Assembly: GCA_030636025.1 (NCBI GenBank)
Contig: DAOVXQ010000002.1
Location: 10,848 to 74,847 of the forward strand
Length of the DNA: 64,000 bases
Source: an archaeon
GTDB lineage: Archaea > Nanobdellota > Nanobdellia > Pacearchaeales > GW2011-AR1
Direction of reading: 5' to 3'
This document shows positions 1-64,000 of this stretch, piece by piece. Numbering within the stretch: position 1 is the first letter of the stretch; the number at the start of each line of letters is the position of its first letter. Under the pieces are notes generated by a model. The model saw only the letters and a program-made list of their open reading frames with translations. It did not search any database and was not told where the DNA came from. The translations under genes were made by a program, and so were the position numbers.

Positions 1-281
1 TTTCAGATACCGAAGATAAAGACGATTTTAATAGTTGTTTAAAAAAACAAGATATTACATTATATATTAATAGTGATAATTTTGTTAAAACCCTAGAACA
101 AATGAAAACAAAAGAATATTTAGGAACCGAGGTTAAAATAATGAATTGTTTGATAAATAAAGATATTTGTTTGAAAAAGGGGATAAATACTTTTCCGAGT
201 TGGATTATAAATGGGGAAAAAGTTTTTGGAGATATTTCTATTGAAGATTTGTCGAGAATTTCTGGCTGTGAATTAAATTAA
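1..281 (+). CDS. thioredoxin-fold-like protein, C-terminal fragment (5' end outside window)
   Basis: Frame is open from the window edge to TAA 279-281. The tail ...FPSWIINGEKVFGDISIEDLSRISGCELN weakly resembles DsbA/glutaredoxin-like proteins. Confidence 0.35.
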   Translation, partial: SDTEDKDDFNSCLKKQDITLYINSDNFVKTLEQMKTKEYLGTEVKIMNCLINKDICLKKGINTFPSWIINGEKVFGDISIEDLSRISGCELN

Positions 282-290
282 GGAGGCAAA

Positions 291-455
291 ATGACAACTA
301 TTAATAAAACAAAATGTATTGGATGCGGGGCCTGTGTTTCTGTTTGTTCTGATGGTTTTGAAATGGGAGAAGATGGCAAGGCAAAAGTAAAAAATGCCAA
401 AGCTCCTTGTGTTAAAGAAGCAATAGAATCGTGTCCAGTCGATGCTATAAAATAA
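291..455 (+). CDS. small 4Fe-4S ferredoxin (54 aa, below the ORF-track cutoff)
   Basis: AGGAGG lies upstream of ATG 291. Translation is MTTINKTKCIGCGACVSVCSDGFEMGEDGKAKVKNAKAPCVKEAIESCPVDAIK, with a CxxCxxC...CP cluster motif. TAA at 453-455. Confidence 0.7.
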   Translation: MTTINKTKCIGCGACVSVCSDGFEMGEDGKAKVKNAKAPCVKEAIESCPVDAIK

Positions 456-459
456 TTAT

Positions 460-1056
460 TTAGCGATATTTAGAAAATTTCTTAAAATAGCGAATTCCCA
501 TTTTAGTTAAAACAAAAAATAAAGTGCCGAAGGTTCCGAATATTAAATCAATCATTGTGTCGTCATTTTTGTCCATTATAATGTTAAATTTAGTTAATCC
601 AGTTATATCTCTTAAATAAACTCCCTGTAGCTTCCAATCAACCAATTGGTCTAAAAGATATTCTCCTATTTCAAATAAAGATAAAATAGAGATAATTATT
701 GTAAACGTTAATAAAAGTTTTACACTAAATTTGCATTTTAATTTGTTTACTAAAAAGAAAACTAAAATACTGATAAAAAGCGGAGATAAAAAATGTAAGA
801 TTTTATCATAACTTGTAGATATAAAATAAAGTGGGCTGAATAAAATTCCTGTTGTTGCAACTAATAAAAAAATAAGATAATGATGGGGTTTAAATTCTAG
901 TTTGAAAAAAAAGTCAACAAGATAAAATAACAAGACAGATAATAAAAATCCCGAAATCCTGACAAAATAATTTGTATTTTTAAGAGCATAAAGAATAACC
1001 AATACTACTGCGACGACGATTATATAAATAATATGTTTTGTATGTTTTTTTATCAT
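460..1056 (-). CDS. polytopic membrane protein, unknown function
   Basis: Several hydrophobic helices. Internal start MIKKHTKH (1056) is preferred because the longer ORF overlaps the divergent ArsR gene. Confidence 0.5.
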   Translation of the reverse strand: MIKKHTKHIIYIIVVAVVLVILYALKNTNYFVRISGFLLSVLLFYLVDFFFKLEFKPHHYLIFLLVATTGILFSPLYFISTSYDKILHFLSPLFISILVFFLVNKLKCKFSVKLLLTFTIIISILSLFEIGEYLLDQLVDWKLQGVYLRDITGLTKFNIIMDKNDDTMIDLIFGTFGTLFFVLTKMGIRYFKKFSKYR

Positions 1057-1130
1057 AGGATTATTAAAGAACTTTAATATAAATAACTTCCCATCAAAAG
1101 ATTTATAAAGACATATGAATAATTGTTCAT

Positions 1131-1427
1131 ATGAATAAAAACAAAACATACCACATATTTTTTAGCAAACTTTCTAATAAATTAAGAATAGATATTATTT
1201 CTAATTTAGAAAAAAACCCAAAATCAGTTACAGAACTTGTTAAAGAATTAAAAATCGAGCAGAGCAAGTTAAGTCATGCATTAAGAGAACTAAGAGAATG
1301 TAATATTGTTGATGTAAAACAAAAAGGAAAAGAAAGAGTTTATTCTTTATCAAAAACAATAGTTCCTATTTTGAGATTAATTGATTGCCACAGCAAGGGT
1401 TGTGGAAAATGCAGGGGGTGTTGCTAA
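1131..1427 (+). CDS. ArsR/SmtB-family winged-HTH regulator
   Basis: LSNKLRIDIISNLEKNPKSVTELVKELKIEQSKLSHALRELRECNIV is a typical ArsR HTH. C-terminal Cys cluster CHSKGCGKCRGCC. Confidence 0.8.
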   Translation: MNKNKTYHIFFSKLSNKLRIDIISNLEKNPKSVTELVKELKIEQSKLSHALRELRECNIVDVKQKGKERVYSLSKTIVPILRLIDCHSKGCGKCRGCC

Positions 1428-1472
1428 TGGAAAAAGTTAAGTCAAAATCAAATCATCAAAATAAATTTTAAA

Positions 1473-2609
1473 ATGAAACAAATTTATCTCGATAATGCCT
1501 CAACAACCAAGGTTGATACAAAAGTAGTCGAAGCCATGATTCCTTATTTTTCTGAAAAATATGGAAACGCGAGTTCTCAGCATTTAATCGGGCAGGAAGC
1601 AAAAAGGGGCTTAGAAGAATCAAGACATACAATTGCAAAATCAATTAAAGCTAAAGATGATGAAATTATTTTTACATCTGGCGGAACAGAATCAAATAAT
1701 CTTGTTTTAAAGGGATTGTTTTTTGCAAATGAAAAAAAACATATTATAACAACAAAAATCGAACACGACTCTATTTTAAATACCTGCAAATGGCTTGAAA
1801 AACAAGGAGCGAAAATTACTTATTTAGATGTGGATAAAGGCGGATTTGTTAATCCAGAGGACGTGGAAAATGCAATAGGTTCTGAAACACTTGTTGTTTC
1901 AATCATCCACGGGAATAATGAACTCGGAACAATACAGAATATCGAAAAAATAGGAGAAATTTGCAGAGCAAAAGAAGTTTATTTCCATATTGATGCCTGC
2001 CAAAGTTATACAAAAGTTCCAATAAATGTAGGAAAACAAGATTTAGATTTTGTTACTTTAAATTCCCACAAAATTCACGGGCCAAAAGGCGTCGGAGCTT
2101 TGTATATCAAAAAAGGAATTAAAATAAATCCAATATTACACGGGGGCGGCCATGAATTTTCATTAAGGGGTGGAACTGAGAATATTTCTGGAATTGTTGG
2201 TTTTGCAAAAGCAGTTAAAATTATAAAAAATTCTAACTTGAAAAAAATAAACGAATTAAGAGATAAATTAATTAACGAAATTTTAAAAATTCCAAATACA
2301 AAACTGAATGGGCCAAAAGATAATCGGCTTTGCAATAATATAAATATTTCATTTGGGAATATTGAAGGAGAAGCTATTGGAGGTTATTTGGATGCTTATG
2401 GGATTTGCAGTTCAACTGGAAGTGCCTGTTCGTCACACACAATGGAAACAAGTCATGTTTTGAAAGCAATAGGTTTATCAGATTTAGAAGCAAACACTTC
2501 AATACGATTAAGTTTAAGTAAGTTTAATAATGAAGAAGAAATTGATTATGTATTAAAAGTCCTCCCAAAAATTGTGAAAAAACTTAGGAGGATGAGTCCA
2601 ATTAAATAA
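1473..2609 (+). CDS. iscS: cysteine desulfurase (NifS/IscS class, PLP-dependent)
   Basis: SHKIHGPKGVGALYIKKG PLP-lysine motif, GGGHE..RGGTEN, and catalytic SSTGSACSS loop. Confidence 0.9.
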   Translation: MKQIYLDNASTTKVDTKVVEAMIPYFSEKYGNASSQHLIGQEAKRGLEESRHTIAKSIKAKDDEIIFTSGGTESNNLVLKGLFFANEKKHIITTKIEHDSILNTCKWLEKQGAKITYLDVDKGGFVNPEDVENAIGSETLVVSIIHGNNELGTIQNIEKIGEICRAKEVYFHIDACQSYTKVPINVGKQDLDFVTLNSHKIHGPKGVGALYIKKGIKINPILHGGGHEFSLRGGTENISGIVGFAKAVKIIKNSNLKKINELRDKLINEILKIPNTKLNGPKDNRLCNNINISFGNIEGEAIGGYLDAYGICSSTGSACSSHTMETSHVLKAIGLSDLEANTSIRLSLSKFNNEEEIDYVLKVLPKIVKKLRRMSPIK

Positions 2610-2635
2610 ATTAGGAGGTAAAAATGAAAGACAAG
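2602..2635 (+). repeat. 34-bp direct repeat, copy 1 (iscS stop + SD + ATGAAAGACAAG)
   Basis: Identical to 2720-2753. ATG 2624 opens only a 12-codon dead-end ORF. Confidence 0.9.
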
Positions 2636-2719
2636 ACAACCCTTTTGATACAAAAGCGTTGACGGAAAAAAGAACTTTTTTAAAAAAAGTTTACAAAAAT
2701 CAATTGTCTTTCATCTAAC

Positions 2720-2753
2720 TTAAATAAATTAGGAGGTAAAAATGAAAGACAAG
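2720..2753 (+). repeat. 34-bp direct repeat, copy 2
   Basis: TTAAATAAATTAGGAGGTAAAAATGAAAGACAAG, identical to 2602-2635. Confidence 0.9.
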
Positions 2754-2867
2754 TTTGAGGAATTTGGAGCAGATTTCAAAAATGAAGCAGAAATTGAAGA
2801 AGAACTTGATGAAGAAGGATTGAACTCTGACGAAGTAGAAATTCAACATTTTAAGGAAGAAGATTAA
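2742..2867 (+). CDS. small acidic protein (41 aa), hypothetical
   Basis: SD GGAGGT precedes the ATG. Translation MKDKFEEFGADFKNEAEIEEELDEEGLNSDEVEIQHFKEED. The stop overlaps the next ATG (TAATG). Confidence 0.3.
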   Translation: MKDKFEEFGADFKNEAEIEEELDEEGLNSDEVEIQHFKEED

Positions 2868-3082
2868 TGAAAAAGAGAATAACTAAAAAAATGACTTTCA
2901 GCGAAATCATGGAAAAAAATCCCAAGGCAGTTGAAATTTTATTTGAAAAAGGAATGCACTGCATTGGATGTCCAATGTCTCAAATGGAAACCTTAGAAGA
3001 GGGATGTTTGGTTCATGGATTAAATCCAGATGAAATTGTTGAAGAATTAAACGAAAAATTAAAGGAGAAAAATGCAAAATAA
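2867..3082 (+). CDS. DUF1858-type redox-disulfide domain protein (hybrid-cluster-protein-associated type)
   Basis: TFSEIMEKNPKAVEILFEKGMHCIGCPMSQMETLEEGCLVHGL is characteristic of this small domain. Embedded in an Fe-S operon. Confidence 0.6.
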   Translation: MKKRITKKMTFSEIMEKNPKAVEILFEKGMHCIGCPMSQMETLEEGCLVHGLNPDEIVEELNEKLKEKNAK

Positions 3083-3467
3083 ATTTGAACAATATAATAA
3101 GGAAGTTATGAAACATTTTCTCAAGCCAAAATATTCCGGGAAAATGAAAAATCCAGATGTAATTGGCAGAATAAAAAATAATATGTGCGGGGACATAATG
3201 GAAGTTTATTTGAAAATTGATAAGAAAACAAATAAAATAAAAGATATAAAATTTCAGACAATGGGTTGTGCTGCTGCAATTGCATCTTCAGATGTTTTGT
3301 GCGAATTAGCAAAAGGGAAAACTTTGCAAAAAGCGAAAAAAATTGATAAGAAAAAAATTTTAGAAAAACTTAGGGGGCTTCCGTCTATAAAAATGCATTG
3401 TTCTGTTCTTGGAGAAAAAACTTTAAAAAAAGCAATAGAAGAATATGAAAAGAAAATTATTTCTTAG
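3072..3467 (+). CDS. iscU: IscU/NifU-like Fe-S cluster scaffold
   Basis: Three conserved Cys contexts: NNMCGD, QTMGCAAAIASS, KMHCSVLGE. Confidence 0.85.
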   Translation: MQNKFEQYNKEVMKHFLKPKYSGKMKNPDVIGRIKNNMCGDIMEVYLKIDKKTNKIKDIKFQTMGCAAAIASSDVLCELAKGKTLQKAKKIDKKKILEKLRGLPSIKMHCSVLGEKTLKKAIEEYEKKIIS

Positions 3468-3720
3468 ATTTTTTAGAAATCTTAGAACCTGTTTTCTTTT
3501 TATTTAATATTAAATAAACTATCGCCAAAATACCTAAATCATTTAGGACAAATGCTGAAACAAACAAAATTACAAACCATCTTTTTTGTTTTTTCTGCAC
3601 TGATTTATATATGGCAAACCCATACCAAATTAATTTCCAAATTAATATAATTAATATTAAAATAATTAGCTCTGCGGAAATATTCGGTACTGCCAAATCT
3701 GTAAAATTAAATAATCCCAT
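3457..3720 (-). CDS. small two-TM membrane protein
   Basis: Two hydrophobic helices and a basic C-terminal tail. No recognisable family. Confidence 0.45.
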   Translation of the reverse strand: MGLFNFTDLAVPNISAELIILILIILIWKLIWYGFAIYKSVQKKQKRWFVILFVSAFVLNDLGILAIVYLILNKKKTGSKISKKSKK

Positions 3721-3840
3721 TTTCTCTTTTATATTCTATAAAATATATAATAGTATATAAAGTTTTTGTCTTCAATATTTTGTATTGTTCTCTATCACAG
3801 AAATGTTTAAATACTGGTTCGTTCTATATTTTAATTATTG

Positions 3841-3888
3841 CTACAATTTATTGTAGTTTTGAAAAAGAGGTATACAATATGTTGTATA
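3841..3888. promoter_or_regulatory. tandem NrdR boxes upstream of nrdR-nrdJ
   Basis: CTACAATTTATTGTAG (3841-3856) and ATACAATATGTTGTAT (3872-3887) are both near-palindromes resembling the 16-bp NrdR box acaCwAtATaTwGtgt. Centres are 31 bp apart. Confidence 0.6.
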
Positions 3889-3941
3889 TTTCTAAAATAA
3901 ATTTTTATTTCAATAAAAATTTATTTGATTAGAGGTGATAT

Positions 3942-4373
3942 ATGGAATGTAAATTTTGCGGTTCAGACACAAGAGTAACTGATAAAAGAGAGTCCCCTAC
4001 AGGGACTCGAAGAAGAAGAGAGTGTTTGAAATGCAAAAAAAGATTTACAACATATGAAAAACCAGAAGAAAAAGATATTGTCCTTGTGAAAAAAGATGGA
4101 AGGCGAGAACATTTTCAGGACGAAAAATTAAGATTGGGTTTAATCAAAGCATGTCAGAAAAGACCTGTTTCAATGGAAAAAATAGACCAAACTGTTGAAG
4201 AAGTTAAAGAAAAATTAAAGAAAAAAGGCAAAGAGGTAAAAAGCAGAGAAATTGGAAAAATGGTGATGAATAAATTAAAAAAATTAGATAAAGTGGCTTA
4301 CATTAGATTTGCTTCTGTTTATATGGATTTTCAAGACATTAAAGATTTTAAAAAGGAGTTGAAGGAGTTGTGA
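3942..4373 (+). CDS. nrdR: NrdR transcriptional repressor (Zn-ribbon + ATP-cone)
   Basis: MECKFCGSDTRVTDKRES...RRRRECLKCKKRFTTYE Zn-ribbon, followed by an ATP-cone (KKDGRREHF...AYIRFASVY). Confidence 0.9.
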   Translation: MECKFCGSDTRVTDKRESPTGTRRRRECLKCKKRFTTYEKPEEKDIVLVKKDGRREHFQDEKLRLGLIKACQKRPVSMEKIDQTVEEVKEKLKKKGKEVKSREIGKMVMNKLKKLDKVAYIRFASVYMDFQDIKDFKKELKEL

Positions 4374-4375
4374 GG

Positions 4376-7339
4376 ATGAAATCAAAATTAGAAATCCCAA
4401 GATATTTTACAGAAGAAGGAAAGACACCTACTGATTCTTTTGACTGGATAAAAAGTAAGGTTGAAATTAAAGATAATTCTGGGAATTCAATTTATTCTGG
4501 AAAAGGATTAAAATTCCCTGATTTTTGGGGAGAACTACCAAGAAAAGTTGTTGCAAGCAAGTATTTTTATAGAGGGGATAGCGAGGATTATGTTGAAAAG
4601 GATTTAAGTAAGTTAGTTAAAAGAGTTACAGAAACAATATCTAATAGTGGGATTAAACAAGGGTATTTCTCTGGAGAAGATGCATCCAGACTTTCTGACG
4701 AAATTTCATATATAGTAATGGACCAAAGATTTGCCTTTAATTCTCCTGTTTGGTTTAATGTAGGATTATTTGAGAATTATGGAATAAAGGAAAAATCAAA
4801 TGGAAATTCATCTCACTGGGCAATTAATGAGCAAGGAAAATTTACTAATGAAATAGATGTTTATGAAAGACCCCAGGCATCTGCATGTTTCATTATGTCT
4901 ATAGATGACGACATGAGAAGCCTTATGAAACATTCTGAAAAAGAAGCAATGTTATTTAAACTTGGTTCTGGAACAGGGACTAATTATGGTTTGTTAAGGG
5001 GAGTTAGAGAACCCTTAAGTGGGGGGGGATATGCAAGTGGACAAACTTCTTTTATGAAAATATTTGATATTATTGCAGGAAGTGTTCAGTCAGGGGGAAA
5101 AACAAGAAGAGCAGCTAAAATGGTTATAGAACCTTGTGACCACCCAGATTTATTTAGATTTATTAATTGGAAAGTAGAAGAAGAAAAAAAAGGCCTTTGG
5201 TTATGTGCTAATCAAAGATGGGGTCCAAAAAGTTCTGGAGATTTAGAAAGTGAAGCATATAAAACTGTCGGGGGTCAAAACGGAAACAATAGCATAAGAG
5301 TAACTGATGAATTTATGGGGGCAGCCTTAAGAGGAGAAGATTGGAATTTATGGTTTATAACCGGGGACAGGTTTGACAATGAAGTAGAAATAGCTTTAGA
5401 AGATTATTCAGATGATAGATATCTTCCAGATAAAAGATTTATTAAAAAATTAACTAACAAGAAAAAAATAATAAATGCAGGAGAAGCTTTAGAACAAATA
5501 GCAAGGGCAGCAGCAGTTACAGGAGACCCTTCTTTACAATATGATAGCACAATAAATAAATGGCATACCTGCCCTAATTCTGGAAGAATAAATGCCAGTA
5601 ATCCTTGTTCTGAATATATGTTCATAGATGATTCTGCCTGCAATCTTGCTTCTCTAAACCTCACAAAATTTAGAGATAAAAACTCAGGAGAGATAATTAA
5701 TATAGATTCTTTAAATCAAGCAGTTAGAAATTCTATTATTGCACAAGATATTATTGTTGATTATGCATCTTATCCTGATAAAAAAATTGCGATAAACTCT
5801 CATTTATTTAGGGCATTAGGGCTAGGGTATACAAATCTCGGGGCATTATTAATGGAGAATGGAATTGCTTATGATTCTGATGAGGGCAGAGCAATTGCCT
5901 CTGCAGTAACTTCCTTGATGACTGCTCAAGCTTATCAAACTTCTGCTGAACTTGCATCTAAGATAGGTGCTTTTGAAGAATTTGAAAAAAACAAGGAGCC
6001 AATGTTAAATGTTTTAAAAATGCATCATGAAGAAATAAAAAAAATTAAAAGAATTAAAGAAGTTAAAGGATTAGAAACAATTATCGATGCTGCAGATAAT
6101 GCCTGGCAGGATGCTATTGAAAAAGGAGAGCAGTATGGATTTAGAAATGCGCAGGTTACTCTTCTTGCACCTACTGGAACAATTGGATTTATGATGGATG
6201 TTGATTGCACAGGAATTGAGCCAATGCCTGCCTTGGTTTATGACAAAGGACTTGCAGGAGGAGGAGAGTTAGAAATGAATATTAAACCTTGTGTTACAAA
6301 AGGATTAGAAACATTAGGATATAAACAAGAGAGATTAGAAGAAATATTAAGTTATGCGAAAGAAAATGGGACTATTGTGGACGCCCCCCATTTAAAGGAA
6401 GAGCACTACAATGTATTTGCTACTGCTTTTGGAGACAATACAATTTGTGTTGATGGGCATTTAAAAATGATGGCTGCAGTCCAACCTTTTTTATCTGGAG
6501 CCATCTCAAAAACAGTTAATCTCCCAAAAGGTGCAACAATACAAGATGTCAGAGATACCTATATCAAAGGTTGGAAACTTGGTTTAAAATCTATAAGTTT
6601 GTATATTGATGGTTCTAAGGGAGTGCAACCACTTAATATAAAAACAAAACAAAACGGAAAAGAATTAAAATGGGGTGAAAAAGTTAAACCTAGAAATCCC
6701 ATGATGCCTTCAGGATTTATAGAAAGACCAGGATGGAATGTTGAGATTGGGAGGAATGGAGTTCATTTAATGGTTGGAGAATATCCTGATAGGTCTCCAA
6801 AAGATTCTCCTGCAGACTTTTTTGTTGAGTTTGGAAGTGCAGGTTCTGAATTTAGTGCAGTTTACACTGACTGGGCAAAAGAAGCATCAAGAAATAGGCA
6901 GAGGGGCATGCCCTTAGATGAATTTATAAAACATAATAAATCATCTTCAGACCCTGTCAACGGTTTTACAGACCATCAATTTATAAAAAGTTGCAAAGGG
7001 ATAAAAGATTTTTTTATAAAATTGATTCAGTTAGAATACTTAGGAGATACAAGTGTTTGCGATGTTCAGCCAACAGATAAGCAATTAAGAGAATTGAGAT
7101 GCAATGTTTTGGCTGATAGAAGGAGAATTCGGCACTATCAGTCAAGAATAGACTTTATTGAATTTGCCATGGAAGACGGAGAATTAACAGAAATTTTTCC
7201 ACTATATGAAGATAAACTAAAATCTGGTGAAATGTCTGTTATGGATATTTTTTGTGTAAATTGCGGAAGTAAAACTGTTCCAAGCGGGGCTAACTGCAGA
7301 AAGTGTCCAAATTGTGGAGATTCTGCAGGTTGCGGTTAA
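4376..7339 (+). CDS. nrdJ: class II (adenosylcobalamin-dependent) ribonucleotide reductase
   Basis: NPCSEYMFIDDSACNLASLNL active-site motif and a C-terminal CxxC...CxxC tail. ATG 4376 is preferred over GTG 4370. Confidence 0.9.
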   Translation: MKSKLEIPRYFTEEGKTPTDSFDWIKSKVEIKDNSGNSIYSGKGLKFPDFWGELPRKVVASKYFYRGDSEDYVEKDLSKLVKRVTETISNSGIKQGYFSGEDASRLSDEISYIVMDQRFAFNSPVWFNVGLFENYGIKEKSNGNSSHWAINEQGKFTNEIDVYERPQASACFIMSIDDDMRSLMKHSEKEAMLFKLGSGTGTNYGLLRGVREPLSGGGYASGQTSFMKIFDIIAGSVQSGGKTRRAAKMVIEPCDHPDLFRFINWKVEEEKKGLWLCANQRWGPKSSGDLESEAYKTVGGQNGNNSIRVTDEFMGAALRGEDWNLWFITGDRFDNEVEIALEDYSDDRYLPDKRFIKKLTNKKKIINAGEALEQIARAAAVTGDPSLQYDSTINKWHTCPNSGRINASNPCSEYMFIDDSACNLASLNLTKFRDKNSGEIINIDSLNQAVRNSIIAQDIIVDYASYPDKKIAINSHLFRALGLGYTNLGALLMENGIAYDSDEGRAIASAVTSLMTAQAYQTSAELASKIGAFEEFEKNKEPMLNVLKMHHEEIKKIKRIKEVKGLETIIDAADNAWQDAIEKGEQYGFRNAQVTLLAPTGTIGFMMDVDCTGIEPMPALVYDKGLAGGGELEMNIKPCVTKGLETLGYKQERLEEILSYAKENGTIVDAPHLKEEHYNVFATAFGDNTICVDGHLKMMAAVQPFLSGAISKTVNLPKGATIQDVRDTYIKGWKLGLKSISLYIDGSKGVQPLNIKTKQNGKELKWGEKVKPRNPMMPSGFIERPGWNVEIGRNGVHLMVGEYPDRSPKDSPADFFVEFGSAGSEFSAVYTDWAKEASRNRQRGMPLDEFIKHNKSSSDPVNGFTDHQFIKSCKGIKDFFIKLIQLEYLGDTSVCDVQPTDKQLRELRCNVLADRRRIRHYQSRIDFIEFAMEDGELTEIFPLYEDKLKSGEMSVMDIFCVNCGSKTVPSGANCRKCPNCGDSAGCG

Positions 7340-7414
7340 TCATCAAAACATTTATTAACACCTTATTTCTAAGAAAATTATGTTTGAATTAAAAACAAGA
7401 GGCAACAATCAAAA

Positions 7415-7744
7415 ATGGTCAAGAATGATGCGGTTATGGAACTTACAAACGAGGAGTTTGGCGAGGTAATTGATAATTCTCATAAGGTTGTTGTTGTGGA
7501 TTTTTTTGCAGAATGGTGTATGCCTTGTGTTATGCTGGGGCCTGTTATTGAGGATTTAGCTGAAGAAATAAAGGAAGTAAAATTTGTGAAAGTTAATGTA
7601 GACGACAATCAGGAACTCGCAGGAAAATATAATATCTCAAGTATTCCGTGTTTAATTATTTTCAAAGATGGCGAAGAAGTTGACAGGATAATTGGCGGGC
7701 AACCATCTAATGTTATTGAAGAGAAAATTAAAAAGTATTTGTGA
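7415..7744 (+). CDS. trxA: thioredoxin
   Basis: VVVDFFAEWCMPCVMLGP... has the thioredoxin fold with a WCMPC active site (CMPC instead of CGPC). Confidence 0.85.
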   Translation: MVKNDAVMELTNEEFGEVIDNSHKVVVVDFFAEWCMPCVMLGPVIEDLAEEIKEVKFVKVNVDDNQELAGKYNISSIPCLIIFKDGEEVDRIIGGQPSNVIEEKIKKYL

Positions 7745-7797
7745 TAGTTATTTTATAGTGCTATAATGTATTTAAATGAAAAAAGATATTTTTTTAG

Positions 7798-8790
7798 ATG
7801 ATTAGAAAAAAAGAGTTGGATTTTGGAGATTATGAAACTCCTTCAAGTTTTATTCATATTGATAATCGGGGGACATATGTTCTTGATAAACCTCAACAAG
7901 GGATTAATCCTCAAATTGCAGTTCATGCTAAAACTCTTCCTGAAGCATGGGAATTAGCAATGCTAAGTTGCTGGAATTATGGTGCAAGGGTTGGAACCCA
8001 TTATGATAACACAACAAAAACACCAAAAAGTAAAGAAGGGACTATTTGCATTAAAGTTGAAAATCCTTTTAATGAACCAAGAATTCATAAAAATTTTCCA
8101 GGAGGTCCTGAAGAATTAGAATCATACAGGCAAGAAGTTGTTAAAGGAATTCATAATCCCTGGATTGACCCTAAAGCTGGAAAATGGACTTACACTTATA
8201 ATGAGAGATTAACAGATTATAATCCGAGTGTAGATTTAAATGCAGATAATCGGGGGATGCTGTTAGAAAAAGGGGTTGACCAAATTGAATTAGTTTTAGA
8301 TGATTTAGCAAGAGACATTACAAGCAAAGGGGCTCAGGCAACAACTTGGATGCCGACTGCAGACCCTGGATTAGAAAGTAATCGTCCGTGTTTGCAAAGA
8401 TTATGGTTTAGACCATTAGAACACAAGTTTAACGACGGAGAAGAAGGATATTTATTAAATATGAATAGTCACTGGAGAAGCAGAGATTTAGCTAAAGCAT
8501 GGTTTATGAATGCTTTTGCTATAACTGACTGGCAAAAAAACATAGCTGAAAGATTAGAACAAAAAATTAATAAACGAATTGAAGTCGGAAGTTATACAGA
8601 CATATCTGATTCATTGCATATTTATGGAGATTATTTTGAAGAAACTAAGAATGAATTTGAAAAAATGAACAATCCAGATATGAGTTTAAGGATTTGGAAT
8701 TCTAACCATCCTGCTTTTGAAATAATGACTGAAGAAGCAAAGGAAAAACTCGCTCAAGACCCTGATTGGTATGCAAACGGAAAAGGTTAA
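7798..8790 (+). CDS. thyA: thymidylate synthase, divergent ThyA family (archaeal type)
   Basis: The pattern W.P..DP.....RPC...LWF ... HWRSRDL...W..N.FA...W....A......VG.Y......LHIY parallels the ThyA catalytic core. Confidence 0.7.
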   Translation: MIRKKELDFGDYETPSSFIHIDNRGTYVLDKPQQGINPQIAVHAKTLPEAWELAMLSCWNYGARVGTHYDNTTKTPKSKEGTICIKVENPFNEPRIHKNFPGGPEELESYRQEVVKGIHNPWIDPKAGKWTYTYNERLTDYNPSVDLNADNRGMLLEKGVDQIELVLDDLARDITSKGAQATTWMPTADPGLESNRPCLQRLWFRPLEHKFNDGEEGYLLNMNSHWRSRDLAKAWFMNAFAITDWQKNIAERLEQKINKRIEVGSYTDISDSLHIYGDYFEETKNEFEKMNNPDMSLRIWNSNHPAFEIMTEEAKEKLAQDPDWYANGKG

Positions 8791-8855
8791 TCTTACCAAA
8801 ACTTTTTAAATTAAATATTTCTCATTAATTTATTATTAATTCGATTAATAATTAT

Positions 8856-8943
8856 GGCCCTATAGCTCCCGAGCCTAATTTCAGTAATAGAAAAAATGGT
8901 CTGAAATTAAACTCGCTCGGCTCAGCCAAAGGTTAGAGCACTG
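8856..8943 (+). pseudogene. tRNA-Lys-like 5' half carrying a 52-55 nt hairpin insertion in the D arm
   Basis: 8856-8868 matches tRNA-Lys 9000-9012 at 13/13. AGCCAAAGGTTAGAGCACTG (8924-8943) matches the D loop and stem. The insert pairs CCGAGC/GCTCGG and TAATTTCAG/CTGAAATTA. Confidence 0.45.
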
Positions 8944-8999
8944 TTAGAGTGTTAGAATCTTAAAAGCTATAAGTCAATGAAGACTTAAAAATAAACATC

Positions 9000-9074
9000 G
9001 GCCCTATAGCTCAGCCTGGTTAGAGCACTGGCCTTTTAAGCCAGGTGTCGGGGGTTCAAATCCCCCTGGGGCCA
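9000..9074 (+). tRNA. tRNA-Lys (anticodon UUU at 9035-9037), CCA not encoded
   Basis: Hand-folded cloverleaf. Acceptor GGCCCTA/TGGGGCC, D stem GCTC/GAGC, anticodon stem CTGGC/GCCAG with loop CTTTTAA, T arm GGGGG-TTCAAAT-CCCCC. Confidence 0.9.
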
Positions 9075-9127
9075 TTTATGCCATCAAAGATGGCACTTAA
9101 GTTCTCATATGATTTAGAACACCCGAC

Positions 9128-9211
9128 GTGTCGGGGTGAGTTTTTAGATATTGAACAAAATATATTTAAAAACAATATCTAGGAACGAATTTTTCAAATC
9201 CCCCTGGGGCT
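9128..9211 (+). pseudogene. tRNA-Lys-like 3' half carrying a ~56 nt hairpin insertion in the T arm
   Basis: GTGTCGGGG (9128-9136) and TTCAAATCCCCCTGGGGC (9193-9210, 18/18) match tRNA-Lys. The insert pairs TAGATATTG/CAATATCTA. It has only 4 G where the T stem needs 5. Confidence 0.45.
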
Positions 9212-9287
9212 GATGCAATTTGTTTAAATGAGATGAGATTTAACACAAATTTTAAAAACCTCCTATTATAATAAATGTTAAATTAAT

Positions 9288-9890
9288 ATGAAATTTCAAT
9301 ATAGATTATCGACTAAACAAATACAATCAATTATTTTGATTATTCTTTCATTTATCATTTATTATATATTAAGATTTCATTTTGAGAGCGCAGGTTTAGT
9401 TCTTTTGTATGTTGCATTAATAATGTTTGCATTTGGTGTAACGAATTTATTTGATGAATGTATGAAAAGATATAAAATATTAAGAGCAAAAGATACAGAA
9501 GATTATGATAGTCCAACAGAAGAAATAGTTGCAGATTATTTTAAAAGAAAGAATGTAAAATTCTATCTTCATCCAAAAGTTAAAGTTCCAACAAAAATAT
9601 GGAGATTTAACAATCCTTTTAAGAAAAGAACACTTAAACCTGATTTTTTCCTTCCACAATATAATGCATTTGTTGAGTATTGGGGTAATAATGGGGAAGA
9701 TTATGAAAGAAAAAGAAAACTAAAAGAAAAAGCATATAATGAAAATGATATAGAATTTATATCTCTTTCCAAGAGGGATTTGATTTATAATGGAAAATTA
9801 GATAGGAATAGATTAGATTGGAATTTTACTCAAAAACTACTTGATTTGATTAGAGAAAGAGAAGGAAATAATTTAGAATGGAAAAAATAA
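9288..9890 (+). CDS. membrane-anchored protein with a possible PD-(D/E)xK nuclease-like core
   Basis: N-terminal TM helices. KPDFFLPQYNAFVEYWG resembles the D...E.K core of DUF559/DUF2726-type nucleases. Weak. Confidence 0.3.
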   Translation: MKFQYRLSTKQIQSIILIILSFIIYYILRFHFESAGLVLLYVALIMFAFGVTNLFDECMKRYKILRAKDTEDYDSPTEEIVADYFKRKNVKFYLHPKVKVPTKIWRFNNPFKKRTLKPDFFLPQYNAFVEYWGNNGEDYERKRKLKEKAYNENDIEFISLSKRDLIYNGKLDRNRLDWNFTQKLLDLIREREGNNLEWKK

Positions 9891-10049
9891 ATTTTCCTCC
9901 AATCCCTTAATCCCACCTAAAATCCCCCCAAAAATCCACATCCAAAACATTTATAAACCTACTTTAAGATAATTTTATTATTATAAAGTTGTAAAGGTAA
10001 ATATCGCAAAATTTTTACATGCTTTTACTCTCTGCCTTAAACCCCAAAA

Positions 10050-10259
10050 ATGCACGTATTACAGCCCAAACACACAAAATTAAAACCAGAAGAGGTTGAA
10101 AAACTACTTTCTGAATTGAATATTTCTCTTGCACAATTGCCGAAAATTAAAATTTCAGACCCTGCGCTTCCAGAAAACTGCGAGATTTCTGATGTGATAA
10201 AAATAGAAAGAATATCAGACAGCCAGAAACCGGTCTATTACAGGACGGTGAGTATATAA
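10050..10259 (+). CDS. rpoH: RNA polymerase subunit H (Rpo5)
   Basis: HVLQPKHTKLKPEEVEKLLSELNISLAQLPKIKISDPA...YYR is the canonical RpoH sequence and gene position. Confidence 0.85.
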   Translation: MHVLQPKHTKLKPEEVEKLLSELNISLAQLPKIKISDPALPENCEISDVIKIERISDSQKPVYYRTVSI

Positions 10260-13200
10260 TGCAAATTCAACAGCCAAAAGAAGAGCACATTCTTGTGAAA
10301 AAATATTTGAAAGAGCACAGCTTAGTTGAGTCAAATATAACTTCGTTTAATGATTTTATGAACCATCGGATGCAGGAGATTGTGAATGAGATAAGTAATT
10401 CTATTTCTGACGACGAACATGAAATAAGTTTAGGTAAAATTAAAATAGACAAGCCGATTATTATTGAGGCAGATGGGAGCTCTCATCTTTTGGCGCCGGC
10501 AGAGGCAAGAATCAGGGGGCTGACTTATTCTGCGCCTGTTAGTTTAGAGATTACAATAAAACAGGAAGGACAATTAGAAAGCCATAATGTTGAAATCGGG
10601 AAAATCCCAATCATAATCAAAAGTGATGCGTGTAATTTGTCAGGAATGTCAAAAGAAGAACTAGTAAAAAATTATGTTGACCCATTAGACCCAGGTGGTT
10701 ATTTTATTATTAATGGAAATGAACGAGTAATTGTAATGACAGAGGATTTAGCAGCGAATCAACCATTTATTGAAAAAGCCAAAGGAACTAAAAAAGGAGT
10801 TATGCTGAGGTTGTTTTCTCAAAGAGGGAGCTACAGAATTCCAATAACAATAACAGACACCAACGAAGGAATTATTGAGGTTTCATTTAGCAGATTTAAA
10901 AATATCCCGCTCGTAGTATTATTAAAAGCATTAGGGCTAACTAAAGAAAGTGATATTGCAAAACATATAGATAAAGAGACAGATAGTTTAATTGTTAATT
11001 TATATGAATTCGCAGGGATTCAAAATGAGAAGGATGCAATGATGGCGATTGCTGAACAGACTTCTCTTCAGGGAACAGAAAAAGAAATTCTTGACAGAAT
11101 TAAACAACGGCTTGATTCGTATTTTTTGCCCCATATTGGATTGGAAAAAGAAGACAGGGTTGAAAAAGCGATTACTATCTGCAAGTTTGTGAAACAGTTT
11201 TTAATTGCAAAAGAAAATGTAGAGAGTTTGACTGACAAAGACCATTATGCAAATAAAAGGGTCAGGATGTCAGGTGATTTGCTCGGAGATTTATTCAGGG
11301 TTAATTTAAATATTTTAATTAGGGATATTCAACATTCATTGCAAAAAATTCAAAAGAGAAAGAAATTTTATTCTATAAAGTCGATTGCGAAGTCTACTTT
11401 GTTTACTCATCGGGTTAAAAGTGCGATTGCAACAGGTAACTGGATTGGCGAGAGAACAGGGGTTACACAAAATATGGATAAGACAAATTACCTTGCTATT
11501 TTGTCTCAATTACAAAGAGTTTCAAGTATGTTGCCTGGTGAACAGGAAAATTTCCTGGCAAGAACACTGCACCCAACTCATTATGGAAGATTTTGCCCTG
11601 TTGAAACACCAGAAGGAACTGAAATCGGGCTAAGAAAAAATTTGGCCTTGCTGGCAAGAATTTCTACAAGGGCTGATTTAGAAAACAAGGATTTTATTAA
11701 AGAGTTAATAGAACTGGGGATGAAAAAAGAAATTGAAGAAGAGTCTGGAAGCGATGTTTTTTACAATGGGAGATTTATTGGGCATGTGAAAAATTTTAAA
11801 GAATTTATTTTTAATTTAAAATCAAAAAGAAGAAATGGGGAATTGCCAATTGAATTAAGTATTAGATTTAATAAAGTTTTGGATAGTATTATTTTGTCCA
11901 CAGAAGTTGGGAGAGTAATGAGGCCGTTGATAATTGTTGAGAATGGAAAAAGTAAATTAACAGAAGAGCATATTAAACTTTTAAAAGAAGATGCATTATC
12001 CTGGAAGGAACTTTTAAAGAGAGGGGTTATTGAATACCTCGACGCTGCTGAAGAAGAAAATGCTTTGGTTGCCTTGGATAAAAAAGATATTGCAGAAGAG
12101 TATACTCATTTAGAAATTGATAAAATTGATTTGTTGGGGGTTGTTACTTCTTTAGTTCCTTATGCAAATTATGACCAGAGTTCAAGATTAAACAGGGGGA
12201 GTAAAACCCAGAAGCAGGGTTTGGGATTATATGCTGCGAATTTTTTTACAAGGATTGACACTGATGTTAGTATTTTGCACTACCCGCAAAAACCAATTGT
12301 CAGAAGTTTTATCTACGACACTTTAGAGGTCCATCCTGCAGGACAAAATGTTATGGTCGCTATTATGACTCACGAGGGTTATAACATGGAAGATGCCTTA
12401 ATTTTAAATCAGGGGAGCATTGACAGAGGATTGGGGAGGAGCACATATTTCAGACCATACACTTCTATTGAATTAAATTATGCAGGCGGATTAAAAGACG
12501 AGATTACAATTCCTGAAAAAGAAGTTTCTGGTTACAGAACTGAAGAGAGTTATAGATTTTTAGAAGATGACGGCATTGCTTACCCTGAGGCGAAAATGAA
12601 CTCTGGGGAAGTTGTTATTGGAAAAACAAGTCCTCCGAAATTCTTGTCAGAAGTCAGGGAAATTTCAATTAAAGCAAGAAAAGAAGCGAGTTCGGTTATC
12701 AGGCAAGAAGAGTCAGCGATTGTTGATACTGTTTTTGTAACATCAGATAATCAGGGAAATAAAATAATTAGAGTTAAAACAAGAGACCAGAGAATTCCTG
12801 AGTTGGGGGATAAGTTTGCGACTTCCCACGGGCAGAAAGGGGTTGTCGGCGCGATTGTTCCTGAAAATGATATCCCTTTTACATCTCGAGGAATAAAACC
12901 AGATATTATTTTCAACCCGCACAGTATTCCAGGCAGAATGACTGTTGGTTATTTAATTGAATTATTAGCTGGAAAAGTTGCATGTTTATCAGGGAACATC
13001 GTCGATGGGACTGGTTTTTCAGGGCAAAAAATTACAGATTTAGAAGAGCAATTAAGAGAATCAGGATTTAGATTTGACGGCAAGGAAACTTTGTATAATG
13101 GAATTACTGGAAAAATAATGCGGGTTAAAATTTACATTGGGAACATGTATTATCTTAAATTAAAATATATGGTTAGCAATAAAATGCATGCTCGTGCTTC

Positions 13201-13537
13201 TGGAAAGGTTACTTTATTGACGAGACAGCCGATTGAGGGACGGGCGCGGGGCGGGGCATTAAGATTAGGAGAGATGGAGCAACAGGCATTAGTTGCACAC
13301 GGTGCTTCGCTGTTATTAAAAGAAAGATATGATTCAGATAAAGTTGTTATTAATATCTGCACTAAATGCGGGGCTGTTGCAATCGACGACAGTGTTAGAA
13401 ATAAATTATTTTGTCCTCTGTGCAACAGCCAAGAAATCGAACCAGTTGAAATGTCTTACGCATTCAAATTATTAGTTGATGAAATTCAGAGTTTGCATAT
13501 CAAAACTAAATTTAATTTAAAAAATAAATACGAATAA
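10259..13537 (+). CDS. rpoB: RNA polymerase subunit B (Rpo2), unsplit
   Basis: 1092 aa with GDKFATSHGQKGVVG, FNPHSIPGRMTVG, RLGEMEQQAL and a C-terminal Zn ribbon. Confidence 0.95.
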   Translation: MQIQQPKEEHILVKKYLKEHSLVESNITSFNDFMNHRMQEIVNEISNSISDDEHEISLGKIKIDKPIIIEADGSSHLLAPAEARIRGLTYSAPVSLEITIKQEGQLESHNVEIGKIPIIIKSDACNLSGMSKEELVKNYVDPLDPGGYFIINGNERVIVMTEDLAANQPFIEKAKGTKKGVMLRLFSQRGSYRIPITITDTNEGIIEVSFSRFKNIPLVVLLKALGLTKESDIAKHIDKETDSLIVNLYEFAGIQNEKDAMMAIAEQTSLQGTEKEILDRIKQRLDSYFLPHIGLEKEDRVEKAITICKFVKQFLIAKENVESLTDKDHYANKRVRMSGDLLGDLFRVNLNILIRDIQHSLQKIQKRKKFYSIKSIAKSTLFTHRVKSAIATGNWIGERTGVTQNMDKTNYLAILSQLQRVSSMLPGEQENFLARTLHPTHYGRFCPVETPEGTEIGLRKNLALLARISTRADLENKDFIKELIELGMKKEIEEESGSDVFYNGRFIGHVKNFKEFIFNLKSKRRNGELPIELSIRFNKVLDSIILSTEVGRVMRPLIIVENGKSKLTEEHIKLLKEDALSWKELLKRGVIEYLDAAEEENALVALDKKDIAEEYTHLEIDKIDLLGVVTSLVPYANYDQSSRLNRGSKTQKQGLGLYAANFFTRIDTDVSILHYPQKPIVRSFIYDTLEVHPAGQNVMVAIMTHEGYNMEDALILNQGSIDRGLGRSTYFRPYTSIELNYAGGLKDEITIPEKEVSGYRTEESYRFLEDDGIAYPEAKMNSGEVVIGKTSPPKFLSEVREISIKARKEASSVIRQEESAIVDTVFVTSDNQGNKIIRVKTRDQRIPELGDKFATSHGQKGVVGAIVPENDIPFTSRGIKPDIIFNPHSIPGRMTVGYLIELLAGKVACLSGNIVDGTGFSGQKITDLEEQLRESGFRFDGKETLYNGITGKIMRVKIYIGNMYYLKLKYMVSNKMHARASGKVTLLTRQPIEGRARGGALRLGEMEQQALVAHGASLLLKERYDSDKVVINICTKCGAVAIDDSVRNKLFCPLCNSQEIEPVEMSYAFKLLVDEIQSLHIKTKFNLKNKYE

Positions 13538-13538
13538 A

Positions 13539-13778
13539 ATGTTTGACGGAAATCCATATCGATGTATACATCTGAATAAAGGTTGCAAAATCTTGGAAGA
13601 ACATGATAGGGCTGTTAAGGCGAAGTTAGTTGATCCAACATTTGATTATAGGGAAAAGATTTGTAGGAATCCAGAAAATATAATTGCATGCAATAAACGT
13701 AGAATAGGTAATAATATACCAAAATTAAGAACAGAAATTTATTCAATATACAAAAATAAAATTGGGGTCAATAAATAA
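13539..13778 (+). CDS. 79-aa Cys-containing ORF wedged between rpoB and rpoA
   Basis: Starts 1 nt after the rpoB TAA and ends 1 nt before rpoA ATG 13780. No recognisable family. Confidence 0.5.
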   Translation: MFDGNPYRCIHLNKGCKILEEHDRAVKAKLVDPTFDYREKICRNPENIIACNKRRIGNNIPKLRTEIYSIYKNKIGVNK

Positions 13779-13779
13779 A

Positions 13780-16700
13780 ATGACAAAACATGTAAGAAAA
13801 CAAGTAGAAAGTTTGCAGTTTACTTTGCTTAATCCAGATGAGATTAAGAAAATTTCAAAGGCAAAGATTATCACTCCTGAATTATATGATGTTGATGGGT
13901 ATCCTGTCGACGGTGGTTTGATGGATTTGAGATTAGGTGCAATTGACCCTGGAACAAGATGCAGAACCTGCGGTGGAAGATTAAAAGAATGCCTCGGGCA
14001 TCCTGGAAGTATTGATTTAGCAAGACCGACAATTCATATTAAATATACTCCGATTATAGAATTATTTTTAAGATGTTTTTGTTCTGAGTGTCATAAATTA
14101 ATGATTAAAGAAAAAGATTTGCAAAAATATGGGATTAAAGATAGATTAAAAAAAGCAAAAGATTCTAAAAAGTGCCCGCACTGTCTAGCAGAACAAGAAA
14201 AAGTTAAACTTGAAAAACCAACTACTTTTAAGGTTGGTAAAAAAAGAATTTTCCCTGGAGAGATAAGGGAACGGCTTGTCAGAATTCCTGAAGAAGAGGC
14301 ACGGCTTGCAGGAATTAATCCAGATATTTTCAGGCCTGAATGGGGGATATTAACTTTGCTTTTAGTTCCTCCTGTAACAGTCAGACCAAGTATTACATTG
14401 GAGTCAGGAGAAAGAAGCGAGGATGATTTGACTCATAAATTATCAGATATTATAAGAGCAAATCAGAGATTGTGGGAAAACTTAAATGCCGGGGCTCCTG
14501 AAGTTATTATCGAGGATTTATGGGATTTATTGCAGTATCATATTACAACCTTTTTCGATAACTCGATTGTAAAAATTCCGCCTGCAAGACACAGAAGCGG
14601 ACAGCCATTAAAAACAATAACTGAAAGAATTAAGGGAAAAGAAGGGAGAATCAGGCACAATCTTGCTGGAAAAAGAGTTAATTTCTCGGCGAGAACTGTA
14701 ATTTCTCCAGACCCTTCATTGAAAATTAATGAAGTTGGTGTTCCTTTTGAGATTGCAGAAACTTTAACAGTGAATGAGAAAGTTAATTCATTAAATATTG
14801 AGAAATTAAAAAAAATAATTGAGAATGAAAAATATCCGAGTGCGAATTATATTATTCGACCTGATGGGCGAAGAAAAAGAATTACTGATGAACTAAAGCA
14901 GGAAATTTTGGATGAATTAGAGCCGGGCTATACTGTTGAAAGGCATTTAATCGACGGTGATGTTGTTTTATTTAATCGACACCCAAGTTTGCATAAAGCA
15001 AGTTTGATGGCACACTTTGTTAAAGTTCTTCCTTACAAAACATTTAGGGTTCACCCTGCAGCAGCCCCACCTTATAATGCTGATTTTGATGGAGATGAAA
15101 TGAATATCCATGTCCCGCAAAGTGAAGAAGCAAGAGCAGAAGCCAAGACATTAATGGACGTAGACCAAAATTTAATCTCGTGCAAAGATAACAGCAACTT
15201 ATTAGGGTGTATCAAGGATGCGATTACAGGAACTTATTTATTAAGCGGACTTGCTTTATCTAAAGAAGAAGCTTCTCAATTATTGTATCAGGCAGATATA
15301 AATACAAAAATCTTTAAGAAAAAAATTGAGGGTAATGAAATTCTATCAGAAATAATTCCTAAAATTGATTATAAAGGCAAAACAAGAACAGGAGAGTCAT
15401 TTGTTATCAAGGACGGAAAAATTAATTCTGGAAGAGTTGATGAAAATGTTTTTGGTGTTGAATGCGGTGGGTTAATAAAATCTTTAGATAAAGAAGTTGG
15501 AAGAGGGAAGACAATTGAAGTTTTGGAAAATGCATTTACATTGGGAACTAAATATCTTTCAAATCATGGTTTTACAATTTCTGTTAATGACTTGGGTGTT
15601 AATAAAAAAGTTAAATCTGCGAGTGAAGAGATAATTAGAAATGCAGAAGAAGAGACAGATAAAATTATTAATGAATTGAATACAAAAAAATTGGAAGTGA
15701 TTCCGGGTAAAAATCTTAAGGAAACCCGGGAGATTAAAATTATGCAGATATTAAATAATACGAGAACTCAAATTGGGAAAATTATTGGGAAAGAGTTCCC
15801 GAAATCAAATCCAGTTAATATTATGATGGGTGCGGGGGCTGGCGGGAATATTTTGAACATTACTCAGATGGCTTGTTTTGTCGGACCTCAGGCATTGTGG
15901 GGCGAAAGAATTTCTATTGGTTTCAACAACAGAACAATGTCATTTTTCAAGGAGGGAGACTTATCACCGAGGGCAAGAGGGTTTATTTACAATTCATTTT
16001 TGGACGGACTTGAAGCAACAGAATTCTTTTTTGGAGCAATAACTGGGAGAGATTCGCTTATGGATACTGCACTTAGAACTCCGAAGTCAGGTTATTTATA
16101 TAGGAGATTGGCAAATGCATTGCAGGATATTAGAATAGAATATGATAAAACGGTCAGAGACGGGGCAGGAAGAATAATCCAGTTTAAATATGGTGATGAC
16201 GGAAAAGATGTTTCTGGTCTGCATAAGGGCAAGGACATTACTCCCGGAGAAGCAATCGGGATTGTTACTGCACAATCTTTTGGAGAACCATCCACTCAAA
16301 TGATTTTAAGAACATTCCACTCTGCAGGGGTTTCAGAAATGCAGGTTACTTCAGGATTGCCAAGATTAATTGAAATTTTTGATGCAAGAAGAATTCCCTC
16401 AACTCCTGAAATGGAAATTTATTTAGATAAAAATTATAATGATGAAAAAAATGCAAGAATTATTGCTGAGAAAATTCAGGAAGTAAAAGTCAAGGATATT
16501 GTTCAGGAGATAAAAATTAATTTCGGTGATAAAAAAATTGAAGCAATTATTGACAATAATGCAGTTAGGAGAATTCATACCTCTACAGATAATATTGTAA
16601 AAAGATTAAAAGACAAGGGGCACAACTGCAAAGTCGGCAGTGGTTCAATTATATTTAGTGAAAAGAATTTGAACTTTAAGGAAATTTATAAATTGAAAGA

Positions 16701-17301
16701 AAAAATAAAGGACACAATAATTTCAGGGATCAAAGGAATTGAGCAAATTTTAGTTGTAAAAAGGAACAATGATTTTGTTATTCTTACTGCTGGAACCAAC
16801 CTTAAAGAAATAATAAATTTTAAAGGAATTGATAAAACTCGGACAATCAGCAACGACATTCATGAGGTTTGCAGTATTTTTGGGGTTGAGGTTGCCCGCT
16901 CTATTATTATTAAAGAAATTGAAAAAGTTAAAAATTCTCAGGGATTAGATATTGATGAACGGCATTTAAAACTTGTTGCAGATGCTATGACTTCGATAGG
17001 TCTTGTTAAAGGAATAACAAGGATGGGGATTATTTCTCAGAAATCTTCGATTTTAGCAAGGGCGAGTTTTGAAACTCCTGACAAAATTTTTGTTAATTCA
17101 ACATTAAAAGATAATAAAGATGAATTAACTTCTGTAATTGAAAATATAATTTTAAATCAGCCAGTTCCTGTTGGAACAGGTTTGCCTGGACTTCTTGTTA
17201 AAGTTACTGGGCCTTTAACAGACAAAAAGCCAAAGAAAGATTCTTCTGTTAAAAAATTGACTAAAGCAACAAAAGAGCTTGGTGAAAAAAAGAAAAAGTA
17301 A
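13780..17301 (+). CDS. rpoA: RNA polymerase largest subunit, A' and A'' fused in one ORF
   Basis: The A' catalytic NADFDGDEMN and the A'' trigger-loop region GEAIGIVTAQSFGEPSTQMILRTFHSAG lie in one uninterrupted frame. ATG 13780 is preferred over TTG 13762. Confidence 0.9.
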   Translation: MTKHVRKQVESLQFTLLNPDEIKKISKAKIITPELYDVDGYPVDGGLMDLRLGAIDPGTRCRTCGGRLKECLGHPGSIDLARPTIHIKYTPIIELFLRCFCSECHKLMIKEKDLQKYGIKDRLKKAKDSKKCPHCLAEQEKVKLEKPTTFKVGKKRIFPGEIRERLVRIPEEEARLAGINPDIFRPEWGILTLLLVPPVTVRPSITLESGERSEDDLTHKLSDIIRANQRLWENLNAGAPEVIIEDLWDLLQYHITTFFDNSIVKIPPARHRSGQPLKTITERIKGKEGRIRHNLAGKRVNFSARTVISPDPSLKINEVGVPFEIAETLTVNEKVNSLNIEKLKKIIENEKYPSANYIIRPDGRRKRITDELKQEILDELEPGYTVERHLIDGDVVLFNRHPSLHKASLMAHFVKVLPYKTFRVHPAAAPPYNADFDGDEMNIHVPQSEEARAEAKTLMDVDQNLISCKDNSNLLGCIKDAITGTYLLSGLALSKEEASQLLYQADINTKIFKKKIEGNEILSEIIPKIDYKGKTRTGESFVIKDGKINSGRVDENVFGVECGGLIKSLDKEVGRGKTIEVLENAFTLGTKYLSNHGFTISVNDLGVNKKVKSASEEIIRNAEEETDKIINELNTKKLEVIPGKNLKETREIKIMQILNNTRTQIGKIIGKEFPKSNPVNIMMGAGAGGNILNITQMACFVGPQALWGERISIGFNNRTMSFFKEGDLSPRARGFIYNSFLDGLEATEFFFGAITGRDSLMDTALRTPKSGYLYRRLANALQDIRIEYDKTVRDGAGRIIQFKYGDDGKDVSGLHKGKDITPGEAIGIVTAQSFGEPSTQMILRTFHSAGVSEMQVTSGLPRLIEIFDARRIPSTPEMEIYLDKNYNDEKNARIIAEKIQEVKVKDIVQEIKINFGDKKIEAIIDNNAVRRIHTSTDNIVKRLKDKGHNCKVGSGSIIFSEKNLNFKEIYKLKEKIKDTIISGIKGIEQILVVKRNNDFVILTAGTNLKEIINFKGIDKTRTISNDIHEVCSIFGVEVARSIIIKEIEKVKNSQGLDIDERHLKLVADAMTSIGLVKGITRMGIISQKSSILARASFETPDKIFVNSTLKDNKDELTSVIENIILNQPVPVGTGLPGLLVKVTGPLTDKKPKKDSSVKKLTKATKELGEKKKK

Positions 17302-17401
17302 TTAAAAATAAAATTTAAATAAAGATGTTTCTTTAGATTAGAAAAGGTTGAGAAAAAATAAATAGAGGAAATATTTAAATATCTTTAAAGGATGTAGATT
17401 T

Positions 17402-18961
17402 ATGAAAAGGAGGGATGAAAAGGCACAGAGCCAGATTATTACAGTTGTTTTGATTGTTTTAGTGGCGCTGGTTATTATTGCGATTGTTTGGGGGGTTATC
17501 CAAAATGCAATTAAGCAAAGCAGTGAGGAAATTGAGGTCGATATTCTAAGTGTGGATTTAAAAGTCAAGCTGGGTTCGGTTTTTATAGATGAAACAAACT
17601 CTAACCAGCTTTTTTTTGATATCACAAGAGGCACAGATAAGGCAGAACTAAAACATTTAAGAGTTTTCCTTATTGACGAGGATGGAGTTCAAAGCGAGGT
17701 TTATATTGTTAATGATTTCCCAAAACAATTAGAGACAAAAACAGTTCTTTTAGATATTTCAGATTTTAGCGGGACTATTGCAGAAATTTTAGTTTATCCT
17801 GTTTCAAAATCTGGTAAAATAGGGAGAGAAGAAAAATACGAAGTTCCTGAAGTAGGAATATCAACAGGCACTCCTCCAGATTCTCCTCCAAATGTAATCT
17901 CTCCCGAGGATGGAGGAGATGATGGGTGTGGTGATGGAGAGGTTGAATATGGAGAGGGTTGTGCTATTGATGTTAATGCCTTGGAGAGTACGTCTTATAA
18001 TTTAGATGTCGAAGGAGCTACTTATGTTTTGACTGATGATATTTCAGTTGGTAATAATGGGATAACTATTGCTGCGGAGGGTATTACTCTTGATGGAGCA
18101 GGATATAGTTTGACAGGTGCTGGTTTTGGGTGGGGAGTAATCGCGGATAATCAAGATAGTCTTACTGTGAAGAATTTTGGAAATATTGGAAAATTTGGGA
18201 GGGAGGTTTATTTTAATAGTGTTAGTAATTCAGTTATTGAAGATAATACTATGAATTCAGAGATGTCTCCGGACAGTAATTATGCGATTTATTTGAAAAA
18301 TGGAGGTTCCAATAGGGTTGAGAATAATAATATTGACTTGAGTACGTCTTCAGGAGATTCTTTTGGGGTTTATTTAGGTGTTGATACAGGTAATACTTTT
18401 GGGGATAATGAGATAATTGGAAATAATATAAAAGTTTTCGGTTCATCTTCTTCATCTTCAGGGATTTATTTATCTGCTTCTGGAACTTCAAACTCAAACA
18501 TAATCCAAGATAATACAATTGAATCTTCAACTTATGGAGTTCGGTTATTTGCTTCTGGAACTTCAAACTCAAACATAATCCAAGATAATACAATTGAATC
18601 TTCAACTTATGGGATTTTTTTATATACTTCTGGAACTTCAAACTCAAATATAGTTCAGGACAATACAATTAGTTCTTCACAATATGGGATATATTTATTT
18701 GGTTATGGAACTTTGGATTCAAACACAATTCAAGATAATACAATGTCTTCTTATTCTGAATATGGGGTTCGTCTTGTAACTGGTTATGGGGGGGTGTTGA
18801 GTAATTTATTAGCGATAGGGAATAGTGCTTGTCAAGAGGGTCTAAATGGCTTAAGTTGTTCTGGAGGTGAAATTTCATTTGATGAGAGTTCTACAGGAAA
18901 TATATTTGAAGGAGTAAGTTGCTCAGAAATGAATCCTAGTTATTATTCTAGTTGTCCTTAA
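17402..18961 (+). CDS. pilin-like (class III signal peptide) surface protein with parallel beta-helix repeats
   Basis: N-terminus MKRRDEKAQSQIITVVLIVLVALVIIAIVWG is followed by repeated NxIxDNTIxSSxYGIxL units. Confidence 0.6.
   Translation: MKRRDEKAQSQIITVVLIVLVALVIIAIVWGVIQNAIKQSSEEIEVDILSVDLKVKLGSVFIDETNSNQLFFDITRGTDKAELKHLRVFLIDEDGVQSEVYIVNDFPKQLETKTVLLDISDFSGTIAEILVYPVSKSGKIGREEKYEVPEVGISTGTPPDSPPNVISPEDGGDDGCGDGEVEYGEGCAIDVNALESTSYNLDVEGATYVLTDDISVGNNGITIAAEGITLDGAGYSLTGAGFGWGVIADNQDSLTVKNFGNIGKFGREVYFNSVSNSVIEDNTMNSEMSPDSNYAIYLKNGGSNRVENNNIDLSTSSGDSFGVYLGVDTGNTFGDNEIIGNNIKVFGSSSSSSGIYLSASGTSNSNIIQDNTIESSTYGVRLFASGTSNSNIIQDNTIESSTYGIFLYTSGTSNSNIVQDNTISSSQYGIYLFGYGTLDSNTIQDNTMSSYSEYGVRLVTGYGGVLSNLLAIGNSACQEGLNGLSCSGGEISFDESSTGNIFEGVSCSEMNPSYYSSCP
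18476..18775 (+). repeat. four in-frame 75-bp (25-aa) tandem repeats inside the beta-helix gene
   Basis: Units start at 18476, 18551, 18626 and 18701. The first two are nearly identical at the DNA level (SGTSNSNIIQDNTIESSTYG...). Confidence 0.85.
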
Positions 18962-19198
18962 ACTTTAATAAACCAATTTTTAGAGTGATTATAGATTTGC
19001 AGAGTGTTTTGAAAGAAGAGCCAGAGATTATACCTGTTGTGAAGAATAAGGGTCCTGGGTTGGTAAAGGATATCCAGATATTTGGTTAATTAAAACACCC
19101 TAATGGAAATATTAATTAAAAAATTAATCTCCGTCGGTAAACTCTTAAAATATTATACAAACATTTTTAAACTGATTCTGCAATAGATTTTTAAGAAG

Positions 19199-19618
19199 AT
19201 GGTTAAAGTTTTAGATTTTAAATTAATAAGATACATTAATTTGTTTAGCAGGGTTACGAGAGTAAGATGTAAACATTGTTTTTTGTATAACAATATGATA
19301 GTTTTTGCTGTGCTTAGGGGATTTATTCCGCAGGCAATTGGACAGGGAAATAAAAATTTGAGGAAATTAAGTGAATTGACAAGGAAGAAAATAAAAATTG
19401 TTGCTTTGCCGAATGGGAAAGAAGACATTGAAAATTTTGTTTCGATGATTATTTCTCCTGTGAAATTTAAATCAATTGAAATTAGAAATGATGAGGCAGT
19501 GATAACTGCGAGTTTGCAAAACAAAGCATCATTAATCGGAAGAGGAAAATGCAGATTAAACGAAATGCAAAATGTTCTTGAGCAATATTTTGGAATAAAA
19601 AAATTAAGAATTAAATAA
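19199..19618 (+). CDS. nusA: archaeal NusA-like KH-domain protein
   Basis: Two KH-like modules (IGQGNKNLRKLSELTRKKIKIV, ...IGRGKCRLNEMQNVLEQYFG). Conserved position upstream of S12. Confidence 0.8.
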   Translation: MVKVLDFKLIRYINLFSRVTRVRCKHCFLYNNMIVFAVLRGFIPQAIGQGNKNLRKLSELTRKKIKIVALPNGKEDIENFVSMIISPVKFKSIEIRNDEAVITASLQNKASLIGRGKCRLNEMQNVLEQYFGIKKLRIK

Positions 19619-19687
19619 GTTTAAAATTTGATAAGTTCTAAGGGACTGCGGAAGTTTTAAAAACCTTTATTTTGATTAATTATTAAG

Positions 19688-20110
19688 ATGGGATTGAATA
19701 ATGCGACAAAGTTGGTAAAAAATAGACGAAAGTTTAGATGGAAAGATAGGAAATACAAAGTGAAAACTCTCGGACTTTTCAAAAAATCAGACCCTCTTGG
19801 TGGAAAAAATCAGGCAAAAGGAATTGTAACAGAGAAAGTTCAAAAAGAAGCAAAACAGCCAAACTCTGCAATGAGAAAATGTTGCAAGGTTCAGTTAATA
19901 AAAAATTCTAAAGTTGTCACTGCATTTATTCCAGGGAATTTAGCTCAAAAATTCGTTGATGAACATGACGAAGTTATAATTGAAAGAATTGGGGGAAAAC
20001 AGGGAAGAAGTAAGGGAGACATCCCTGGAGTCAGATGGAAAGTTATTAAAGTAAATGATCAGCCACTCGCAAGATTGTGGATGGGCAAGATTGAGAAGGG
20101 GAGACGATAA
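19688..20110 (+). CDS. rps12: 30S ribosomal protein uS12
   Basis: [18 protein letters not shown]...VTAFIPG...[15 protein letters not shown]. Confidence 0.95.
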
Positions 20111-20406
20111 TGAATCGCAATACTGGACTAAGGAGAAACCAAGTAAGGCATTTGCAAGCATTAGTAGAAACTGGGGACAATGTCGCGGTTTATTTGGGTT
20201 CGGCCAAGGTTCAGCTTAGGGGAGAAGTAACTTTTAATGGAGGTTACGAATTCCATCATAGTGGTGAGCAGACTGATGCTATTAGAGGACAATGTTCTAA
20301 TCCCATCTATTTAACATTGAATAAAATAAAACGTTTTGTCTATGGTTCTAAAATGGTTCTCGTTAAGGGAAGAGAAACTCAGGTTCCTACGGAGGTGCAT
20401 ATTTAG
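20110..20406 (+). CDS. 98-aa ORF inserted after S12, hypothetical
   Basis: Its ATG overlaps the S12 stop (TAATG). No recognisable family. Flanked by S12 3'-end copies. Confidence 0.45.
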   Translation: MNRNTGLRRNQVRHLQALVETGDNVAVYLGSAKVQLRGEVTFNGGYEFHHSGEQTDAIRGQCSNPIYLTLNKIKRFVYGSKMVLVKGRETQVPTEVHI

Positions 20407-20481
20407 ATGGTGCAGATGAAAGTTTTTGGTCTATGGAAATTAAATAATCAATCATGTAAGATTGAGAAGGGAAGGCGATAA
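20407..20481 (+). pseudogene. degenerate duplicate of the S12 C-terminal coding end
   Basis: Reads MVQMKVFGLWKLNNQSCKIEKGRR*. The last 7 codons encode the same KIEKGRR* as the S12 end (20087-20110), with synonymous changes. Confidence 0.55.
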
Positions 20482-20482
20482 G

Positions 20483-20782
20483 ATGGGAGAAGGAAGTATT
20501 GGAAGATTTAAGTATATTTCTAAGAAAATGTTATCTTGTCGAAACGCATTTTATTTTTCTCAAGAAGAAAGTGTTAGTGAAGAAATGATAAAAAGTTTAA
20601 GTAGTATGGGTACAAACAGTCAAGTTTTAGATTGTTGCGAAGATAATTTGTTTATATATCAAATTGGAGATTGTGCTGTGAGCTTAAGTTATGCAGCGAA
20701 GGATGCTTCCATTGAAGTGTATAATAAAGATTTAAATAAAAGAAATAAATCTATAAGTAAACTTGAGGTGATGTTTGCTTAA
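20483..20782 (+). CDS. 99-aa hypothetical protein
   Basis: ATG follows the duplicated S12 stop (CGATAAGATG), mimicking the S12/next-gene junction. No family recognised. Confidence 0.4.
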   Translation: MGEGSIGRFKYISKKMLSCRNAFYFSQEESVSEEMIKSLSSMGTNSQVLDCCEDNLFIYQIGDCAVSLSYAAKDASIEVYNKDLNKRNKSISKLEVMFA

Positions 20783-20783
20783 A

Positions 20784-20978
20784 ATGACAATAAAATTAAT
20801 AAACATGGACGAATTAATGTTTGGATTGGCTCCTGAAGATTTAAGGAGATATGGGGCGATTGTTGTTAGAAATATCCCTAAAACTAAAAAACAATCTTTA
20901 AGTTTTGGTGGTTTTGAAGGAGATATTCAAAAAACAAATTTTGATGAAAGATATGCTTTATGCAGGAGAGTTAATTAA
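20784..20978 (+). CDS. 64-aa hypothetical protein
   Basis: Its stop overlaps the S7 start (TAATG). No family recognised. Confidence 0.35.
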   Translation: MTIKLINMDELMFGLAPEDLRRYGAIVVRNIPKTKKQSLSFGGFEGDIQKTNFDERYALCRRVN

Positions 20979-21658
20979 TGGCAGAACAAGAAATACAACA
21001 AATTCAGGAAGAAAATAATAGCGAACCTGTTATAGACCAGATGGCTGAAATTGAAACTAAAACAGATGAGTTCAAATTATTTGGATTATATGATGTTAGT
21101 GAGATTAAAGTCGAAGACCCTGGGATGAAAAGATATATAAATTTCACTCCGAAATTATTAGTTAAAAGTTATGGCAGAAATCGGGAGAAATTTTCAAGAG
21201 GGAAAATTAATTTAATTGAAATCTTTGCAAACCTTGTTGCTGTTCCTGGACATCGAGGGAAAAAACACAAAATCCAGACAAACTGGAAAACAGGAAAATA
21301 TTCTCAGAATATGAGGATTGTTTTAAATTGCTTTGAAATTATTAAAGAAAAAACAAAAGAAAATCCTGTTCAAGTTTTTATCAAAGCAATTGAAAATTCT
21401 GCACCAAAGGACGGGGTCACAGTAATTGAATACGGCGGAGCAAGATACCCTCAGGCAGTTGACATCTCGCCATTAAGAAGGGTCACAATGACAATAAGAA
21501 CAATGGTTCACGGAAGTTATGACAAATCTTTTAATAAAAAAACAAAAATTGAGCAGGCCTTAGCATCAGAAATAATAAAAGCTTACAACAAAGACAAAGA
21601 CAGTTATGCAATGGGTAAAAAAAATGATTCTGAAAAACAGGCAGATAGTGCGAGATAA
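20978..21658 (+). CDS. rps7: 30S ribosomal protein uS7
   Basis: FKLFGLYDVSEIKVEDPGMKRYINF..., GGARYPQAVDISPLRR. Confidence 0.9.
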   Translation: MAEQEIQQIQEENNSEPVIDQMAEIETKTDEFKLFGLYDVSEIKVEDPGMKRYINFTPKLLVKSYGRNREKFSRGKINLIEIFANLVAVPGHRGKKHKIQTNWKTGKYSQNMRIVLNCFEIIKEKTKENPVQVFIKAIENSAPKDGVTVIEYGGARYPQAVDISPLRRVTMTIRTMVHGSYDKSFNKKTKIEQALASEIIKAYNKDKDSYAMGKKNDSEKQADSAR

Positions 21659-21714
21659 ATTTATATATACTCTATTAAATAATTCTTTTTAAACTATTTT
21701 TAATTTAATTAACA

Positions 21715-22059
21715 ATGGTAAAACAAATAATGTTAGATGAAATTGTTTTACAGAGTGATATTAGCCCTCAAAAATCAAATTTTCTTGAAGCATGTAAAAA
21801 AAGAATAAACGAGGCAGTTGATATTTATGCAGAGATAAACCCAAAATTTAATAGAAATTTATCTCCTGAAAGTAATCCTTTTCAGATGATTATTGAATCT
21901 TCAAAAAATTATGATGCAGAGATAAGTGCAAGAGCTTGGTGTTCTATTGATTCAATCAGACCAAAAAACAATCTAAAAGAAAGAGTTCATATTCTTAGAG
22001 TAGATAGTGAAATGTTTCTCTTTGATTACCAAGGGCAAAGTTTTAGAATTAAATATTAG
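21715..22059 (+). CDS. 114-aa hypothetical protein between S7 and EF-2
   Basis: Clean ORF with no recognisable family. Confidence 0.4.
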   Translation: MVKQIMLDEIVLQSDISPQKSNFLEACKKRINEAVDIYAEINPKFNRNLSPESNPFQMIIESSKNYDAEISARAWCSIDSIRPKNNLKERVHILRVDSEMFLFDYQGQSFRIKY

Positions 22060-22146
22060 AGATGAGTGATTAAGAAAAAGAAATTACAATTTCATTTCCA
22101 AAGTAAAAACATTTAAAAACCGATTTTTATATCCTTAAATACAATT

Positions 22147-24336
22147 ATGGCAAAGAAAGAAACATCATTAGAAAAAATAAGAAGAATCTGTGTTGACCAA
22201 GAGAGAATTAGAAATATAGCGACGTCTGCGCACATTCACCATGGGAAAACTGCTTTGACAGATAATCTTTTGGCTGCGGCTGGGATGATGTCTGAAAAAT
22301 TAGCAGGGGATTTAGAAGGTGGAATGGCGACATGGCAACATTCAGATGAGCAAGAGCGGTTATTAACAGTAGATGCTGCAAATGTTTCAATGGTTCACGA
22401 ATTCGGCGACAACGAATACATGATTAATTTAATCGACACTCCCGGACACGTAGATTTCTCAGGTAATGTTACAAGGGCAATGAGGGCAATCGACGGGACA
22501 ATCGTCTTAGTCTGTGCTTCAGAAGGAATAATGCCCCAGACAGAAACAGTAATCAGACAAGCACTAAGAGAAAGAGTAAAACCAGTTCTTTTCATTAACA
22601 AAGTTGACAGAATGATTAAGGAATTAAAATTAACCCCGCAGGGAATGCAGGAAAAATTCGTTAAAATAATTGACCACTTTAATTTATTGATTGAACAGAT
22701 AGCTGAAAAAGAATTCATAGAAAAATGGAAAGTTCACGTCGGTGACGGAACAGTTGCATTTGGTTCTGCAAAAGACAATTGGGCAATGTCTGTCCCATTT
22801 ATGCAGAAAAAAGGAATAAGTTTCAAAGATATAATTGATTTATATGACAAAGACGAAGAAGAAAGAAAGAAATGGGTCTGGGATAATGCACCTCTGCATG
22901 AAGTTTTACTTGACATGACAATTAAACATTTGCCAAGTCCTGTCGAAGCACAGAAATACAGGATTCCGAAAATTTGGCAAGGCGATGCAGAATCAGAGTT
23001 CGGTAAAGGGCTTGTTAGTTGTGATGCAAAAGGAGAGGTTGCATTTATTATTACTAACACAATTATTGATTCAAAAAGCGGGAAAGAAATTTCAGCAGGC
23101 AGATTATTTTCAGGAACATTAAAACCTGGGATGGAAGTTTATCTTAACAATGATAAAGTAAAAAGAAGAATTCAGCAAGTTTTGATTTACAACGGAATTA
23201 AACCAGAACAAATGGAGGCGGTGCCTGCTGGAAATGTCCTCGCTATAACTGGAATTATCTCAGAGCCAGGAGAGACGATTACTCTTGGACCTCAAACAGT
23301 TTTTGAAAACATTAAGCATATTTTTGAGCCAGTAATCACAAAATCAATTAGTGTTTCAAAACCACAAGACTTGCCAAAATTAATTGAGGTTTTGAAAAAA
23401 GTTGCAAAAGAAGACCCTTCATTAAAAATTGAAATTAACGAAGAGACAGGGGAAAATTTAATGTCTGGTATGGGTGAGTTGCATTTGGAAATTATTGAGA
23501 ACAGAATTAAGACTGAGAAAAATGTTGATGTTAAAACTTCAGAACCGATTGTTGTTTATCGGGAGACTGTTATGAAAGAAGGGGCTGTTGGCGAGGGGAA
23601 ATCACCAAACAAACACAATTTATTTTTTATTCAAGTTGAACCATTAGAAGATGAAGTTTACAAGGCAATTAAAGAAGGCAAGATTTCCGAGGGCAAATTC
23701 AAAAAAAGAGAATTAGAAAAATGGGAAACTCTTGCAGAAGCAGGTGTTTCAAATGATGAGGCAAGACAATATAAATATATTTACAGAGATTGCGTTTTTT
23801 TAGATAAAACAAAAGGAGAAGTTCATATTGGTGAGGTTATGGAAATGGTTTTGGATGGTTTTGAGCAGGTTGTTAATGCAGGGACATTGTCGAGAGAGCC
23901 ATGTATGAAAATGAAAGTTTCGTTAGTTGATATTAAACTTCACGAAGATGCGATTCACAGGGGGCCTGCACAGGTTTATCCTGCTGTCAGGGACGCTATC
24001 AGGAGTTCTGTTGCTGGTGCTGGTGCTTGTTTATTTGAGCCAGTTCAAACATTATTAGTTGAAGGACCTTTGGACCATATGGGAGATTTAACAAAATTAT
24101 TCCAGGGCAAAAGAGGACAAATCACAGACATTCAGCAAGGAGCAGGACAAATCACAATAAAAGTTAAACTCCCTGTTGCAGAAATGATTGGATTAGCAAG
24201 TGATGTTCGTAGTGCAACAGAAGGCAGAGGAACATTCAGTATGATTGACCAGTCATTTGAAAAAGTCCCACCATCAATACAACCAAATGTTGTGAGGAAG
24301 ATTAGGGAAAGAAAAGGGCTGAAGGAGAATGAATAA
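22147..24336 (+). CDS. fusA: elongation factor 2 (aEF-2)
   Basis: AHIHHGKTALTDNLL and DTPGHVDF G-motifs, plus the diphthamide-site context HEDAIHRGPAQV. Confidence 0.95.
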   Translation: MAKKETSLEKIRRICVDQERIRNIATSAHIHHGKTALTDNLLAAAGMMSEKLAGDLEGGMATWQHSDEQERLLTVDAANVSMVHEFGDNEYMINLIDTPGHVDFSGNVTRAMRAIDGTIVLVCASEGIMPQTETVIRQALRERVKPVLFINKVDRMIKELKLTPQGMQEKFVKIIDHFNLLIEQIAEKEFIEKWKVHVGDGTVAFGSAKDNWAMSVPFMQKKGISFKDIIDLYDKDEEERKKWVWDNAPLHEVLLDMTIKHLPSPVEAQKYRIPKIWQGDAESEFGKGLVSCDAKGEVAFIITNTIIDSKSGKEISAGRLFSGTLKPGMEVYLNNDKVKRRIQQVLIYNGIKPEQMEAVPAGNVLAITGIISEPGETITLGPQTVFENIKHIFEPVITKSISVSKPQDLPKLIEVLKKVAKEDPSLKIEINEETGENLMSGMGELHLEIIENRIKTEKNVDVKTSEPIVVYRETVMKEGAVGEGKSPNKHNLFFIQVEPLEDEVYKAIKEGKISEGKFKKRELEKWETLAEAGVSNDEARQYKYIYRDCVFLDKTKGEVHIGEVMEMVLDGFEQVVNAGTLSREPCMKMKVSLVDIKLHEDAIHRGPAQVYPAVRDAIRSSVAGAGACLFEPVQTLLVEGPLDHMGDLTKLFQGKRGQITDIQQGAGQITIKVKLPVAEMIGLASDVRSATEGRGTFSMIDQSFEKVPPSIQPNVVRKIRERKGLKENE

Positions 24337-24350
24337 ATTTATTTCTTAAA

Positions 24351-24602
24351 ATGGAAATTAGATATGATCCAGAACATAAAGGGTTAGGTTATCATTCTTG
24401 CAGAAATTGTAAGAGAGTTTTTGTATCTGGTTTAAATCCAAGTCATGAAGACAATTGTCCTGATAAAGGAGAGGGATGGAATGTTGCAGTATATACTTTT
24501 GGACCAAGTGAGTCAAATGAAATTAAAGAACAAAGGAAAAACTCTAAGAATTCTGGGCCCAATAAATCAATTGTTGAGACTATCCTACAAAATATAGAAT
24601 AA
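24351..24602 (+). CDS. 83-aa hypothetical protein
   Basis: ORF between EF-2 and EF-1alpha containing CRNC..C. No family recognised. Confidence 0.35.
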   Translation: MEIRYDPEHKGLGYHSCRNCKRVFVSGLNPSHEDNCPDKGEGWNVAVYTFGPSESNEIKEQRKNSKNSGPNKSIVETILQNIE

Positions 24603-24664
24603 CAGATATTTTTTGTGAATATTATCACAATAATCCTTAAATATTCTCTTTTCTTATATATCCC

Positions 24665-25183
24665 ATGAATAAAAAATTTATTTTTTTATCTGGATTTTTA
24701 TTAATTTTTCTATTGGGAATTAGTTTTGTTTCTGCAAGTCTTTGTCGAGGCGACGACGGATACTGGCACGATTGTTCATATTATGAACCAAAAATAAAAT
24801 ACAAAACAGATTCTTTCAGAGAAACCATTGAATTAAAAAAAACAACCACTTCAGGTTATCAGGACAAATACAGTTCTGAAAAAATCACGACGACTATTTC
24901 TGAAAAAACAACAATAAACCGAAAAAACAAAGAACCATATTATGACTACGATTATTTTTACGATTATCCGAGTTATAGTTATTCGCATAAATATGTTCCG
25001 TCTTCGTCTTGGAGATATAAAGAGCCCTATCATCGAAGTGATTATGATGATTGTGTTGACAAATGCATAAGGAAAAGTGGCAGGAACAATCGGGAAAGAT
25101 GCATTGAAAATTGCAGAGATTATAATTATTATTACAAACCTCGTTGGGATTATGATAATCAATATTATAATTGGAGATGGTGA
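24665..25183 (+). CDS. secreted Tyr/Asp/Lys-rich low-complexity protein
   Basis: Signal-like N-terminus MNKKFIFLSGFLLIFLLGISFVSA followed by a YDY-rich sequence. Confidence 0.45.
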   Translation: MNKKFIFLSGFLLIFLLGISFVSASLCRGDDGYWHDCSYYEPKIKYKTDSFRETIELKKTTTSGYQDKYSSEKITTTISEKTTINRKNKEPYYDYDYFYDYPSYSYSHKYVPSSSWRYKEPYHRSDYDDCVDKCIRKSGRNNRERCIENCRDYNYYYKPRWDYDNQYYNWRW

Positions 25184-25240
25184 TTTTATTTCTCGTCGGT
25201 AAAAATTAATGTGAAATTATTTAAAATTCATCAACAAAAA

Positions 25241-25248
25241 CTTTATAA
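25241..25248 (+). promoter_or_regulatory. TATA box candidate (TTTATAAA) for EF-1alpha
   Basis: AACTTTATAAACC lies 52 nt upstream of ATG 25300. Confidence 0.4.
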
Positions 25249-25299
25249 ACCCTTTTTTTTATGATATATTACTAACTTTTTGAAAGTTATTAAAATAAG

Positions 25300-26601
25300 A
25301 TGGCACCTGAAAAACCGACAATGAATATTGTTTTTGTAGGTCATGTTGACCACGGAAAATCTACTTGTATAGGTCGGCTTATGTATGATTCTGGAGTTTT
25401 ACCTGAGAATGAAATGAAAAAGTTGAAGGACGAAGCAGAAAAACAGGGGAAGGTTGGTTTTGAGTTTGCTTATGTTATGGATAAAATTAAAGAAGAAAGA
25501 GAAAGAGGAGTTACTATTGATTTGGCTTATCAGAAATTAATCACGCCAAAAAGACAGGTTACAATTATTGATGCACCTGGGCACAAGGATTTTGTTAAAA
25601 ACATGATTACTGGGGCTTCACAAGCTGACGCAGCTTTCTTGACAATCGCAGCTAAAGAGGGTGTTCAGCCACAGACTAAAGAGCACTTATGGTTATTAAG
25701 AACAATGGGAGTTCAGCAAGTTGCTGTTTCAATCAACAAGATGGACACTGTAGATTATAGTGAAGAAGCATATAATAAAGTTAAAAAAGAAATTTCAGAT
25801 TTGTTGAAAGTTGTGGGGATTGACCCTGAAAAAATAACCTTCCTTGCTGTTAGCGGGTTAATGGGAGATAATATTTACAAGAAATCAGATAAAATGTCGT
25901 GGTATAAAGGACCTACAATCTGGGAGCAACTTGATTTATTTGAAGAACCTAAGAAACCATTGGAATTACCAATGAGAATGCCTGTTCAGGATGTTTATGA
26001 TATTACAGGTATTGGAACTGTTCCTGTTGGAAAAATTGAAACAGGAGTTATGAAAATTGGGCAAAAGGTTAAAGTTCTTCCAGGAAGAAGCGGGACAGGA
26101 ATTGACGGGGAAGTTAAAACTATTGAAATGCACCATGAACAATTACAAGAAGCACCTGTTGGATTTAATGTTGGTATTAATGTTAAAGGCGTAGGAAAGA
26201 AAGATATTGCAAGGGGCGATGTTATTTGCGACGCTGCTAATCCTGCTACAATAGCTGAAGAGTTCACAGCACAGGTTGCAGTTATCAATCACCCAACAGT
26301 AATTGCAAAAGGATACACACCAGTATTCCATGTTCATACTGCTCAAGTGCCTTGCCAATTTATAGAAATTTTGCATAAAATTGACCCTGCAAGCGGACAG
26401 CCAATGGAAGGCAAAGTTGATTTCCTGAAAAACGGAGATGTTGCAATGGTTAAACTTAAACCTGTTGGAAATTTAGTAATTGAAAAATCAAGTGTAAATC
26501 CCCACATGGCAAGATTTGCTATCAGGGACGCTGGAGCTACTGTTGCTGCAGGTGTTTGCACAGAGTTAGTTGAGAAAAAGCTAGTTGCTGAAAAAAAGTA
26601 A
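25300..26601 (+). CDS. tuf: elongation factor 1-alpha (aEF-1a)
   Basis: [17 protein letters not shown] and NKMD G-motifs. Confidence 0.95.
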
Positions 26602-26660
26602 TAAGCTTTATTTTTTATTTTTAATTCAGAATTTGGACTAAAAGATAGAAACCAAAAAAT

Positions 26661-27096
<436 letters not shown>

Positions 27097-27247
27097 GCCT
27101 TTTAAATCTTTCGTTCTTTTACCACTTTAAAATTAATAATACACAAATTCTAAACCCAAAATCCCTTGGATTTTGTCCCGCCACCTATGTTCTTTGATTA
27201 CTTTCTATTCTATAAATCTTTAAAAAGTTAATTTTGATTTATTTAAA

Positions 27248-27679
27248 ATGAGATGGGCTAATACAAATTTGGGGATTCCTATTCAGGATTTTAAAAAAGA
27301 ATGGGAACAGAGTTATCTTGCTCATATTTCTGATGGAAAAAAATGTTCGCATCATAATTCTAGATTTAAAGCAGGGTGGATTCCATTAGGAATAGTGCCA
27401 TTTTATCCTGCTTTGAATCGTTTTAGCGGGAAGAATAAATTAGCAAACAAGATAGTCAATGTTCTTGAAAATAAAGGGGAATATGATTTTAGAAAAAACA
27501 GCCATCCTTTTTCTGAATTAAGGTTTGCTTTAGAAGGGATAAGTGGGAAAAATTACTATCACGACATAGAAATGATTATAGCAGATAAACAATCGTTTCA
27601 TTTAATGTTGGATAGAAAAGCTTTTTGTATTGATGGAATTCCAGATAAATATTCTGTTCAATGGTATATAAAAAAATAA
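27248..27679 (+). CDS. 143-aa hypothetical protein
   Basis: Clean ORF with no family recognised. Confidence 0.4.
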   Translation: MRWANTNLGIPIQDFKKEWEQSYLAHISDGKKCSHHNSRFKAGWIPLGIVPFYPALNRFSGKNKLANKIVNVLENKGEYDFRKNSHPFSELRFALEGISGKNYYHDIEMIIADKQSFHLMLDRKAFCIDGIPDKYSVQWYIKK

Positions 27680-27813
27680 TAACCTAATCCTAATGCAATA
27701 ATTAAAATCAAAATCCAGAGCATTATTTTTTTAAGAGATTTTTTATGAAACCATTCTTGGATTATTGTTGAACCAATTTCTGCAATAGGTTCAAAGATAA
27801 TTTCTTCTACCAT
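27658..27813 (-). CDS. possible 51-aa single-TM protein
   Basis: MVEEIIFEPIAEIGSTIIQEWFHKKSLKKIMLWILILIIALGLGYYFFIYH. Overlaps the 3' end of the convergent ORF by 22 nt. Confidence 0.25.
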   Translation of the reverse strand: MVEEIIFEPIAEIGSTIIQEWFHKKSLKKIMLWILILIIALGLGYYFFIYH

Positions 27814-28268
27814 GATTTGTAAAAATCACCTCGCTATTTAAATCTTTTTCAAAAAAATAAAAATCCCAAGATTAATCTTGGGTTAAAGAAAAATAAAACT
27901 ATTCCTCGTCATCCTCTAAATCCAGCTCATCGAATGACTCATCTTCAGACATTTTTATCATCCTCATTTTAATTTTATACCAAATATATAGTATTTAAAG
28001 GTTTTTATTGTCGATAAAACTATTTTGGCATTGATAAAATTTATAAACCCGAAATTATTTATTATAATTTCTAAATTTGTCCATTGAATCCAAAGATTTA
28101 TAAACCAATCAAAACTAATTTAATTAGAAAGATAATTAAGATTACAGATTATTGTTATCATTATTGATATCACATTCATAATTCATGTTTAAAAGAACAG
28201 AGAAATAATATAGAAACTTACGAACAGGATAGAATAAATCTATTTCTTAATACTTTCATAAAATTAAA

Positions 28269-29417
28269 ATGGCAAAAATAAGTCCAGTATCAATAAAGTA
28301 TATAATTCATGCTAAATTCAAGGCAGAAGGAGCAATTGAAAAACCAGATATAATCGGGGCTGTGTTTGGGCAGACAGAGGGTTTGTTGGGCGATGATTTG
28401 GAAATGAGAGAGTTGCAAAAATCTGGTAAAATTGGGAGGATTGAAGTTAGTACCGAATATGAGGGTGGAGGAACTATTGGTGAAATAGAAGTCCCGTCGG
28501 CAATGGACAAAACAGAAACAACAATTCTTGCAGCCGCCTTAGAAACTATTGAAAGAATAGGGCCAAGCGACACTAAAATTACAATTGATGATATTGAAGA
28601 TGTTCGGGGAAGTAAGAGAGATTATATTTTAGAAAGAGCTAAAAAACTAATGGAAAAATTAGGTGATTCTGGAAATGAAATTAGTGAAATGACAAGTGAA
28701 ATTCAAACTTCTGCAAGAGTTGCAAAAATGCAAATGTATGGGACTGAAAATATTTCTTGCGGGGATGTTTCTGGGGACGAATTAATAATTGTTGAAGGAA
28801 GAGCAGATGTAGTTAATATGTTAAAGAATGGGATTAAAAATGTTATTGCAATGAACGGAGTTAAACTCCCTCGGACAGTTGTAGAATTAAGCAAAGAAAA
28901 GGAGTCTGTTATTTTATTTGTCGACGGTGACAGGGGCGGAAATTTAATTATCAAAAATGTAACAGAACAGGCAAAGGTTGATTTTATTGCAATGGCCCCA
29001 GAGGGCAAAGAAGTTGAAGAACTTACAGGCAAGGAAATTTTACAGGCATTAAGAAAAAAAATTTCTGCTAAGGGATATGTTGTAAATGATAAAAGAAAAG
29101 GAGTTAGAAAATATGCAGAAACTGAAAAGAAAATAAAAAAAATGACTTCAAAAGAAAAAGAGCAAATTGACAGCGAGATTAAGGATTTAGTTGGAACTCG
29201 AGGAGTTAAGATTTTCAATAAGGATTTAAAAATTATAAAAAAAATTCCCCTCGGCAGATTGCTAAACATAGAAGTTGAAGAAGAGCCGTATGTTATTGCA
29301 ATTGACGGAACAGCAACACCAAGAATCATTAATGTCTGCGAAGATTTAGGGTGCAGTAATCTTATTGCAACAAACTTTGTAAACACAGACACAAATATTA
29401 ATTTAGTTAGTTTGTGA
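28269..29417 (+). CDS. dnaG: archaeal DnaG-type primase/TOPRIM protein
   Basis: N-terminus PVSIKYIIHAKFKAEGAIEKPDIIGAVFGQTEGLLG is typical of archaeal DnaG. TOPRIM motifs IIVEGRADV...DGDRGG. Confidence 0.9.
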   Translation: MAKISPVSIKYIIHAKFKAEGAIEKPDIIGAVFGQTEGLLGDDLEMRELQKSGKIGRIEVSTEYEGGGTIGEIEVPSAMDKTETTILAAALETIERIGPSDTKITIDDIEDVRGSKRDYILERAKKLMEKLGDSGNEISEMTSEIQTSARVAKMQMYGTENISCGDVSGDELIIVEGRADVVNMLKNGIKNVIAMNGVKLPRTVVELSKEKESVILFVDGDRGGNLIIKNVTEQAKVDFIAMAPEGKEVEELTGKEILQALRKKISAKGYVVNDKRKGVRKYAETEKKIKKMTSKEKEQIDSEIKDLVGTRGVKIFNKDLKIIKKIPLGRLLNIEVEEEPYVIAIDGTATPRIINVCEDLGCSNLIATNFVNTDTNINLVSL

Positions 29418-29444
29418 ATTGGATTTTCAGAAGATAGAAAAAAT

Positions 29445-29966
29445 TTATTTCAATGTTTGTTCAATTGATTTAAGTTGTTTTTGATAATCTTCTCTTAATT
29501 GTTCTCTAATTTTTGTTCTTAATTCACTATACATAGAATTTGCCTCATCAAAAATTTTTTTGGTATGTTTTCCATCTAAACTTGAATCACTAATCTTTAA
29601 ATGAAAATATTCTCTTTTGTCTCCATAATCAATTACAACTTTTTCTAATTTATCATTTTTAAAATCTGGTTCTAATTCTTTTTTCCAATCTATATTTGTT
29701 TCTTTACTAATATCCTCAAAAATATAAGTTATATCTCCCTTTTTAACCCTCATTCTATTTTCTCTAAGCATAGCATCCCCTTTTAAACTAAATCTCCCTT
29801 CTTCATAAACAACTTCTTTGTCATTAATATTCCCCCTATAAACTTCTTCACCCATATTTTTAGCACAACTCCTTATTCCAACAGCTGCTCCAACAATAGC
29901 TACACCAGTCACAATTTCGGTTGCGTATTTTTTTACTCCTTGACATATTCTATTTAATCTTGACAT
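29445..29966 (-). CDS. membrane-anchored hypothetical protein
   Basis: One N-terminal TM helix (IVTGVAIVGAAVGI). No family recognised. Confidence 0.45.
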   Translation of the reverse strand: MSRLNRICQGVKKYATEIVTGVAIVGAAVGIRSCAKNMGEEVYRGNINDKEVVYEEGRFSLKGDAMLRENRMRVKKGDITYIFEDISKETNIDWKKELEPDFKNDKLEKVVIDYGDKREYFHLKISDSSLDGKHTKKIFDEANSMYSELRTKIREQLREDYQKQLKSIEQTLK

Positions 29967-30272
29967 TTTATCTTGTAATTATAATAAATAAGTGCTTTAA
30001 AAACCTTTCGATTATGTAACTACTCTGAAGTTAGAAAGAGTGATTTAGGATTTCTTATACTAATATCTTAAAATACAATTTGTTTAGCTGATTAAAATTA
30101 TAAGATATAAATAAACAAAGAAAATTTGGGTTAAATTAAGGAAGGGTGACTTGTTAGGGAAACCATTGGTTTCCATACGATCATAAATTTTGGGCTGGCG
30201 AGCCAGATATTAGGAATTCACCAAAGCCACATTTTTCAGAACTTTTAAATACTTAGTTTACTAATTTTTCAT

Positions 30273-30761
30273 ATGGTTAAAAGAGGTTTGTTTAAAAATC
30301 AGGGGACTGATAAACTTAAAAAAAGAGTTGGAATTGCGTTGGTGATTTTAATTTTTGCATTAATTATTTTCACAGGATATTTTTTGTTTTTTTATCCAAA
30401 AGTATGTTCAGATAGTGCTTGTTTTTCTGATGCAATGAGAAGTTGCAAACATGTTTCCTGGATTAAAAAAGATGCTCAGGCAGATTGGATTTATATAATT
30501 AAAGGAAATGCAAAAGGAGATACTTGTAAAGTTGAAGTTACGTTAAAAAATATGAAAGCGGGAACAATTGACAGCGAGGCATTGCAAGGCAAGAAAATGT
30601 TGTGCACTGTTTTAAAAAGTGAGACAAATTTTCCTGAAAAAGATATTTCTCGTTGTAGCGGAGAATTAAAAGAAGAACTGCAGGACAGGATTATCCAGAG
30701 AATGCATAGTTATCTTCTTGAAAATGTCGGAGAAATTCAAGAGGAGTTTGCAGGGATTTAG
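30273..30761 (+). CDS. N-terminally anchored Cys-containing hypothetical protein (162 aa)
   Basis: TM helix IALVILIFALIIFTGYFLFFY. TATA-like TTTTAAATA (30243-30251) lies 22 nt before the ATG. Confidence 0.45.
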   Translation: MVKRGLFKNQGTDKLKKRVGIALVILIFALIIFTGYFLFFYPKVCSDSACFSDAMRSCKHVSWIKKDAQADWIYIIKGNAKGDTCKVEVTLKNMKAGTIDSEALQGKKMLCTVLKSETNFPEKDISRCSGELKEELQDRIIQRMHSYLLENVGEIQEEFAGI

Positions 30762-31025
30762 AAATGTGTTTGATGTTTGTGGTTTAATATTGGAATTTAG
30801 AGAAGTTTTTGCGAAGCAAAAATTTGGATGGAGAAAAAAGGATATTTTTCTGAAGATTTGAATATCTGTTAGTTTCCTCGAAAACTTGGAGAGCTAAATT
30901 TTAGTGCAAGGTTCCGAAGGAAAAATTTTCATTTCCAATCAATCCTGCGTTAGCAGACTATATTTTTTAAAGTCAGGAGTGTTCTATCTATGGGGTCTTG
31001 GCGGTACTTCTAGAACAAGAATAAA

Positions 31026-31700
31026 GGGGCTTTGGTGTTTTTTATGTTTGTTTTGAAGTTATTTATCATTTAATAGTAGTTATAATGGCGAAAGGTTTAT
31101 AAAGAACAATTTTATACTACCCATAAGTACGATAAGTCTAGATAAAATGGCAAAATATCAAAATTTACCCGATGGCCACAGTGCACTCATAGTTGGAGCT
31201 GCAGGAATGGGAACGCCTTCTGAATTACATTTGTTATTTGGAATAGGTAAGTTATATTTATATGGGGATGAGGCTGAACTTAGAACAGAGGGATTTGAAA
31301 AAGGAGTTGTAAAATATGCATATACTTCTATTCTTAATGGAAAAACTATCAAAATTGGAGTAATGCCCACTGTAGGTTATGGTGAAAGAATGGGTATCGA
31401 AATTCCTTTCAGTTCTAATGAAAAATTTTTAAATAAGGGTATTGATAATGATGTAATTCTCAATAGATGGGGTAACCCTGGAAAATACGATGGCAGAGCT
31501 GTTGTTTCTACTGCCACATTGAAAGAAGGCTTATTTACGGATGAAGGTGTTTGTATAGACGAATTAGTGAGACAAAATGTATCTAATCAAGGTGTTCTTC
31601 TCCATAATCACGGTCAGATTTTAAATGAACGATTATCTCAATTATTATATGATTTTCAATTAGGACAAGGACAATTTGAAAGGAATTGATCCAAAGCCCC
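31026..31700. repeat. inverted-repeat-bounded unit enclosing ORF 31147..31689
   Basis: GGGGCTTTGG (31026-31035) and CCAAAGCCCC (31691-31700) are a perfect 10-bp IR. The right arm starts 2 nt after the stop codon. Confidence 0.7.
31147..31689 (+). CDS. 180-aa hypothetical protein
   Basis: Clean ORF with TTTATAAA at 31096-31103. No family recognised. Confidence 0.45.
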   Translation: MAKYQNLPDGHSALIVGAAGMGTPSELHLLFGIGKLYLYGDEAELRTEGFEKGVVKYAYTSILNGKTIKIGVMPTVGYGERMGIEIPFSSNEKFLNKGIDNDVILNRWGNPGKYDGRAVVSTATLKEGLFTDEGVCIDELVRQNVSNQGVLLHNHGQILNERLSQLLYDFQLGQGQFERN

Positions 31701-31778
31701 CTTCCAAATTTAGCCCCCGACTTCTTAAAAAGTGAAAATTCGATTTTGTTTAACATCGGGCTTAAACAACCCGAAGGG

Positions 31779-31834
31779 CTCGAGGTGGAGGAAGATTTTT
31801 TGAGGCAGACCACAAAAAATCTGACGACCTCGAG
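31779..31834 (+). other. extended 56-nt hairpin in a structured spacer
   Basis: CTCGAGGT/ACCTCGAG (8 bp) closes AGATTTTTTG/CAAAAAATCT (10 bp). Confidence 0.5.
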
Positions 31835-31958
31835 GCTAAGAAATTTGGGTCAAAATCGGGAAATCGCTTGGCGATTTAGCGTAAGCGACCGATTTTGCCG
31901 TTAAATTCCGGTTAGTTTCTTTTTCCATACAAAGTATGGAAAAATTTCGTCCGAAAAG

Positions 31959-32549
31959 TCACGAGAACGCCGTTTTCGAGGGCGAAGCCCAATAAAACAA
32001 ATACCCCGAGGGAAGGAAATTTTCATTTCAGAATAGTTACAATGGAAATATTTAAAAAGTAGGTTCTATTCATCTTACCTATGAAAGATTCATTATTGGT
32101 ATTAGATGGTTCAGGAGGTGCTGCCGCTTCTGTAGGTTATCATAGAGAAGGCACCCATATGGGTGATAATTTAGGAAGAACCATTGAATTAGTAGATTCT
32201 ATAACAGAAGCAGAAGGGGCTTTAGAAGAAAGCTCAAATAGACCTTTTGGTGCTGTTTTGACAGAACCTATGATGTACTTTTTCAGAAAAGGAGATTTAT
32301 CAGAATATCAGGATTTTCTTAAGAGTTTAAGAACAGAAAGGGAAATCCCTGTTGTTATATATTCATCTCAAAAGGAAGATGTAGTAAATCGAGAGTTTGG
32401 TCTTGTAAAAGGAGTACATTATAATGTATATACACCAAAAGGAATTGCAGCAGAAGGAGAATCTGGTGCAGAACTCATGGTGAAGACAATAGAACAATTA
32501 TTACCTTCTTGAATTTCCTTCCCTTTCTATTTTTTAGGCGTTCTCGTGA
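31959..32549. repeat. double inverted-repeat-bounded unit enclosing ORF 32081..32512
   Basis: The outer IR is TCACGAGAACGCC (31959-31971) / GGCGTTCTCGTGA (32537-32549). The inner IR is AGGGAAGGAAATT (32009-32021) / AATTTCCTTCCCT (32512-32524), which overlaps the last base of the stop codon. Confidence 0.85.
32081..32512 (+). CDS. 143-aa hypothetical protein, possibly a degenerate receiver-like (CheY-fold) domain
   Basis: LLVLDGSGG..., AVLTEPMM, IPVVIYSSQ and TPKG loosely follow the REC strand pattern. TATA-like ATATTTAAAAA lies about 23 nt before the ATG. Confidence 0.4.
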   Translation: MKDSLLVLDGSGGAAASVGYHREGTHMGDNLGRTIELVDSITEAEGALEESSNRPFGAVLTEPMMYFFRKGDLSEYQDFLKSLRTEREIPVVIYSSQKEDVVNREFGLVKGVHYNVYTPKGIAAEGESGAELMVKTIEQLLPS

Positions 32550-32563
32550 TTGAAACTAACATC

Positions 32564-32629
32564 AGGATTATGAGAAGTTTGCGAAGCAAATTTGGGAAAA
32601 TTCCTGCAAGGGATTTTCCTCATAATCCT
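32564..32629 (+). ncRNA. candidate 66-nt three-helix structured RNA element
   Basis: The closing stem AGGATTATGAG/CTCATAATCCT encloses hairpin TTTGC-GAA-GCAAA and hairpin GGAAAAT(T)CCT-GCAA-GGGATTTTCC. Confidence 0.3.
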
Positions 32630-32684
32630 TGTTATATGAGGGTGAGCGTAACGTAGTGAAGCGAAAGTGCAACGTCCCCTTGAG

Positions 32685-32922
32685 TTTCTGAGCACACCTA
32701 TTTTCGGTATTTAAAAACTAAGAATACACCTGTGACCAAAAGCAATATTGCCATTCCAGTCATTATCCATCCATAAGTTTCTGGCATATGATTGGCAATA
32801 ACACCAACCAGAGTACCAAGACCTGCAAAAAATAACCCAATTCCTTGTTTTTTGTTTATTGATTTCATAATTATTATTTATTAATATATTAGTTATTAAA
32901 AAGCTTTCGGTGTGCTCAGAAA
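32685..32922. repeat. inverted-repeat-bounded unit enclosing the small minus-strand ORF 32698..32868
   Basis: TTTCTGAGCACACC (32685-32698) and GGTGTGCTCAGAAA (32909-32922) are a perfect 14-bp IR. One arm overlaps the stop codon. Confidence 0.85.
32698..32868 (-). CDS. 56-aa two-TM membrane protein (below the ORF-track cutoff)
   Basis: Translated by hand as MKSINKKQGIGLFFAGLGTLVGVIANHMPETYGWIMTGMAILLLVTGVFLVFKYRK. More plausible than the overlapping 86-aa track ORF. Confidence 0.45.
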   Translation of the reverse strand: MKSINKKQGIGLFFAGLGTLVGVIANHMPETYGWIMTGMAILLLVTGVFLVFKYRK

Positions 32923-33019
32923 TTTCATATAACATGATGGAAATAGAACTAAACTTCTGTTTACATCCCATAAGGGTATGTTTAGTAACCTTTTTATAAT
33001 GCCTTGTTTTTATAATGGT

Positions 33020-33823
33020 ATGGATGGCTTGCTCAAGAAATTAGAGGAGAATTTAAAGTTAAAAAATTATTCTCAGCAAACAATTAAATCTTATCTCAAT
33101 CATGTGGGGAATTATTTAAAATTTGCAAAAAATAAGGGGGTTAATCTGTTAAGTGTAAAAGAATTTTTAATAAAAAAACTATCTAAAAATGAACCTTCTT
33201 CAGTCGGACATAATGTTTTTGCTTTGAAATATTTTTTTAAGGAAATTCTTCATCAAGAGATAGAAATCCCTAATCCAAAAAGAAATAAAACAATCCCAGA
33301 AATTTTAACTATTAATGAAATCAAAAAACTAATTAATTCAACAAATAATATTAAACATAAATTAATCATCAAATTACTTTATGGTTGTGGTTTAAGGGTT
33401 TCTGAAATTGTTAATTTAGAAAATAACGATTTAAATTTTGATGAAGGATTGATTCACATTAAATTAGCTAAAGGTAAAAAAGATAGATTTGTTAAAATTC
33501 CAGATTCTATTAAAAAAGAAATAAAAAGTTATTGCAATATAAATAATTCTAAAATTTTATTTCCTTCAAATCGTAGGGGAAAATTAACAACCAAAACAAT
33601 TCAAAAAATAGTTCAAAATTCTGCAAAAAAAGCAGGTATTAAAAAAAGGGTTTATCCTCATCTTCTTCGGCATTCTTTTGCAACACATCTTCTTGAACAA
33701 GGAACTGATTTAAGAATTATCCAAAAATTATTAGGGCATTCGGATATTAAAACAACACAGATTTACACCCATATCTCACAAGCAAACATTAAAAATATAA
33801 ACTCTCCTTTGGAGAATATATAA
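33020..33823 (+). CDS. tyrosine recombinase, XerC/XerD/XerA-like
   Basis: GLRVSEIVNL (Arg I), HLLRHSFATHLL (H-x-x-R) and LGHSDIKTTQIYTH (catalytic Tyr). Start at MDGLLKK is preferred. Confidence 0.85.
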   Translation: MDGLLKKLEENLKLKNYSQQTIKSYLNHVGNYLKFAKNKGVNLLSVKEFLIKKLSKNEPSSVGHNVFALKYFFKEILHQEIEIPNPKRNKTIPEILTINEIKKLINSTNNIKHKLIIKLLYGCGLRVSEIVNLENNDLNFDEGLIHIKLAKGKKDRFVKIPDSIKKEIKSYCNINNSKILFPSNRRGKLTTKTIQKIVQNSAKKAGIKKRVYPHLLRHSFATHLLEQGTDLRIIQKLLGHSDIKTTQIYTHISQANIKNINSPLENI

Positions 33824-33825
33824 AA
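33782..33825 (+). repeat. 44-bp direct repeat, left copy (last 14 codons of the recombinase gene, including the stop, plus 2 nt)
   Basis: GCAAACATTAAAAATATAAACTCTCCTTTGGAGAATATATAAAA matches 37663-37706 at 43/44. Confidence 0.9.
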
Positions 33826-33848
33826 TAGAACGGGTGTTTTAATTAGTG

Positions 33849-34505
33849 TTATTTATTTTTTCTTTCCTCTATCTTATCTTTTAATAAATCCCAAAGTTTA
33901 TCTGTTATTTTTTTTGGAGCTTTTATTTTAAATTTTTCATTTAATTTTTCCAAAAAATACCCTAATTCAAAAATTGCCTTTTTCTTACCTAAATCATCTT
34001 GATTTTTAGCTTCTTCCACAATCAGCTCCCAATTAACTTCTGTGTTATTTATTATATTTCTTGCATCATCCAAATCTTTCAACCTATCTGTTGCACACTT
34101 CATCAGGATTATATCGTGGAGGTTTGCAATTTTTAATACTAATTTGTCTCCAAATTGATGAGTCTGGTTGGCTCTTTTTTTCATATTTTCTGAAAACATA
34201 AAATCTATAACTTCTTCAACAAACAAATCAAATCTTTCATCGCCCAAGGTTAACATTTCTGGTCGATTAGCTCTTCCTCCGTAAACGATTACAGAATCCA
34301 TTTCCTTATAACCAAGAGATTTTATGGCTTCTTTAAAATATGTCTTATCAATCTGATTTTCAAAAACTAAGTCTATATCCAATGTTGTGTCTTTTAAGCC
34401 CAAAAACATCATCGCGGTTCCTCCAACTGCGTAAACGGTAATCTTTTTCTTTAATCTTTTAGATATTGCTAATAATAATCCTTGTTGTCTCTCTATTGAA
34501 ATCAT
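33849..34505 (-). CDS. nucleotidyltransferase, AbiEii/DUF6036-like toxin candidate
   Basis: YAVGGTAMMFLGLKDTTLDIDLVF matches the GG.A......R.T.DID NTase motif. Overlaps the upstream partner by 4 nt. Confidence 0.6.
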   Translation of the reverse strand: MISIERQQGLLLAISKRLKKKITVYAVGGTAMMFLGLKDTTLDIDLVFENQIDKTYFKEAIKSLGYKEMDSVIVYGGRANRPEMLTLGDERFDLFVEEVIDFMFSENMKKRANQTHQFGDKLVLKIANLHDIILMKCATDRLKDLDDARNIINNTEVNWELIVEEAKNQDDLGKKKAIFELGYFLEKLNEKFKIKAPKKITDKLWDLLKDKIEERKNK

Positions 34506-35122
34506 TTGTAAACCTCCAAATCTGCTTTATTAAATGGAATGTAAATTTTCCATGTTTTTTCAATTTCATTAAAATCTTTTGACCTTAAATTAGGAATAAT
34601 ATATACAAACTTTTCTTTTTGTTTTGGAAGGGAATTATTCCTAAATCTTTTTGCCATTTTTCTTGTTCTCATAATTTTTCGGGATAAATCATATAGTGCT
34701 CCAATTTGTCTTTCAACATAATTTTTTTTCCCTAACTTATATAATTCCCCCCAATTTTCTATTTTTTTAAATAATGCCAATGAAGCCAAAATTATCCTTA
34801 ATCTTTTTGATTTAATAGCATATACCAAGGTTTCTTCCAAACTTGGTTTTTTCCCATAAATTTTATAGACTTCAGAGGTCATTATTTTTAAAGGAGAATT
34901 TTTGTTTATTATGCCCTGGTAACTTTCGCCCCCTAAGCGATTTTCAAAGGAGATGTTATATATTCTTTTATTATCACTTAATTTTTTTGTTTTAACATAC
35001 CCTGCCTTACGCAAACGATGAACATAATAAATCGCTTTATTTTTATCTACATTTAAAAGAGTTTTTACAGACTCTATTGTTTGATTTCCTTTAATTTTTC
35101 TTAAAACTAATTTTATATCCAT
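34502..35122 (-). CDS. winged-HTH protein, AbiEi-like antitoxin candidate
   Basis: N-terminal wHTH-like segment (ESVKTLLNVDKNKAIYYVHRLRKAGYV). Sits upstream of and overlaps the NTase. Internal start MDIKLVL is preferred. Confidence 0.45.
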   Translation of the reverse strand: MDIKLVLRKIKGNQTIESVKTLLNVDKNKAIYYVHRLRKAGYVKTKKLSDNKRIYNISFENRLGGESYQGIINKNSPLKIMTSEVYKIYGKKPSLEETLVYAIKSKRLRIILASLALFKKIENWGELYKLGKKNYVERQIGALYDLSRKIMRTRKMAKRFRNNSLPKQKEKFVYIIPNLRSKDFNEIEKTWKIYIPFNKADLEVYK

Positions 35123-35445
35123 AGTTAAATGTAGCTTAAGTGATATATAAGGCTTTCGTTTTTTTCTTATTATAACTTCAATGTAGCCCATATGTTTAAA
35201 GGGTCTTTTTTTAGAAATATTAAGCATAACATGCGCAGATAAAAGAAGTTTCTTGAAAAGAAATTTGGATGGAGTCTGCAAGGCGTAGTCTCTTAATCGC
35301 TGTTCACAGAAGTTTTAATTTTTCTTTTCAGGTTGGGCTGACGAAGTCGCATTATATTAGCGAGATTGCCCGCCGGTTTTTTTGCTTCTTTTTGGGGTGA
35401 AAAAGAAGATTTGGGAGTTCGCTTGTTTTTATGCTTAGAATAAAT

Positions 35446-36156
35446 TTAAATGGACAAATCTAATTTATTGATTAGTTCAATTATCTCTTGGGGATCTTTG
35501 TCATCAATTTCTTTCTTGTTTTTTACTATATGATACTTAGAGTGGGTTTTATCATTAGCATCATCTTTAAACTGACTCGCCTTTTGAGCTGTTCTTTTTA
35601 CAAGTCCTGCTTCTGGCCCAAAATCTGCAGCCTTCTTGTGAAGATTTTTCAAAATTACACTAAAATCTAAAAAACGATTTCTATCAAAGTCCCAGTAAAG
35701 CTCTCTCTCTGACTTACTGGTTCCAGAGTATTTCTTTCTTATTATACCTATAAGAAGGTTCTCGAATACTTTCCTGCAGAGTATAAAAGAGCTAGTGTAA
35801 CATCCATGAGTATATGTTTTATTAACTTCTTTTATGTGTTCTTTTATAAAATAATCTGTAGTTTCAAATTTAATAAGTTCAATAATTTTCTTTTTAGGTG
35901 ATTTCTTATTCGCCTGTTTAATTTTTATTGGCTTCTCTATCTCAATACTATTGGGTAAGGTTAGCCTATCTTTCTTTGTTAGTTTGCCGGCAACTGAAAA
36001 TCCCCTACTCTGGGCAAAAAGTTGCGCGGCCGCATTCTGTGTAGCCTTAGGACATTTAGTGTTTTTTAATGTTGAAACAGCATTTCTAATTGACTGCTCA
36101 CTCATTCCGGTTTTTCCCTTTAGAATTTCTAATATTTTTGGATTAAGATTGCCCAT
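35446..36156 (-). CDS. DUF4145-like protein with an N-terminal HTH-like region
   Basis: C-terminal HGCYTSSFILCRKVFENLLIGIIRKKY...DDANDKTHS resembles DUF4145. Last gene of the HTH-minigene operon. Confidence 0.4.
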   Translation of the reverse strand: MGNLNPKILEILKGKTGMSEQSIRNAVSTLKNTKCPKATQNAAAQLFAQSRGFSVAGKLTKKDRLTLPNSIEIEKPIKIKQANKKSPKKKIIELIKFETTDYFIKEHIKEVNKTYTHGCYTSSFILCRKVFENLLIGIIRKKYSGTSKSERELYWDFDRNRFLDFSVILKNLHKKAADFGPEAGLVKRTAQKASQFKDDANDKTHSKYHIVKNKKEIDDKDPQEIIELINKLDLSI

Positions 36157-36162
36157 TCTCTA

Positions 36163-36366
36163 CTAGAAATCACGCCTATCAATACCAGTTATTCTTTCAA
36201 GTTCTCTCTTGCTTAAGGATCCAGTATAATTTCTCAATATTTTTTTCTGATCCTCCTTAGTTTTGCCGTTCAGAGAAGTTACTAAAATAAGTAGCTCCAG
36301 CTTATTGTTCATTTCCTCAAGCAGTTCTTTTTCAGACTTTTCTTTAGGCTTTGTCTTTTTTGACAT
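36163..36366 (-). CDS. small HTH protein, paralogue 6 of 6 (67 aa)
   Basis: NNKLELLILV helix followed by SLSKRELERITGIDRRDF. Confidence 0.55.
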   Translation of the reverse strand: MSKKTKPKEKSEKELLEEMNNKLELLILVTSLNGKTKEDQKKILRNYTGSLSKRELERITGIDRRDF

Positions 36367-36574
36367 TTTTCTTCTTCCTCCGTTTGTTATTTATTGATTT
36401 GGAAAAATTGCTTAGGTCTTTATTTAACATTCTTGCAGTTTCTGCCATTCCGAGACAATCAGAAGCTATTTTCAACTTCTCTTTTTCAGGAAGGTCTTTT
36501 TTACATTCAAGTAAAATTAGGCACTCTAGCCTTTTCTTTATGTCACCTAGTATTTCTTCATTTTCGCTTGCCAT
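36344..36574 (-). CDS. small HTH protein, paralogue 5 of 6 (76 aa)
   Basis: KKRLECLILL helix followed by CLGMAETARMLNKDLSNFSKSI and a basic tail. Confidence 0.55.
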   Translation of the reverse strand: MASENEEILGDIKKRLECLILLECKKDLPEKEKLKIASDCLGMAETARMLNKDLSNFSKSINNKRRKKKNVKKDKA

Positions 36575-36767
36575 TCATCCCCCCTTTCCATCCTGAAGTT
36601 CTCCTAACATTTGACAACCCGAGCAATTCTTCAATTTCGGAAGAATCAAACCCTGCCTTTCTCAGCATTGATATTTTCTTATCTTTATCTTTTATGTTAG
36701 AGATAGCAATTATCCCAAAAAGCCTATCTAGCTTTCCACATATAATTTTAAATTGATTGTCATCCAT
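36558..36767 (-). CDS. small HTH protein, paralogue 4 of 6 (69 aa)
   Basis: CGKLDRLFGII helix followed by AGFDSSEIEELLGLSNVRR. Start ATGGATGA overlaps the upstream stop by 8 nt. Confidence 0.55.
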   Translation of the reverse strand: MDDNQFKIICGKLDRLFGIIAISNIKDKDKKISMLRKAGFDSSEIEELLGLSNVRRTSGWKGGMNGKRK

Positions 36768-37008
36768 TTTTTTTGCCTTTCTTCTTTTTAGGTTTATCAT
36801 ATAGATAGCAAGACACATCACTCGCTTTACTTTTTCCAGTTATTTTTGCAATCTCTAGAGGACTAAGTCCTGTAGAATAAAGTGTTTTAACAAATGTTGT
36901 TTTGTCCATCTGAGGATTTGATTCAAAAAATAGTCTAATAAGAGCGTCTAATCTCTTCACAATTTCTCCTTTCTCATCAATTTTAATTTCTTCCTCTTTC
37001 TTACCCAT
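36760..37008 (-). CDS. small HTH protein, paralogue 3 of 6 (82 aa)
   Basis: VKRLDALIRLF helix followed by TGLSPLEIAKITGKSKASDVS. Start ATGGGTAA overlaps the upstream stop by 8 nt. Confidence 0.55.
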   Translation of the reverse strand: MGKKEEEIKIDEKGEIVKRLDALIRLFFESNPQMDKTTFVKTLYSTGLSPLEIAKITGKSKASDVSCYLYDKPKKKKGKKNG

Positions 37009-37222
37009 GTTTTCTTGCCCCCTTGGTTTTTGATAAAATGGCATTAACATAATTTTGCGTGGTATCTAATGCTTCTGCGATTTGCTTTGGCTTTAAACCC
37101 ATTTTTCTTAATCTAATTATTGAATCTGTTTGGGAGGCATTGGGATTTATGTTAGAATGTACATTAAGTTTAATTAAAAGGTCTAATTTCTCTAGTAATT
37201 CAGCTTCAAATTTTTCACTCAT
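37001..37222 (-). CDS. small HTH protein, paralogue 2 of 6 (73 aa)
   Basis: LEKLDLLIKL helix followed by MGLKPKQIAEALDTTQNYVNAILSK (LuxR/sigma-region-4-like HTH). Start ATGAGTGA overlaps the upstream stop by 8 nt. Confidence 0.6.
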   Translation of the reverse strand: MSEKFEAELLEKLDLLIKLNVHSNINPNASQTDSIIRLRKMGLKPKQIAEALDTTQNYVNAILSKTKGARKHG

Positions 37223-37394
37223 TTTTTCTAGGATACTTTTTTTTATCTATTAATTGGCTTACTTTTCCGGGAGAAACTCCCATGGCCTTGCCTATTGTTT
37301 CGTTGTCTACCTTTAGATTTTGTAAAAACAAAATCATTAAAGCTTTGACATCCTGTAATTCTTTCTTTACTTTTATTATTTCTGGGTTAAACAT
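37215..37394 (-). CDS. small HTH protein, paralogue 1 of 6 (59 aa, below the ORF-track cutoff)
   Basis: Translated by hand as MFNPEIIKVKKELQDVKALMILFLQNLKVDNETIGKAMGVSPGKVSQLIDKKKYPRKNE. Confidence 0.5.
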   Translation of the reverse strand: MFNPEIIKVKKELQDVKALMILFLQNLKVDNETIGKAMGVSPGKVSQLIDKKKYPRKNE

Positions 37395-37505
37395 CGATAT
37401 AAACCGAATATAATGTTTTTAAATGTTTCGCATCGCTAGCAGGTCTTATATTGTATTTAAAATATCTAAGAATTGCTTATTTTTGCTACTTTTGTTTCCT
37501 TAACC

Positions 37506-37528
37506 GAATATTCCAAATTGGAATATTC
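37506..37528. promoter_or_regulatory. perfect 23-bp palindrome upstream of the HTH-minigene operon
   Basis: GAATATTCCAA-A-TTGGAATATTC lies 112-134 nt upstream of the first minigene start (37394, minus strand). Confidence 0.5.
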
Positions 37529-37662
37529 TTAGAAACTCTCCCCGTAAATAGAAAAATTTGGGTGAACCGAAGCGAACTCTTTTATCCTTGGTTATGCAAA
37601 GTGCGAAGCATTTCGTTGGTTTTTTTCTTCGGTCGGATAAAGGAAGTTTTTGATTTCTAAAT

Positions 37663-37706
37663 GCAAACATTAAAAATATAAACTCTCCTTTGGATAATAT
37701 ATAAAA
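37663..37706 (+). repeat. 44-bp direct repeat, right copy
   Basis: GCAAACATTAAAAATATAAACTCTCCTTTGGATAATATATAAAA has one mismatch to 33782-33825 (G at 33814 versus T at 37695). Confidence 0.9.
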
Positions 37707-37712
37707 GAGAAG

Positions 37713-37880
37713 ATGGCAAACTTACAAGAACTGCAAATTTTGGCTCAATTATTAGATAATATGAATTTGGCTTCGGAAAAGTTGGAGAAATCGTATGGGA
37801 AAAATAATGCTGAGGATTTTAATTCTGCTAAAAAAGAAATTGCAGATATTCAAAATAAAATTTCGCAGGTTTTAAAATGA
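37713..37880 (+). CDS. 55-aa coiled-coil protein leading the pilus operon
   Basis: MANLQELQILAQLLDNMNLASEKLEKSYGKNNAEDFNSAKKEIADIQNKISQVLK. Its stop overlaps the next ATG (ATGA). Confidence 0.35.
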   Translation: MANLQELQILAQLLDNMNLASEKLEKSYGKNNAEDFNSAKKEIADIQNKISQVLK

Positions 37881-39235
37881 ATATTGAATCTTTGAAAGAA
37901 AATATAATGCACTCTAAGGAGATAGTTAGAGAGATATATGTTTTTACAAATCAGCTGGAAATTATCAAAGAGCTCGAAGCTGAGAGCAAGGCAGTTATTG
38001 ATTCTAAGGAAAAAAAACTTTTGAAAGAGGTTATTGAATCTTTGTTTGTTCAGTTGAAAATTTTAAATAAATCTGTTCCAGACCTAATACAAAACATTGG
38101 TTTTTTCAAGAAATTTCCCAGCGACAAGAAAGAACAGATTAAACCAAAAACAAATCTTGTTCAGATAAAATACAAACCAGCTAAAACAGAACCTAAAGTT
38201 TCTTTGACAATTAATGAGGCAGACAGAAAAATATTTTTGGAAAATCTGAGCAAGAGCAATCTTTCTATTTATCAGCTTAAAAAGAAATTTTCATCTGAAA
38301 AACCGATTGAGGTTAATTTTGGGAGGGCAAATTCTTATGCGAAAATATCAAATAAAATTTTTAGAGGTCTCTCAAATAAACTAGCTGAGAAAAATTATTT
38401 GGTTAAATTAAATAAAAATTTGCGGAAAATGAATTCTCCTTTTATAGTTACATCCTATGCTTCAATGATTTTGTTCACCGTCGCTGTTACTGCGATTTTT
38501 AGTCTGCTCTTTTTGTTTTTATTAATGTTTTATAATGTGAGTTTTGCTTTTCCTTTTTTATCTCCTGTCGAGGAATCTTTTTTATTGAGATTTTCAAAAG
38601 TTTTTTGGATAATTTTTGCTCTGCCATTATCTGCCGGGCTTTTGATGTATTTTTATCCTTTTAGCGAGGGGAAAAATCTTGGTTCAAAAATAAATCAGGA
38701 ACTTCCATTTATTGCAATTCATATGTCTGCAATATCTATGTCTGGGATAGAGCCACTGAATATTTTTAGAATTATTTTGAAAAACAAAGAATATAAAAAT
38801 ACAAATATAGAATTTAAGAAACTTATGAATTTAATTAATTTTCAGGGTTATAATTTGGTTAGTGCTTTAAAGAAGATTGCTGTTTCATCTCCTTCCTCAA
38901 AATTAAGAGATTTGTTTAATGGTATGGCTACGGCAATAACCTCTGGGGGAGATTTACATGGATATTTATCTGAACATGCGAAGAGATTACTTTTTGATTA
39001 TAGATTAGAAAGAGAAAAGTATACGAAAACTTCTGAAACCTTCATGGATATTTATATTAGCATTGTTATTGCAGCGCCGATGATATTGCTGATTTTGTTT
39101 GTTATAATGGGGAGCACTGGAATGAGCTGGCTCGGACTTGATACAAATATTATTGGTTTTCTGATTATCTTAATTATCGCTCTCCTTAATGCAGGATTTT
39201 TAATATTCTTAAATTTAAAACAACCAACACTATAA
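37877..39235 (+). CDS. type IV pilus/archaellum platform protein (FlaJ/TadC-like, T2SSF domain) with an N-terminal coiled coil
   Basis: LPFIAIHMSAISMSGIEPLNIFRII...LVSALKKIA...GMATAITSGGDLHGYL together with polytopic TM segments. Confidence 0.65.
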   Translation: MNIESLKENIMHSKEIVREIYVFTNQLEIIKELEAESKAVIDSKEKKLLKEVIESLFVQLKILNKSVPDLIQNIGFFKKFPSDKKEQIKPKTNLVQIKYKPAKTEPKVSLTINEADRKIFLENLSKSNLSIYQLKKKFSSEKPIEVNFGRANSYAKISNKIFRGLSNKLAEKNYLVKLNKNLRKMNSPFIVTSYASMILFTVAVTAIFSLLFLFLLMFYNVSFAFPFLSPVEESFLLRFSKVFWIIFALPLSAGLLMYFYPFSEGKNLGSKINQELPFIAIHMSAISMSGIEPLNIFRIILKNKEYKNTNIEFKKLMNLINFQGYNLVSALKKIAVSSPSSKLRDLFNGMATAITSGGDLHGYLSEHAKRLLFDYRLEREKYTKTSETFMDIYISIVIAAPMILLILFVIMGSTGMSWLGLDTNIIGFLIILIIALLNAGFLIFLNLKQPTL

Positions 39236-40104
39236 TGAAATCAAAGCTTTTGCGGAAACTTAGAATAAATAAATCAAAAATAATTGGGATTAGCATTGCT
39301 TTGGCCACAATTATACTTTCGTTAATTTTTTTAAGGGGAACGGATATTTTTTATTTTATTTTAGGGATTGCGTTTGTTATTGGGGGTTTGCCTTTTTTTG
39401 TTTCATTAATTTTAGAAGGAAATAAAGAGAGAGAGAAAGATGAGATGTTTTTGGAATTTTCGAAAAATTTGGTTGAGAGTGTCAGGGCAGGGATTCCGAT
39501 TAGCAAGACTATTTTGAATATTAGAACTAAAGATTACGGACCGTTAAATCCTTATGTTGACAAACTTGCTAATCAGATTTCGCTGGGCATTCCTGTTAAA
39601 ACTTCTCTTGAGACTTTTGCACGAGACCTTAAAAGTAACACAATAACTCGGGCAGTTACAATAATCAGCGAGTCTGAGAAAGCAGGCGGGAAAATCGAGG
39701 ACATCTTAGATTCTGTTGCTAAATCTGTTGCGCAAGTTGAGAAATTGAAAAAAGAGAGGCGGGCGACAATGTATAATTTGGTTGTTCAGGGATATATTAT
39801 ATTTATGATTTTTATTATTATAATGTTAGTTATGCAGTTCAAGGTTTTGCCGATTGCCACGCAGTTGGGGGATATTGGTTCTGTTGGGGTCGGGATGCCT
39901 TCAATTTTTGGCAGTGGCGGAGAAAAGGCATCTGTTGAAGATTTGACAAAACCATTTAAATATCTTTTAATTGTGCAAGGGTTTTTTGTAGGATTAGTAA
40001 TTGGGAAATTATCTGAAGGAAGAGTAAAGGCAGGATTAAAGCATTCATTCATATTAGTTGCTTTAGCTATATTAATAAGCACAGGAGTTAAATTATTTTT
40101 TTAA
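39235..40104 (+). CDS. second T2SSF-domain platform protein (TadB/TadC-like)
   Basis: FSKNLVESVRAGIPISKTI...QISLGIPVKTSLETFA...SEKAGGKIEDIL flanked by TM helices. Confidence 0.65.
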   Translation: MKSKLLRKLRINKSKIIGISIALATIILSLIFLRGTDIFYFILGIAFVIGGLPFFVSLILEGNKEREKDEMFLEFSKNLVESVRAGIPISKTILNIRTKDYGPLNPYVDKLANQISLGIPVKTSLETFARDLKSNTITRAVTIISESEKAGGKIEDILDSVAKSVAQVEKLKKERRATMYNLVVQGYIIFMIFIIIMLVMQFKVLPIATQLGDIGSVGVGMPSIFGSGGEKASVEDLTKPFKYLLIVQGFFVGLVIGKLSEGRVKAGLKHSFILVALAILISTGVKLFF

Positions 40105-40105
40105 A

Positions 40106-40777
40106 ATGAAAAATCGAAACTCGCGTTCATGTTTTGTTGTTAAGAATACAATTTGTTCAAAGTCAAAACGCTCGCAAGCACATGTTGAAATAGTTTTGTC
40201 ATTTGTAATCTTTGTCGGGTTTTTATTAGTTATATTTCTTTTTCTAAATCCTTTTGCAAAAACACAGGAGATTTCTTTTATTGGAGGGATTGAAAGAGCA
40301 ATTATTAAAAATGTGAGTGCAGAGGTTGGAAAGTTGAGTGTGATTGTTGGAGAAATTGGAGATTGCTATTTTGTTGGTAATAATTATGGAGAGAATTATC
40401 AGGGTGTTTTGATTGGTGATAGAAAATATATTGTTTATTTTTCAGACGAGGTTTTTTCTGGGGGAAACCTTGGATGTTCTGATGTTGGAGATTATACTCT
40501 TGGTGTGTTTTCAAAAGAAGATATGATTGTTTATGATAAACTTGTTGAATTGAAAACAAATTATGAGGCAGATTATGATTCATTAAAGCAGTCATTTGGT
40601 GTGATGAATGGTTTTTCATTTAGTGTTAAGGAAATGGTCGGGGATGATTTGATTGTTCCAGATAATATTATGGATTCGCCGTCAGGGATTGAAGTTGAGG
40701 CGAAGAATATTTTAATGCGGGTTATTAAAAATAATGGTAGGATTTCAGAATGGGTAATGAATTTGAGAGTATGGTGA
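40106..40777 (+). CDS. pilin-like protein (class III signal peptide candidate)
   Basis: KSKRSQAHVEIVLSFVIFVGFLLVIFLFL has a basic region followed by a hydrophobic helix. Confidence 0.45.
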   Translation: MKNRNSRSCFVVKNTICSKSKRSQAHVEIVLSFVIFVGFLLVIFLFLNPFAKTQEISFIGGIERAIIKNVSAEVGKLSVIVGEIGDCYFVGNNYGENYQGVLIGDRKYIVYFSDEVFSGGNLGCSDVGDYTLGVFSKEDMIVYDKLVELKTNYEADYDSLKQSFGVMNGFSFSVKEMVGDDLIVPDNIMDSPSGIEVEAKNILMRVIKNNGRISEWVMNLRVW

Positions 40778-40880
40778 TTTGAATGTTAGGGTTGAAATTT
40801 AATGTTGAAATTGTTTACTTAACCCATAAGAAAGAGCGCACGAGTTTTCTACGAAAACAGATAGTCGGCTTCGCCGAGAA

Positions 40881-41666
40881 TTATAAATGCTTAGCCATAT
40901 CTTCTAAAACTTCATATCCTGCCTGAACTCTTTCTTCAGAAGTTTTAGGTCCTGTTATTGCCCTTCCAATAACCAAAATACTAGAACCATCCTGAACAGC
41001 ATTTCCAGGAGTAAAAACTCTTTTTTGGTCTTTTCCTGCAGGAGTGTTTGGCCCTTTTATTCCCGGAGTAACATACATAAAATTTTCAGGAAGTTCATTT
41101 TTAATTGCATAGAGATCTGCAGCAGAACATACAACACCATCAAGTTCTGCTTGATTAGCTAATTTTGCTAATCTTAAAACATTATATTGAACATCTCCAC
41201 CATATCCTAATTCATTTTTTAAAATATTATCATCAATACTTGTTAAAATAGTAACAGCAGTTATTTTTGGAACTAATTTTCCAGATTTTTCAGCCCCCTC
41301 TCTTGCACCTTCTTTTGCAGCCTTCATCATTTCAAGCCCCCCAGAAGCATGAACATTAAACATATAAACTCCTAATTGAGCTGCAGCATCTGCTGCACCT
41401 CTAACTGTATTCGGAATATCATGATATTTTAAATCAAGAAAAACATCTGCACCATACCCTTGAACAAGTCTTACTGAATCAGGACCAAATCTTGTATATG
41501 ATTCTTTTCCAATTTTAAACAATCCCACAACAGGACTTAATTCTTCTACTCTTGATTCAATACTTACTTCATCAATAGGAGCACTTGCCTTTCTCAAATA
41601 TTGAATTCCATCCAAGGGTAAACAAACCATTGCTCTTGCTTTTTCTTGTTTATCTGTTAGATTCAT
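40881..41666 (-). CDS. pyrF: orotidine 5'-phosphate decarboxylase
   Basis: DLKYHDIPNTV motif. Internal start MNLTDKQ is preferred because TTTATAAA lies 22 nt upstream of it. Confidence 0.9.
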   Translation of the reverse strand: MNLTDKQEKARAMVCLPLDGIQYLRKASAPIDEVSIESRVEELSPVVGLFKIGKESYTRFGPDSVRLVQGYGADVFLDLKYHDIPNTVRGAADAAAQLGVYMFNVHASGGLEMMKAAKEGAREGAEKSGKLVPKITAVTILTSIDDNILKNELGYGGDVQYNVLRLAKLANQAELDGVVCSAADLYAIKNELPENFMYVTPGIKGPNTPAGKDQKRVFTPGNAVQDGSSILVIGRAITGPKTSEERVQAGYEVLEDMAKHL

Positions 41667-41688
41667 ACAATTAAGAATTAACCAAACC

Positions 41689-41696
41689 TTTATAAA
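41689..41696 (-). promoter_or_regulatory. TATA box candidate for pyrF (near-leaderless geometry)
   Basis: TTTATAAA lies 22 nt upstream of ATG 41666. Confidence 0.45.
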
Positions 41697-41846
41697 TTCT
41701 TCGCTAAAAAATTCATTGAAGATGAGTAATAAAAAATTCTTTTTTGGAAAAAAAGAAGGCAAAAAAGCACACTCTTTCCTCCCCCCAACGACGATTTTAA
41801 AGAACCAAAATAACAGCAAATCTTCAAATACAAATTTTAACAAATA

Positions 41847-41854
41847 TTTATAAA
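41847..41854 (+). promoter_or_regulatory. TATA box candidate for the antitoxin/mazF pair
   Basis: TTTATAAA ends 21 nt before ATG 41876. Confidence 0.45.
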
Positions 41855-41875
41855 CTATAGTTATTCTATAGTAAG

Positions 41876-42109
41876 ATGGTTACTACAATTCAACTTAATG
41901 AAAATGTGAAGAAAGCTCTTTTTGATTTGAAAACTGAAAAAGAAACTTATGAGCAGATTATTTTGAAATTAATGAAAGATTCTGAAGAAACCAAGAGAAA
42001 GCAAACAGAGTTGATGATTGAAGGTTGTAGGGAGATGTATGACGATATGTTGGAAATTAATAAAGAATGGGAGGCAGTAGATTCAGATATTGATTGGGAA
42101 TGGAAATAA
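41876..42109 (+). CDS. antitoxin candidate (77 aa) paired with MazF
   Basis: Small acidic protein directly upstream of and overlapping the MazF-like gene. Confidence 0.5.
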   Translation: MVTTIQLNENVKKALFDLKTEKETYEQIILKLMKDSEETKRKQTELMIEGCREMYDDMLEINKEWEAVDSDIDWEWK

Positions 42110-42444
42110 GAAGAGGAGATATTCTTTTAGTTAATTTTGAGCCTGTAAAAGGAAGTGAACAAGGAAGAATAAGGCCTGCGATAGTTATTCAAAATAATAC
42201 TCTAAACAAATTTAGCCCATTAACAATTGTAGCCCCAATTACTTCAAAAATTTATGAAAAAGAATACCCAACAAATGTCTTAATAAAAAAAGAAGATTCT
42301 GTATTAAATAATGAATCCACTATTTTACTAAATCAAATAAGGACAATTGACAAAAAAAGAATAATCAAAAAATTAGGAGCAATAGATATGTTTTTAATGA
42401 AGAAAGTAGATTTATCAATTAAAATAAGTTTAGATTTAACATGA
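42100..42444 (+). CDS. mazF: MazF/PemK-family endoribonuclease toxin
   Basis: IRRGDILLVNFEPVKGSEQGRIRPAIVIQNN...LTIVAPITS...LLNQIRTIDKKR. Confidence 0.85.
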   Translation: MEIRRGDILLVNFEPVKGSEQGRIRPAIVIQNNTLNKFSPLTIVAPITSKIYEKEYPTNVLIKKEDSVLNNESTILLNQIRTIDKKRIIKKLGAIDMFLMKKVDLSIKISLDLT

Positions 42445-42848
42445 ATAAAAAAGATAGAAAGGCGTGGATAAGAATTGTTGAGGCATTTCTTGCGATTTTG
42501 ATTATAACAAGTGTTTTGTTAATTGTGATGGCGAGGCAACCAGCGAGGGTAGATATTAGTCAGAGTGTTTATGAAAAGCAAAGACAGATTTTAGATATTG
42601 TAAATAAGGATGATGATTTGAGGGCGGAGATTTTAAATGGAGATAATACACAAGTTAATAATATGATTTCTCAGATGGTGCCAAGTAGCTGGGGTTTTGC
42701 AACAAAGATTTGCGAGCTTGATTTAATTTGCAATTCAAATGATGTTCCTGTTGAAAAAGAAATTTATGCAACAGAAGTTGTGATTAGTTCAACTTTAGTA
42801 GATTATTCTCCGAAAAAATTAAGGTTTTTTGTCTGGAAGAGGGATTGA
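42441..42848 (+). CDS. pilin-like protein (class III signal peptide candidate)
   Basis: MNKKDRKAWIRIVEAFLAILIITSVLLIV. Confidence 0.5.
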   Translation: MNKKDRKAWIRIVEAFLAILIITSVLLIVMARQPARVDISQSVYEKQRQILDIVNKDDDLRAEILNGDNTQVNNMISQMVPSSWGFATKICELDLICNSNDVPVEKEIYATEVVISSTLVDYSPKKLRFFVWKRD

Positions 42849-42919
42849 AAGAATTTTGTTTTTATTGTGAAAAATTGATTTTCAGAATATTTATAAAGAT
42901 GTTTGTTTTGTTATTTAAA

Positions 42920-43774
42920 ATGAGGATGAAAAATTTGTTGTTAGTTTTTGGGGTGTTGATTTTTTCAGTTAGTTTTGTTAGTGCTGGGTCTTGCCAAGAT
43001 ACTGGATGCCCTCCAGAATGGTGTGCGACTTTTGGTGAGGATATAATTTGCGACGGGAGTTCGTCGAGTATTGATATTAGTGATGATAAACTTTTTTGTC
43101 CATTACCTCCTGGAGATGCGTGGGTCAATTATACTGTGACTCCTCCGATTTATTATAATACCATTGGTGAAAATCCTCGTGGCTGTTTTGAGCAAAATCC
43201 TGCAGAAGGTTCGACACAATTTTGCTGTCCTGAATTTTCAGAATGTGATATAAATATCAGTAGCCCAACCCAAAATAGATGTATTCCGGGGGTAGATTAT
43301 TGCAGTGAGTATAATGATGCTGACAGGTGCAATAATGACACTTCAAATGCTGGAAGAAATAGTGTTGAATTATTGCATGGAGAAGGTTTTTGCTCGCAGA
43401 TTGTTGAATGGCATAATGGAAGTGATATTTGTTTTAATGAAATTACTTGCGGGTGTGAATGGAATTATGATACAGAATATTGTTCTCAAAAATGGTCTAA
43501 TAATTCTTTGAATTGTTTTTCTCCTGAGGGGGGCTGTGTTGAAACTTTTGTAAGCAAGGATGAAAGTGGGTGTGATTTGCCGAATGGAAAAGCAATATTT
43601 ACATTTGAATCTGAACCTTGGGGGGCCTATAGTGAGGATATGTGTCAAGATGGGGCTTATGAAGTTCTTTGCTCAAGAATAACTCGTCTTCCTTTTTTTG
43701 GGTTTTTTAATATTATTTCAGTTGCTGTAATTTTAATTGTGTTTTATTGTTTTAGGTTGAAAAATGAAATTTAA
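42920..43774 (+). CDS. secreted Cys-rich protein with a C-terminal TM anchor
   Basis: Signal peptide MRMKNLLLVFGVLIFSVSFVSA, many Cys residues, and C-terminal helix FFGFFNIISVAVILIVFYCF. Confidence 0.5.
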   Translation: MRMKNLLLVFGVLIFSVSFVSAGSCQDTGCPPEWCATFGEDIICDGSSSSIDISDDKLFCPLPPGDAWVNYTVTPPIYYNTIGENPRGCFEQNPAEGSTQFCCPEFSECDINISSPTQNRCIPGVDYCSEYNDADRCNNDTSNAGRNSVELLHGEGFCSQIVEWHNGSDICFNEITCGCEWNYDTEYCSQKWSNNSLNCFSPEGGCVETFVSKDESGCDLPNGKAIFTFESEPWGAYSEDMCQDGAYEVLCSRITRLPFFGFFNIISVAVILIVFYCFRLKNEI

Positions 43775-46424
43775 ACTAATCGTCTTTGGAATCCTTGGAT
43801 TGTTGTTGTTGAATTTAGTTTTTGCGAGTTTTGAAATTAGTGTTATTGAACTTAAAAATCTTTATGGTCCTGGCGAGGAGGTTCAGGGGATTGTGGAATT
43901 AGGTTTTAATGAAACTCCTGGAGAGACATTGCTTACGGGTTTTGACAGCAGTATAACCTTGAAAGAATTTTTAGATAATAATGATGCAGATTATTCTTGT
44001 GTTCCTGAAGATTGTGAAAAAAGTTATTCAATAATCGGGGCAGGGGATTTGGTTCAGGAATTTTCGCTTGGTTTTGGTGAGAGCAAATTAATCGGCATAA
44101 ATTTAGCAGGAGAAATTTATGACGAGATTACTAAACTTGACTTTTATGTTTCTTCTGATGGTGCTGAATCATGTGTTTTCCCTCTTCAGATAGATATTTT
44201 AGATGATGGAATTATTGACTGGGTGGCAGATAAAGGTTCTGAAGAATTTGGCTGTATTATTTATGAGCCATTTGGATGTTTTGATAAAAGTGATTCAACA
44301 GAAAAGGAAGAGATAACTAATGTGGAATATTGTGAGACAATAAATCTTCCTTTGGCTAAAACTTTTAAAATTGGTGCGATTGTTGAGAGGGTTAAGGGGA
44401 CTGACGAGGTTAATTTTACCATGTCTTTTTTTGCCGGGGAGAATTATAATTCCTGTGAAATTTCGACAAACTCTGACGGAGAAATTAGCTGTAATCTTGA
44501 GTTAAATTTAGAATCTGCGACGCAAGCAGATGTTTGTATAAAAATTAATTCAGATGATGAAGAGGATTTTGAGAAATATAAAATAAGATATGAAGATGTT
44601 GAACCGTGCGGTTACACTGGTATTTACGACCATGATTTTGAGATTTTTGCTCGAGTTGGGAAATATGGGGCTCCTGGAAATTTTAAATTTAATGGTTCTG
44701 TTGCCGAAGATATTGAAGAATATATTCTTAATAAATATGGAGATTGCGATGATGGGTGTGTGATTCCGATAAAATTCAAATCAGGAATTGAGCAGACAAT
44801 TAGTGTTTCTAATCTGGAATTTAATTATAAATCGCAGGGGTTTTCAAAATCTGAGAAAACTATTTATGAAATTGAAGAAAAAGATATTTTGATAAATTTT
44901 GGTTTGGAGAAACTTTCTTTAGAGCATGGGCATTTTGCTGTTCCGTTGAGTTATGGGAAGAAAGATTTTAAATTAAAGTTGGGAGATGAAGAAATATTAA
45001 AAGAAGAAATTGAGGTTAGCAGGCTGATTCCGAATGTAAAATCTGTTGTGCCCTCAAGGGTTTCGTCGTTGGTTTCAAATACTTTTATTGCAATTGTTTA
45101 TTCTGCTAATTTGTCTGGACTGAAATATTCATGGGATTTTGGTGACGGATTATCAGAAGAAACAGACATAAATATGGTTAAACATATTTATAATGAAATT
45201 GGAACTTATGAATTAATTGTAAGTGTTGAAAATAAATTCGGGAAGTCTGCTAAAACTATTGAAATAAATGTTGTGTCACCTAAAGATAAAATCCCCTCGG
45301 TGATAGACGATTATAATAAAAATTTGGACGGCATTAACTCAGAATTGAATAGTGTTCCTGTATGGATTCGGACAGAGATTGAAAAGAAAATTGATGTTGA
45401 TGGTTTGAAAAACGATATTGCGGTTCAGTCTAGCAGGTATGGTCTTGCGAATTCTACCGAAGATTATATAAAAATTATGACAGATTTAGTTGGCTTGAAT
45501 GTTCCAGAATCATTAAAGAAAATTAGTTCAATGAAATCTTTTCCTGTTTTTATGGATTCAGAACGATTGGATGTTAATGTTTTGGAGGGTCTAGGTTTGA
45601 AGTCAGACATAGATGAAAATCAATATACAGCGACGGTGAATGGATGGTTAATGGATAATCTAGATGTTTTTATTGATTCTGAGGAATATTATTTTGCTTA
45701 TAATTATGGTGATGAGTTGATTGCTTCTAATCTGAAGATTAGTTTAACTCCTAAAAAAGATTTGGATGATGTTTATTTTATTATTGACGAGGAAATTGAT
45801 AATTTGAAATTTGCAGAGGATTATTCAGAGGAAGATGTTGCAGGAAGGGCGGTCATTACATTCGATGATTTGATTAATGTTAAAGTGATTGAGTTTTTGT
45901 ATCCTGATGTTGTTGAGATTGGGAATTTTCCGGTTTATATTACAAGCGGTGATGAAGAGATTAGTTTGAATATTGTTACAGGAATTAAATGTGGGAATGG
46001 TGTTTGTGATGAGAATGAGAATTCTGAAAATTGCAGAGAAGATTGCAAGCCGTTTGGCATTACTATTTTGTTTTTTGCATTGTTGATTTTTGGTGCTTTT
46101 GGCTTTTATATAATTTTACAAGAATGGTATAAAAAACATTATGAATCTCGTTTATTCCCGAATAAAAATCAGTTGTTTAATTTAATTAATTTTATGAATA
46201 CTTCTATGAATCAGGGGCTGAAAAAAAAGGAGATTTTGGGGAAACTTAAAGAAATGAGCTGGAAAAAAGAGCAGTTGATTTATGCATGGAAAAAATTGAA
46301 TGGCAAGAAAACTGGAATGTGGGAGATTCCTGTGTTTAAATGGGTTGAGAATAAGAAAGTTAAAAAAGAAATTGAAAAAAGAAAGGGGATGTCTGTTGGA
46401 AATGTCAGGCCGAGAGGGGTTTGA
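43764..46424 (+). CDS. large surface protein with a PKD-like domain and C-terminal TM + cytoplasmic tail
   Basis: Signal peptide; YSWDFGDGLSEETD...HIYNEIGTYELIVSVENKFG (PKD signature); TM helix near residue 800. Confidence 0.6.
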   Translation: MKFKLIVFGILGLLLLNLVFASFEISVIELKNLYGPGEEVQGIVELGFNETPGETLLTGFDSSITLKEFLDNNDADYSCVPEDCEKSYSIIGAGDLVQEFSLGFGESKLIGINLAGEIYDEITKLDFYVSSDGAESCVFPLQIDILDDGIIDWVADKGSEEFGCIIYEPFGCFDKSDSTEKEEITNVEYCETINLPLAKTFKIGAIVERVKGTDEVNFTMSFFAGENYNSCEISTNSDGEISCNLELNLESATQADVCIKINSDDEEDFEKYKIRYEDVEPCGYTGIYDHDFEIFARVGKYGAPGNFKFNGSVAEDIEEYILNKYGDCDDGCVIPIKFKSGIEQTISVSNLEFNYKSQGFSKSEKTIYEIEEKDILINFGLEKLSLEHGHFAVPLSYGKKDFKLKLGDEEILKEEIEVSRLIPNVKSVVPSRVSSLVSNTFIAIVYSANLSGLKYSWDFGDGLSEETDINMVKHIYNEIGTYELIVSVENKFGKSAKTIEINVVSPKDKIPSVIDDYNKNLDGINSELNSVPVWIRTEIEKKIDVDGLKNDIAVQSSRYGLANSTEDYIKIMTDLVGLNVPESLKKISSMKSFPVFMDSERLDVNVLEGLGLKSDIDENQYTATVNGWLMDNLDVFIDSEEYYFAYNYGDELIASNLKISLTPKKDLDDVYFIIDEEIDNLKFAEDYSEEDVAGRAVITFDDLINVKVIEFLYPDVVEIGNFPVYITSGDEEISLNIVTGIKCGNGVCDENENSENCREDCKPFGITILFFALLIFGAFGFYIILQEWYKKHYESRLFPNKNQLFNLINFMNTSMNQGLKKKEILGKLKEMSWKKEQLIYAWKKLNGKKTGMWEIPVFKWVENKKVKKEIEKRKGMSVGNVRPRGV

Positions 46425-46471
46425 TATTTGTTTAATAGTATTAATTATGGAGTAGTAAATTAACAGAAAGA

Positions 46472-46479
46472 TTTATAAA
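46472..46479 (+). promoter_or_regulatory. TATA box candidate
   Basis: TTTATAAA ends 21 nt before ATG 46501. Confidence 0.45.
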
Positions 46480-46500
46480 GGATTGCATTTTGTTCAGATT

Positions 46501-46827
46501 ATGTCACAATATTATGATGCAATACGAGTCGTTCAAAAAGGAACAAAACTAATATCTAAAGTTGGTAAAAAACCACTACAAAAAGAAAACGAAGTATTAG
46601 TAGGAATTATGAACAATGGACTTTTTGTAGTTGCACCAGATGTAACTTCTAATTACGAATTTGAATATTTTTACGATGCATATTATAATGGAAATTGGCT
46701 TGAAATGAGTGTGTATGCATTGCCAAAAGAGGAAATTAAAAATTGTGAAGACCTTGGAAGAGTATCTACTAAAGACCTAACAAAAATATTAGAAGAACAT
46801 CCTCCGAAAACTGAAAACAGATTCTAA
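46501..46827 (+). CDS. 108-aa hypothetical protein
   Basis: ATG 46501 (MSQYYDAIRV...) is preferred over TTG 46483 because of TATA spacing. Confidence 0.4.
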   Translation: MSQYYDAIRVVQKGTKLISKVGKKPLQKENEVLVGIMNNGLFVVAPDVTSNYEFEYFYDAYYNGNWLEMSVYALPKEEIKNCEDLGRVSTKDLTKILEEHPPKTENRF

Positions 46828-46904
46828 TAAAACCCAAACAATACATTCTAAATATATGCCTGAGGTATAGAAAGTTTAATAAATACTTTTTTGATTTTAA
46901 TGGT

Positions 46905-47540
46905 ATGAAAATACTTAGAAATTTTACAAAGAGGATGTTTAATCTTTTTTTTAAGCGGAAAAAAGATATTAGTCTTGGTTTTTATGGGCCTCCGAATGCA
47001 GGGAAGACTTCTCTTGCGAATAGGATTTGTAAAGATTGGACTGGTGAGGAAATTGGAAAGGTAAGTAGTGTGCCTCATGAAACAAGAAGTGTGCAGTTTA
47101 AAGAAGAGGTTGAAATAAAATATAAAGAGAAAAAATTGAAGTTTAAGTTGATTGATACGCCGGGGATTGCGACTAAAATTGATTATGAGGATTTTATGAA
47201 ATTGAAAATGAAAAAAAAGCAGGCGCAGAAACGGGCGAAAGAGGCGACGCAGGGAATTGTTGAATCTATTAAATGGCTCGACGATGTTAATGCAGTTGTG
47301 ATTGTTTTGGATTCTACAAAGAACCCTTATTCACAGGTGAACATAACTATTGTCGGGAATTTGGTTGCGAGAGATATTCCTGTTTTAATTGTCGGGAATA
47401 AAATTGATTTGAAAAAATCTAATGTTAAAAAAATAGAGGCGTCATTTCCAGATTGTGAGGTCGTTGGAATTTCAGCTAAAAATGGAAAGAATATGGATGA
47501 GTTTTATGAGTCTGTATTTAAGTTGGCGAAGAAAACATAA
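46905..47540 (+). CDS. small GTP-binding protein (Era/EngB-like P-loop GTPase)
   Basis: GPPNAGKTS (G1), DTPG (G3), GNKIDL (G4), SAK (G5). Confidence 0.75.
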   Translation: MKILRNFTKRMFNLFFKRKKDISLGFYGPPNAGKTSLANRICKDWTGEEIGKVSSVPHETRSVQFKEEVEIKYKEKKLKFKLIDTPGIATKIDYEDFMKLKMKKKQAQKRAKEATQGIVESIKWLDDVNAVVIVLDSTKNPYSQVNITIVGNLVARDIPVLIVGNKIDLKKSNVKKIEASFPDCEVVGISAKNGKNMDEFYESVFKLAKKT

Positions 47541-47595
47541 TGAACTTTCTTGGAAAGTTTTAAAAAGTAAAATATATTTTAGAGTATATAGATAG

Positions 47596-47994
47596 ATGGC
47601 AAAGAAAAAAAGAAAAAAAGGTGATGGATTGACGTTGCAGTTTATGCCCTATAGTGAAATATCTGGTTTAGACACTGTTGAGAGAATTAAAAAGTTGTTG
47701 AAAATAATTTTGAATAATAAGGTTTTGATTTTACAGGGACGGTTGGAGCCAGATGAAGAGACAAGATTAATAGAAAATACAATGATTATGATTGGGAACA
47801 TTAAGGGATTTAAGGGGGTTGAGTTGGCGGTTATTTCTCAGGATTCTGAAAACCGGAATTTTTTTCAGAAAATGAAATTTGGAATTGCAAGAGTTCTTGT
47901 TGGACAGCAAGATTCACTTACAATAATCGGACCTGCGACAATTGTCAAGGAAATGAAAAAAGACCCTCAGAAGTTAGAAGTTATGATGCGGTGA
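47596..47994 (+). CDS. conserved archaeal GTPase-associated protein (DUF2073-like)
   Basis: Small protein directly after the GTPase. The family assignment is from memory of this archaeal gene pair, not from a search. Confidence 0.35.
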   Translation: MAKKKRKKGDGLTLQFMPYSEISGLDTVERIKKLLKIILNNKVLILQGRLEPDEETRLIENTMIMIGNIKGFKGVELAVISQDSENRNFFQKMKFGIARVLVGQQDSLTIIGPATIVKEMKKDPQKLEVMMR

Positions 47995-48066
47995 TTTTGG
48001 ATTAGGATAATTAGGGATTGTTAAATAAGGCATTGTTAGGAATTTTTTTAAAGTTTAGAAGGAATA

Positions 48067-48074
48067 TTTATAAA
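48067..48074 (+). promoter_or_regulatory. TATA box candidate
   Basis: TTTATAAA ends 27 nt before ATG 48102. Confidence 0.4.
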
Positions 48075-48101
48075 CTCTTTTAGATTAATTAGTTTGTAAA
48101 A

Positions 48102-50645
48102 ATGGGGAAGAAAAATTTTGTATTTTGTTTATTTTTAATTTTAAGTATTAGTGTAGTTTGTGCAGCTCAAGGAGTAGATTATGATAATGAAGGAAATATA
48201 ATCCATAAAAATGAACCAGTTTATGTTGATGTTATGCCTGGAGATAATCTTAACGATATTTCTGGAGGAATAGATATAGTTAATGGAGAAGATAATTCCA
48301 TTATTTATATTATTATGGGAATTTCAATTATCCTTGCAATTATTATTTTTATTGTAATTTTTAGGGTTTTAAAAAAGAAAAACCCATCTAACGCTCAAGT
48401 TGTTAATAAGAAATTAGTAGGGATTTTTCTTTTTATTTTTTTAGGATTATTTTTAATTAGTTTTGTTGATGCAGAAAATGCTTTTAAAACATCTGGTCCA
48501 ACAAATGCTCATGCGGGAACAATGGCAAGTGCTTATGGGCATACAATTTTATTAGACCATGATATTCTAGGAGATACTAACAATCAATTGTGGTTAGTTG
48601 CAGATACTAATTCACATGTATCTACGACATCTACCGAGAGATATAATATGGGAATAGATTTAGGACAAGTCTATCATACTTGTTCACTAAATACTGGTGG
48701 CAGTAGTTGTCCTACAGGAAAAGAATGTATAATAGAAATGTCTGGTAGTACAAATGCTCATGTTGCTGATTGTGGGAGTAATTTATATGATGCTTTTTGT
48801 TGTGATTATTATTTTTGTGGTGATGAAATTGTAACTGCCTCAATTGGTGAAGGGTGTGATGGAACAAATTTAAATGGGATTTCTACTTGTGAAGAGTATA
48901 GTGCAGGAACTGTTGGAACATTAACTTGTGATAGTTGTTCTTATAGTGGATGTAGTTTATTAAATTGTCCTGATGTACCTGGTTGTGTTGTAGGAACTCC
49001 TGATGCAAATGAATGTGATGGAACTACAAAATATGATTGTGAAATGGATGTAGCTGAAGAATGTATAGAAAAAGTTAATGAAGTTGATTGTACAACCTCT
49101 GGGGATATTTGTTTAGATGAATCTGGTTGTGTTGATTGTGTTGATGATGATGATTGTTCTTTGCCTTCTGGAAAAAATCCAGGGGATTTAGTTGATGGAA
49201 CTTATTATTGTAATGGTGCAATTACTCATGAATGCAGAGATTATTATGATTCTGCACCAAATCCTATATGTACTGAAGATAATACTTGCCAAATAGATAT
49301 TACTCCTGTTTGTGAGGAGTGTGCATTAGAATGTGATTCTGGAACAGGGAGATGTAATGAGGGATGTGAAGTAACTGATACTGAACATTATCAAAAGTGT
49401 TATAATGGTGATGTTTATTGGTATGATAATTGTGATGGTCTGCAGGCACTTGTTGTGGATTGTGGTTCTAGTTCTTGTGTTTGGGATTCGTGGAGTTGCC
49501 CGACTGGTTCTATCTGGACTCGAAGTAAGACAGGCATAGATTATTATTGTGATGAAATCAGTGTATCTTGTAAAACTAAAGCTTGTTCTGGGTCTGGAAC
49601 AGTTAATTGCGGGACAGATAATCAAATTTGTGGGGAATCTGCAACAGAATGTATTACTGCAATATACTGGGCAGATATGAATGGAGATATTCTAAATCCT
49701 GCTAAAGCCCAGATTGGCGATAGTGTTTTGATGGTGTATGAACAAGAAGGAGATTATACTTCTTTAACTTTTGATATTTATGAAAATGATTTAGATTTAG
49801 GGACAGGTTTAGCAGACGATGAAATAAAAACAGGAATTGAATCATTTGAATTAAATGGGAGGACTGTTGCCAAATGGGAAATAACTACTGAGGATTTAAC
49901 TAAAACTTCTGATTATCAAGAATTTGAATTTCGAGTTGATAGTAAAACAAGTGGTTATTTAGAAATAATTATAACAGAATCAAACTCTCGCCCTTCAATA
50001 ACTATTGCAAAACCTGTTGATGGCGGGGAATATACTATTGATTATAATTCTGGAGACGAAACAGAAGCTATTGAATTTGAGCAATTTAGTTCTGATGTGG
50101 ATGATGATTTGAAAGTTATTTGGGATTTTGGGGATGGAAGCGAGAGTGATTGGTTTGAGAATTGTTTGACTGGCGGGGATTGTGACACAACACATAAGTA
50201 TGATGCTTCAGGAACTAAAACAATATTTGCAACTGCTGAGGAAATGACTCGTGGGCAATCTGCAATAGATTATTCTAATATTTATGTTTACAAAATTGGA
50301 ATAAATGTATTTTCTAAAATCGCGAGTCCGATTGTTGAGGGGCGGGTTGTTCAGATGGATGGGAGTGATAGTTTTGTTTGTGAATGTACAGATATAGAAC
50401 AGACTGGTGCTGGATGGTATAAAATTAATCAACTAAGTGGGCCAAATTTATGGTGTAAGAATTTTATAATTGAAGAGGATTATGATTTTATTTTCCAGTG
50501 GGTTTTTGATAAGGGAACAAATGATGAAGAAACAAAAATTGGAATGTGGAGCACTGATTACTACGATGTTGTTGAGTTTACTCATTTCTTTCCTGATTTG
50601 GGTGTGCATACTGTTGAATTAGATGTTGGTTATATTGCGAATTGA
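48102..50645 (+). CDS. large Cys-rich surface protein with a PKD-like domain
   Basis: Signal peptide, an internal TM-like segment, dense Cys and repeated TNAH motifs, and VIWDFGDGSESD...HKYDASGTKTIFA (PKD-like). Confidence 0.55.
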   Translation: MGKKNFVFCLFLILSISVVCAAQGVDYDNEGNIIHKNEPVYVDVMPGDNLNDISGGIDIVNGEDNSIIYIIMGISIILAIIIFIVIFRVLKKKNPSNAQVVNKKLVGIFLFIFLGLFLISFVDAENAFKTSGPTNAHAGTMASAYGHTILLDHDILGDTNNQLWLVADTNSHVSTTSTERYNMGIDLGQVYHTCSLNTGGSSCPTGKECIIEMSGSTNAHVADCGSNLYDAFCCDYYFCGDEIVTASIGEGCDGTNLNGISTCEEYSAGTVGTLTCDSCSYSGCSLLNCPDVPGCVVGTPDANECDGTTKYDCEMDVAEECIEKVNEVDCTTSGDICLDESGCVDCVDDDDCSLPSGKNPGDLVDGTYYCNGAITHECRDYYDSAPNPICTEDNTCQIDITPVCEECALECDSGTGRCNEGCEVTDTEHYQKCYNGDVYWYDNCDGLQALVVDCGSSSCVWDSWSCPTGSIWTRSKTGIDYYCDEISVSCKTKACSGSGTVNCGTDNQICGESATECITAIYWADMNGDILNPAKAQIGDSVLMVYEQEGDYTSLTFDIYENDLDLGTGLADDEIKTGIESFELNGRTVAKWEITTEDLTKTSDYQEFEFRVDSKTSGYLEIIITESNSRPSITIAKPVDGGEYTIDYNSGDETEAIEFEQFSSDVDDDLKVIWDFGDGSESDWFENCLTGGDCDTTHKYDASGTKTIFATAEEMTRGQSAIDYSNIYVYKIGINVFSKIASPIVEGRVVQMDGSDSFVCECTDIEQTGAGWYKINQLSGPNLWCKNFIIEEDYDFIFQWVFDKGTNDEETKIGMWSTDYYDVVEFTHFFPDLGVHTVELDVGYIAN

Positions 50646-50699
50646 TTTTATGAGATTTATTTCACAAATATTTATATACATTCTTTACATCCTTCTGAC

Positions 50700-51086
50700 A
50701 TGCCACACCAATGCACACATTGCGGGGAAATATATCCTGATGCGTCTGAAGAACTTTTGAAAGGATGTAGTTGTGGTGCTAAATTTTTTTATTATATTAA
50801 GCAGGAAAAAGTTGATGAATTGCATAAAATTAGGGAACAGATAATTGAACTTCCGAAAGAGGATAAGATTCAGATTGAGAAAGATATTCGGGAGATTACT
50901 GGAATGGATGAGGAGCCAGATAAGCCAGTGATTCTGGATTTAGAGTCTATCCGGACGCTTGAGCCAGGGAAATTTGAGATTGATATTGTAAATCTTTTTA
51001 AGAAAGACAGACCTTTGATTTATAATTTAGAAAAAGGAAAATATATTATTGATTTGAGTAGTATTAGTCCTAAGAAGAAAGATTGA
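50700..51086 (+). CDS. Zn-ribbon protein (DUF2072-like)
   Basis: MPHQCTHCGEIYPDASEELLKGCSCGAKFFYY is an N-terminal CxxC...CxC ribbon. Confidence 0.45.
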   Translation: MPHQCTHCGEIYPDASEELLKGCSCGAKFFYYIKQEKVDELHKIREQIIELPKEDKIQIEKDIREITGMDEEPDKPVILDLESIRTLEPGKFEIDIVNLFKKDRPLIYNLEKGKYIIDLSSISPKKKD

Positions 51087-51092
51087 ACTTAA

Positions 51093-51791
51093 TCACTTCC
51101 TTAATTTTTTATCACTAATAATTTTTCCATCTTTTAATTTTATTAATCTTGAGGCATATTTTGTGTGCCATTGCTCGTGGGTGACCATCACAATTGTTTG
51201 CCTGAAATTTTTGTTAAGATTTCTTAAAACTTCTAATACTTGTTCAGATGTATGGGTGTCTAAATTTGCACAAGGTTCGTCGGCAAATAGGATTTTTGGT
51301 TTTTTTGCTATTGCTCTTGCAACAGCAACTCTTTGTTTTTCCCCGCCAGAAAGCTGGTCTGGAATTCTATCTCCCTTATTACCTAACCCAACTTTCTCCA
51401 ATGCCTCCTGAGCAGTTGCAATAGATTCTTTTTTTGTATTTCCTTCCATTAAAGACAAAACATAAACATTTTCTAAGGCACTCATTTCATTCATCAGGGC
51501 ATAATCTTGAAATACATAACCTAATTGGGTTAATCGATAATATGTTCTTTCTTCTTCTGGCAATTCTTCGACATTTAATCCTTGAACTGAATATTCTCCT
51601 TTTGTTAAATCATCCATTAATCCAAGGATTCTTAACATTGTTGTTTTCCCGCTTCCACTTGCACCCATTACTGCGATAAACTCTCCCTCTTTGATTTCAA
51701 AACTAACACCATCTAATGCCCGGACAATTCCTTCTCCAGACTTATAATGTCTTTCCATATTCTTTACTTTAATTAATGTTTTTTCTTTCAT
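51093..51791 (-). CDS. ABC transporter ATP-binding protein (MacB/LolD-like)
   Basis: GASGSGKTT Walker A, LSGGEKQRVAVARA signature, ILFADEP Walker B. Confidence 0.9.
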   Translation of the reverse strand: MKEKTLIKVKNMERHYKSGEGIVRALDGVSFEIKEGEFIAVMGASGSGKTTMLRILGLMDDLTKGEYSVQGLNVEELPEEERTYYRLTQLGYVFQDYALMNEMSALENVYVLSLMEGNTKKESIATAQEALEKVGLGNKGDRIPDQLSGGEKQRVAVARAIAKKPKILFADEPCANLDTHTSEQVLEVLRNLNKNFRQTIVMVTHEQWHTKYASRLIKLKDGKIISDKKLRK

Positions 51792-51792
51792 T

Positions 51793-52998
51793 TTATCGTC
51801 CCCAAATTGCATCCAATATATTTTCTTTTGAAACTCTCCAAGCAGGAAGTATTCCTGCGATAACTGACAGGATAAGCATTGTGAAAATGCTATTAATTAT
51901 CAATCCTACTTGAATTTCTGGGATAATTGTCATTGTTTCATAAAATGTTACAGGATTTATTGTGAAATAAAACATAAGAAAAAAATATAAAATTAATCCT
52001 GCGATAATTCCTAAAGACACATAAAACATGCTGATAAATGCATAAGACAAGACGATTGAATGAGGAGATATGCCTACTGCTTTTAAGATTCCTATTTCTT
52101 TTTTTCTGTTTAGGACATTTATATAAATGATTATTAAAATTAATGCTGCGCCGACGATTAAACTTACAAATTTTGATACGACGTCTATCATTCCAATACT
52201 TTGCATTGCTTGTCTAAGTATTGCATCTGATTTTTCGTCTCTTGTAAAAACAGGTTCTTTGACTCCTGCTGTGATTATCTTCTCTTTTGTTTCGGCAACC
52301 TCCTCGAGGTTTTTTACCCTTACAACTACGCTTGTTGCTTTGCCATCATCAACTCCAAATACATCTTCAATCTCTTTGTAATGAACTAATGCATTAAGGT
52401 CAACAAGTTCAAATGTGCCTTCCATTATTCCCTTGACTTTGTAAGTTCTTTCTTCCCCGTTACTGTATGTTACATCAACTAGTGAACCGACCCTTACTGC
52501 ACCCAAATTATCATAAATTTCAGAACCAAAATAACCTTCTACAAGCATTGCCCCGATTATTATTTCGTCTCGTGAAATATCTCCTAAAAATTCTCCTTCA
52601 GTTATTATGTTAGGATATTCTGAGACGCCGTATTCTTCAGAGGGCAATATTCCGATTATTGATGAACCTACAACTTTTTGTTTGTATTGAATAGATGCCC
52701 CTGCATCTAATCTTTTTGTTGCAAATGTAACATCTGGAACGGTTCTTACTTTTTGCAAAACATTGTCTGCATTATTTATGTAAATGTTATCTCCACTTGG
52801 CTCAACAACAATATCCCCATAAGGATATTGCATAAATCCAGTAAATAACCCCATCATTCCCCCAATCATTGATGGCAAAAACACTAAATTCATAAAAATT
52901 AATGCTAAAACAAAAACAATAAATGTCAGGGTTTTTTTGTTTCCCCTTTTTATAGAACTTTTTGCACTTAGTAATCCAACTTTAATATCGTTAAGCAT
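51793..52998 (-). CDS. ABC transporter permease, FtsX/MacB-like
   Basis: N-terminal TM helix, large extracytoplasmic domain, and a C-terminal 3-TM FtsX-type domain. Confidence 0.8.
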   Translation of the reverse strand: MLNDIKVGLLSAKSSIKRGNKKTLTFIVFVLALIFMNLVFLPSMIGGMMGLFTGFMQYPYGDIVVEPSGDNIYINNADNVLQKVRTVPDVTFATKRLDAGASIQYKQKVVGSSIIGILPSEEYGVSEYPNIITEGEFLGDISRDEIIIGAMLVEGYFGSEIYDNLGAVRVGSLVDVTYSNGEERTYKVKGIMEGTFELVDLNALVHYKEIEDVFGVDDGKATSVVVRVKNLEEVAETKEKIITAGVKEPVFTRDEKSDAILRQAMQSIGMIDVVSKFVSLIVGAALILIIIYINVLNRKKEIGILKAVGISPHSIVLSYAFISMFYVSLGIIAGLILYFFLMFYFTINPVTFYETMTIIPEIQVGLIINSIFTMLILSVIAGILPAWRVSKENILDAIWGR

Positions 52999-53004
52999 TT
53001 TCCC

Positions 53005-53907
53005 TTATTTTTTCTTCAAGGATTTTTTATTTTTCTCGCCTGAATCATTTCCCTTGAGAAGTTGTTGAATTATTTTATCTTTTGATTTTTTTGTTTTGAG
53101 AAAATAATATGTCCCTGCTCCGAGAATAGCAATTATTAAAACTGTGAGGATAATTATCCCGATATTTGATTTTTTCTTTAGCACATTGAGATTTATATTT
53201 GTTTTTATTTCATTATCTCCGAAATCGTCTTTGTATGAAATTGTAACTGGGAATTCGAATTCACCTGCCTTATCGACGATAAATGTCATAACTGCAGGAC
53301 CATCCTCATCTGAATCAAGTGCCCCAATAAATGATTGTTTTAATCCCTGAAATGGGTGTTCTAAATATACTCCTACTGATTTTGCAGTTCCGTCTCCTGT
53401 GTTTTCAATTCTCATAGTTAGTTCAACGGTATCTTCTTCTCTTGGGAGCACAGGATCTGTTTTAAGGGATGCTATCCCTAACTCTGCTTTATCTCCAATG
53501 ATATTAAATGTGATTTCATCATCATTTGATAATAAGTATCCTTTTTCTCCGTATGATAGTCTTGTTTTAATTACGTGGATGCCGGGTTGAGCATCTGCTT
53601 TTGTTTTTATATGGTATGTTAAGAATCTCTCGCTGTTTCCATAGGCTAATGTTGATATGCTTATGATTAATGGTTCTTTAATTTCAATGTCGACGGGAGG
53701 GTTTAATAATTCGAAAGAAACATATTCGGGTGTTTCGTCTCCGCAGTTTTCAATTTGCACCCCGATTGTGAATTCTTCTCCAATTCCAATTGAACTTGGA
53801 CTAATGTCTGAAACTTCTGCAGTCACACAATAACCCTCGCTTAATGCTGAGACACTGTTTAGTAAAAATAAAAATACAAATGCCAACATAATCCCTCTTT
53901 TTATCAT
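53005..53907 (-). CDS. secreted CARDB/S-layer-like protein with a C-terminal TM anchor
   Basis: Signal peptide, two beta-rich repeats (ENCGDETPEYV / ENTGDGTAKSV), then a TM helix and basic tail. Co-operonic with the FtsX/ABC genes. Confidence 0.55.
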   Translation of the reverse strand: MIKRGIMLAFVFLFLLNSVSALSEGYCVTAEVSDISPSSIGIGEEFTIGVQIENCGDETPEYVSFELLNPPVDIEIKEPLIISISTLAYGNSERFLTYHIKTKADAQPGIHVIKTRLSYGEKGYLLSNDDEITFNIIGDKAELGIASLKTDPVLPREEDTVELTMRIENTGDGTAKSVGVYLEHPFQGLKQSFIGALDSDEDGPAVMTFIVDKAGEFEFPVTISYKDDFGDNEIKTNINLNVLKKKSNIGIIILTVLIIAILGAGTYYFLKTKKSKDKIIQQLLKGNDSGEKNKKSLKKK

Positions 53908-54010
53908 TTTATTTAACCGAAGCAACCATCACCTAAGGGTATTAAAGTTTACTGGTATTTAAATCTTTTATTTTAGTAATCTTTAAATAATCTATTTTAT
54001 TATTTGGATT

Positions 54011-54274
54011 ATGATAAATAATGTTTATTTAAAATGCACTGCGATAAATGAAGGACAATTCAGTAATGAGTCTGCTGTTAGGGTAATTGATTATGAAGGA
54101 AATGAATCTTCTGGATTTTTTAAAAATAAGTCAATTAAAAATGGAATGTTGGAAGTTGGTGTTTTGGATAAAAATGAGAATTTGTTCTTGATAGGATTGC
54201 CTGGAAGATTAGAAAATTTGGGAGCCACAAATTATCTAACTGTTAAAAAAGAACAGCTTGAATTTGAAAACTAA
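54011..54274 (+). CDS. 87-aa hypothetical protein
   Basis: Clean ORF with no family recognised. Confidence 0.35.
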   Translation: MINNVYLKCTAINEGQFSNESAVRVIDYEGNESSGFFKNKSIKNGMLEVGVLDKNENLFLIGLPGRLENLGATNYLTVKKEQLEFEN

Positions 54275-54305
54275 GTTTTAAATAGATTAAATAATTTATA
54301 ATTTT

Positions 54306-55559
54306 ATGAATCCCCTTAAAAAAGTTTTTAGTGAACAGCTTGAATTAATTAAACCTTCTAAAGAGATTGTTGAAAAAATTGAAAGGATTACTAGTGATTT
54401 TTGTAAAAAATTAAAACAGACTTTGAAAAAGAAAAAAATAAATGCAGATGTTTTTGTTGGTGGGAGTTTGGCTAAAGGAACTTTAATTAAAAAAAATAAA
54501 TATGATGTAGATGTTTTTGTCAGGTTTAATAAAAAATATCGAGGGAAAGATATATCTAAATTATTGGGAAGAGCTTTAGGGAAAAAAGTCAAAAAGGTTC
54601 ATGGCTCAAGAGATTATTATCAATTAAATATTAAGGAGATTATTATTGAAATTGTTCCTGTTCTTGGTGTTAAATCTCCTGAAGATGCTGAAAATGTTAC
54701 TGATTTAAGTTATTTTCATGTGAGTTATTTATTAAAGAAAATAAAAAGAAAAAAGAAAATTGCTCAGGAGATAATGATTGCTAAAGCTTTTTGTTATGCC
54801 CAGAATTGCTATGGTGCAGAGAGTTACATTAATGGGTTTTCAGGATATGCTTTAGAATTATTAATGTGTCATTACAAAAGTTTTGAGAAATTTTTAAAAG
54901 AAATTGTTAAGAATAAAGAAAGGATAATTATTGATGATGCTAAATTTTTCAAAAGAAAAAAAGATGTTTTAATTGAGGTAAACAAATCCAAAACACAAAG
55001 TCCAATTATTTTAATTGACCCGACATTTAAGGAAAGAAATGCTTTAGCTGGTTTGAATGCAGAAACTTTTGATAAGTTTAAAGAGGGAAGTAAAAAGTTT
55101 TTGAAAAATCCGAGTTCTAAGTTTTTTGAAAAGATAAATGTTGGTGAGAAGATAAAGAAAAAATATGGTAAAAAATTAAAGATAATAAAAATTAAAACAA
55201 TTAAACAGGCAGGAGATATTGCTGGAACTAAATCCAAAAAATTCTTTAAATTTTTTGTTCATAAATTAAATAAAGAATTTGTGGTTAAAAAAAAGGAGTT
55301 TGAATATGATGATAAAAAAAATATTGCATATTTTTATCTTGTTTTAGATAAAAAGAGAGACGAGATTATTAGGGGGCCTGCTATTTCAGATAAAAAGAAT
55401 TTTATTGGTTTTAAGAAAGTGCATAAAAATGCTTTTGTAAAAAAAGATTTTGCTTATATTAAAATAAAACATAATTTAAGTTTTGAAAATTGGTTTAAAA
55501 TATTTATAAAAAAAGATAGAAAGATAATAAAACAGATGAGCGTAGATAAGATTATTTAA
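54306..55559 (+). CDS. cca: archaeal class I CCA-adding enzyme
   Basis: VFVGGSLAKGTLIKKNKYDVDVFVRF nucleotidyltransferase motif. Size and context are consistent with the tRNA gene lacking an encoded CCA. Confidence 0.8.
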   Translation: MNPLKKVFSEQLELIKPSKEIVEKIERITSDFCKKLKQTLKKKKINADVFVGGSLAKGTLIKKNKYDVDVFVRFNKKYRGKDISKLLGRALGKKVKKVHGSRDYYQLNIKEIIIEIVPVLGVKSPEDAENVTDLSYFHVSYLLKKIKRKKKIAQEIMIAKAFCYAQNCYGAESYINGFSGYALELLMCHYKSFEKFLKEIVKNKERIIIDDAKFFKRKKDVLIEVNKSKTQSPIILIDPTFKERNALAGLNAETFDKFKEGSKKFLKNPSSKFFEKINVGEKIKKKYGKKLKIIKIKTIKQAGDIAGTKSKKFFKFFVHKLNKEFVVKKKEFEYDDKKNIAYFYLVLDKKRDEIIRGPAISDKKNFIGFKKVHKNAFVKKDFAYIKIKHNLSFENWFKIFIKKDRKIIKQMSVDKII

Positions 55560-55909
55560 TATCTTGGACAATCTTCCTTATTCATACATATTTGATGAAT
55601 TCTTAATGTTGCTTTTTTTATGATTTCTTCAAAAATATTTCCTTCAAGATTTTTATTTCTTAAAGTTGTTTGTATTTTCTTTAAACAGTTATTATAAATT
55701 TCTTCTCTTTTAAGGCGACTGAGGTCCCTAAAATTTGGTTCTTCTCTTCTAATCATTTTCAAATATTTCGCTAATTCTAATCTGGCTCTAGGATAATTTC
55801 TGTCTATATGTTTTTCTGTTTCAGGGTCTTTTCCATCATATTGAAAAGCAAGGGGAGGTACAGGGCCTTTATTCATTGAAGGGCATATTATTTTTATTAT
55901 ATCTTCCAT
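55556..55909 (-). CDS. 117-aa hypothetical protein
   Basis: Clean ORF with no family recognised. Confidence 0.4.
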   Translation of the reverse strand: MEDIIKIICPSMNKGPVPPLAFQYDGKDPETEKHIDRNYPRARLELAKYLKMIRREEPNFRDLSRLKREEIYNNCLKKIQTTLRNKNLEGNIFEEIIKKATLRIHQICMNKEDCPRY

Positions 55910-55939
55910 TTATTTTATAAGAAATACCATCTTTTGAAT

Positions 55940-56719
55940 TTAATTTTTTATTGCTTGGTCAAATAAAAAACTAAGTGTGGCTGCGAAAAATTTTGTGTTT
56001 AACCAGATTGCTAATTCTTCCTCGGGTTGCCCTATTTTTGAAATTGTAAATAAAACCTGGCTGTTATCTGAAATATAAAATTTAGAATCTATGTTTATTG
56101 CTTTTGCTTTTATTTTATATTTAAAATTAATTTTTTTTATTTCTTTTTCATCTCCTGAAAGAGCGATTTTCATATTTATGTTTGCTTTTTTTAATCTTTC
56201 AAATATTACTGAAAAAAATCTTGATTTGTTTTGTATTTCTTGGACAGATGTGCAGATAATTACTTCTTTTTCTGCACTTTCTAAAATTTCTTTTATATGG
56301 CTATAAATTGTTGATTTTCCTTTTATTGCTCCCGAGATGTCTTCGTGCCTTATCGGCTGTATCCCGACATCATAAAGCTGTTCTAATTCTGCATACTCTT
56401 TTGTTTTTTTAAGTTCTGAAAGAATTTTAACTTTATTATCTGCATATTTCATTGTTTTTGTTTTTAGTTTTTCTAAGATTAAATTAGGTTTAACTGCAAT
56501 ATATTTAACTGGTTTTCCTAATTTCATTATTGCAAATCCCTGCTTTTCTAAAGATTCAAGAACATCGTATGTTCTACTTCTTGGAACTTCTGACATCTCA
56601 GCGATTTCTCCGGCAGAAGCAACGCCCTTGCTAAGCAATGCTAACCAAACTTTTGTTTCATAAATATTCAGATTAAAATAATCTTTAATTTGTTTTACAA
56701 GTTCTTGTTTAATTATCAT
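55940..56719 (-). CDS. trmB: TrmB-family transcriptional regulator
   Basis: YETKVWLALLSKGVASAGEIAEMSEVPRSRTYDVLESLEKQGF wHTH plus a C-terminal effector-type domain. Confidence 0.85.
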   Translation of the reverse strand: MIIKQELVKQIKDYFNLNIYETKVWLALLSKGVASAGEIAEMSEVPRSRTYDVLESLEKQGFAIMKLGKPVKYIAVKPNLILEKLKTKTMKYADNKVKILSELKKTKEYAELEQLYDVGIQPIRHEDISGAIKGKSTIYSHIKEILESAEKEVIICTSVQEIQNKSRFFSVIFERLKKANINMKIALSGDEKEIKKINFKYKIKAKAINIDSKFYISDNSQVLFTISKIGQPEEELAIWLNTKFFAATLSFLFDQAIKN

Positions 56720-56840
56720 TTGTTTTGCTTATCTTCTTATTTTTCTTAGAAAAATGGCTTTATAAAGTTTGGGATTGTGTTATTACTGGGCAATTAGGAC
56801 AAATAACAAGATTTAAAAAGTGGCTTTTTTTTATTGGATT

Positions 56841-57332
56841 ATGAAAATTTCAGGCATAGTTAAAATAAGTATTATATTTTTGGTAGGCTTCCTTATGGCA
56901 AATATTGTAAATTTATATTTTATCTCTGGATTTGAAATGCCTCTTTCGTTAGATTATTTTGGATTTTCTGAAAATCCTTCTGCTCCTTTTGATTTTATAA
57001 ATGAAGAACAGATTAAAATTTATAATGATAGAATTGTTATTTTTATCGACGGTGCAAGTATTAGCAGATATGCCCCGACAGGAAGTATGAAACCTGTTTT
57101 GGATAAAGGGAGCAATGGAATAAGAATAGTTCCTAAATCTGAGAAAGAAATACATATTGGAGACATTATAACTTTTAGAAAAGATAATTATTTAATTGTT
57201 CATAGGGTTATTGACAAGGGAACAGATTCTGAGGGAGTTTATTTTATAACTAAAGGAGATAATAATGATATTAGTGATGGAAAGATTAGATTTAAAGATG
57301 TTGAATATATTACTGTGGGGATGATTTGGTGA
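56841..57332 (+). CDS. signal peptidase I (archaeal/eukaryal S26B type)
   Basis: PTGSMKPVL (catalytic Ser), GDIITF, VHRVI and ITKGDNN motifs. ATG 56841 is preferred over GTG 56820. Confidence 0.8.
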   Translation: MKISGIVKISIIFLVGFLMANIVNLYFISGFEMPLSLDYFGFSENPSAPFDFINEEQIKIYNDRIVIFIDGASISRYAPTGSMKPVLDKGSNGIRIVPKSEKEIHIGDIITFRKDNYLIVHRVIDKGTDSEGVYFITKGDNNDISDGKIRFKDVEYITVGMIW

Positions 57333-57736
57333 TGGAAACTTGTTCAATAAATAAAAACTTAGAAGAATTGTTGTTAGGTGTAAGTAATTTTGATTTAATT
57401 AGAGAGTCTGCTGAAAGTTTTTCTATGGAGGATTTGAAAAACCTGTGTTATCAAAATATTGAAAAAGGATTTCATCAGGAGGATATGCAAATACTTATTC
57501 AACTAAACAAATTAGGTAAATCTAATGAGGATTTAATTGAAGTGATGAGGGAACATATTGTTGAGTGTGAAAAATGTGGTGAAAAATATAAAACCTACTT
57601 GGATGAACAAGCAGAACGATATGTTAGGATTAATGAGGGTATGAAAAAAGTTGGAGCTAGAAATGGAAATCAATCTTCTAAAGAAAAATATCTTGAAGGA
57701 ATAAAAAACTCAGATATTTTGGGATTATATTCTTAG
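57326..57736 (+). CDS. 136-aa hypothetical protein
   Basis: ORF overlapping the signal peptidase stop. Contains CEKCGEKY. Confidence 0.35.
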   Translation: MVMETCSINKNLEELLLGVSNFDLIRESAESFSMEDLKNLCYQNIEKGFHQEDMQILIQLNKLGKSNEDLIEVMREHIVECEKCGEKYKTYLDEQAERYVRINEGMKKVGARNGNQSSKEKYLEGIKNSDILGLYS

Positions 57737-57839
57737 GATTTAGAAAAATTAAAATGAAACAATTATAAAATGGAGAGTAGAAAAGTAAGAATCTGGTGGG
57801 GGAGAAATGATAGAAATTAAAAATATAAAAGATTAAAAA

Positions 57840-58232
57840 ATGACAAAAGAAATTAAATGTCCTGGAGAAAAGTTAGAAGATATATTGAATATTTTACAAG
57901 AACCTAGTTTTGAAAATTATGAGCCCGGCACAGATGAAATAAAGGAATTAAGAAAGATTTTAAAAATAGAGACTAGTGATGAAAAATTAAGAGGGATCTA
58001 TGCAGAGGAGGTTCGTATTTATTCTGATAAATCTGCCTTTTTTTTAGAGATGTATAAAAAATATGGGTCAAGAGATACTGCAATTTCTATGTTATCAAAA
58101 CACATTAAAAATCATAAACCTTGTATGATAATATATTTAGATTATTTAAAAAGATATGGAGATGATTTTGATAAAAATTACTTTTCCTCTCTTAAACAAT
58201 GTGATATTTTAAATATTTTAAATATTAAATGA
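57840..58232 (+). CDS. 130-aa hypothetical protein
   Basis: Clean ORF with no family recognised. Confidence 0.35.
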   Translation: MTKEIKCPGEKLEDILNILQEPSFENYEPGTDEIKELRKILKIETSDEKLRGIYAEEVRIYSDKSAFFLEMYKKYGSRDTAISMLSKHIKNHKPCMIIYLDYLKRYGDDFDKNYFSSLKQCDILNILNIK

Positions 58233-58352
58233 TAAAATAATGTCTAATTTTCCTGCTTAATTAAAGAATTAGGAAATTTATTATTTTATTTAATGGGCGA
58301 AAATATTTTTAAAGAGATTTATAAAAATAACAACAAAAATAGAAATATAATT

Positions 58353-59270
58353 TTAAAAAATCAGCCAGTTAACTATCATTCCCAAATACATTGGAATTGT
58401 CAGGAAAGGCATTGCAGGATAAAATTTTCCTTTTTTTGCCATCATAAATAATGCAAATAATCCGATTGTTGCTGAAAGTGTTATTATCAGAGCAGGAATT
58501 AATCCCATTACTTTGTAGAAAATTCCTGCAGTTATTATTGGGAAAATTACATCTCCGCCCCCGAGAATCGCCAGATTGACTTTTATTTTTGCTTTTTTAA
58601 ATTGTTTTTCTAATGCTTTTTGTGTTTTGTATTTTTGCTTTATTAATTTTATTTTTGCTCTTTGTGTTTTGTTTGCATAAGGGACAAAAAATCCTGCAAA
58701 GAATTTTAATTTTTCAATTTGGTATTTTGCCATTTTTTGCATAAATTCAGATTTCCAGACCGCCCAGATGTCGTAGAGAGAGATTGCAAGAAGTAAAAGG
58801 ATTATTCCTAAAATTCCTAAAATTGGGACAAAAACTGCTGCAATTCCGGGGTAAATCATTAGTTCTGTTAAATTATGGACTAAAAAATTTCTTTTGAATA
58901 ATTTAAAATATGCTAAGGGTAGTGCGATTAAAAGTGCAATTATGTAGGCATAGGTTAAATTAAATTTGAAAAAAAGGACATTTAGTGTTAAGGCGATTGC
59001 AAGAGTTGTGACAATAAAAAACCAGGCTCTTAGGAATTTTTCCGCTTTTATTTTTGTCAGGATGAAAAGTAAAAATATTGCGAATGAAAATGCAATTAAT
59101 ATGTTAAATAATAATCCGATGCCGTCTAATTCCTGAGCTTCGATGGGCGGTTGCATTCCATAAGGGAGTGTTAGTCCTCCTTGATAAACACTGATAACTC
59201 CTAATCCAATTAATTGAGTTATTAAAAACATTGCTATTAATATTAATGTTATTTTAAAATTGTGTTTCAT
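58353..59270 (-). CDS. presenilin/signal-peptide-peptidase homologue (A22 intramembrane aspartyl protease)
   Basis: Polytopic protein with LYDIWAVW (YD), LGGGDVIFP (GxGD) and YPAMPFL (PAL-like). Confidence 0.8.
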   Translation of the reverse strand: MKHNFKITLILIAMFLITQLIGLGVISVYQGGLTLPYGMQPPIEAQELDGIGLLFNILIAFSFAIFLLFILTKIKAEKFLRAWFFIVTTLAIALTLNVLFFKFNLTYAYIIALLIALPLAYFKLFKRNFLVHNLTELMIYPGIAAVFVPILGILGIILLLLAISLYDIWAVWKSEFMQKMAKYQIEKLKFFAGFFVPYANKTQRAKIKLIKQKYKTQKALEKQFKKAKIKVNLAILGGGDVIFPIITAGIFYKVMGLIPALIITLSATIGLFALFMMAKKGKFYPAMPFLTIPMYLGMIVNWLIF

Positions 59271-59425
59271 ATTCGTAATCGTAAGAAACCCAGGTTTCTT
59301 AACAAGTCATCTTCCTGAATTAGAGATTTTCTTTGAAAATCTTTAACTGAAAATTCTTTTGAATTTTCAGGATGCCAAGTAGCTAAAGCTCGGTTGTTTA
59401 ATTTAAATTTGTTGTTAATAATCAT
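59267..59425 (-). CDS. 52-aa leader ORF translationally coupled to the presenilin gene
   Basis: Translated by hand as MIINNKFKLNNRALATWHPENSKEFSVKDFQRKSLIQEDDLLRNLGFLRLRI. Its TGA overlaps the presenilin ATG (ATGA). Confidence 0.3.
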   Translation of the reverse strand: MIINNKFKLNNRALATWHPENSKEFSVKDFQRKSLIQEDDLLRNLGFLRLRI

Positions 59426-59668
59426 TTTCGTAATCGTAAGGAAACCAAGGTTCCCTTAACAAATCATCTTCCCTTTAAGATGCTGTTTTAATTTGAAAAC
59501 CTAACCAGGATTCTGTGGTTCCTCCATTGATAATATTAAAATGTTAAAAGGGTTTTTAAAATGTCGCAAGAATTTTATTGTATTTAATAAAATCCTGTTA
59601 AAATCTCACTTACAAAAGATAGTTTAGAGGAAATATAAATATAAATACCTTTTATCTTAGCTATTTAT

Positions 59669-60403
59669 ATGGGAAATCCAGAACCAAATATTTTGTTTGA
59701 TTATGCAAATATGTATCTAAATCCTAGTCAAATATGCCTTAATGAAAATTGGCAAACAGATTATAGTGGGGGGCAATTTGATAGCGATATTGGGCATCTT
59801 AACATATTAGTAATGGAAAAATATGTTTTAGAAATGTTAAATATAACTCTCCCTGCCAATGGGATGCAGGAACTATCATCTAAAGAGGCAATTATTTCTT
59901 CAGTACATGGGATAATTGGAGATTTTGGGCAAAATTTAGAAAGATGTGTTAGACTTGCTGAAGAAGGAGTTATACAAGATTCTCTTTGTTTTACTGCTCA
60001 GGGTTTATTAGATTATTCTAACAAAGATAAATCAGGATATCAAAAAGTTACAGAGTGGATTCGAAATGCAAGAGATTATTCAAGTAATCCTAGTGAAGGA
60101 TTTCCTGAGGATATGAAATTACCTGAAGGTCTTACAATTGAATTTGTTCCAACTTTTCGAAAACTTAGATATATGGATGGTTTGGGTGAGAAAGTGGGAC
60201 ATAATTATACAATTAAGGGTGAAACATTTGCTCAACAAGTTGAAAATTTTCTTAATATGTATGATGCAGTAACTGCCCATATAGATTGGAAAGAAAAAAC
60301 AGAGAGGGAAATTAGACTTGCTCAAATAAGGAAGGGACATTCTATTTGTAGTGGAACTCTCCCTATTGCAAAGTTAGTTTTGCCAAAATCTCTTGAAGAA
60401 TAA
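59669..60403 (+). CDS. 244-aa hypothetical protein
   Basis: Clean ORF with no family recognised. Confidence 0.4.
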   Translation: MGNPEPNILFDYANMYLNPSQICLNENWQTDYSGGQFDSDIGHLNILVMEKYVLEMLNITLPANGMQELSSKEAIISSVHGIIGDFGQNLERCVRLAEEGVIQDSLCFTAQGLLDYSNKDKSGYQKVTEWIRNARDYSSNPSEGFPEDMKLPEGLTIEFVPTFRKLRYMDGLGEKVGHNYTIKGETFAQQVENFLNMYDAVTAHIDWKEKTEREIRLAQIRKGHSICSGTLPIAKLVLPKSLEE

Positions 60404-60429
60404 TTTTATTATCTAATTAAGAAAAGTAA

Positions 60430-62319
60430 TTATCTCAACCGAATTGTCTCTAAATTTCTTGGGACATTTGTTTCAATATGATGCAATTTGTAAATAGATG
60501 ATGCAAGGTCCAGGCATTTGCCTTGCTCTCCGTGGTTGATTATTATTCTGTTTGGTCTTGGTTGCGACCTGTTTGCGAATTCTAAGAGCTCGTTTCTTCC
60601 TGCGTGGGCTGTAAGTCCTGTGATGGTTGTTGTATCAAAATTAACTTCAATCATTTCTTCTTTTCCATCGACATTCATCTGGACATTTTTAACTCCTTCC
60701 TGAACTTGTCTTCCTAATGAACCAATACCTTGATAACAAACAAAGCAAATTCTGTTATTTGGGTTTGATGCGAAATGCCTGAAGTATTCTACTGATGCTC
60801 CTCCGACCAACATACCGGAGGTTGCAAGGACAACGCATGGGCCGCCTTCAATAACTTTTTTTCTTTCTGCTGGAGAGCCAACTCTTTGGAAAATATCTGA
60901 AACAAACGGGTTGTTGTCTTGAAAGATTTCATTTCTAACATTTGAATTTAAAAAATCTGGGTAAGCTGTGTGGATTCCGTTGATATCCCAAATCATACCA
61001 TCGATATAAATCGGGATTTTTGGTAACTTGTTTTGTTTCATTGCTTCTTCTAAAACCAACATTGTTTCCTGAGCCCTCCCTAATCCTAATTCTGGAACAA
61101 GAATCTTCCCGCCTTTTTCAATTGTCTCTTTAATTGCTTTTATTAATTCTTCTTCAGATTCTTTTCTTGGTGGCAGGACATCTCTTCTGCTCCCGTATGT
61201 TGATTCTATAATTGCTGTTTCTAATCTTGGGAAATTTGAAATTGCTCTATCTAATAATTTTGTTCTTTGGAATTTCATGTCACCTGTATAAAGTAAATTA
61301 TGGGCTCCGTTTCCGATATTAAAATGTGTCATTGAACTTCCTAAGGCGTGTCCTGAGTTATAGAGTGTGATTCTGACGTCCTGTGCTATGTCTGTAACCT
61401 CGTTGAAATTTAAGCAGATTGTGTGTTTTACCATTTCTTTTACATCAACTGAAGAGAACAGCGGGGCAGATGCTTGTTTGTATGCAACTCCGATGAAATC
61501 CAGTGCCAAAAGTGCTGCGATGTCTCTTGTCGGGGCAGTCATGTAAACTGGCCCCCTGTAACCCATTTTAAATAAATAGGGAATTAATCCAGAGTGGTCT
61601 AAATGGGCGTGTGATAAAATTATTGCATCTAATTCATTTATTTTAAATTCTGAAACATCAAGGTATGGGAATTTTTCTTTTCCCCGTCCTGCAACATTAA
61701 TCCCGCAGTCTAAAAGTATTTTTGTTTGTGGGGTTTGCAAAAGAATGCAACTTCTTCCTACTTGTCTTCCGCCGCCTAAAAAACTAATCCTTATCCATCC
61801 CTCGATTTTTTCAGGGTTCCATTCTTTGTAAATTTTTTTACCAACAGAATTTAAAAATTTCTTTCTTGCATTATTATTTGCATAAAGAACTGCCCTTATG
61901 CTTTCAGTTATTTTACTTTTGATTGCCGGGCTTCTCTGAACTTGCGGGACCCATAATGATTTTTCTCTTATTTTTTTTAATATTAAACCAGATTTTCCAA
62001 TTACAGAACCAGGTCTTTTTGATTCTATAACCACAATACTTCTTTGAGGGTCAAAAAGAATTTCTGTTAATTTAGCGTCCTCTGGGATTTCGCCCTTAAT
62101 TATTTGTTCTGTTTCTTCCTGAGATTTTAATAACTTGGAATCTGCCCTTAGTTCAATTCTTTTTTTGTATTTATTGACTAATTCTTTTATTTTTCCTTCA
62201 TTATCTCTGAAAAAATCAATGTCGTCGGTATAAAGGACAATATTTGCCCCTTCAAAGTTCGCACTGACTATAACTTTTGGCAATTCTTTTTGTATATCTT
62301 TTAGAATATCTGTTGACAT
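60430..62319 (-). CDS. aCPSF1-type beta-CASP metallo-beta-lactamase RNase with N-terminal KH domains
   Basis: KH-like N-terminus, HAHLDHSG motif, and beta-CASP motifs downstream. About 630 aa, as is typical. Confidence 0.9.
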   Translation of the reverse strand: MSTDILKDIQKELPKVIVSANFEGANIVLYTDDIDFFRDNEGKIKELVNKYKKRIELRADSKLLKSQEETEQIIKGEIPEDAKLTEILFDPQRSIVVIESKRPGSVIGKSGLILKKIREKSLWVPQVQRSPAIKSKITESIRAVLYANNNARKKFLNSVGKKIYKEWNPEKIEGWIRISFLGGGRQVGRSCILLQTPQTKILLDCGINVAGRGKEKFPYLDVSEFKINELDAIILSHAHLDHSGLIPYLFKMGYRGPVYMTAPTRDIAALLALDFIGVAYKQASAPLFSSVDVKEMVKHTICLNFNEVTDIAQDVRITLYNSGHALGSSMTHFNIGNGAHNLLYTGDMKFQRTKLLDRAISNFPRLETAIIESTYGSRRDVLPPRKESEEELIKAIKETIEKGGKILVPELGLGRAQETMLVLEEAMKQNKLPKIPIYIDGMIWDINGIHTAYPDFLNSNVRNEIFQDNNPFVSDIFQRVGSPAERKKVIEGGPCVVLATSGMLVGGASVEYFRHFASNPNNRICFVCYQGIGSLGRQVQEGVKNVQMNVDGKEEMIEVNFDTTTITGLTAHAGRNELLEFANRSQPRPNRIIINHGEQGKCLDLASSIYKLHHIETNVPRNLETIRLR

Positions 62320-62394
62320 TTTATTTTAATTTGTAATTTATGTTTTTATTACTTATTTACTTATGAAAAATAATTGTAACACCTATTTATTTTT

Positions 62395-63057
62395 TTAATC
62401 TTTATCTTTATATTCTGAAACTATTTCTTGTTTTACAACTTGTTTGATTCCTTCTTTATTCAAGGTATAAACATCTATTCCACTCCCTGATGCAGCATCT
62501 CTTTCTGAGGAAGATTTTATTGCTTCAACCGCTAAATTTACTCCTTCCTGAATTGTTATGTCTTTTTTATATTGTCTTTCTAACAAACCCCATATAAACA
62601 TCATTCCACTTCCATTTGCATCATAATTCTCTATAATTTTTATTGCCCCATCAGGAGATATATTGTATAATTCAGCTTTTCCATCTTCATTAACTCCTGC
62701 TACTAAACTTCCAACAATTGAAGGTATCATTGATGGCTGTCTTATTGCTTGAAAATAGAGTGAAGCGATAAAATTAGCTGCCTCTTTTATTGTTAACCTT
62801 TTCTTTGATTTTAATTCTTTCAATCTTAATTGTGCTGCAATTATTTTTAAACCCATTTGAGCGTCAGAAACCTGCCCTGCAATTGAAACAAGCAAGTAAT
62901 CATTAATTCTATATATTTTTTGAAAATTTTTATGTGCAATAATCTGACCTCCAAGAGTCATTTTTCTATCTGCGGCTAAGATTACCCCATCTTTGCAGAC
63001 AATACCAACTAAACTTGTGCCTGTTTTAAGAATATTGTTTTTTAATTCAGCATCCAT
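62395..63057 (-). CDS. psmB: proteasome subunit beta
   Basis: Propeptide followed by TGTSLVGIVCKDGVILAADRK. Ntn-hydrolase pattern. Confidence 0.9.
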   Translation of the reverse strand: MDAELKNNILKTGTSLVGIVCKDGVILAADRKMTLGGQIIAHKNFQKIYRINDYLLVSIAGQVSDAQMGLKIIAAQLRLKELKSKKRLTIKEAANFIASLYFQAIRQPSMIPSIVGSLVAGVNEDGKAELYNISPDGAIKIIENYDANGSGMMFIWGLLERQYKKDITIQEGVNLAVEAIKSSSERDAASGSGIDVYTLNKEGIKQVVKQEIVSEYKDKD

Positions 63058-63130
63058 TTTAAATTAATTGAAATTCTTAAATCTCTTAGAATTTATTATA
63101 ATATTAGGGAGAATAAAGGGTTTATAAAGT

Positions 63131-64000
63131 TTATGATTCAATCCCACTCATTCCTTTTTCCTTATTAATTTTAATTATGTTATCGACGAAGCTTTCGATT
63201 TTAGGTTCGTGGCTGACGAGGATTAATTGTTCTGCATTTAGTTCATTGAAAACTTCCCTCATTTTATCTAATTGTTGTGTTGAAAAGCCGTCAGTTGGTT
63301 CGTCTAAGATTATTAGGTTTCCTGTTTTAATTTTGCTTAATAAAGAGTTTATAACTTGGTTTAAAGCCAGCCGATATGCTAATGCGATTGCGGTTCTTTC
63401 TCCGCCTGAAAGAAAAGCGTAATCTAATTCATAATCCTGCTGTTCAATTATTGGGGCGAAGTCGTCATTAAGTTTTGCAGATAAAGAATCTGAGACCAAT
63501 ATTGAAAACCATTTTGAAAATAAATTTGAAAATTCTTCTTTTAATGTCATCAAGACTTGTTTTTCTGTGAATAAAACCAAATCTAAAAATTTCTCTGAAA
63601 CCCAGTATTCTATTTTTGCTAATTCTTCTGTTTTTGTTTTTAATTCTTCTTTTTTCAGAATCTCCTGTTGTTTTTCTTTAATCAAATTTTCCAGAAATTG
63701 AGATTCTTTATTTATTTCTGCTTTTTTAATTGCAGATTGATTTTCTTTATTTTTTGCTTCAATTAATTCCTGATTTGTTTTTTTATAAATCTCGTCGTAT
63801 TTTGAAAATTCTTGGATTGAGATTTCCATAGATTTTATGTGTCTCTCAAGCATTTCTAAATCATTTTCAATAGATTGTTTTTGTTTTTCAATCTCAATAA
63901 TTCTATTTTCTTTTTCTTTAAAATTTTCAAGTTTAATCTTTAATAATTCCTGCTCTGATTTTTGTTTTTTGAACTCTTCTTTTATTTTTTTTGTTAATTC
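63131..64000 (-). CDS. rad50: Rad50/SMC-type ATPase, C-terminal part (N-terminus outside window)
   Basis: FLSGGERTAIALAYRLAL signature, LILDEPTDGF Walker B, and LILVSHEP. The coiled-coil frame stays open to the window edge when checked codon by codon. Confidence 0.8.
   Translation of the reverse strand, partial: ELTKKIKEEFKKQKSEQELLKIKLENFKEKENRIIEIEKQKQSIENDLEMLERHIKSMEISIQEFSKYDEIYKKTNQELIEAKNKENQSAIKKAEINKESQFLENLIKEKQQEILKKEELKTKTEELAKIEYWVSEKFLDLVLFTEKQVLMTLKEEFSNLFSKWFSILVSDSLSAKLNDDFAPIIEQQDYELDYAFLSGGERTAIALAYRLALNQVINSLLSKIKTGNLIILDEPTDGFSTQQLDKMREVFNELNAEQLILVSHEPKIESFVDNIIKINKEKGMSGIES

Follow-up and report, generated by a model that had tools for sequence, protein, structure and literature searches.

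An intact tRNA-Lys(UUU) gene enclosed by an interrupted, apparently degenerate copy of itself in a Pacearchaeota-like DPANN archaeon

Organization of the tRNA-Lys(UUU) locus

The window, by which we mean the whole 64-kb stretch of DNA that was analysed, comes from a Pacearchaeota-like DPANN archaeon and carries a tRNA-Lys(UUU) locus between a thymidylate-synthase-like gene and rpoH. An intact gene at this locus is flanked by four exact repeats of parts of tRNA-Lys(UUU), and the repeats are interrupted by two stable hairpins, X and V (Table 1). The intact gene is the sole tRNA recognized at the locus by Rfam and by ARAGORN, a search suggested in the first-pass annotation of the region. ARAGORN in intron mode with lowered thresholds (8700–9400) gave nothing beyond this inner gene, and Rfam at E ≤ 10 (8780–9290) returned the tRNA and chance matches, and nothing else. 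The ARAGORN -i mode missed known tRNA genes in relatives, and was abandoned.

Table 1. Features of the tRNA-Lys(UUU) locus, in window coordinates
Feature	Coordinates	Strand	Basis
TATA-like box TTTTTAAA, ancestral promoter position upstream of outer 5' copy	8803..8810	+	recurrent 8-mer
Outer 5' copy, tRNA positions 1–13 (acceptor and D-stem 5' strands)	8856..8868	+	13/13 = 9000–9012
Hairpin insert X, outer D arm	8869..8920	+	fold −15.5 kcal/mol, z = −3.6
Outer D-arm remainder, CTC + AGCCAAAGGTTAGAGCACTG, positions about 11/14–29, variant D loop	8921..8943	+	
Spacer Y, outer intron 5' remnant and inner-gene leader	8944..8999	+	sequence, comparison with L184
Intact intronless tRNA-Lys(UUU), predicted functional gene	9000..9074	+	ARAGORN; Rfam RF00005, 72.9 bits, E = 5e-14
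Perfect 7-bp hairpin (TGCCATC AAA GATGGCA) immediately 3' of tRNA	9079..9095	+	fold
Decayed 3' end of canonical intron and dead anticodon-stem 3' strand (GAAC-AC-CCGAC)	9117..9127	+	
Outer variable loop and T-stem 5' strand (GTGTCGGGG), one G short	9128..9136	+	9/9 = 9045–9053
Hairpin insert V, outer T loop	9137..9192	+	14–16 bp stem, two G.U pairs
Outer 3' copy: T loop, T-stem 3' strand, acceptor 3' strand	9193..9211	+	9193–9210 = 9055–9072 (18/18)

All four repeats had been pointed out in the first-pass annotation and were confirmed base for base, including the D-arm continuation after the first insert, where 8931–8943 is identical to 9018–9030 (13/13). An 18-mer search with ≤3 mismatches finds just the inner and outer sites in 64 kb, with 0.05 expected by chance and none of 100 shuffles reaching two, and the outcome was similar for the 13-mer. 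The outer pieces run on as tRNA-like sequence past the exact repeats, and together form one collinear, interrupted gene with intron remnants. Several parts of this gene have decayed. The D loop reads AGCCAAAGG in the outer copy as compared with AGCCTGG in the inner gene, CCGAC replaces GCCAG in the 3' strand of the anticodon stem, and position 72 is T in place of C. The lack of an anticodon arm and the shortened T stem, both correctly described at first pass, correspond to the missing positions 30–43 and to the absence of G53, which leaves four G, not five, before the T loop. Homology to the parent gene is still recognizable and essential elements have been lost, a combination that characterizes a pseudogene.

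Insert X is composed of a 6-bp and a 9-bp stem with a 1 × 5 internal loop and a 16-nt loop, and is therefore not the perfectly paired hairpin of 52–55 nt described at first pass. The downstream insert of ~56 nt, likewise described as a hairpin, corresponds to V and folds stably, also with G.U pairs in its stem; the fold of the entire 3' unit containing V has an energy of −23.9 kcal/mol (z = −3.6). V includes a T5 run, and oligo-T acts as a transcription termination signal in archaea. Neither X nor V has further copies in the 64-kb window, and a high-copy MITE or REP reading was rejected on that basis. When X, V and a module shared by the relatives L164 and L171 (see below) were inspected by eye for a C/D box or K-turn, no RUGAUGA/CUGA pair and no fitting geometry were seen.

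As an exact 8-mer, TTTTTAAA is the recurring tRNA-Lys promoter motif at related loci. Its end is 45 nt from the outer copy in the window, and 49 nt from the plain gene of the relative L014; within 70 nt of the inner gene in the window, the exact 8-mer does not occur. Spacer Y holds an 8-nt duplication (TGTTAGAG/TGTTAGAA) and a small hairpin (8970–8987), and folds no better than shuffled sequences (z = −0.47). In the distant relative L184, the counterpart of spacer Y begins like an intron and continues with a second copy of the promoter and leader. Pairing between the flanks of the inner gene (8944–8999 with 9075–9127), proposed at first pass for AGAA-T-CTTAA with TTAAGTTCT and for GTGTT with AACAC, is indeed present in the sequence, but it is short and AT-rich, and unused in the minimum-energy fold of the whole region. 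A hairpin equivalent to that immediately following the tRNA is found in all lineages with a 3' unit.

Coding capacity of the outer copy

Split and tri-split tRNA genes are known from Nanoarchaeum equitans and Caldivirga maquilingensis, and non-canonical introns occur at D-arm and T-loop positions in other archaea. A split or multi-intron tRNA was one of the readings offered in the first-pass annotation, together with the suggestion of a search for bulge-helix-bulge (BHB) motifs. A strict hBHBh' scan produced 91 loose motifs, none of them at tRNA-like junctions, and a relaxed scan (helices of 3–5 bp, bulges of 2–4 nt) identified no BHB for X or the middle segment, and nothing more at V than a weak bulge-helix-loop without an inner helix. 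As a positive control, the scanner was run on eight intron-containing relatives, and in five of them it recovered the canonical BHB where it was expected, at the 37/38 site. In-silico splicing of the outer copy (n = 43,645) gave weak Met- or Asn-like calls in 254 cases (0.6%) and tRNA-Lys in none, and the split or multi-intron reading is not supported.

Elsewhere in the 64 kb, no CUU or UUU anticodon-arm piece that could complete the outer copy was found. A tRNA-Lys(CUU) formed by way of TCTTAA at 8957–8962 was considered and rejected, the flanking stem being absent. The sequence of the region also contains no complementary GC-rich guide sequences of the type associated with split tRNAs. Core nucleotides are not kept: G53 is missing in the window, and T54–C56 in L184, where the outer T loop reads AAAATC and lacks TTC, and the 3' strand of the anticodon stem has degenerated in both lineages with the nested arrangement. 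Functional genes at more than 40 related loci never bear inserts of the X or V type. A functional split tRNA is unlikely given these sequences. Because there is no anticodon arm, no usable BHB and no G53, and because no tRNA-Lys could be assembled, the comparisons establish at the level of sequence that the outer copy is unable to give a tRNA, and the reading preferred at first pass, a dead outer gene with a live copy inside, is supported.

Introns, nested genes and partial copies at related loci

The locus was read alongside about 80 related loci, designated here by L and a number. When metagenomes were scanned with the ThyA-like alignment, most loci obtained were bacterial (Planctomycetota-like), and only four DPANN loci were of use. 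At least 17 related loci contain a tRNA-Lys(UUU) gene with a 37/38 intron ending GAAG(A/U)A↓A-GCCAG. In these relatives, GAAG-(A/U)A↓A-GCCAG-GTGTC is found at the site of 9117–9127, with a BHB detected by the scanner. At the homologous 3' junction, L108/L184 reads GAAC-TA-GCGAT, and the window and L184 have in common the decayed form GAAC-NN-(CCGAC/GCGAT)-GTGTC. The outer copy of L108/L184 retains CACTGGCCTTTTA to position 37, followed by an intron-like start. Going beyond the first-pass annotation, the outer copy looks like a derivative of the canonical-intron gene type that is common in relatives.

Comparison of the locus among relatives, also proposed at first pass, revealed that the nested arrangement recurs in the closely related L174 (96% ThyA-like identity) and in the distant L108/L184. 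The 5' unit of L174 is the same as that of the window; the stems of X are unchanged, and three changes are all in the loop. L184 has segments homologous to X, V and Z of the window, X with compensatory stem changes, and V is homologous to V of L108/L184. Of 23 predicted pairs in the whole 3' unit, none is broken, and three, including two in the V stem, have changed on both sides. A neighbor-joining tree of RpoB does not place the window and L108 as sisters. Piece by piece, the alignments show the outer copy to be homologous to that of a distant relative, which is just as degenerate, and by the same comparisons the nested arrangement is old, common to distant lineages, and held in its stems by compensatory changes.

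The promoter and leader ahead of the outer and inner copies of L184 are 100% identical over about 70 nt, and the outer 5' copy itself has already diverged. The alignment shows that the inner gene of this lineage was duplicated along with its promoter and leader, and the event would consequently have been a duplication at the DNA level. Repeats extend into the leader also in L145, L139, L148, L103 and L008/9, with a difference in copy number between L008 and L009, and L168 has a 19-nt tandem duplication within the gene. The repeats in the window stop short of the leader and a duplication of flanking DNA is not visible there, so that the mechanism proposed for the window is drawn from its relatives.

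Partial 5' or 3' copies of the tRNA-Lys gene are present in approximately 15 lineages, and most match the gene of their own lineage, which indicates recombination between the repeats. Among the 5' copies listed, 11 of 12 match the first 12 nt of their own gene exactly, and these self-matching copies include lineage-specific sequences of the window, L148, L162 and L171; the 3' copies match across 11–25 nt, and exact-repeat lengths among the lineages range from 10 to 25 nt. The outer 5' copy of the window occupies the site where the plain tRNA starts in L014 and L002. The presence of a 5' unit is independent of that of a 3' unit, and numerous close relatives (L014, L094, L011 and others) lack them. 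Unit sequence and length vary greatly among lineages, and the 5' units of eight lineages align poorly in MAFFT, with at most a loose family resemblance. In seven lineages (L006, L149, L152, L158, L159, L162 and L171), a canonical TATA box is placed 23–24 nt ahead of the 5' copy, and not ahead of the full gene.

The gap between tRNA-Lys and rpoH holds cargo that differs by lineage, such as hicAB between the tRNA and a decayed 3' fragment in L002. Comparison of the flanks across loci with blastn gave little but promoters and coding ends, with the exception of a 23-nt hairpin module that is present in the 5' unit of L171 and the 3' unit of L164. A match to TGAGTTTTTAGA in L138 proved to be a chance match within a coding region, and homologues of ORF200 are sited elsewhere in their genomes, with no tRNA nearby.

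Origin and maintenance of the nested arrangement

Across 209 nt of promoter, 5' unit and spacer, the window and L174 differ by 3.3–3.8%, as compared with 13.3% (13/98) at four-fold sites of the neighboring gene, in a small sample. At position 28, the outer and inner copies are T/T in the window and C/C in L174. Low divergence, compensatory stems, and patches identical to the live gene are at odds with neutral evolution of a dead copy, and either gene conversion or selection may account for the pattern.

Based on the comparisons above, the outer copy is probably a degenerate paralogue that remains partly identical to the live gene through gene conversion. The outer half-copies would be what is left of an older tRNA-Lys(UUU) gene interrupted by a canonical 37/38 intron, still in the ancestral position between the thymidylate-synthase-like gene and rpoH, and the live intronless copy would sit within the former intron of that gene. 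A segmental duplication at the DNA level, or insertion of the gene into its own intron, could have produced this arrangement, which is unlikely to have arisen as a retro-copy or to be a split gene by design; it may, for instance, have come about when an intron-containing and an intronless allele underwent aberrant repair or recombination. The outer copy, now redundant, would then have shed its anticodon arm and gained palindromic hairpin insertions in its D arm (X) and its T loop (V). Recombination between the direct repeats, by gene conversion or unequal crossing-over, may hold the outer patches identical to the live gene; it can presumably also remove the extra DNA and restore a plain gene, and such deletions would account for the uneven occurrence of the units in relatives. 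The live tRNA is probably transcribed with the outer 5' part as its leader, which 5' processing would then remove.

Because promoter and leader were copied in L184, local duplication of DNA is favored over a foreign replacement copy or a simple att scar. The lack of mobile-element genes within ~10 kb is also in line with a degenerate paralogue. Against it speak the persistence of the fragments in very small genomes over deep divergence, the slower change of the 209-nt region than of four-fold sites (in a small sample), the compensatory changes and G.U pairs in X and V, which suit selection on RNA better than neutral decay, and the fact that gene conversion acting on patches of just 9–18 nt would be unusual. 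DNA-level correction of quasi-palindromes could, on the other hand, mimic compensatory stem changes.

The same origin may be combined with present-day selection of the outer fragments as a structured leader and trailer of pre-tRNA-Lys; together with the hairpins X, V and that following the tRNA, the fragments would make up a bracket that mimics a tRNA and serves processing, stability, termination or regulation. We consider this rather unlikely, although it accords with the retention of the fragments in non-sister lineages with streamlined genomes, with compensatory changes in X and in a 3' unit without broken pairs, with G.U pairs on the transcribed strand, with the slower change than at four-fold sites, and with a perfect hairpin 3' of the tRNA wherever a 3' unit is present. 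Moreover, where the sole canonical promoter precedes the 5' copy, as in the seven lineages above, the 5' unit must belong to the tRNA transcript. Contrary to expectation for such a leader and trailer, the two units are independent, differ greatly in sequence and length by lineage, and are missing from many close relatives; the outer 5' copy of L184 has diverged and its T loop is without TTC; the T5 run of V could halt transcription before the unit is complete; and searches for a known processing motif (Rfam, strict and relaxed BHB scans) found none.

It is a still less likely, if broader, proposition that the self-copies represent a lineage-wide selected architecture in Pacearchaeota-like DPANN, with a live tRNA inside a tRNA-mimicking shell. 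The shell would, on this doubtful assumption, be built from a 5' acceptor/D mimic, a 3' T/acceptor mimic and the conserved hairpins, and might, just as doubtfully, govern precursor start, processing, termination or protection, recombination keeping its match to the gene. A processing bracket, or a decoy for tRNA-targeting integrases or nucleases, would be examples, neither of which we regard as likely from the sequences.

Scars of an element had also been considered in the first-pass annotation, and the exact repeats of the tRNA ends agree with this, but the promoter and leader duplication in L184 weakens it. The partial copies would be att scars of small integrative elements targeting the 5' and 3' ends of tRNA-Lys, each integration duplicating a tRNA end and the element later shrinking to 50–250 nt, which we judge improbable. 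Integration at tRNA 5' or 3' ends is a known source of fragments beside tRNA genes in archaea and can bring introns (Sugahara et al. 2012, PMC3293823; van der Gulik et al. 2023, PMC9897764). As in those cases, exact direct repeats of the tRNA ends (13 and 18 nt) flank inserted DNA next to an intact gene, here and in ~15 lineages; a 5' fragment lies upstream, the fragments are linked to intron gain, and the tRNA-Lys/rpoH gap resembles a hot spot with lineage-variable cargo, including hicAB in L002. The ancestral promoter 5' of the outer 5' copy and ancestral-looking T-runs 3' of the outer 3' copies are attL/attR-like, and the module shared by L171 and L164 also speaks for an element. However, 131 and 120 nt separate the repeats, with no ORF of ≥60 aa between them and no integrase, recombinase or other element gene there or within ~10 kb, as opposed to elements of 2–23 kb in the known cases. 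The inner side consists of collinear tRNA and intron remnants, not foreign sequence, forming one interrupted gene around a live one; the repeat takes in the host promoter or leader in L184, L145, L139, L148 and L008/9; exact-repeat length is variable; X and V are unrepeated elsewhere in the window; and the fragments, which distant lineages share, have changed together with the gene.

A working multi-intron or split tRNA is close to refuted by the sequence tests, and would be very surprising. Either a splicing endonuclease of broad specificity would have to remove X, V and a middle segment with the inner tRNA as passenger, or the pieces would need to be joined to an anticodon part from another site. 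In favor of such a gene are the exact conservation of the exon-like patches and the sites of X and V, at D-arm and T-loop positions where other archaea have non-canonical introns. In DPANN, endonucleases with the L3 loop go together with disrupted tRNA genes, and the tRNA set is frequently incomplete (PMC5829648). BHB introns, canonical and non-canonical, are found in the multi-intron tRNA genes of Thermoproteales and the disrupted tRNAs of DPANN (PMC5829648, PMC4090602). Their resemblance to the present case lies in the placement of the inserts (D arm, 3' of position 37, T loop) and in the true 37/38 BHB introns of relatives at the same locus; similar hairpin modules at differing tRNA positions (L171, L164) recall intron transposition. 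Unlike such introns, X and V have no BHB, apart from a weak helix-loop at V, are confined to non-functional copies, and upon removal leave no cloverleaf; the missing anticodon arm and core nucleotides, and the anticodon-stem 3' strand mutated in both lineages, also speak against a working gene. The split and tri-split genes of N. equitans and C. maquilingensis, cited in a preprint that has 208 complete Nanobdellota genomes (10.64898/2026.05.13.725050), are similar in that the host is a DPANN archaeon, tRNA-Lys is affected, and the 5' and 3' pieces are separate and have sequence in common with the gene of another isoacceptor. In the present case, by comparison, the pieces lie in cis around a complete gene, with defective core nucleotides, no GC-rich complementary guides and no anticodon-bearing piece.

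Hardly more credible is that the outer 13 nt are the true first exon of a leaderless, RNase P-independent transcript starting at the outer +1, with the DNA up to inner position 13 as a D-arm intron and the inner 5' end as a pseudo-copy: a TATA box ending 23 nt before tRNA +1 in many relatives would fit leaderless transcripts, the full gene has no TATA of its own in the seven lineages, and the identity of outer and inner positions 1–13 would give the same tRNA by either route, but the TATA box of the window is 45 nt upstream and demands a leader and 5' processing regardless, no credible BHB joins outer position k to inner k+1 (2-nt-bulge, 3–4 bp motifs at chance level at most), L184 has a long structured leader ahead of both copies, and RNase P proteins are encoded in surveyed archaeal genomes, DPANN included (PMC6380272).

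Returning to the degenerate paralogue, the arrangement may be set beside another route to rearranged tRNA genes. For the permuted tRNA genes of Cyanidioschyzon merolae, a duplication-degeneration model posits tandem duplication followed by loss of the outer halves. Common to both are local duplication of a tRNA gene and complementary loss of parts, and the relatives display many stages (tandem 5' units, internal duplications and 3' units); in our case, however, the pattern of loss is reversed, in that the middle copy is whole and the outer halves decay, and the outcome is not a new functional form of the gene.

Most proposals for the origin of interrupted, split or permuted tRNA genes in archaea, which invoke mobile-element integration, intron transposition, or duplication followed by loss, rest on end states. 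Here, one gene in one clade presents many intermediates: plain genes, canonical introns, internal tandem duplications, promoter-bearing tandem 5' units, 3' units, and a live gene within what was probably an intron of its dead paralogue. Recombination between copies is directly evidenced, which makes this a system in which duplication-degeneration and integration models can be weighed against each other. Fragments of this kind can also mislead tRNA annotation in DPANN genomes, whose tRNA sets are often reported as incomplete. Should the fragments be a functional leader and trailer, they would represent a new kind of tRNA precursor architecture.

Repeats, hairpins and gene neighbourhood

The intact tRNA-Lys(UUU) gene (72.9 bits), the sole tRNA recognised here by ARAGORN and Rfam, is flanked by partial copies of itself, a 5' unit and a 3' unit, which together form an outer copy. 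The four repeats reported in the first-pass annotation are all exact and correctly placed, and they stand far beyond chance level; the 18-mer, searched with up to three mismatches, has two sites only in 64 kb, compared with 0.05 expected, and the outcome for the 13-mer is similar. The hairpin inserts X, in the outer D arm, and V, in the outer T loop, are both stable, with fold z-scores near -3.6. X had been described as perfectly paired, but it consists of stems of 6 and 9 bp with an internal loop and a loop of 16 nt; two G.U pairs lie within the V stem. The inner flanks can pair as proposed, but this pairing is short and AT-rich, and the whole-region fold does not favour it. The structure is real and unusual, as first suggested. 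A perfect hairpin of 7–10 bp is found 1–4 nt after the intact tRNA in every lineage with a 3' unit (at the same position in the window, L154, L143, L131, L115, L110, and L166), and plain tRNA-Lys genes have a T-run directly after the gene.

Coordinates of features in the window and in related loci (L-numbers)
Locus	Feature	Position	Matching part of intact gene	Identity
Window	ThyA-like protein, 330 aa	7798–8790		
Window	TATA box	8803–8810		
Window	Outer 5' copy	8856–8868	9000–9012	13/13
Window	Insert X	8869–8920		
Window	Outer D-arm remainder	8931–8943	9018–9030	13/13
Window	Intact tRNA-Lys(UUU)	9000–9074		
Window	Post-tRNA hairpin	9079–9095		
Window	Outer variable loop/T-stem segment	9128–9136	9045–9053	9/9
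Window	Insert V	9137–9192		
Window	Outer 3' copy	9193–9210	9055–9072	18/18
Window	tRNA-Lys/rpoH gap, ORF200	9288–9890		
L002	tRNA-Lys/rpoH gap, hicAB	5187–5619		
L011	tRNA-Lys/rpoH gap, NUDIX hydrolase	4284–4694		
L108	tRNA-Lys/rpoH gap, polysaccharide deacetylase	459–1286		
L145	37-nt tandem repeat	~1901–1991		
L139	141-nt tandem units	1274–1578		
L008	40-nt units	3093–3183		
L009	40-nt units	3093–3143		
L168	19-nt tandem duplication	~2618–2655		
L152	Anticodon-loop remnant	672–680		
L171	23-nt hairpin module	117–139		
L164	23-nt hairpin module	2314–2336		
L167	Partial copy	6295–6330		
L167	Class II-like tRNA	6386–6469		

The genes around the locus encode a class II ribonucleotide reductase (RNR), thioredoxin (Trx), a thymidylate-synthase-like (ThyA-like) protein, RpoH, an unsplit RpoB, RpoA, S7, and EF-2, and the flanking proteins have their closest relatives in MAGs labelled Pacearchaeota, Woesearchaeota or Nanoarchaeota. 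The host is a DPANN archaeon, with 32% G+C in the window. The order RNR, Trx, ThyA-like, tRNA-Lys(UUU), rpoH, rpoB is common to many relatives, and no integrase or other mobile-element gene is found within ~10 kb of the locus. After DPANN relatives, the ThyA-like protein is closest to that of Planctomycetota MAGs (Sedimentisphaerales, Phycisphaerae; ~57% identity), and a possible transfer of the gene between domains is suggested. Most loci from a metagenome scan with this protein have 42–63% G+C.

Origin of the outer copy

The outer copy is best read as a decayed tRNA-Lys(UUU) gene with a canonical intron, and the live gene would now sit in this former intron. Motif scanning and reading revealed at least 17 lineages where tRNA-Lys(UUU) has an intron at the canonical 37/38 position; many of the tRNA-Lys genes at the locus escaped ARAGORN on account of their intron. 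The 3' end of the intron in these relatives reads GAAG(A/U)A followed by A-GCCAG, and its GAAG pairs with CUUU of the anticodon loop in a textbook bulge-helix-bulge (BHB) splice motif. In L184, a relative with the same nested arrangement, the outer copy retains CACTGGCCTTTTA as far as position 37, and what comes next resembles the start of an intron. The 3' junction is GAAC-AC-CCGAC-GTGTC in the window and GAAC-TA-GCGAT-GTGTC in L184, compared with GAAG-AA-A-GCCAG-GTGTC in a live gene. The sequence to position 37 in L184 and the shared decayed junction both point to a canonical-intron origin, and the preference of the first-pass annotation for a pseudogene was essentially right. Since defects are common to the two outer copies (GAAG to GAAC, loss of A38, and C41 to G), the outer copy would already have been dead in the common ancestor of both lineages.

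The closest relative, L174 (from a public sequencing run; ThyA-like protein 96% identical), shares the promoter, outer 5' copy, X, D-arm remainder, and spacer as far as the start of the inner gene. The X stems are identical, and three changes all fall in the X loop. L108 and L184, one species much more distant from the window (RpoB N-terminus 78% identical), contain the entire nested arrangement. Between this species and the window, homology covers the loop end and 3' arm of X (AATTGGTCAAGATGTAAATACTCGG compared with AAATGGTCTGAAATTAAACTCGCTCGG, each followed by CTCAG), V (TGAGTTTTTAGAT...ATCTGGAAACGAAT compared with TGAGTTTTTAGAT...ATCTAGGAACGAAT), and the segment ahead of GTGTC. RNAalifold gives 23 pairs for the 3' unit, where three are changed on both sides, two on one side via G.U, and none is broken; X has three compensatory pairs between the two lineages, in an alignment rougher than that of the 3' unit. 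Among relatives whose contig reaches the tRNA locus, L014 is the most similar after L174 (ThyA-like protein 75% identical), and has a plain tRNA-Lys gene.

As for the promoter, at least 11 genes that are plain or have only an intron (L094, L118, L122, L128, L141, L147, L153, L156, L160, L164, and L172) carry an exact 8-mer, TTTTTAAA or TTTATAAA, that ends 21–25 nt (mode 23) upstream of tRNA +1. Such fixed spacing is a requirement of leaderless tRNA transcription, as in Nanoarchaeum equitans. Among the lineages with a 5' unit, seven have the TATA box 23–24 nt ahead of the 5' copy, and no exact TATA 8-mer occurs within 70 nt upstream of the full gene. Thus, the outer 5' copy stands where the ancestral gene began, and the 5' unit would be transcribed as a leader ahead of the live gene. 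The TATA box of the window is 45 nt ahead of the outer copy, similar to the 49 nt ahead of the plain gene in L014, and the spacing in its subclade is 45–59 nt. The tRNA-Lys(UUU) anticodon loop resembles the TATA consensus of the clade, and L152 has an outer anticodon-loop remnant (CTTTTAAAT) 22–23 nt before the full gene, exactly at the distance expected for a TATA box.

In L184, a promoter and leader stretch of ~70 nt, including the TATA box and two leader hairpins, is duplicated with 100% identity, one copy lying ahead of the outer copy and the other ahead of the inner gene. Because promoters are not transcribed, this key case indicates that the inner gene is probably a DNA copy from its own locus, and neither a retro-copy nor a foreign-element import. 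The exact repeats in the window stop short of the leader sequence, and we infer the same mechanism by homology with L184. Comparable local duplications, at other stages, are seen in several relatives: a tandem repeat of 37 nt covering leader and tRNA 1–6 (L145), two near-identical tandem units of 141 nt (leader, tRNA 1–14, and 104 nt) ahead of tRNA-Lys (L139), a 22-nt repeat of leader and tRNA 1–14 (L148), and a repeat of leader and tRNA 1–9 (L103). A 40-nt unit (TATA and tRNA 1–10) is present three times in L008 and twice in L009 from the same population, a difference that could be real variation or an assembly effect. L168 has an intron-containing tRNA-Lys that is normal except for 19 nt (GGAAGAAATCCAGGTGTCG) duplicated in tandem within the gene, which results in two possible 3' splice sites.

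Recurrence and concerted change

Of ~45 distinct lineages in which tRNA-Lys can be recognised at the locus, ~15 have partial copies within a few hundred bases, as 5' units (window, L184, L103, L152, L158, L006, L148, L149, L171, L159, L162, L139, and L008) or 3' units (window, L184, L154, L131, L115, L110, L166, L143, and L164). The first 12 nt of the own gene are matched exactly by 11 of 12 listed 5' copies, including lineage-specific sequences in the window (GGCCCTATAGCT), L148 (GGATTCATAGCT), L162, and L171; identity ends at position 10 in L008, and L184, left out of this count, has two differences by direct reading. The 3' copies match their own gene over 11–25 nt. Around position 28, the outer copy has GAGCACTG in the window and GAGCACCA in L174, and the inner gene GAGCACTGG and GAGCACC, respectively; hence this position has changed in both copies together, although the two lineages are very closely related. 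Combined with the 70-nt tract of L184, these matches point to recombination between the repeats that is probably ongoing. The same process may also excise the additional DNA precisely, and the patchy occurrence of the units would follow from this. The window and L108 do not group as sisters when the RpoB N-terminus is placed in a neighbour-joining tree, and plain-gene lineages fall between them.

Two species share an identical 23-nt hairpin module (CAAGGGATGACCTCTTCGAGGCC), at the D-arm position of the 5' unit in L171 and the T-loop position of the 3' unit in L164; the module of L149 has diverged and includes a compensatory change in the stem. L167 has a partial copy (exact segments of 10 and 11 nt) upstream of a class II-like tRNA; flanking self-copies may extend beyond tRNA-Lys in these archaea.

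Other readings of the flanking units

Simple decay does not fit the preserved X and V stems, the survival of fragments in very compact genomes, or the slow change of the units, with 7 substitutions and one indel between window and L174 in the 209 nt from stop codon to inner gene, compared with 13 of 98 four-fold sites in the adjacent gene. All three observations may be due to gene conversion and DNA-level palindrome correction; the alternative, an acquired role of the units as structured leader and trailer, we regard as possible but unlikely.

Integration is a textbook source of tRNA fragments (PMC3293823, PMC9897764), and the tRNA-Lys/rpoH gap is clearly a hot spot with cargo that differs by lineage: a 200-aa membrane protein in the window (ORF200, with homologues elsewhere in other genomes and no tRNA close by), hicAB and then a decayed 3' fragment, a NUDIX hydrolase gene, or a polysaccharide deacetylase gene. 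That the partial copies are integration scars is nonetheless improbable, since there is no element DNA between the repeats, the outer pieces make up one collinear gene with intron remnants, and relatives have the host's own promoter within the repeat.

The outer copy is unable to make a tRNA. Positions 30–43 have no counterpart, CCGAC precedes GTGTC where GCCAG is expected, the T stem is one G short, and position 72 is T. Within 8840–9230, a strict hBHBh' scan gave nothing by which X, V or the middle segment could be spliced out to leave tRNA-like junctions. With relaxed settings (helix 3–5 bp, bulges 2–4 nt, cut anywhere in the bulge), no motif was found for X, and V gave a bulge-helix-loop only, without inner helix. 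The negative result is meaningful because the scanner recovered the canonical BHB where it was expected, at 37/38, in five of eight intron-containing tRNA-Lys genes of relatives. Varying all three intron boundaries gave 43,645 products of in-silico splicing; in 254 of these (0.6%), ARAGORN reported a tRNA that was Met- or Asn-like, weak and too long, and in no case a tRNA-Lys. A CUU anticodon-arm piece is absent from the 64 kb. A working split or multi-intron tRNA, which fails all these searches, is highly improbable. Equally implausible is that the outer 13 nt are the real first exon of a leaderless transcript, a reading in line with the 23-nt TATA spacing of relatives but lacking a BHB and ill-suited to the 45-nt spacing in the window.

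tRNA gene fragments and pseudogenes are of a kind already known. New beyond the first-pass annotation are the canonical-intron origin proposed for the outer copy, with the live gene nested in the former intron, the probable age of the arrangement, the concerted change of the copies, and the recurrence of the units across the DPANN clade. Together with its relatives, the locus provides a naturally occurring series of intermediate stages in the disruption of a tRNA gene, and there is a modest chance of a functional role for the units.

Follow-up and report, generated by a model that had tools for sequence, protein, structure and literature searches.

How does an orphan gene come to lie between two essential ribosomal protein genes, and why is the 3' end of the first of these genes present twice? 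Archaea of the DPANN type have tiny genomes, and their most conserved operon, rpo-NusA-S12-S7-EF2, is studded with lineage-specific orphan genes. The window, i.e. the whole 64-kb stretch of DNA that was analysed, belongs to a reduced, DPANN-like archaeal genome (0.73 Mb, 31% GC with a mean of 31.1%, 86% complete), designated G000 in the following. It carries the conserved archaeal cluster rpoB - rpoA - NusA - S12 - S7 - EF-2, with additional ORFs at several junctions. The comparison drew on 401 family genomes, on 400 from the order and on 49 from the genus g1, to which G000 belongs (48 besides G000). The genomes compared are species representatives and are far from G000, their S12 DNA being at most 85% identical. 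Another genus of the same family is referred to as g48.

Both ribosomal protein genes are intact. S12 (140 aa, 19688..20110, + strand; Pfam PF00164, E 4.6e-39) shares 88-96% of its amino acids with S12 from 22 species of the genus. S7 (226 aa, 20978..21658, + strand; Pfam PF00177, E 2.5e-32) is of a long type with an acidic N-terminal extension. The gap between them contains, in this order and all on the + strand, a 98-aa ORF (o98), a mini-ORF of 24 codons, a 99-aa ORF (o99) and a 64-aa ORF (o64). Along the chain from S12 through o98, the mini-ORF, o99 and o64 to S7 the spacing is at most 1 nt at each junction: TAATG, TAG directly followed by ATG, TAAgATG, TAAaATG and TAATG. Across the genus this gap measures 0 to about 950 nt and is filled mostly with unrelated small ORFs. 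Pfam and PHROGs gave no match for o98, o99, o64 and o114, nor for any ORF of the S12-S7 gap, and an Rfam scan of 19000-22200 gave no match.

Two S12 tails in one interval

A first-pass annotation of this DNA had reported that the end of S12 recurs at 20458-20481 with two synonymous changes, that the 98-aa ORF lies between the two S12 tails and that the next gene begins after the second tail as a gene would after S12. All three observations hold. The first tail, AAGATTGAGAAGGGGAGACGATAA (20087..20110, + strand), encodes KIEKGRR and the stop codon, which overlaps the start of o98 in a TAATG; the second, AAGATTGAGAAGGGAAGGCGATAA (20458..20481, + strand), encodes the same residues and stop and precedes the start of o99 at 20483 in a TAAGATG, while o98 occupies 20110-20406 between them. 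The tails are identical at 22 of 24 nt. Both differences are synonymous third-position exchanges (GGG/GGA and AGA/AGG), and the longest exact word common to the two copies has 14 nt.

When the S12 tail is aligned locally with the S12-S7 gap, the score lies at z = 9.9 over shuffles. When all 24-mer pairs of the window with at most 2 mismatches and a distance of at most 1 kb are collected, only one other non-trivial pair appears (2599/2717); the remaining ones are repeats within one protein gene and a microsatellite. The window contains a 34-nt repeat at 2602-2757; it comprises a gene tail, GGAGGT, an ATG and four codons and stands on both sides of an insert of 84 nt.

The doubled tail is unique to G000. 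A degenerate pattern for KIEKGRR plus stop has one match each in 243 of the 401 family genomes, and only G000 has two in one locus; among the 49 genus genomes it is again G000 alone. A second tail-like match in G551 has no S12 context and was rejected as a chance match. The output of a genome-wide direct-repeat scan was dominated by paralogs. Comparisons of o98 with S12, and of other conserved operon gene ends with other inserted regions, revealed no similarity beyond the tail.

Upstream of the second tail the similarity to S12 continues. The segment 20437..20457 (+ strand) consists of decayed S12 codons: AAATTAAATAATCAATCA (20437-20454, KLNNQS) agrees with S12 20048-20065 (KVNDQP) at 14 of 18 nt (P about 0.002 against random genomic 21-mers), and a single TGT codon stands in place of LARLWMG, which corresponds to an in-frame deletion of 18 nt. 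The first-pass annotation itself would have attached no mechanistic meaning to a similarity confined to the 24 nt; since it extends beyond them, the finding stands under this rule. These alignments identify the second tail as a genuine S12 3'-end remnant.

The two parts of this remnant have been preserved unequally, with 4 of 18 positions changed plus the deletion in the upstream part and 2 changes, both silent, in the last 24 nt. The second tail may have stayed almost unchanged because it now serves as the translation initiation region of o99. In 22 relatives genes start behind the real S12 end, as o99 does one base after the stop of the second tail. Alternatively, as proposed in the first-pass annotation, the tails may have diverged while both belonged to working S12 alleles. 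Both explanations fit the pattern of changes.

It had also been suggested that the second tail might be closer to the S12 of another lineage. It is indeed 1 mismatch away from the S12 tail of G021, a relative, and 2 from that of G000 itself, but over 24 nt this difference is not significant. The rare last codon CGA is common to both S12 tails of G000, which indicates the same lineage or gene conversion. Since neither tail looks like a g48 allele, a donor-derived anchor sequence cannot be demonstrated, and no mosaic breakpoint was seen in S12 against 29 relatives.

The chimeric mini-ORF

Directly after the o98 stop, a mini-ORF of 24 codons, MVQMKVFGLWKLNNQSCKIEKGRR followed by a stop (20407..20481, + strand), leads into the second tail. 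It reads MVQMKVFGLW-KLNNQS-C-KIEKGRR and stop. Its first ten codons (20407..20436, + strand) are the relic of a short-type S7 gene start, identical at 25 of 30 nt to the true S7 start of g48 (L060) and at 17 of 30 to the corresponding stretch of the S7 of G000 itself; hence it was not copied from the resident S7 in recent times.

Within the 401 family genomes the pattern ATGGTNNNNATGAARNTNTTYGGNYTNTGG matches only the relic site and the S7 start of 6 of the 8 g48 genomes, with 0 matches for the controls. Across the 48 other genus genomes no real match to the S7-head pattern was found; G261 has a match with 2 mismatches that lacks an ATG, and the reversed-pattern controls gave 2 matches. Of 22,685 ATG-30mers in G000, the relic ranks best against the g48 S7 start, and the motifs MV.MK and K[LIVM]FG[LIM][WYF] co-occur at the relic alone when the whole genome is read in six frames. 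In the outgroup families and in g48, S7 lies directly behind S12 and starts with M-V-x-M-K-[LIV]-F-G-L-W-D. All S7 loci of g1 that were inspected carry an acidic N-terminal extension of 20-30 residues. Short-type S7 starts are known from other families also (L028, MVQMK...); together with the relic's length of only 30 nt, this leaves room for an old vertical origin.

The whole frame before the second tail had been read in the first-pass annotation as a shortened S12 C-terminus. This is right for KLNNQS, an S12 echo beyond the 24 nt, and has to be revised for MVQMKVFGLW, which is an S7 start. As an S12 echo the latter (CAGATGGAAAGTT/CAGATGAAAGTT) scores 20 against 13.9+/-2.4 in shuffles, of which 48 of 2000 score equally well or better. 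This reading was rejected: the DNA match does not keep the frame, and the match to the S7 start, which does, is clearly superior to it. By these matches, the mini-ORF is a recombination joint in which an S7 head of foreign type is fused to the final ~20 codons of S12.

A Shine-Dalgarno-type site, GGAGGTG (20391..20397, + strand), lies within the 3' end of o98, 9 nt upstream of the mini-ORF ATG. A Shine-Dalgarno 5-mer of this kind occurs at -20..-4 in 9% of the G000 ORFs and in 2% at a control position. Its location suggests that o98 formerly sat functionally upstream of an S7 gene, and o98 and the S7 head look like what was once a functional gene pair. The same architecture is present in G125 from g48, whose short-type S7 is separated from S12 by an 88-aa ORF.

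The mini-ORF has an open frame, with an ATG and a Shine-Dalgarno site of its own, and stops where o99 starts. We infer from this that it may act as a relay, keeping ribosomes coupled along the chain from S12 to S7. That the frame is open has a probability of about 0.1 by chance, and the relay role is thus put forward as a proposal only.

Could the whole arrangement have arisen with no event at all, by convergence in a purine-rich ribosome-binding region, by chance matches or by a chimeric metagenome assembly? Junctions of the form ...AGATAAAATG are common before the gap genes of relatives and reach identities of 11 nt by convergence, and G000 is a metagenome-assembled genome. The combination of 22/24 nt in the tail, 14/18 nt adjacent to it in the same frame and 25/30 nt in the S7 start is, however, far beyond the null. 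The longest exact common word of 14 nt is too short to mislead an assembler, and although no natural haplotype contains the joint of S7 head and S12 tail, three assemblies have it. An ENA scaffold and a Logan contig, which both differ from the window by SNPs elsewhere, were assembled independently and show the same structure; an assembly artefact is therefore very unlikely. We therefore regard the absence of any event as hardly credible. A metagenome scan for the joint of S7 head and S12 tail gave 0 matches.

Origin of the interval

The base composition of o98 (20110..20406, + strand), the putative insert, sets it apart. Its GC content of 39.7% compares with a genome mean of 31.1% and places it in the top 1.2% of ORFs, whereas o99 and o64 have 29%. 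By codon position its GC content is coding-like (GC1>GC2>GC3). It is an orphan: no homolog was found in the 400 genomes of the order, and among 5.8 billion proteins only o98 itself was matched. A HMMER scan of 1.84 billion representatives returned a sole weak, repeat-summed match (E 9.5e-6) between o98 residues 24-71 and the GEVED repeats of a giant surface protein of 3627 aa. This resemblance is a hint at most. An AlphaFold2 model from the single sequence was unusable (pLDDT 34). Regarding a foreign origin, o98 thus combines deviant GC, an attached S7 start of g48 type and a Shine-Dalgarno site aimed at this start, with no homolog in the collections searched. No donor carrying o98 was found in these collections either.

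The two ORFs behind the second tail appear to have a longer history in the gap. The composition of o99 (20483..20782, + strand; GC 29%), which starts one base past the second stop, is native-like. It is weakly similar to gap ORFs of G015 and G021 (20-27% identity, common motif YQIG[ND]C.V.L), and in G021 the o99-like ORF lies directly behind S12 with TAATG. Since the similarity is weak and a profile of o99-like ORFs recruited no new members over the 49 genus genomes, membership of o99 in a gap-resident family is only suggestive. For o64 (20784..20978, + strand; GC 29%), whose stop overlaps the S7 start, homology to an ORF just upstream of S7 in G005 was found (z 6.2; 0 of 500 shuffles) and, via that ORF, to one in G019. 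With their counterparts in relatives, o99-like and o64-like ORFs look like older residents, and o99 itself is probably an older resident of the S12-S7 gap.

Exact-protein look-ups of S12 and o99 yielded no further records, and the 99%-identical cluster of o99 leads solely to near-identical contigs with the same structure. Looking for an empty site in relatives, as the first-pass annotation had recommended, was unsuccessful: neither an empty site nor an intermediate was found in the genomes, protein databases and contigs searched. No close relative with the pre-insertion order S12-o99-o64-S7 was found; the near-identical contigs (99.9% identity), the only others of this organism, carry the insertion.

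Recombination at a conserved gene end is the best explanation for these observations. The present order is intact S12 - o98 - S7 head relic plus S12 tail - o99 - o64 - intact S7. At a natural junction the S12 tail precedes the S7 head; here the order is reversed, as expected when two intervals are joined in tandem or by Campbell-type integration. The S12 3' end is the only sequence common to both intervals, and it is the segment that is present twice. With moderate confidence we interpret the locus as a scar: a duplicating recombination would have fused two different S12-S7 intervals, one of them imported from another archaeon. The first-pass annotation had proposed a recombination-mediated capture of a cassette. 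Recombination at the S12 end is retained from that proposal; capture at a single gene end is not, since the S7-head relic points to a joint of two S12-S7 intervals.

The event may have proceeded as follows. The ancestral state would have been S12 - o99 - o64 - S7, with o99 immediately after the S12 stop. The donor, another archaeon, would have possessed an interval S12 - o98 - S7 with a short-type S7 starting with MVQMKVFGLWD. A donor fragment presumably recombined using the conserved S12 3' end as homologous anchor. The opposite end of the fragment, broken off behind codon 10 of the donor S7, would have been linked to S12 at a point ~20 codons ahead of the stop. The residents o99 and o64 would thereby have been displaced downstream together with the old S12 tail; later on, the relic would have undergone an in-frame loss of 18 nt and a decay of its upstream part. 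We infer the direction of transfer and the type of crossover from this anatomy. Circularisation followed by a single (Campbell-type) crossover, unequal crossover between co-resident chromosomes and homology-facilitated illegitimate recombination would be possible routes, between which the data do not discriminate.

In Campbell-type integration a circular DNA recombines by a single crossover within a short homologous segment, a process described chiefly for plasmids and laboratory constructs. The present locus is similar in that the homologous segment is duplicated around the insert and in that the supposed joint of the circle, S7 head to 3' part of S12, lies beside the second copy. Unlike in the known cases, one would have to postulate a natural circle of ~400 bp whose homology spans 60-odd nt.

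A head-then-tail order would likewise result from a tandem duplication of the junction in an ancestor whose short-type S7 lay directly after S12. Here, a ~95-nt segment from about codon 120 of S12 to codon 10 of S7 would have been copied, giving rise to the chimeric mini-ORF, and o98, o99-o64 and the long S7 N-terminus would have been gained later in separate events. The CGA codon in both tails suggests a single lineage of origin, and the short-type S7 abutting S12 in outgroup families and in g48 may be the ancestral state. However, the 48 other genus genomes contain neither a short-type S7 start nor a relic, and the inspected S7 loci of g1 are all long. Hence, the duplication would have to predate the genus and nevertheless persist in one species only. 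A neutral relic of 30 nt and of such age should not remain 83% identical to the g48 S7 start. This explanation also needs at least 3 more independent insertions at precise junctions and leaves the GC content of o98 and the Shine-Dalgarno site directed at the relic unexplained. Furthermore, the units of a simple tandem duplication are homologous throughout, but o98 resembles neither o99-o64 nor S12, and relic and resident S7 agree at just 17 of 30 nt. Because the composition of o98 is deviant and the S7 head was not copied from the resident S7, import is favoured over an old local duplication, which we consider unlikely. What speaks against import is that neither a donor nor an empty site turned up in the searches, that the rare CGA codon is present in both tails and that no mosaic breakpoint is visible in S12.

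Direct repeats around an insert are also left by integrative elements, whose attL/attR duplications lie at the 3' ends of tRNA or protein genes and which include att-flanked islets of the CIME type. A small element with an att site mimicking the S12 3' end might have been inserted by an integrase; the tails would then be attL and attR, and the element would have been mostly deleted, with o98 left. Direct repeats whose left copy is the target gene's own functional 3' end, leaving the target intact, are the classic att signature and are present here. What distinguishes the locus from att-flanked elements is its content: the 347 nt between the repeats hold o98 alone, with no integrase or other recombinase gene, and a foreign S7 start, which integration does not predict, lies before the right-hand repeat. 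There are no terminal inverted repeats and no attC-like hairpins, and no related element was found in the phage families or protein databases searched. Considering the missing recombinase, hairpins and inverted repeats and the unexplained S7 start, an integrase-type insertion is quite improbable. A transposon or MITE does not match either, since the repeat has at least 24 nt (45 nt with the decayed part) and not 2-15 bp, and the insert ends show no inverted repeats. The same applies to an integron cassette: no attC-like palindrome or inverted repeat was found, and the segment 20385-20500 folds no better than shuffles (z -0.78).

Related junctions and known systems

Duplicating insertions recur at the S12-S7 junction. 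In G022, a member of the same genus, a perfect direct repeat of 20 nt, TAAAATGGAAGAACAAACAA, consists of the S12 stop and the first 16 nt of S7 and flanks an insert of 202 nt that encodes a hydrophobic ORF of 66 aa. In the corresponding null comparison 16 nt were reached by only 1 of about 390 pairs. In G125 the inserted 88-aa ORF begins with the first 8 nt of the S7 gene itself, ATGGTAAA. Taken together, G022, G125 and the 34-nt repeat at 2602-2757 of the window suggest that insertions which duplicate an initiation region are those that survive in coupled operons.

A more general proposal is that the S12/S7 junction of this family is a regular slot in which small orphan genes are captured and exchanged, with no dedicated recombinase involved. 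Cassettes would carry pieces of the S12 tail and the S7 head, and short homology would let them integrate where the two genes are translationally coupled. Insertions would survive only when they are duplicating, because the newcomer and the essential S7 then both receive a working initiation region. If true, one process would account for the scar in G000, the repeat in G022, the ORF in G125 and the unrelated gap contents of 0-950 nt. We regard this generalization as conceivable but doubtful.

A comparable displacement is described for bacteria. In Rhs, CDI and T6SS effector-immunity loci, the displacement of C-terminal or sequential modules was ascribed to homology-facilitated illegitimate recombination (Kirchberger et al. 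2017, PMC5361080); the works cited there include Jackson 2009, de Vries & Wackernagel 2002 (PMC122324) and Prudhomme 2002 (PMC122325). In this model a conserved 5' gene anchors the incoming modules, and older ones accumulate downstream together with 3'-end remnants (PMC5361080). The arrangement in G000 is similar in several respects. The conserved upstream gene would be the anchor, with the incoming module right behind it: S12 is full-length, and o98 begins directly at its stop (TAATG). The older module would have been pushed downstream and retains a 3'-end remnant of the conserved gene, i.e. the second tail (22/24 nt plus 14/18 nt upstream), which o99 follows after 1 nt. As in the bacterial loci, an array of resident genes results behind an intact conserved gene.

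There are also differences. The anchor in G000 is an essential archaeal ribosomal protein gene and not a polymorphic toxin gene, and the modules are orphan ORFs instead of toxin-immunity pairs. Unlike the bacterial loci, the scar contains in addition the donor-type start of the downstream conserved gene, S7. One displacement is visible in G000, and the mechanism is deduced in both systems.

The type of scar is ordinary, but its place, an orphan gene between two essential ribosomal protein genes, is unusual. As it concerns one event in one lineage, the weight of the finding is moderate. The locus preserves the joint of one entry of an orphan gene into an essential, tightly coupled operon that was not broken by it. 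In the best reading, the newcomer would have arrived within the S12-S7 interval of another organism, a conserved gene end would have anchored the recombination, and the displaced gene end would have been reused as initiation region of the next gene. Such an event would extend the displacement model of bacterial toxin loci to archaeal housekeeping operons and would provide a concrete, testable route by which reduced genomes may gain orphan genes.

Duplicated initiation regions

An exact direct repeat of 34 nt (TTAAATAAATTAGGAGGTAAAAATGAAAGACAAG) with a period of 118 nt is present at 2602-2757 of the window. It comprises the end of a 378-aa gene, a GGAGGT site, an ATG and four codons (MKDK). The two copies flank an insert of 84 nt; copy 1 starts a 12-codon ORF, and copy 2 starts an acidic ORF of 41 codons. 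This duplication of an initiation region is of the same kind as that at S12, where the second copy of the S12 3' end is now the initiation region of the following gene.

Insertions between S12 and S7 were also found in other genomes. In G022, which belongs to another species of the same genus, a perfect direct repeat of 20 nt (TAAAATGGAAGAACAAACAA; locus L007, G022:C102, 1030-1251) surrounds an insertion of 202 nt that encodes a hydrophobic ORF of 66 aa. The repeat consists of the S12 stop and the first 16 nt of S7. In genus g48, S7 usually overlaps the S12 stop, and one genome (G125:C1, L063/L071) carries a 267-nt insert between the two genes. The cysteine-rich 88-aa ORF within this insert opens with the first 8 nt of S7 itself (ATGGTAAA).

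Further lineage-specific ORFs in the operon

The operon containing S12 and S7 is further interrupted by a lineage-specific 114-aa ORF between S7 and EF-2 (21715-22059) and by a lineage-specific beta-helix protein of 519 aa between rpoA and NusA (17402-18961). Duplicated ends of neighbouring genes were sought around both and none were found.

For o98, the 98-aa orphan ORF directly behind S12 (20110-20406, + strand), a Pfam scan of the ORF itself gave no match. Its residues 24-71 (20179-20322) weakly resemble, at about 40% identity, the GEVED-domain repeats (PF20009) found in a protein of 3627 aa, with the common pattern L.G.v.FNG..F...GE. The E-value of 9.5e-6 is a sum over 10 repeats.

The region upstream of S7 and its N-terminus

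Several species of the genus possess an acidic ORF of about 55 aa directly 5' of S7 (S12-S7 gaps of L002, L006, L009, L012, L018 and L022). These ORFs form a family and end in ...RR[FH]P[KR]; searched against a small database, pairs of them match with E-values between 1.6e-6 and 8e-3. The terminal RR codons (AGGAGA type) serve as the S7 ribosome-binding site as well.

All S7 genes inspected in g1, the genus studied here, encode an acidic, variable N-terminal extension of 20-30 residues (20978-21080 and relatives); S7 of the outgroup families and of g48 has no such extension. Its origin may be tied to insertions in front of S7.

Follow-up and report, generated by a model that had tools for sequence, protein, structure and literature searches.

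The window, that is the whole stretch of 64,000 nucleotides that was analysed, contains a run of small genes which an earlier note had described as single-gene units, each enclosed by its own perfect inverted repeat (IR) and lying next to a tyrosine recombinase gene. All of the IR arms named there were found in place, and the units carry further nested boxes beyond them (GTTAGTTTC at 31911 with GAAACTAAC at 32552, TGTTATATGA at 32630 with TCATATAACA at 32925, and GCTAAATTT at 30893 with AAATTTAGC at 31706). The features of the locus are listed below, where boxes are paired segments, cargo is the enclosed gene and handles such as L013 designate contigs used for comparison.

30868..30876 (+): GTTAGTTTC, GTTA core with a variable remainder, R'-like, a 9-mer that recurs at 31911; probably marks the 5' limit of the ORF 31147 cassette
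30893..30901 (+): upstream box GCTAAATTT, pairing with AAATTTAGC at 31706-31714 in a colinear chain
31026..31035 (+): upstream inner box GGGGCTTTGG, pairing with CCAAAGCCCC at 31691-31700; the homologous position is the inner box of the L013 and L014 frames
31077..31104 (+): promoter module TAGTTATA...TTTATAAAG of ORF 31147, conserved in L013 and L014
31147..31689 (+): cargo ORF, 180 aa, no family
31691..31714 (+): downstream boxes CCAAAGCCCC (31691-31700) and AAATTTAGC (31706-31714), homologous to the downstream module of L013 and L014
31748..31914 (+): hairpin site with partly decayed stem, GTTTAAC-ATC-GGGCTTAAAC ... GTTAAATTCCG-GTTA, homologous to the L013 and L014 sites
31911..31919 (+): GTTAGTTTC, GTTA core followed by its remainder, where the ORF 32081 cassette starts, pairing with GAAACTAAC at 32552-32560
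31959..31971 (+): upstream outer box TCACGAGAACGCC, pairing with GGCGTTCTCGTGA and covarying with it over seven frames
31981..31989 (+): mini-hairpin GGCGAAGCC with a GAA triloop, within the 37-nt upstream spacer
32009..32021 (+): upstream inner box AGGGAAGGAAATT, pairing with AATTTCCTTCCCT
32034..32059 (+): promoter module TAGTTACAATGG...TTTAAAAAG, conserved in L008, L004 and L012
32081..32512 (+): cargo ORF, 143 aa, no family, only five homologues
32512..32524 (+): downstream inner box AATTTCCTTCCCT, overlapping the last base of the stop codon
32525..32536 (+): T-rich spacer TTCTATTTTTTA, 12 nt, of this length in 7/7 frames
32537..32549 (+): downstream outer box GGCGTTCTCGTGA, pairing and covarying with TCACGAGAACGCC
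32549..32635 (+): hairpin site, ATTG-GAAAC-TAAC-ATC, stem AGGATTATGAG, two GNA mini-hairpins, stem' CTCATAATCCT, T-GTTA
32630..32639 (+): TGTTATATGA, GTTA core followed by its remainder, at one end of the small-gene cassette, pairing with TCATATAACA at 32925-32934
32685..32698 (+): box TTTCTGAGCACACC, pairing with GGTGTGCTCAGAAA at 32909-32922, the top-scoring perfect IR of the window
32698..32868 (-): cargo ORF, 56 aa, two predicted membrane helices, orientation opposite to the array
32909..32934 (+): box GGTGTGCTCAGAAA (32909-32922) and TAAC-side box TCATATAACA (32925-32934)
33020..33823 (+): XerA-type tyrosine recombinase, neighbour of the array

The geometry is as had been reported, with the distal arm adjoining the stop codon and the proximal one placed before a TATA-like box, which precedes the ATG of ORF 32081 by about 30 nt. 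The promoter-module pattern occurs three times in the window, against 0.02 occurrences expected, and the T-rich spacer TTCTATTTTTTA is presumably the archaeal terminator, given what is generally known of oligo-T termination. The product of ORF 31147 matched no Pfam or NCBIfam family and, itself aside, had no homologue among 5.8 billion proteins. In the cassette of this gene, a colinear-chain search did not find a TAAC-side partner matching the GTTAGTTTC at 30868.

To establish the chance level, all perfect IRs with arms of 10 nt or longer and no more than 1500 nt between arm starts were scored over the whole window with weighting by base composition. Among the 358 IRs obtained, the 14-nt pair of the small-gene cassette and the outer 13-nt pair around ORF 32081 were the top two, separated by less than 1 kb, and the inner 13-nt pair ranked fifth. 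Two IRs scored at least 8.85, against 0.11 per window in 100 dinucleotide shuffles; at the scope of the window, the 13-14-nt IRs are beyond chance. The 10-nt pair around ORF 31147 scored 6.68, a level (at least 6.65) at which 12.8 IRs were expected and 17 seen, so that this pair alone is not significant; its position is homologous to the inner box of related frames. The 7-nt pair previously proposed around ORF 30273 reached a chain score of 7.3, within the non-cognate range, and is noise. When the 260 nt upstream of each of the 62 genes of the window were compared with that gene's own 200 nt downstream, only ORF 32081 (35.9), ORF 32698 (26.2) and ORF 31147 (15.4) exceeded the non-cognate 99th percentile (14.85). 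The view that the IRs are chance matches in an AT-rich genome can appeal to how common 10-nt perfect IRs are at that score and to the 7-nt case, but the proximity of the two best pairs, their nested and colinear order, and compensatory changes conserved across independent assemblies leave it with next to no probability as a whole and refute it for the 13-14-nt pairs.

A search of relatives, also suggested in the earlier note, demonstrated that ORF 32081 and ORF 31147 are flanked by conserved "frames", which in other Woesearchaeota-type contigs surround unrelated genes, a set of three genes with both strands used, or no gene at all. The arms had been considered unique to each unit, which is true within the window, whereas in other genomes the same arms recur with other genes. 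The sample comprises about 15 cassettes from seven assemblies, and its ascertainment is biased since all were found by similarity to the window. In each frame, the upstream and downstream halves pair through two to four nested boxes. The outer box reads TCACGAGAACGCC / GGCGTTCTCGTGA in the window as against TTTTTAAGAACGCC / GGCGTTCTTAAAAA in L012, with four compensated positions, and TTTTCAAAAATCC / GGATTTTTGAAAA in L004. Over seven frames, 88.5% of the cells were paired versus 75.4% in shuffles, a value reached by none of 500, and double-sided changes were found in 16 of 31 pairs, a count reached by one shuffle in 500; sliding the box alignments by 1-3 columns gave a pairing of 41-61%. The stem of the upstream mini-hairpin covaries as well (GGGCGAAGCCC in L004, GCCCGAAGGGC in L012). 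Additionally, the spacers were constant in all seven frames, with 36-37 nt upstream and 12 nt downstream, and the polarity of promoter and gene relative to these asymmetric spacers was always the same.

The cargo is independent of its frame. A stretch of about 240 nt that ends at the ATG, together with about 70 nt downstream, is nearly identical in L013 and L014, whose cargo proteins (274 and 122 aa, respectively) are unrelated to each other. A 234-aa gene lies inside the window's frame type in L016, and frames also surround a YkuD cassette of L004 and a cassette of 92 aa in L012; the L005-L007 orthologue occurs without boxes. A 2-kb cassette of L014 holds HEPN, MNT and methyltransferase genes on both strands between the boxes AGGTGTTCGTTTC (1590/3434) and GGGCGGGCGTT (1639/3413); the boxes bracket cassettes, not genes. 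An empty cassette of the same contig (1066-1312) folds as a single long hairpin (z = -6.1). Toxin-antitoxin-type genes and genes without homologues are found in and around the arrays, a context similar to that of sedentary integrons.

Hairpin sites with the layout ATTG-[4-5 variable nt]-TAAC-AT(C/T)-stem-loop-stem'-T-GTTA-[variable nt], whose cores are conserved, were recognised between cassettes. Folded as single-stranded DNA, the site at 32549..32635 reaches -19.2 kcal/mol, compared with -7.1 in shuffles (z = -5.7), and the intergenic region 31690-32080 has a fold z of -3.4. Across ten sites the stems covary, with 98% of the cells paired and double changes in 8 of 11 stem pairs. The bases after GTTA match the TAAC flank of the next site, not that of their own, in all five consecutive site pairs of L014 (GTTATGTG/CACATAAC, GTTATATAC/GTATATAAC, GTTATATTC/GAATATAAC, GTTATACGC/GCGTATAAC and GTTATGCTC/GAGCATAAC), as well as in L015, L012 and L004 and twice in the window. 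This hybrid-site pattern is common to integron arrays and the present sites. The R-box type of 31911 is also present in L004, L012, L015 and L005. A covariance model built from eight experimentally used archaeal attC sites (PMC9668308, Data S9) did not match these hairpins, even with filters off. Their stems are perfect, without extrahelical bases, and a spacer of 3/1 nt stands in place of one of about 5 nt; they are not canonical attC sites.

The recombinase at 33020..33823 matched the NCBIfam model recomb_XerA_Arch with 250 bits (cut-off 220), and the integron-integrase model stayed below its cut-off, matching in two stretches. By its sequence it is an ordinary archaeal XerA without the integron-integrase insert, and no integron integrase was found. 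The array runs toward the 5' end of the XerA gene, unlike the intI/attI arrangement, and the three short contigs L013, L014 and L016 showed no recombinase gene beside their framed cassettes. Thus, the functional link to this gene that had been suspected from its position is not supported, and the adjacent XerA is only a candidate for the enzyme of the system.

With regard to mobility, window positions 31950..32555 (+) are 90.4% identical, without gaps, to an insert in L008 between an AlkD-like gene and Cbf5, two genes that overlap in the relative L085, where the cassette is absent. In the L008 copy, the hairpin site and the TAAC/GTTA boxes are missing and the distal outer arm is disrupted (7/13), so that this copy moved by another route or decayed later. 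Excised circles, empty sites and alternative junctions were not seen, the contigs covering the window locus being colinear with the window.

It is conceivable that non-coding palindromic hairpins like REPINs or BIMEs, strung into chains, make up the intergenic regions; they would be selfish or regulatory and possibly moved by HUH enzymes, with genes bracketed merely by palindromes on both sides or landing in loops, and with cargo swapped by homologous recombination between frames. REPINs and BIMEs are REP doublets that form hairpins and are moved by RAYT transposases, and compensatory evolution is known for REPIN hairpin arms. GNA triloops of the GCGAAGC type, which characterise stable mini-hairpins of single-stranded DNA, abound in the hairpins described here; the empty L014 unit would simply be a long hairpin, the conserved frames could act as homology arms, and no dedicated recombinase was found. 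However, the variable arms match across the cargo, not inside one intergenic element, the GTTA/TAAC hybrid at every L014 junction is what site-specific exchange at a fixed core predicts, and the L008 insert is bounded by the outer boxes with no flanking homology. Since, moreover, no RAYT or HUH gene was seen among the few proteins scanned, we hold this explanation to be unlikely. Little credence is given to the arms being terminal IRs of MITE-like non-autonomous transposons with a passenger gene, served in trans by a DDE or other transposase. The outer boxes do bound the L008 copy within a few bases, the ends are conserved (AGT left, ATTG right), and GAAA stands at both ends in the window and in L008, but arms that vary widely between copies and yet stay matched are unexpected for transposase-binding ends, and several nested boxes with fixed spacers take the place of one terminal repeat. 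Besides, the putative duplication of 4 nt does not hold in L012 and shows mismatches in L004 and L016, the neighbourhood contains no transposase, and L085 gives no clean empty site.

The stems might instead act in RNA, a long-range helix closing each cistron for processing, stabilisation or termination in read-through or long primary transcripts, much like the stems used in archaeal rRNA processing or the small toxin mRNAs with a 5'-3' fold-back. In 9 of 12 intergenic elements the sense strand folds better than the antisense, G·T positions (G·U in RNA) extend several helices (AG/TT by the outer box, three wobbles in L012), and one arm of the L004 small-gene unit covers GAGG and the ATG. This possibility is nevertheless slight, because the proximal arms precede the conserved TATA-like box, the gene being probably leaderless, the T-run comes before the distal outer arm, and a three-gene cassette with both strands in use as well as an empty unit are bracketed by the same boxes; no Rfam family matched, and no bulge-helix-bulge motif was seen by eye at the stems. 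Inversion of the units as invertons or shufflons, by the adjacent tyrosine recombinase or by short-repeat recombination, appears very improbable. It would accord with the tyrosine recombinase adjacent to the array in the window and in L004, with the small membrane-protein gene standing on opposite strands in the two relative to a homologous flanking element, and with one window box type that alternates in orientation (30219, 31026, 31691). On the other hand, promoter and gene polarity is constant against the 37/12-nt spacers, homology between the two small proteins could not be demonstrated, the recombinase is of the standard XerA kind, and flipping a unit with its own promoter would have no obvious effect; a single sequence-specific invertase is unlikely, since the arms differ between units. 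Neither of these two readings, both listed in the earlier note, is upheld.

On balance, if narrowly, the region is best read as an integron-like array of single-strand fold-back gene cassettes in a Woesearchaeota-type (DPANN) archaeal chromosome. Of the integron-like reading offered earlier, the arm covariation, the unrelated cargo in homologous nested frames, the cassette in a foreign context and the hybrid-site hairpins are observed, and recombination is what we infer. The variable bases after GTTA are the reverse complement of those before TAAC at the far end of the next cassette, to which they would belong, so that the two ends could form one helix in a circularised or folded cassette. In the present cassettes this complementarity is carried on inward by one to three additional boxes of 9-16 bp with fixed asymmetric spacers, the upstream one of 36-37 nt containing a GNA mini-hairpin and the downstream one of 12 nt corresponding to the T-run. 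The IRs first noticed would be these extra boxes, continuing the end helix toward the cargo, and therefore the ends of each cassette would be the arms of one large fold-back. Integration would split one large imperfect fold-back to both sides of a cargo with its own promoter, ORF and terminator. A tyrosine-type recombinase may excise and integrate cassettes at the TAAC/GTTA core from folded single-stranded DNA, in an attC-like manner, and the end-to-end pairing may stabilise the fold or join the two flanking sites of a cassette.

Several known systems share parts of this design. In Xer-dependent integration of CTX phage by XerCD, the attP substrate is folded single-stranded DNA, two paired inverted segments of one strand, and integration leaves complementary half-sites at opposite ends. 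The Xer-type recombinase and the paired inverted segments are alike, XerA having only a candidate role here, but the present cassettes are many and small, with no phage, and no dif-like core was shown in the sites. REPINs and BIMEs resemble the array in their intergenic hairpin units, compensatory arm changes and empty units, and differ in lacking a cargo gene and a hybrid core at every junction, in having arms that are copies of one REP sequence, and in their RAYT. Archaeal rRNA processing stems and hok-type 5'-3' fold-back mRNAs likewise place long-range helices, covarying between relatives, around a functional unit, whereas in the present case the proximal arm lies outside the predicted transcript and multi-gene and empty units are also enclosed.

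The earlier note knew of no described system with this architecture, but the array logic matches integrons, which have already been reported in Archaea (PMC9668308). Bacterial and archaeal integron cassettes and attC sites (Ghaly et al. 2022, PMC9668308) are alike in mostly single-gene cassettes of unknown function, in toxin-antitoxin-type genes in or beside arrays, and in following each cassette with an imperfectly palindromic site that keeps the AAC and GTT triplets and conserves structure rather than sequence. The bases after GTT are likewise those of the next cassette and pair with its far end, and within a lineage the sites resemble each other more than the cargo does. What differs here is that the sites have perfect stems and, ahead of the variable bases, an additional conserved ATG-distal ATTG motif, that the cassettes have their own promoter and terminator, that no IntI was found, and that complementarity passes the 7-bp R box through up to four boxes, about 35-55 bp in total, reaching the promoter and the stop codon, which would put the cargo in the loop of a very large fold-back. 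For such extended end-to-end pairing of cassettes no description was found in the literature. Cassettes whose ends pair over several short helices extend the known integron design.

The cassette region lies in an AT-rich archaeal chromosome segment (32% GC across the window), downstream of genes for RNA polymerase subunits, ribosomal proteins, EF-2 and a DnaG-type primase, and the related contigs carry the label Candidatus Woesearchaeota. The stretch from 29.4 to 37.7 kb is unlike the rest of the window, since it has long structured intergenic regions, small genes that Pfam and NCBIfam assign to no family, a pair resembling toxin-antitoxin genes and a single tyrosine recombinase. Paralogous genes were dropped as an explanation because the ORFs of this island, compared with each other, showed no mutual similarity. 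Additionally, a promoter module of the form TAGTTAYA-N5-16-TTTWWAAAG was found in three copies in the window, against 0.02 expected, all of them in the island, which suggests a common regulator for the three genes that carry it. The features concerned are the following.

29995-30022 (-), promoter/operator module of ORF 29445 (-)
31077-31104, promoter/operator module of ORF 31147
31147-31689 (+), ORF 31147, cassette gene
32034-32059, promoter/operator module of ORF 32081
32081-32512 (+), ORF 32081, cassette gene
32549-32635, inter-cassette hairpin site
32698-32868 (-), ORF 32698, cassette gene of 56 aa
33020-33823 (+), XerA-type recombinase gene

The island also holds four of the six window copies of the mini-hairpin motif GCGAAGC (30811, 31982, 32581 and 37603), two copies being expected for the whole window, and GCGTAGC and GCGAAGC are likewise frequent in the related loci. 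A direct repeat, CCAAAGCC(A/C)C, is found at 30219-30233, upstream of ORF 30273, and at 31691-31703, downstream of ORF 31147; both copies are complementary to 31026-31037, and the repeat may be a leftover downstream module of an earlier cassette arrangement.

The earlier note had claimed that three small genes beside the tyrosine recombinase are each enclosed by their own perfect inverted repeat, and all the arms that it quoted were located at the positions it gave. A composition-weighted score was given to every perfect inverted repeat whose arms measure 10 nt or more and start no more than 1500 nt apart. Of 358 in the window, the best two were 32685/32909 (14 nt) and 31959/32537 (13 nt), and the nested 13-nt pair 32009/32512 ranked fifth; at the level where two pairs were observed, dinucleotide shuffles gave 0.11 per window. 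The 10-nt pair 31026/31691 is by itself at chance level (12.8 expected at its level, 17 seen), and a 7-nt pair proposed around ORF 30273 proved to be noise. In a second test, in which the upstream and downstream flanks of each of 62 genes were set against non-cognate flanks, only ORF 32081 (35.9), ORF 32698 (26.2) and ORF 31147 (15.4) exceeded the 99th percentile (14.85). Since only three of the 62 genes pass and the repeats exceed the shuffled expectation, chance, which was weighed beside REPIN-like palindrome chains, TIR elements, RNA stems and invertons, does not account for a phenomenon that is real, local and confined in the window to three neighbouring genes.

The complementary segments, hereafter boxes, covary between orthologous loci. 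Among five homologues of ORF 32081, the outer pair, TCACGAGAACGCC / GGCGTTCTCGTGA in the window, reads TTTTTAAGAACGCC / GGCGTTCTTAAAAA at identical positions in L012 (57% protein identity) and TTTTCAAAAATCC / GGATTTTTGAAAA, again at the same positions, in L004 (64% protein identity), both contigs of related genomes, while the inner pair shifts from GGAAATT/AATTTCC to GGGAAT/ATTCCC between orthologous loci. In a register-fixed alignment of seven frames, that is, of the conserved flanks around the cargo, 88.5% of the cells were paired versus 75.4% in shuffles (reached in 0 of 500), and double-sided changes were observed in 16 of 31 box pairs (reached in 1 of 500); sliding the alignment by one to three columns lowered the pairing to 41-61%. 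The upstream spacer between the boxes is constant in the seven frames (36-37 nt) and contains a mini-hairpin whose stem covaries too (GGCGAAGCC, GGGCGAAGCCC, GCCCGAAGGGC), and the downstream spacer is constantly 12 nt long and T-rich. The orthologue of ORF 32081 in loci L005-L007 has no boxes, so the feature is common and not universal; in L005, some 31 nt (ttacttcttatggaaggctcactattagtat, 5865-5925) are duplicated in tandem, the start codon of this orthologue included. A related-locus search in metagenome and genome collections returned no further orthologous loci, and L013-L016 were obtained by an exact-pattern scan for the conserved downstream motif. A viral origin was also considered and set aside, two motif scans of IMG/VR having yielded chance matches only.

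The end-to-end complementarity is independent of the cargo. Outer and inner boxes of the window type surround an unrelated 234-aa gene in L016, and the upstream modules of L013 and L014 are about 90% identical over some 240 nt, reaching the ATG, with about 70 nt shared downstream, yet the enclosed proteins (274 aa in L013, 122 aa in L014) are unrelated. ORF 31147 has flanks homologous to this second frame type, with its 10-nt pair at the inner-box position of L013 and L014; weak as its statistics are, the pair is therefore real. Frames also surround the YkuD gene of L004 and a 92-aa gene in L012. In L014, AGGTGTTCGTTTC (1590/3434) and GGGCGGGCGTT (1639/3413) enclose 2 kb in which HEPN and MNT genes share one strand and a methyltransferase gene lies on the other, and a gene-free stretch of 247 nt folds into a single long hairpin (z = -6.1). 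This empty unit is of a type other than the empty inner-box palindromes (AGGGAAGG ... CCTTCCC near each other), which were absent from the loci. Thus, the boxes enclose cassettes and not transcription units. L014 (CAYFMJ010000022.1) is labelled an uncultured Methanosarcinales MAG and is nearly all Woesearchaeota-type cassette array; this label, together with the frame identity of about 90% to L013, points to mis-binning or cross-phylum transfer.

One relocated cassette was observed. The window segment 31950-32555 has a gap-free, 90.4%-identical copy that separates Cbf5 from an AlkD-like gene in L008, where the flanks around the copy differ in base composition (41% versus 35.5% GC). The relative L085 has these two genes directly joined, with a 4-nt overlap, which supports an insertion in L008, although the overlap precludes a clean empty site and its exact boundaries or a target duplication are not readable there. 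The copy is without the hairpin site and its distal arm is broken; it shows that the unit moves, and it does not indicate the route. The roughly 110 nt that follow the relocated cassette (L008 840-948) include a frame-type promoter remnant (TAGAAGTAG...TATAAAAAC) that now precedes the housekeeping gene Cbf5; as Cbf5 overlaps its upstream gene in L085 and is preceded by the remnant in L008, it may have gained a cassette-derived promoter.

Between the cassettes lies a family of hairpin sites composed of ATTG, 4-5 variable nt, TAAC, AT(C/T), an 11-bp stem, a loop bearing GNA mini-hairpins, the return stem, T, GTTA and variable nt. The window site 32549-32635 gave z = -5.7 when folded as single-stranded DNA. 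In ten aligned sites, TAAC ... GTTA is invariant in nine to ten, and 98% of the cells are paired, with double changes in 8 of 11 stem pairs; the sites were chosen for having a stem, which biases the pairing percentage upward and leaves the compensatory variation unaffected. Six sites occur within 5.5 kb of L014 and three or four within 30.8-33.0 kb of the window, and sites within a few kb share one orientation with mostly single ORFs between them. The variable bases 3′ of GTTA complement the TAAC flank of the next site and not that of their own, a hybrid-site pattern observed in five of five consecutive pairs in L014, in L015, L012 and L004, and in two of the three window cassettes (GTTAGTTTC at 31911 / GAAACTAAC at 32552; TGTTATATGA at 32630 / TCATATAACA at 32925). 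The repeats first noticed are further helices that extend the R-box helix toward the cargo, and a cassette's flanks form the arms of a single large, imperfect fold-back, presumably split by integration. The motif TTGAAACTAA, tried as a general site, was not enriched in the window and proved to represent one type of R box. Further degenerate site- or frame-like elements (ATAACATG..., aaatttgg, GCGAAGC) lie at 35228-35310 and 37540-37650, with folds that are not significant; the latter is homologous to L014 5300-5400.

Several known arrangements could place inverted repeats around genes. An inverton or shufflon would switch segments between inverted repeats of one shared consensus that a dedicated invertase recognises, but the arms are unlike between units and between genomes. 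All seven frames have a single polarity. The gene for a two-helix membrane protein at 32698-32868 (-) has a counterpart on the opposite strand at 3133-3363 (+) in L004, beside a homologous flanking element. In L004, one arm (TGCGAGGAAATG) includes GAGG and the ATG, and a 42-aa ORF of the complementary strand starts in the other arm; the two genes could be a switchable pair. The proteins, however, have only QGIG[LI]FF in common and are not significantly similar, and inversion of the small gene between the window and L004 was not adopted as a reading. A TIR transposon or MITE would have family-conserved terminal repeats and a target-site duplication, but the arms vary and covary, and a 4-nt flank repeat, GAAA, is present in the window and L008 only and absent in L012. 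A REPIN pairs two inverted copies of one REP sequence in a hairpin and goes with a RAYT gene in the genome. Chains of REPIN-like palindromes are a less likely rival; empty hairpin units occur, but the arms of these are unit-specific, and no RAYT gene was found among the local genes scanned.

The proposal that RNA stems close or excise each cistron is disfavoured by the boxes bracketing cassettes, multi-gene and empty ones included, and by proximal arms that lie upstream of a conserved TATA-like box. Rfam 15 at gathering score gave only tRNA-Lys (9000-9074) and, for 29.4-33.1 kb at E up to 10, nothing except one chance match; a split or intron-containing tRNA, or another ncRNA with a gene in its intron, was discarded because ARAGORN and Rfam detected only that tRNA-Lys. 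No bulge-helix-bulge motif was seen by eye at the stems.

The closest likeness is to integrons. As in these, conserved AAC (R″) and GTT (R′) triplets stand at the ends of an imperfect palindrome after the cassette ORF, the bases 3′ of GTT belong to the next cassette and complement its R″, and at least two same-orientation sites within a few kb separate mostly single ORFs. In integron arrays, this hybrid signature arises because the G|TT crossover leaves the remainder of each cassette's own R′ at its 5′ end. It is the bottom strand that recombines there once folded, and cassettes leave as circles. A canonical attC fold has R and L boxes, extrahelical bases and, at its centre, about 5 nt of unpaired spacer, whereas the present sites have spacers of 3 nt and 1 nt and perfect stems. 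Integrons have also been reported from Archaea (PMC9668308). A stand-in covariance model, R1, built from eight archaeal attC sites (PMC9668308, Data S9), gave no match at the hairpin sites with filters on or off, and with this result and the differing geometry canonical attC membership was rejected. The recombinase passes the NCBI archaeal XerA equivalog (250 bits, cut-off 220), whereas it scores 216 against the integron-integrase model (cut-off 265), matching two stretches with the middle missing. An integron integrase with the IntI-specific additional domain beside attI was not found, and the array runs toward the 5′ end of the recombinase gene, whereas the intI/attI arrangement is divergent. 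Cassette-Xer adjacency recurs in L004, and no recombinase gene was seen on the short contigs L013, L014 and L016; given this and the absence of integron-integrase traits, the Xer link is one of conserved gene order and not of demonstrated function. Literature searches turned up no description of a system with this architecture.

A 44-nt direct repeat with one mismatch, GCAAACATTAAAAATATAAACTCTCCTTTGGA[G/T]AATATATAAAA, occurs at 33783-33826, where it makes up the 3′ end of the XerA gene with its stop codon, and at 37664-37707. It contains the imperfect palindrome ATATAAACTCTCC-TTT-GGAGAATATAT. Between its copies, 3.8 kb hold minus-strand genes for a DUF6036 nucleotidyltransferase and a wHTH protein as well as small HTH-like ORFs; the degenerate elements at 35228-35310 and 37540-37650 fall in this segment too. 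The two copies resemble attL and attR, as if an element had integrated at the 3′ end of the recombinase gene.

With complementarity that is nested, covarying and cargo-independent, hybrid sites with a conserved core and one relocation, we propose with moderate confidence that the region is an integron-like array whose sites are non-canonical and whose cassettes have ends that pair with each other over an extended length. In a single-stranded stage, the site and both ends of a cassette would fold, and a tyrosine-type recombinase would exchange strands at the TAAC/GTTA core; the extra helices might stabilise the fold, the genome being very AT-rich, or juxtapose the two sites of a cassette. Excision would reseal the chromosome as ...GCCGTTAAATTCCGGTTA|TATGAGGGTG..., and the predicted circle junction is ...CTCATAATCCTTGTTA|GTTTCTTTTTCC.... 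Of 12 intergenic elements, 9 fold better as the sense strand, and several helices are extended by G·T positions, weak hints that the sense strand is the folded one. It is conceivable, if rather unlikely, that DPANN archaea possess a separate structure-specific class of integron-like cassettes without IntI and canonical attC, "self-synapsing cassettes". Each would be a minimal expression vector of promoter, ORF, terminator and recombination site, whose ends would pair over several helices so that its two flanking recombination sites meet, and which a housekeeping XerA-type enzyme might process.

Integrons are the textbook gene-capture system, and DPANN archaea have tiny genomes and depend on hosts and gene exchange. 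Here, a non-coding backbone of about 300-450 nt wraps unrelated ORFs precisely from start to stop codon, and the same backbone around unrelated ORFs is concrete material on how cassettes originate; if the self-synapsing reading were true, the near-identical backbones would offer a direct view of cassette making. From the extended pairing between cassette ends follows the prediction of a simple mechanism, in which base pairing would juxtapose both recombination sites of a cassette. If standard attC finders miss these sites, as the stand-in model did, cassette arrays in DPANN archaea would be under-counted, and if a plain XerA acts on them, archaeal Xer recombinases would have wider roles and the cassette would constitute a compact natural expression-plus-integration module.
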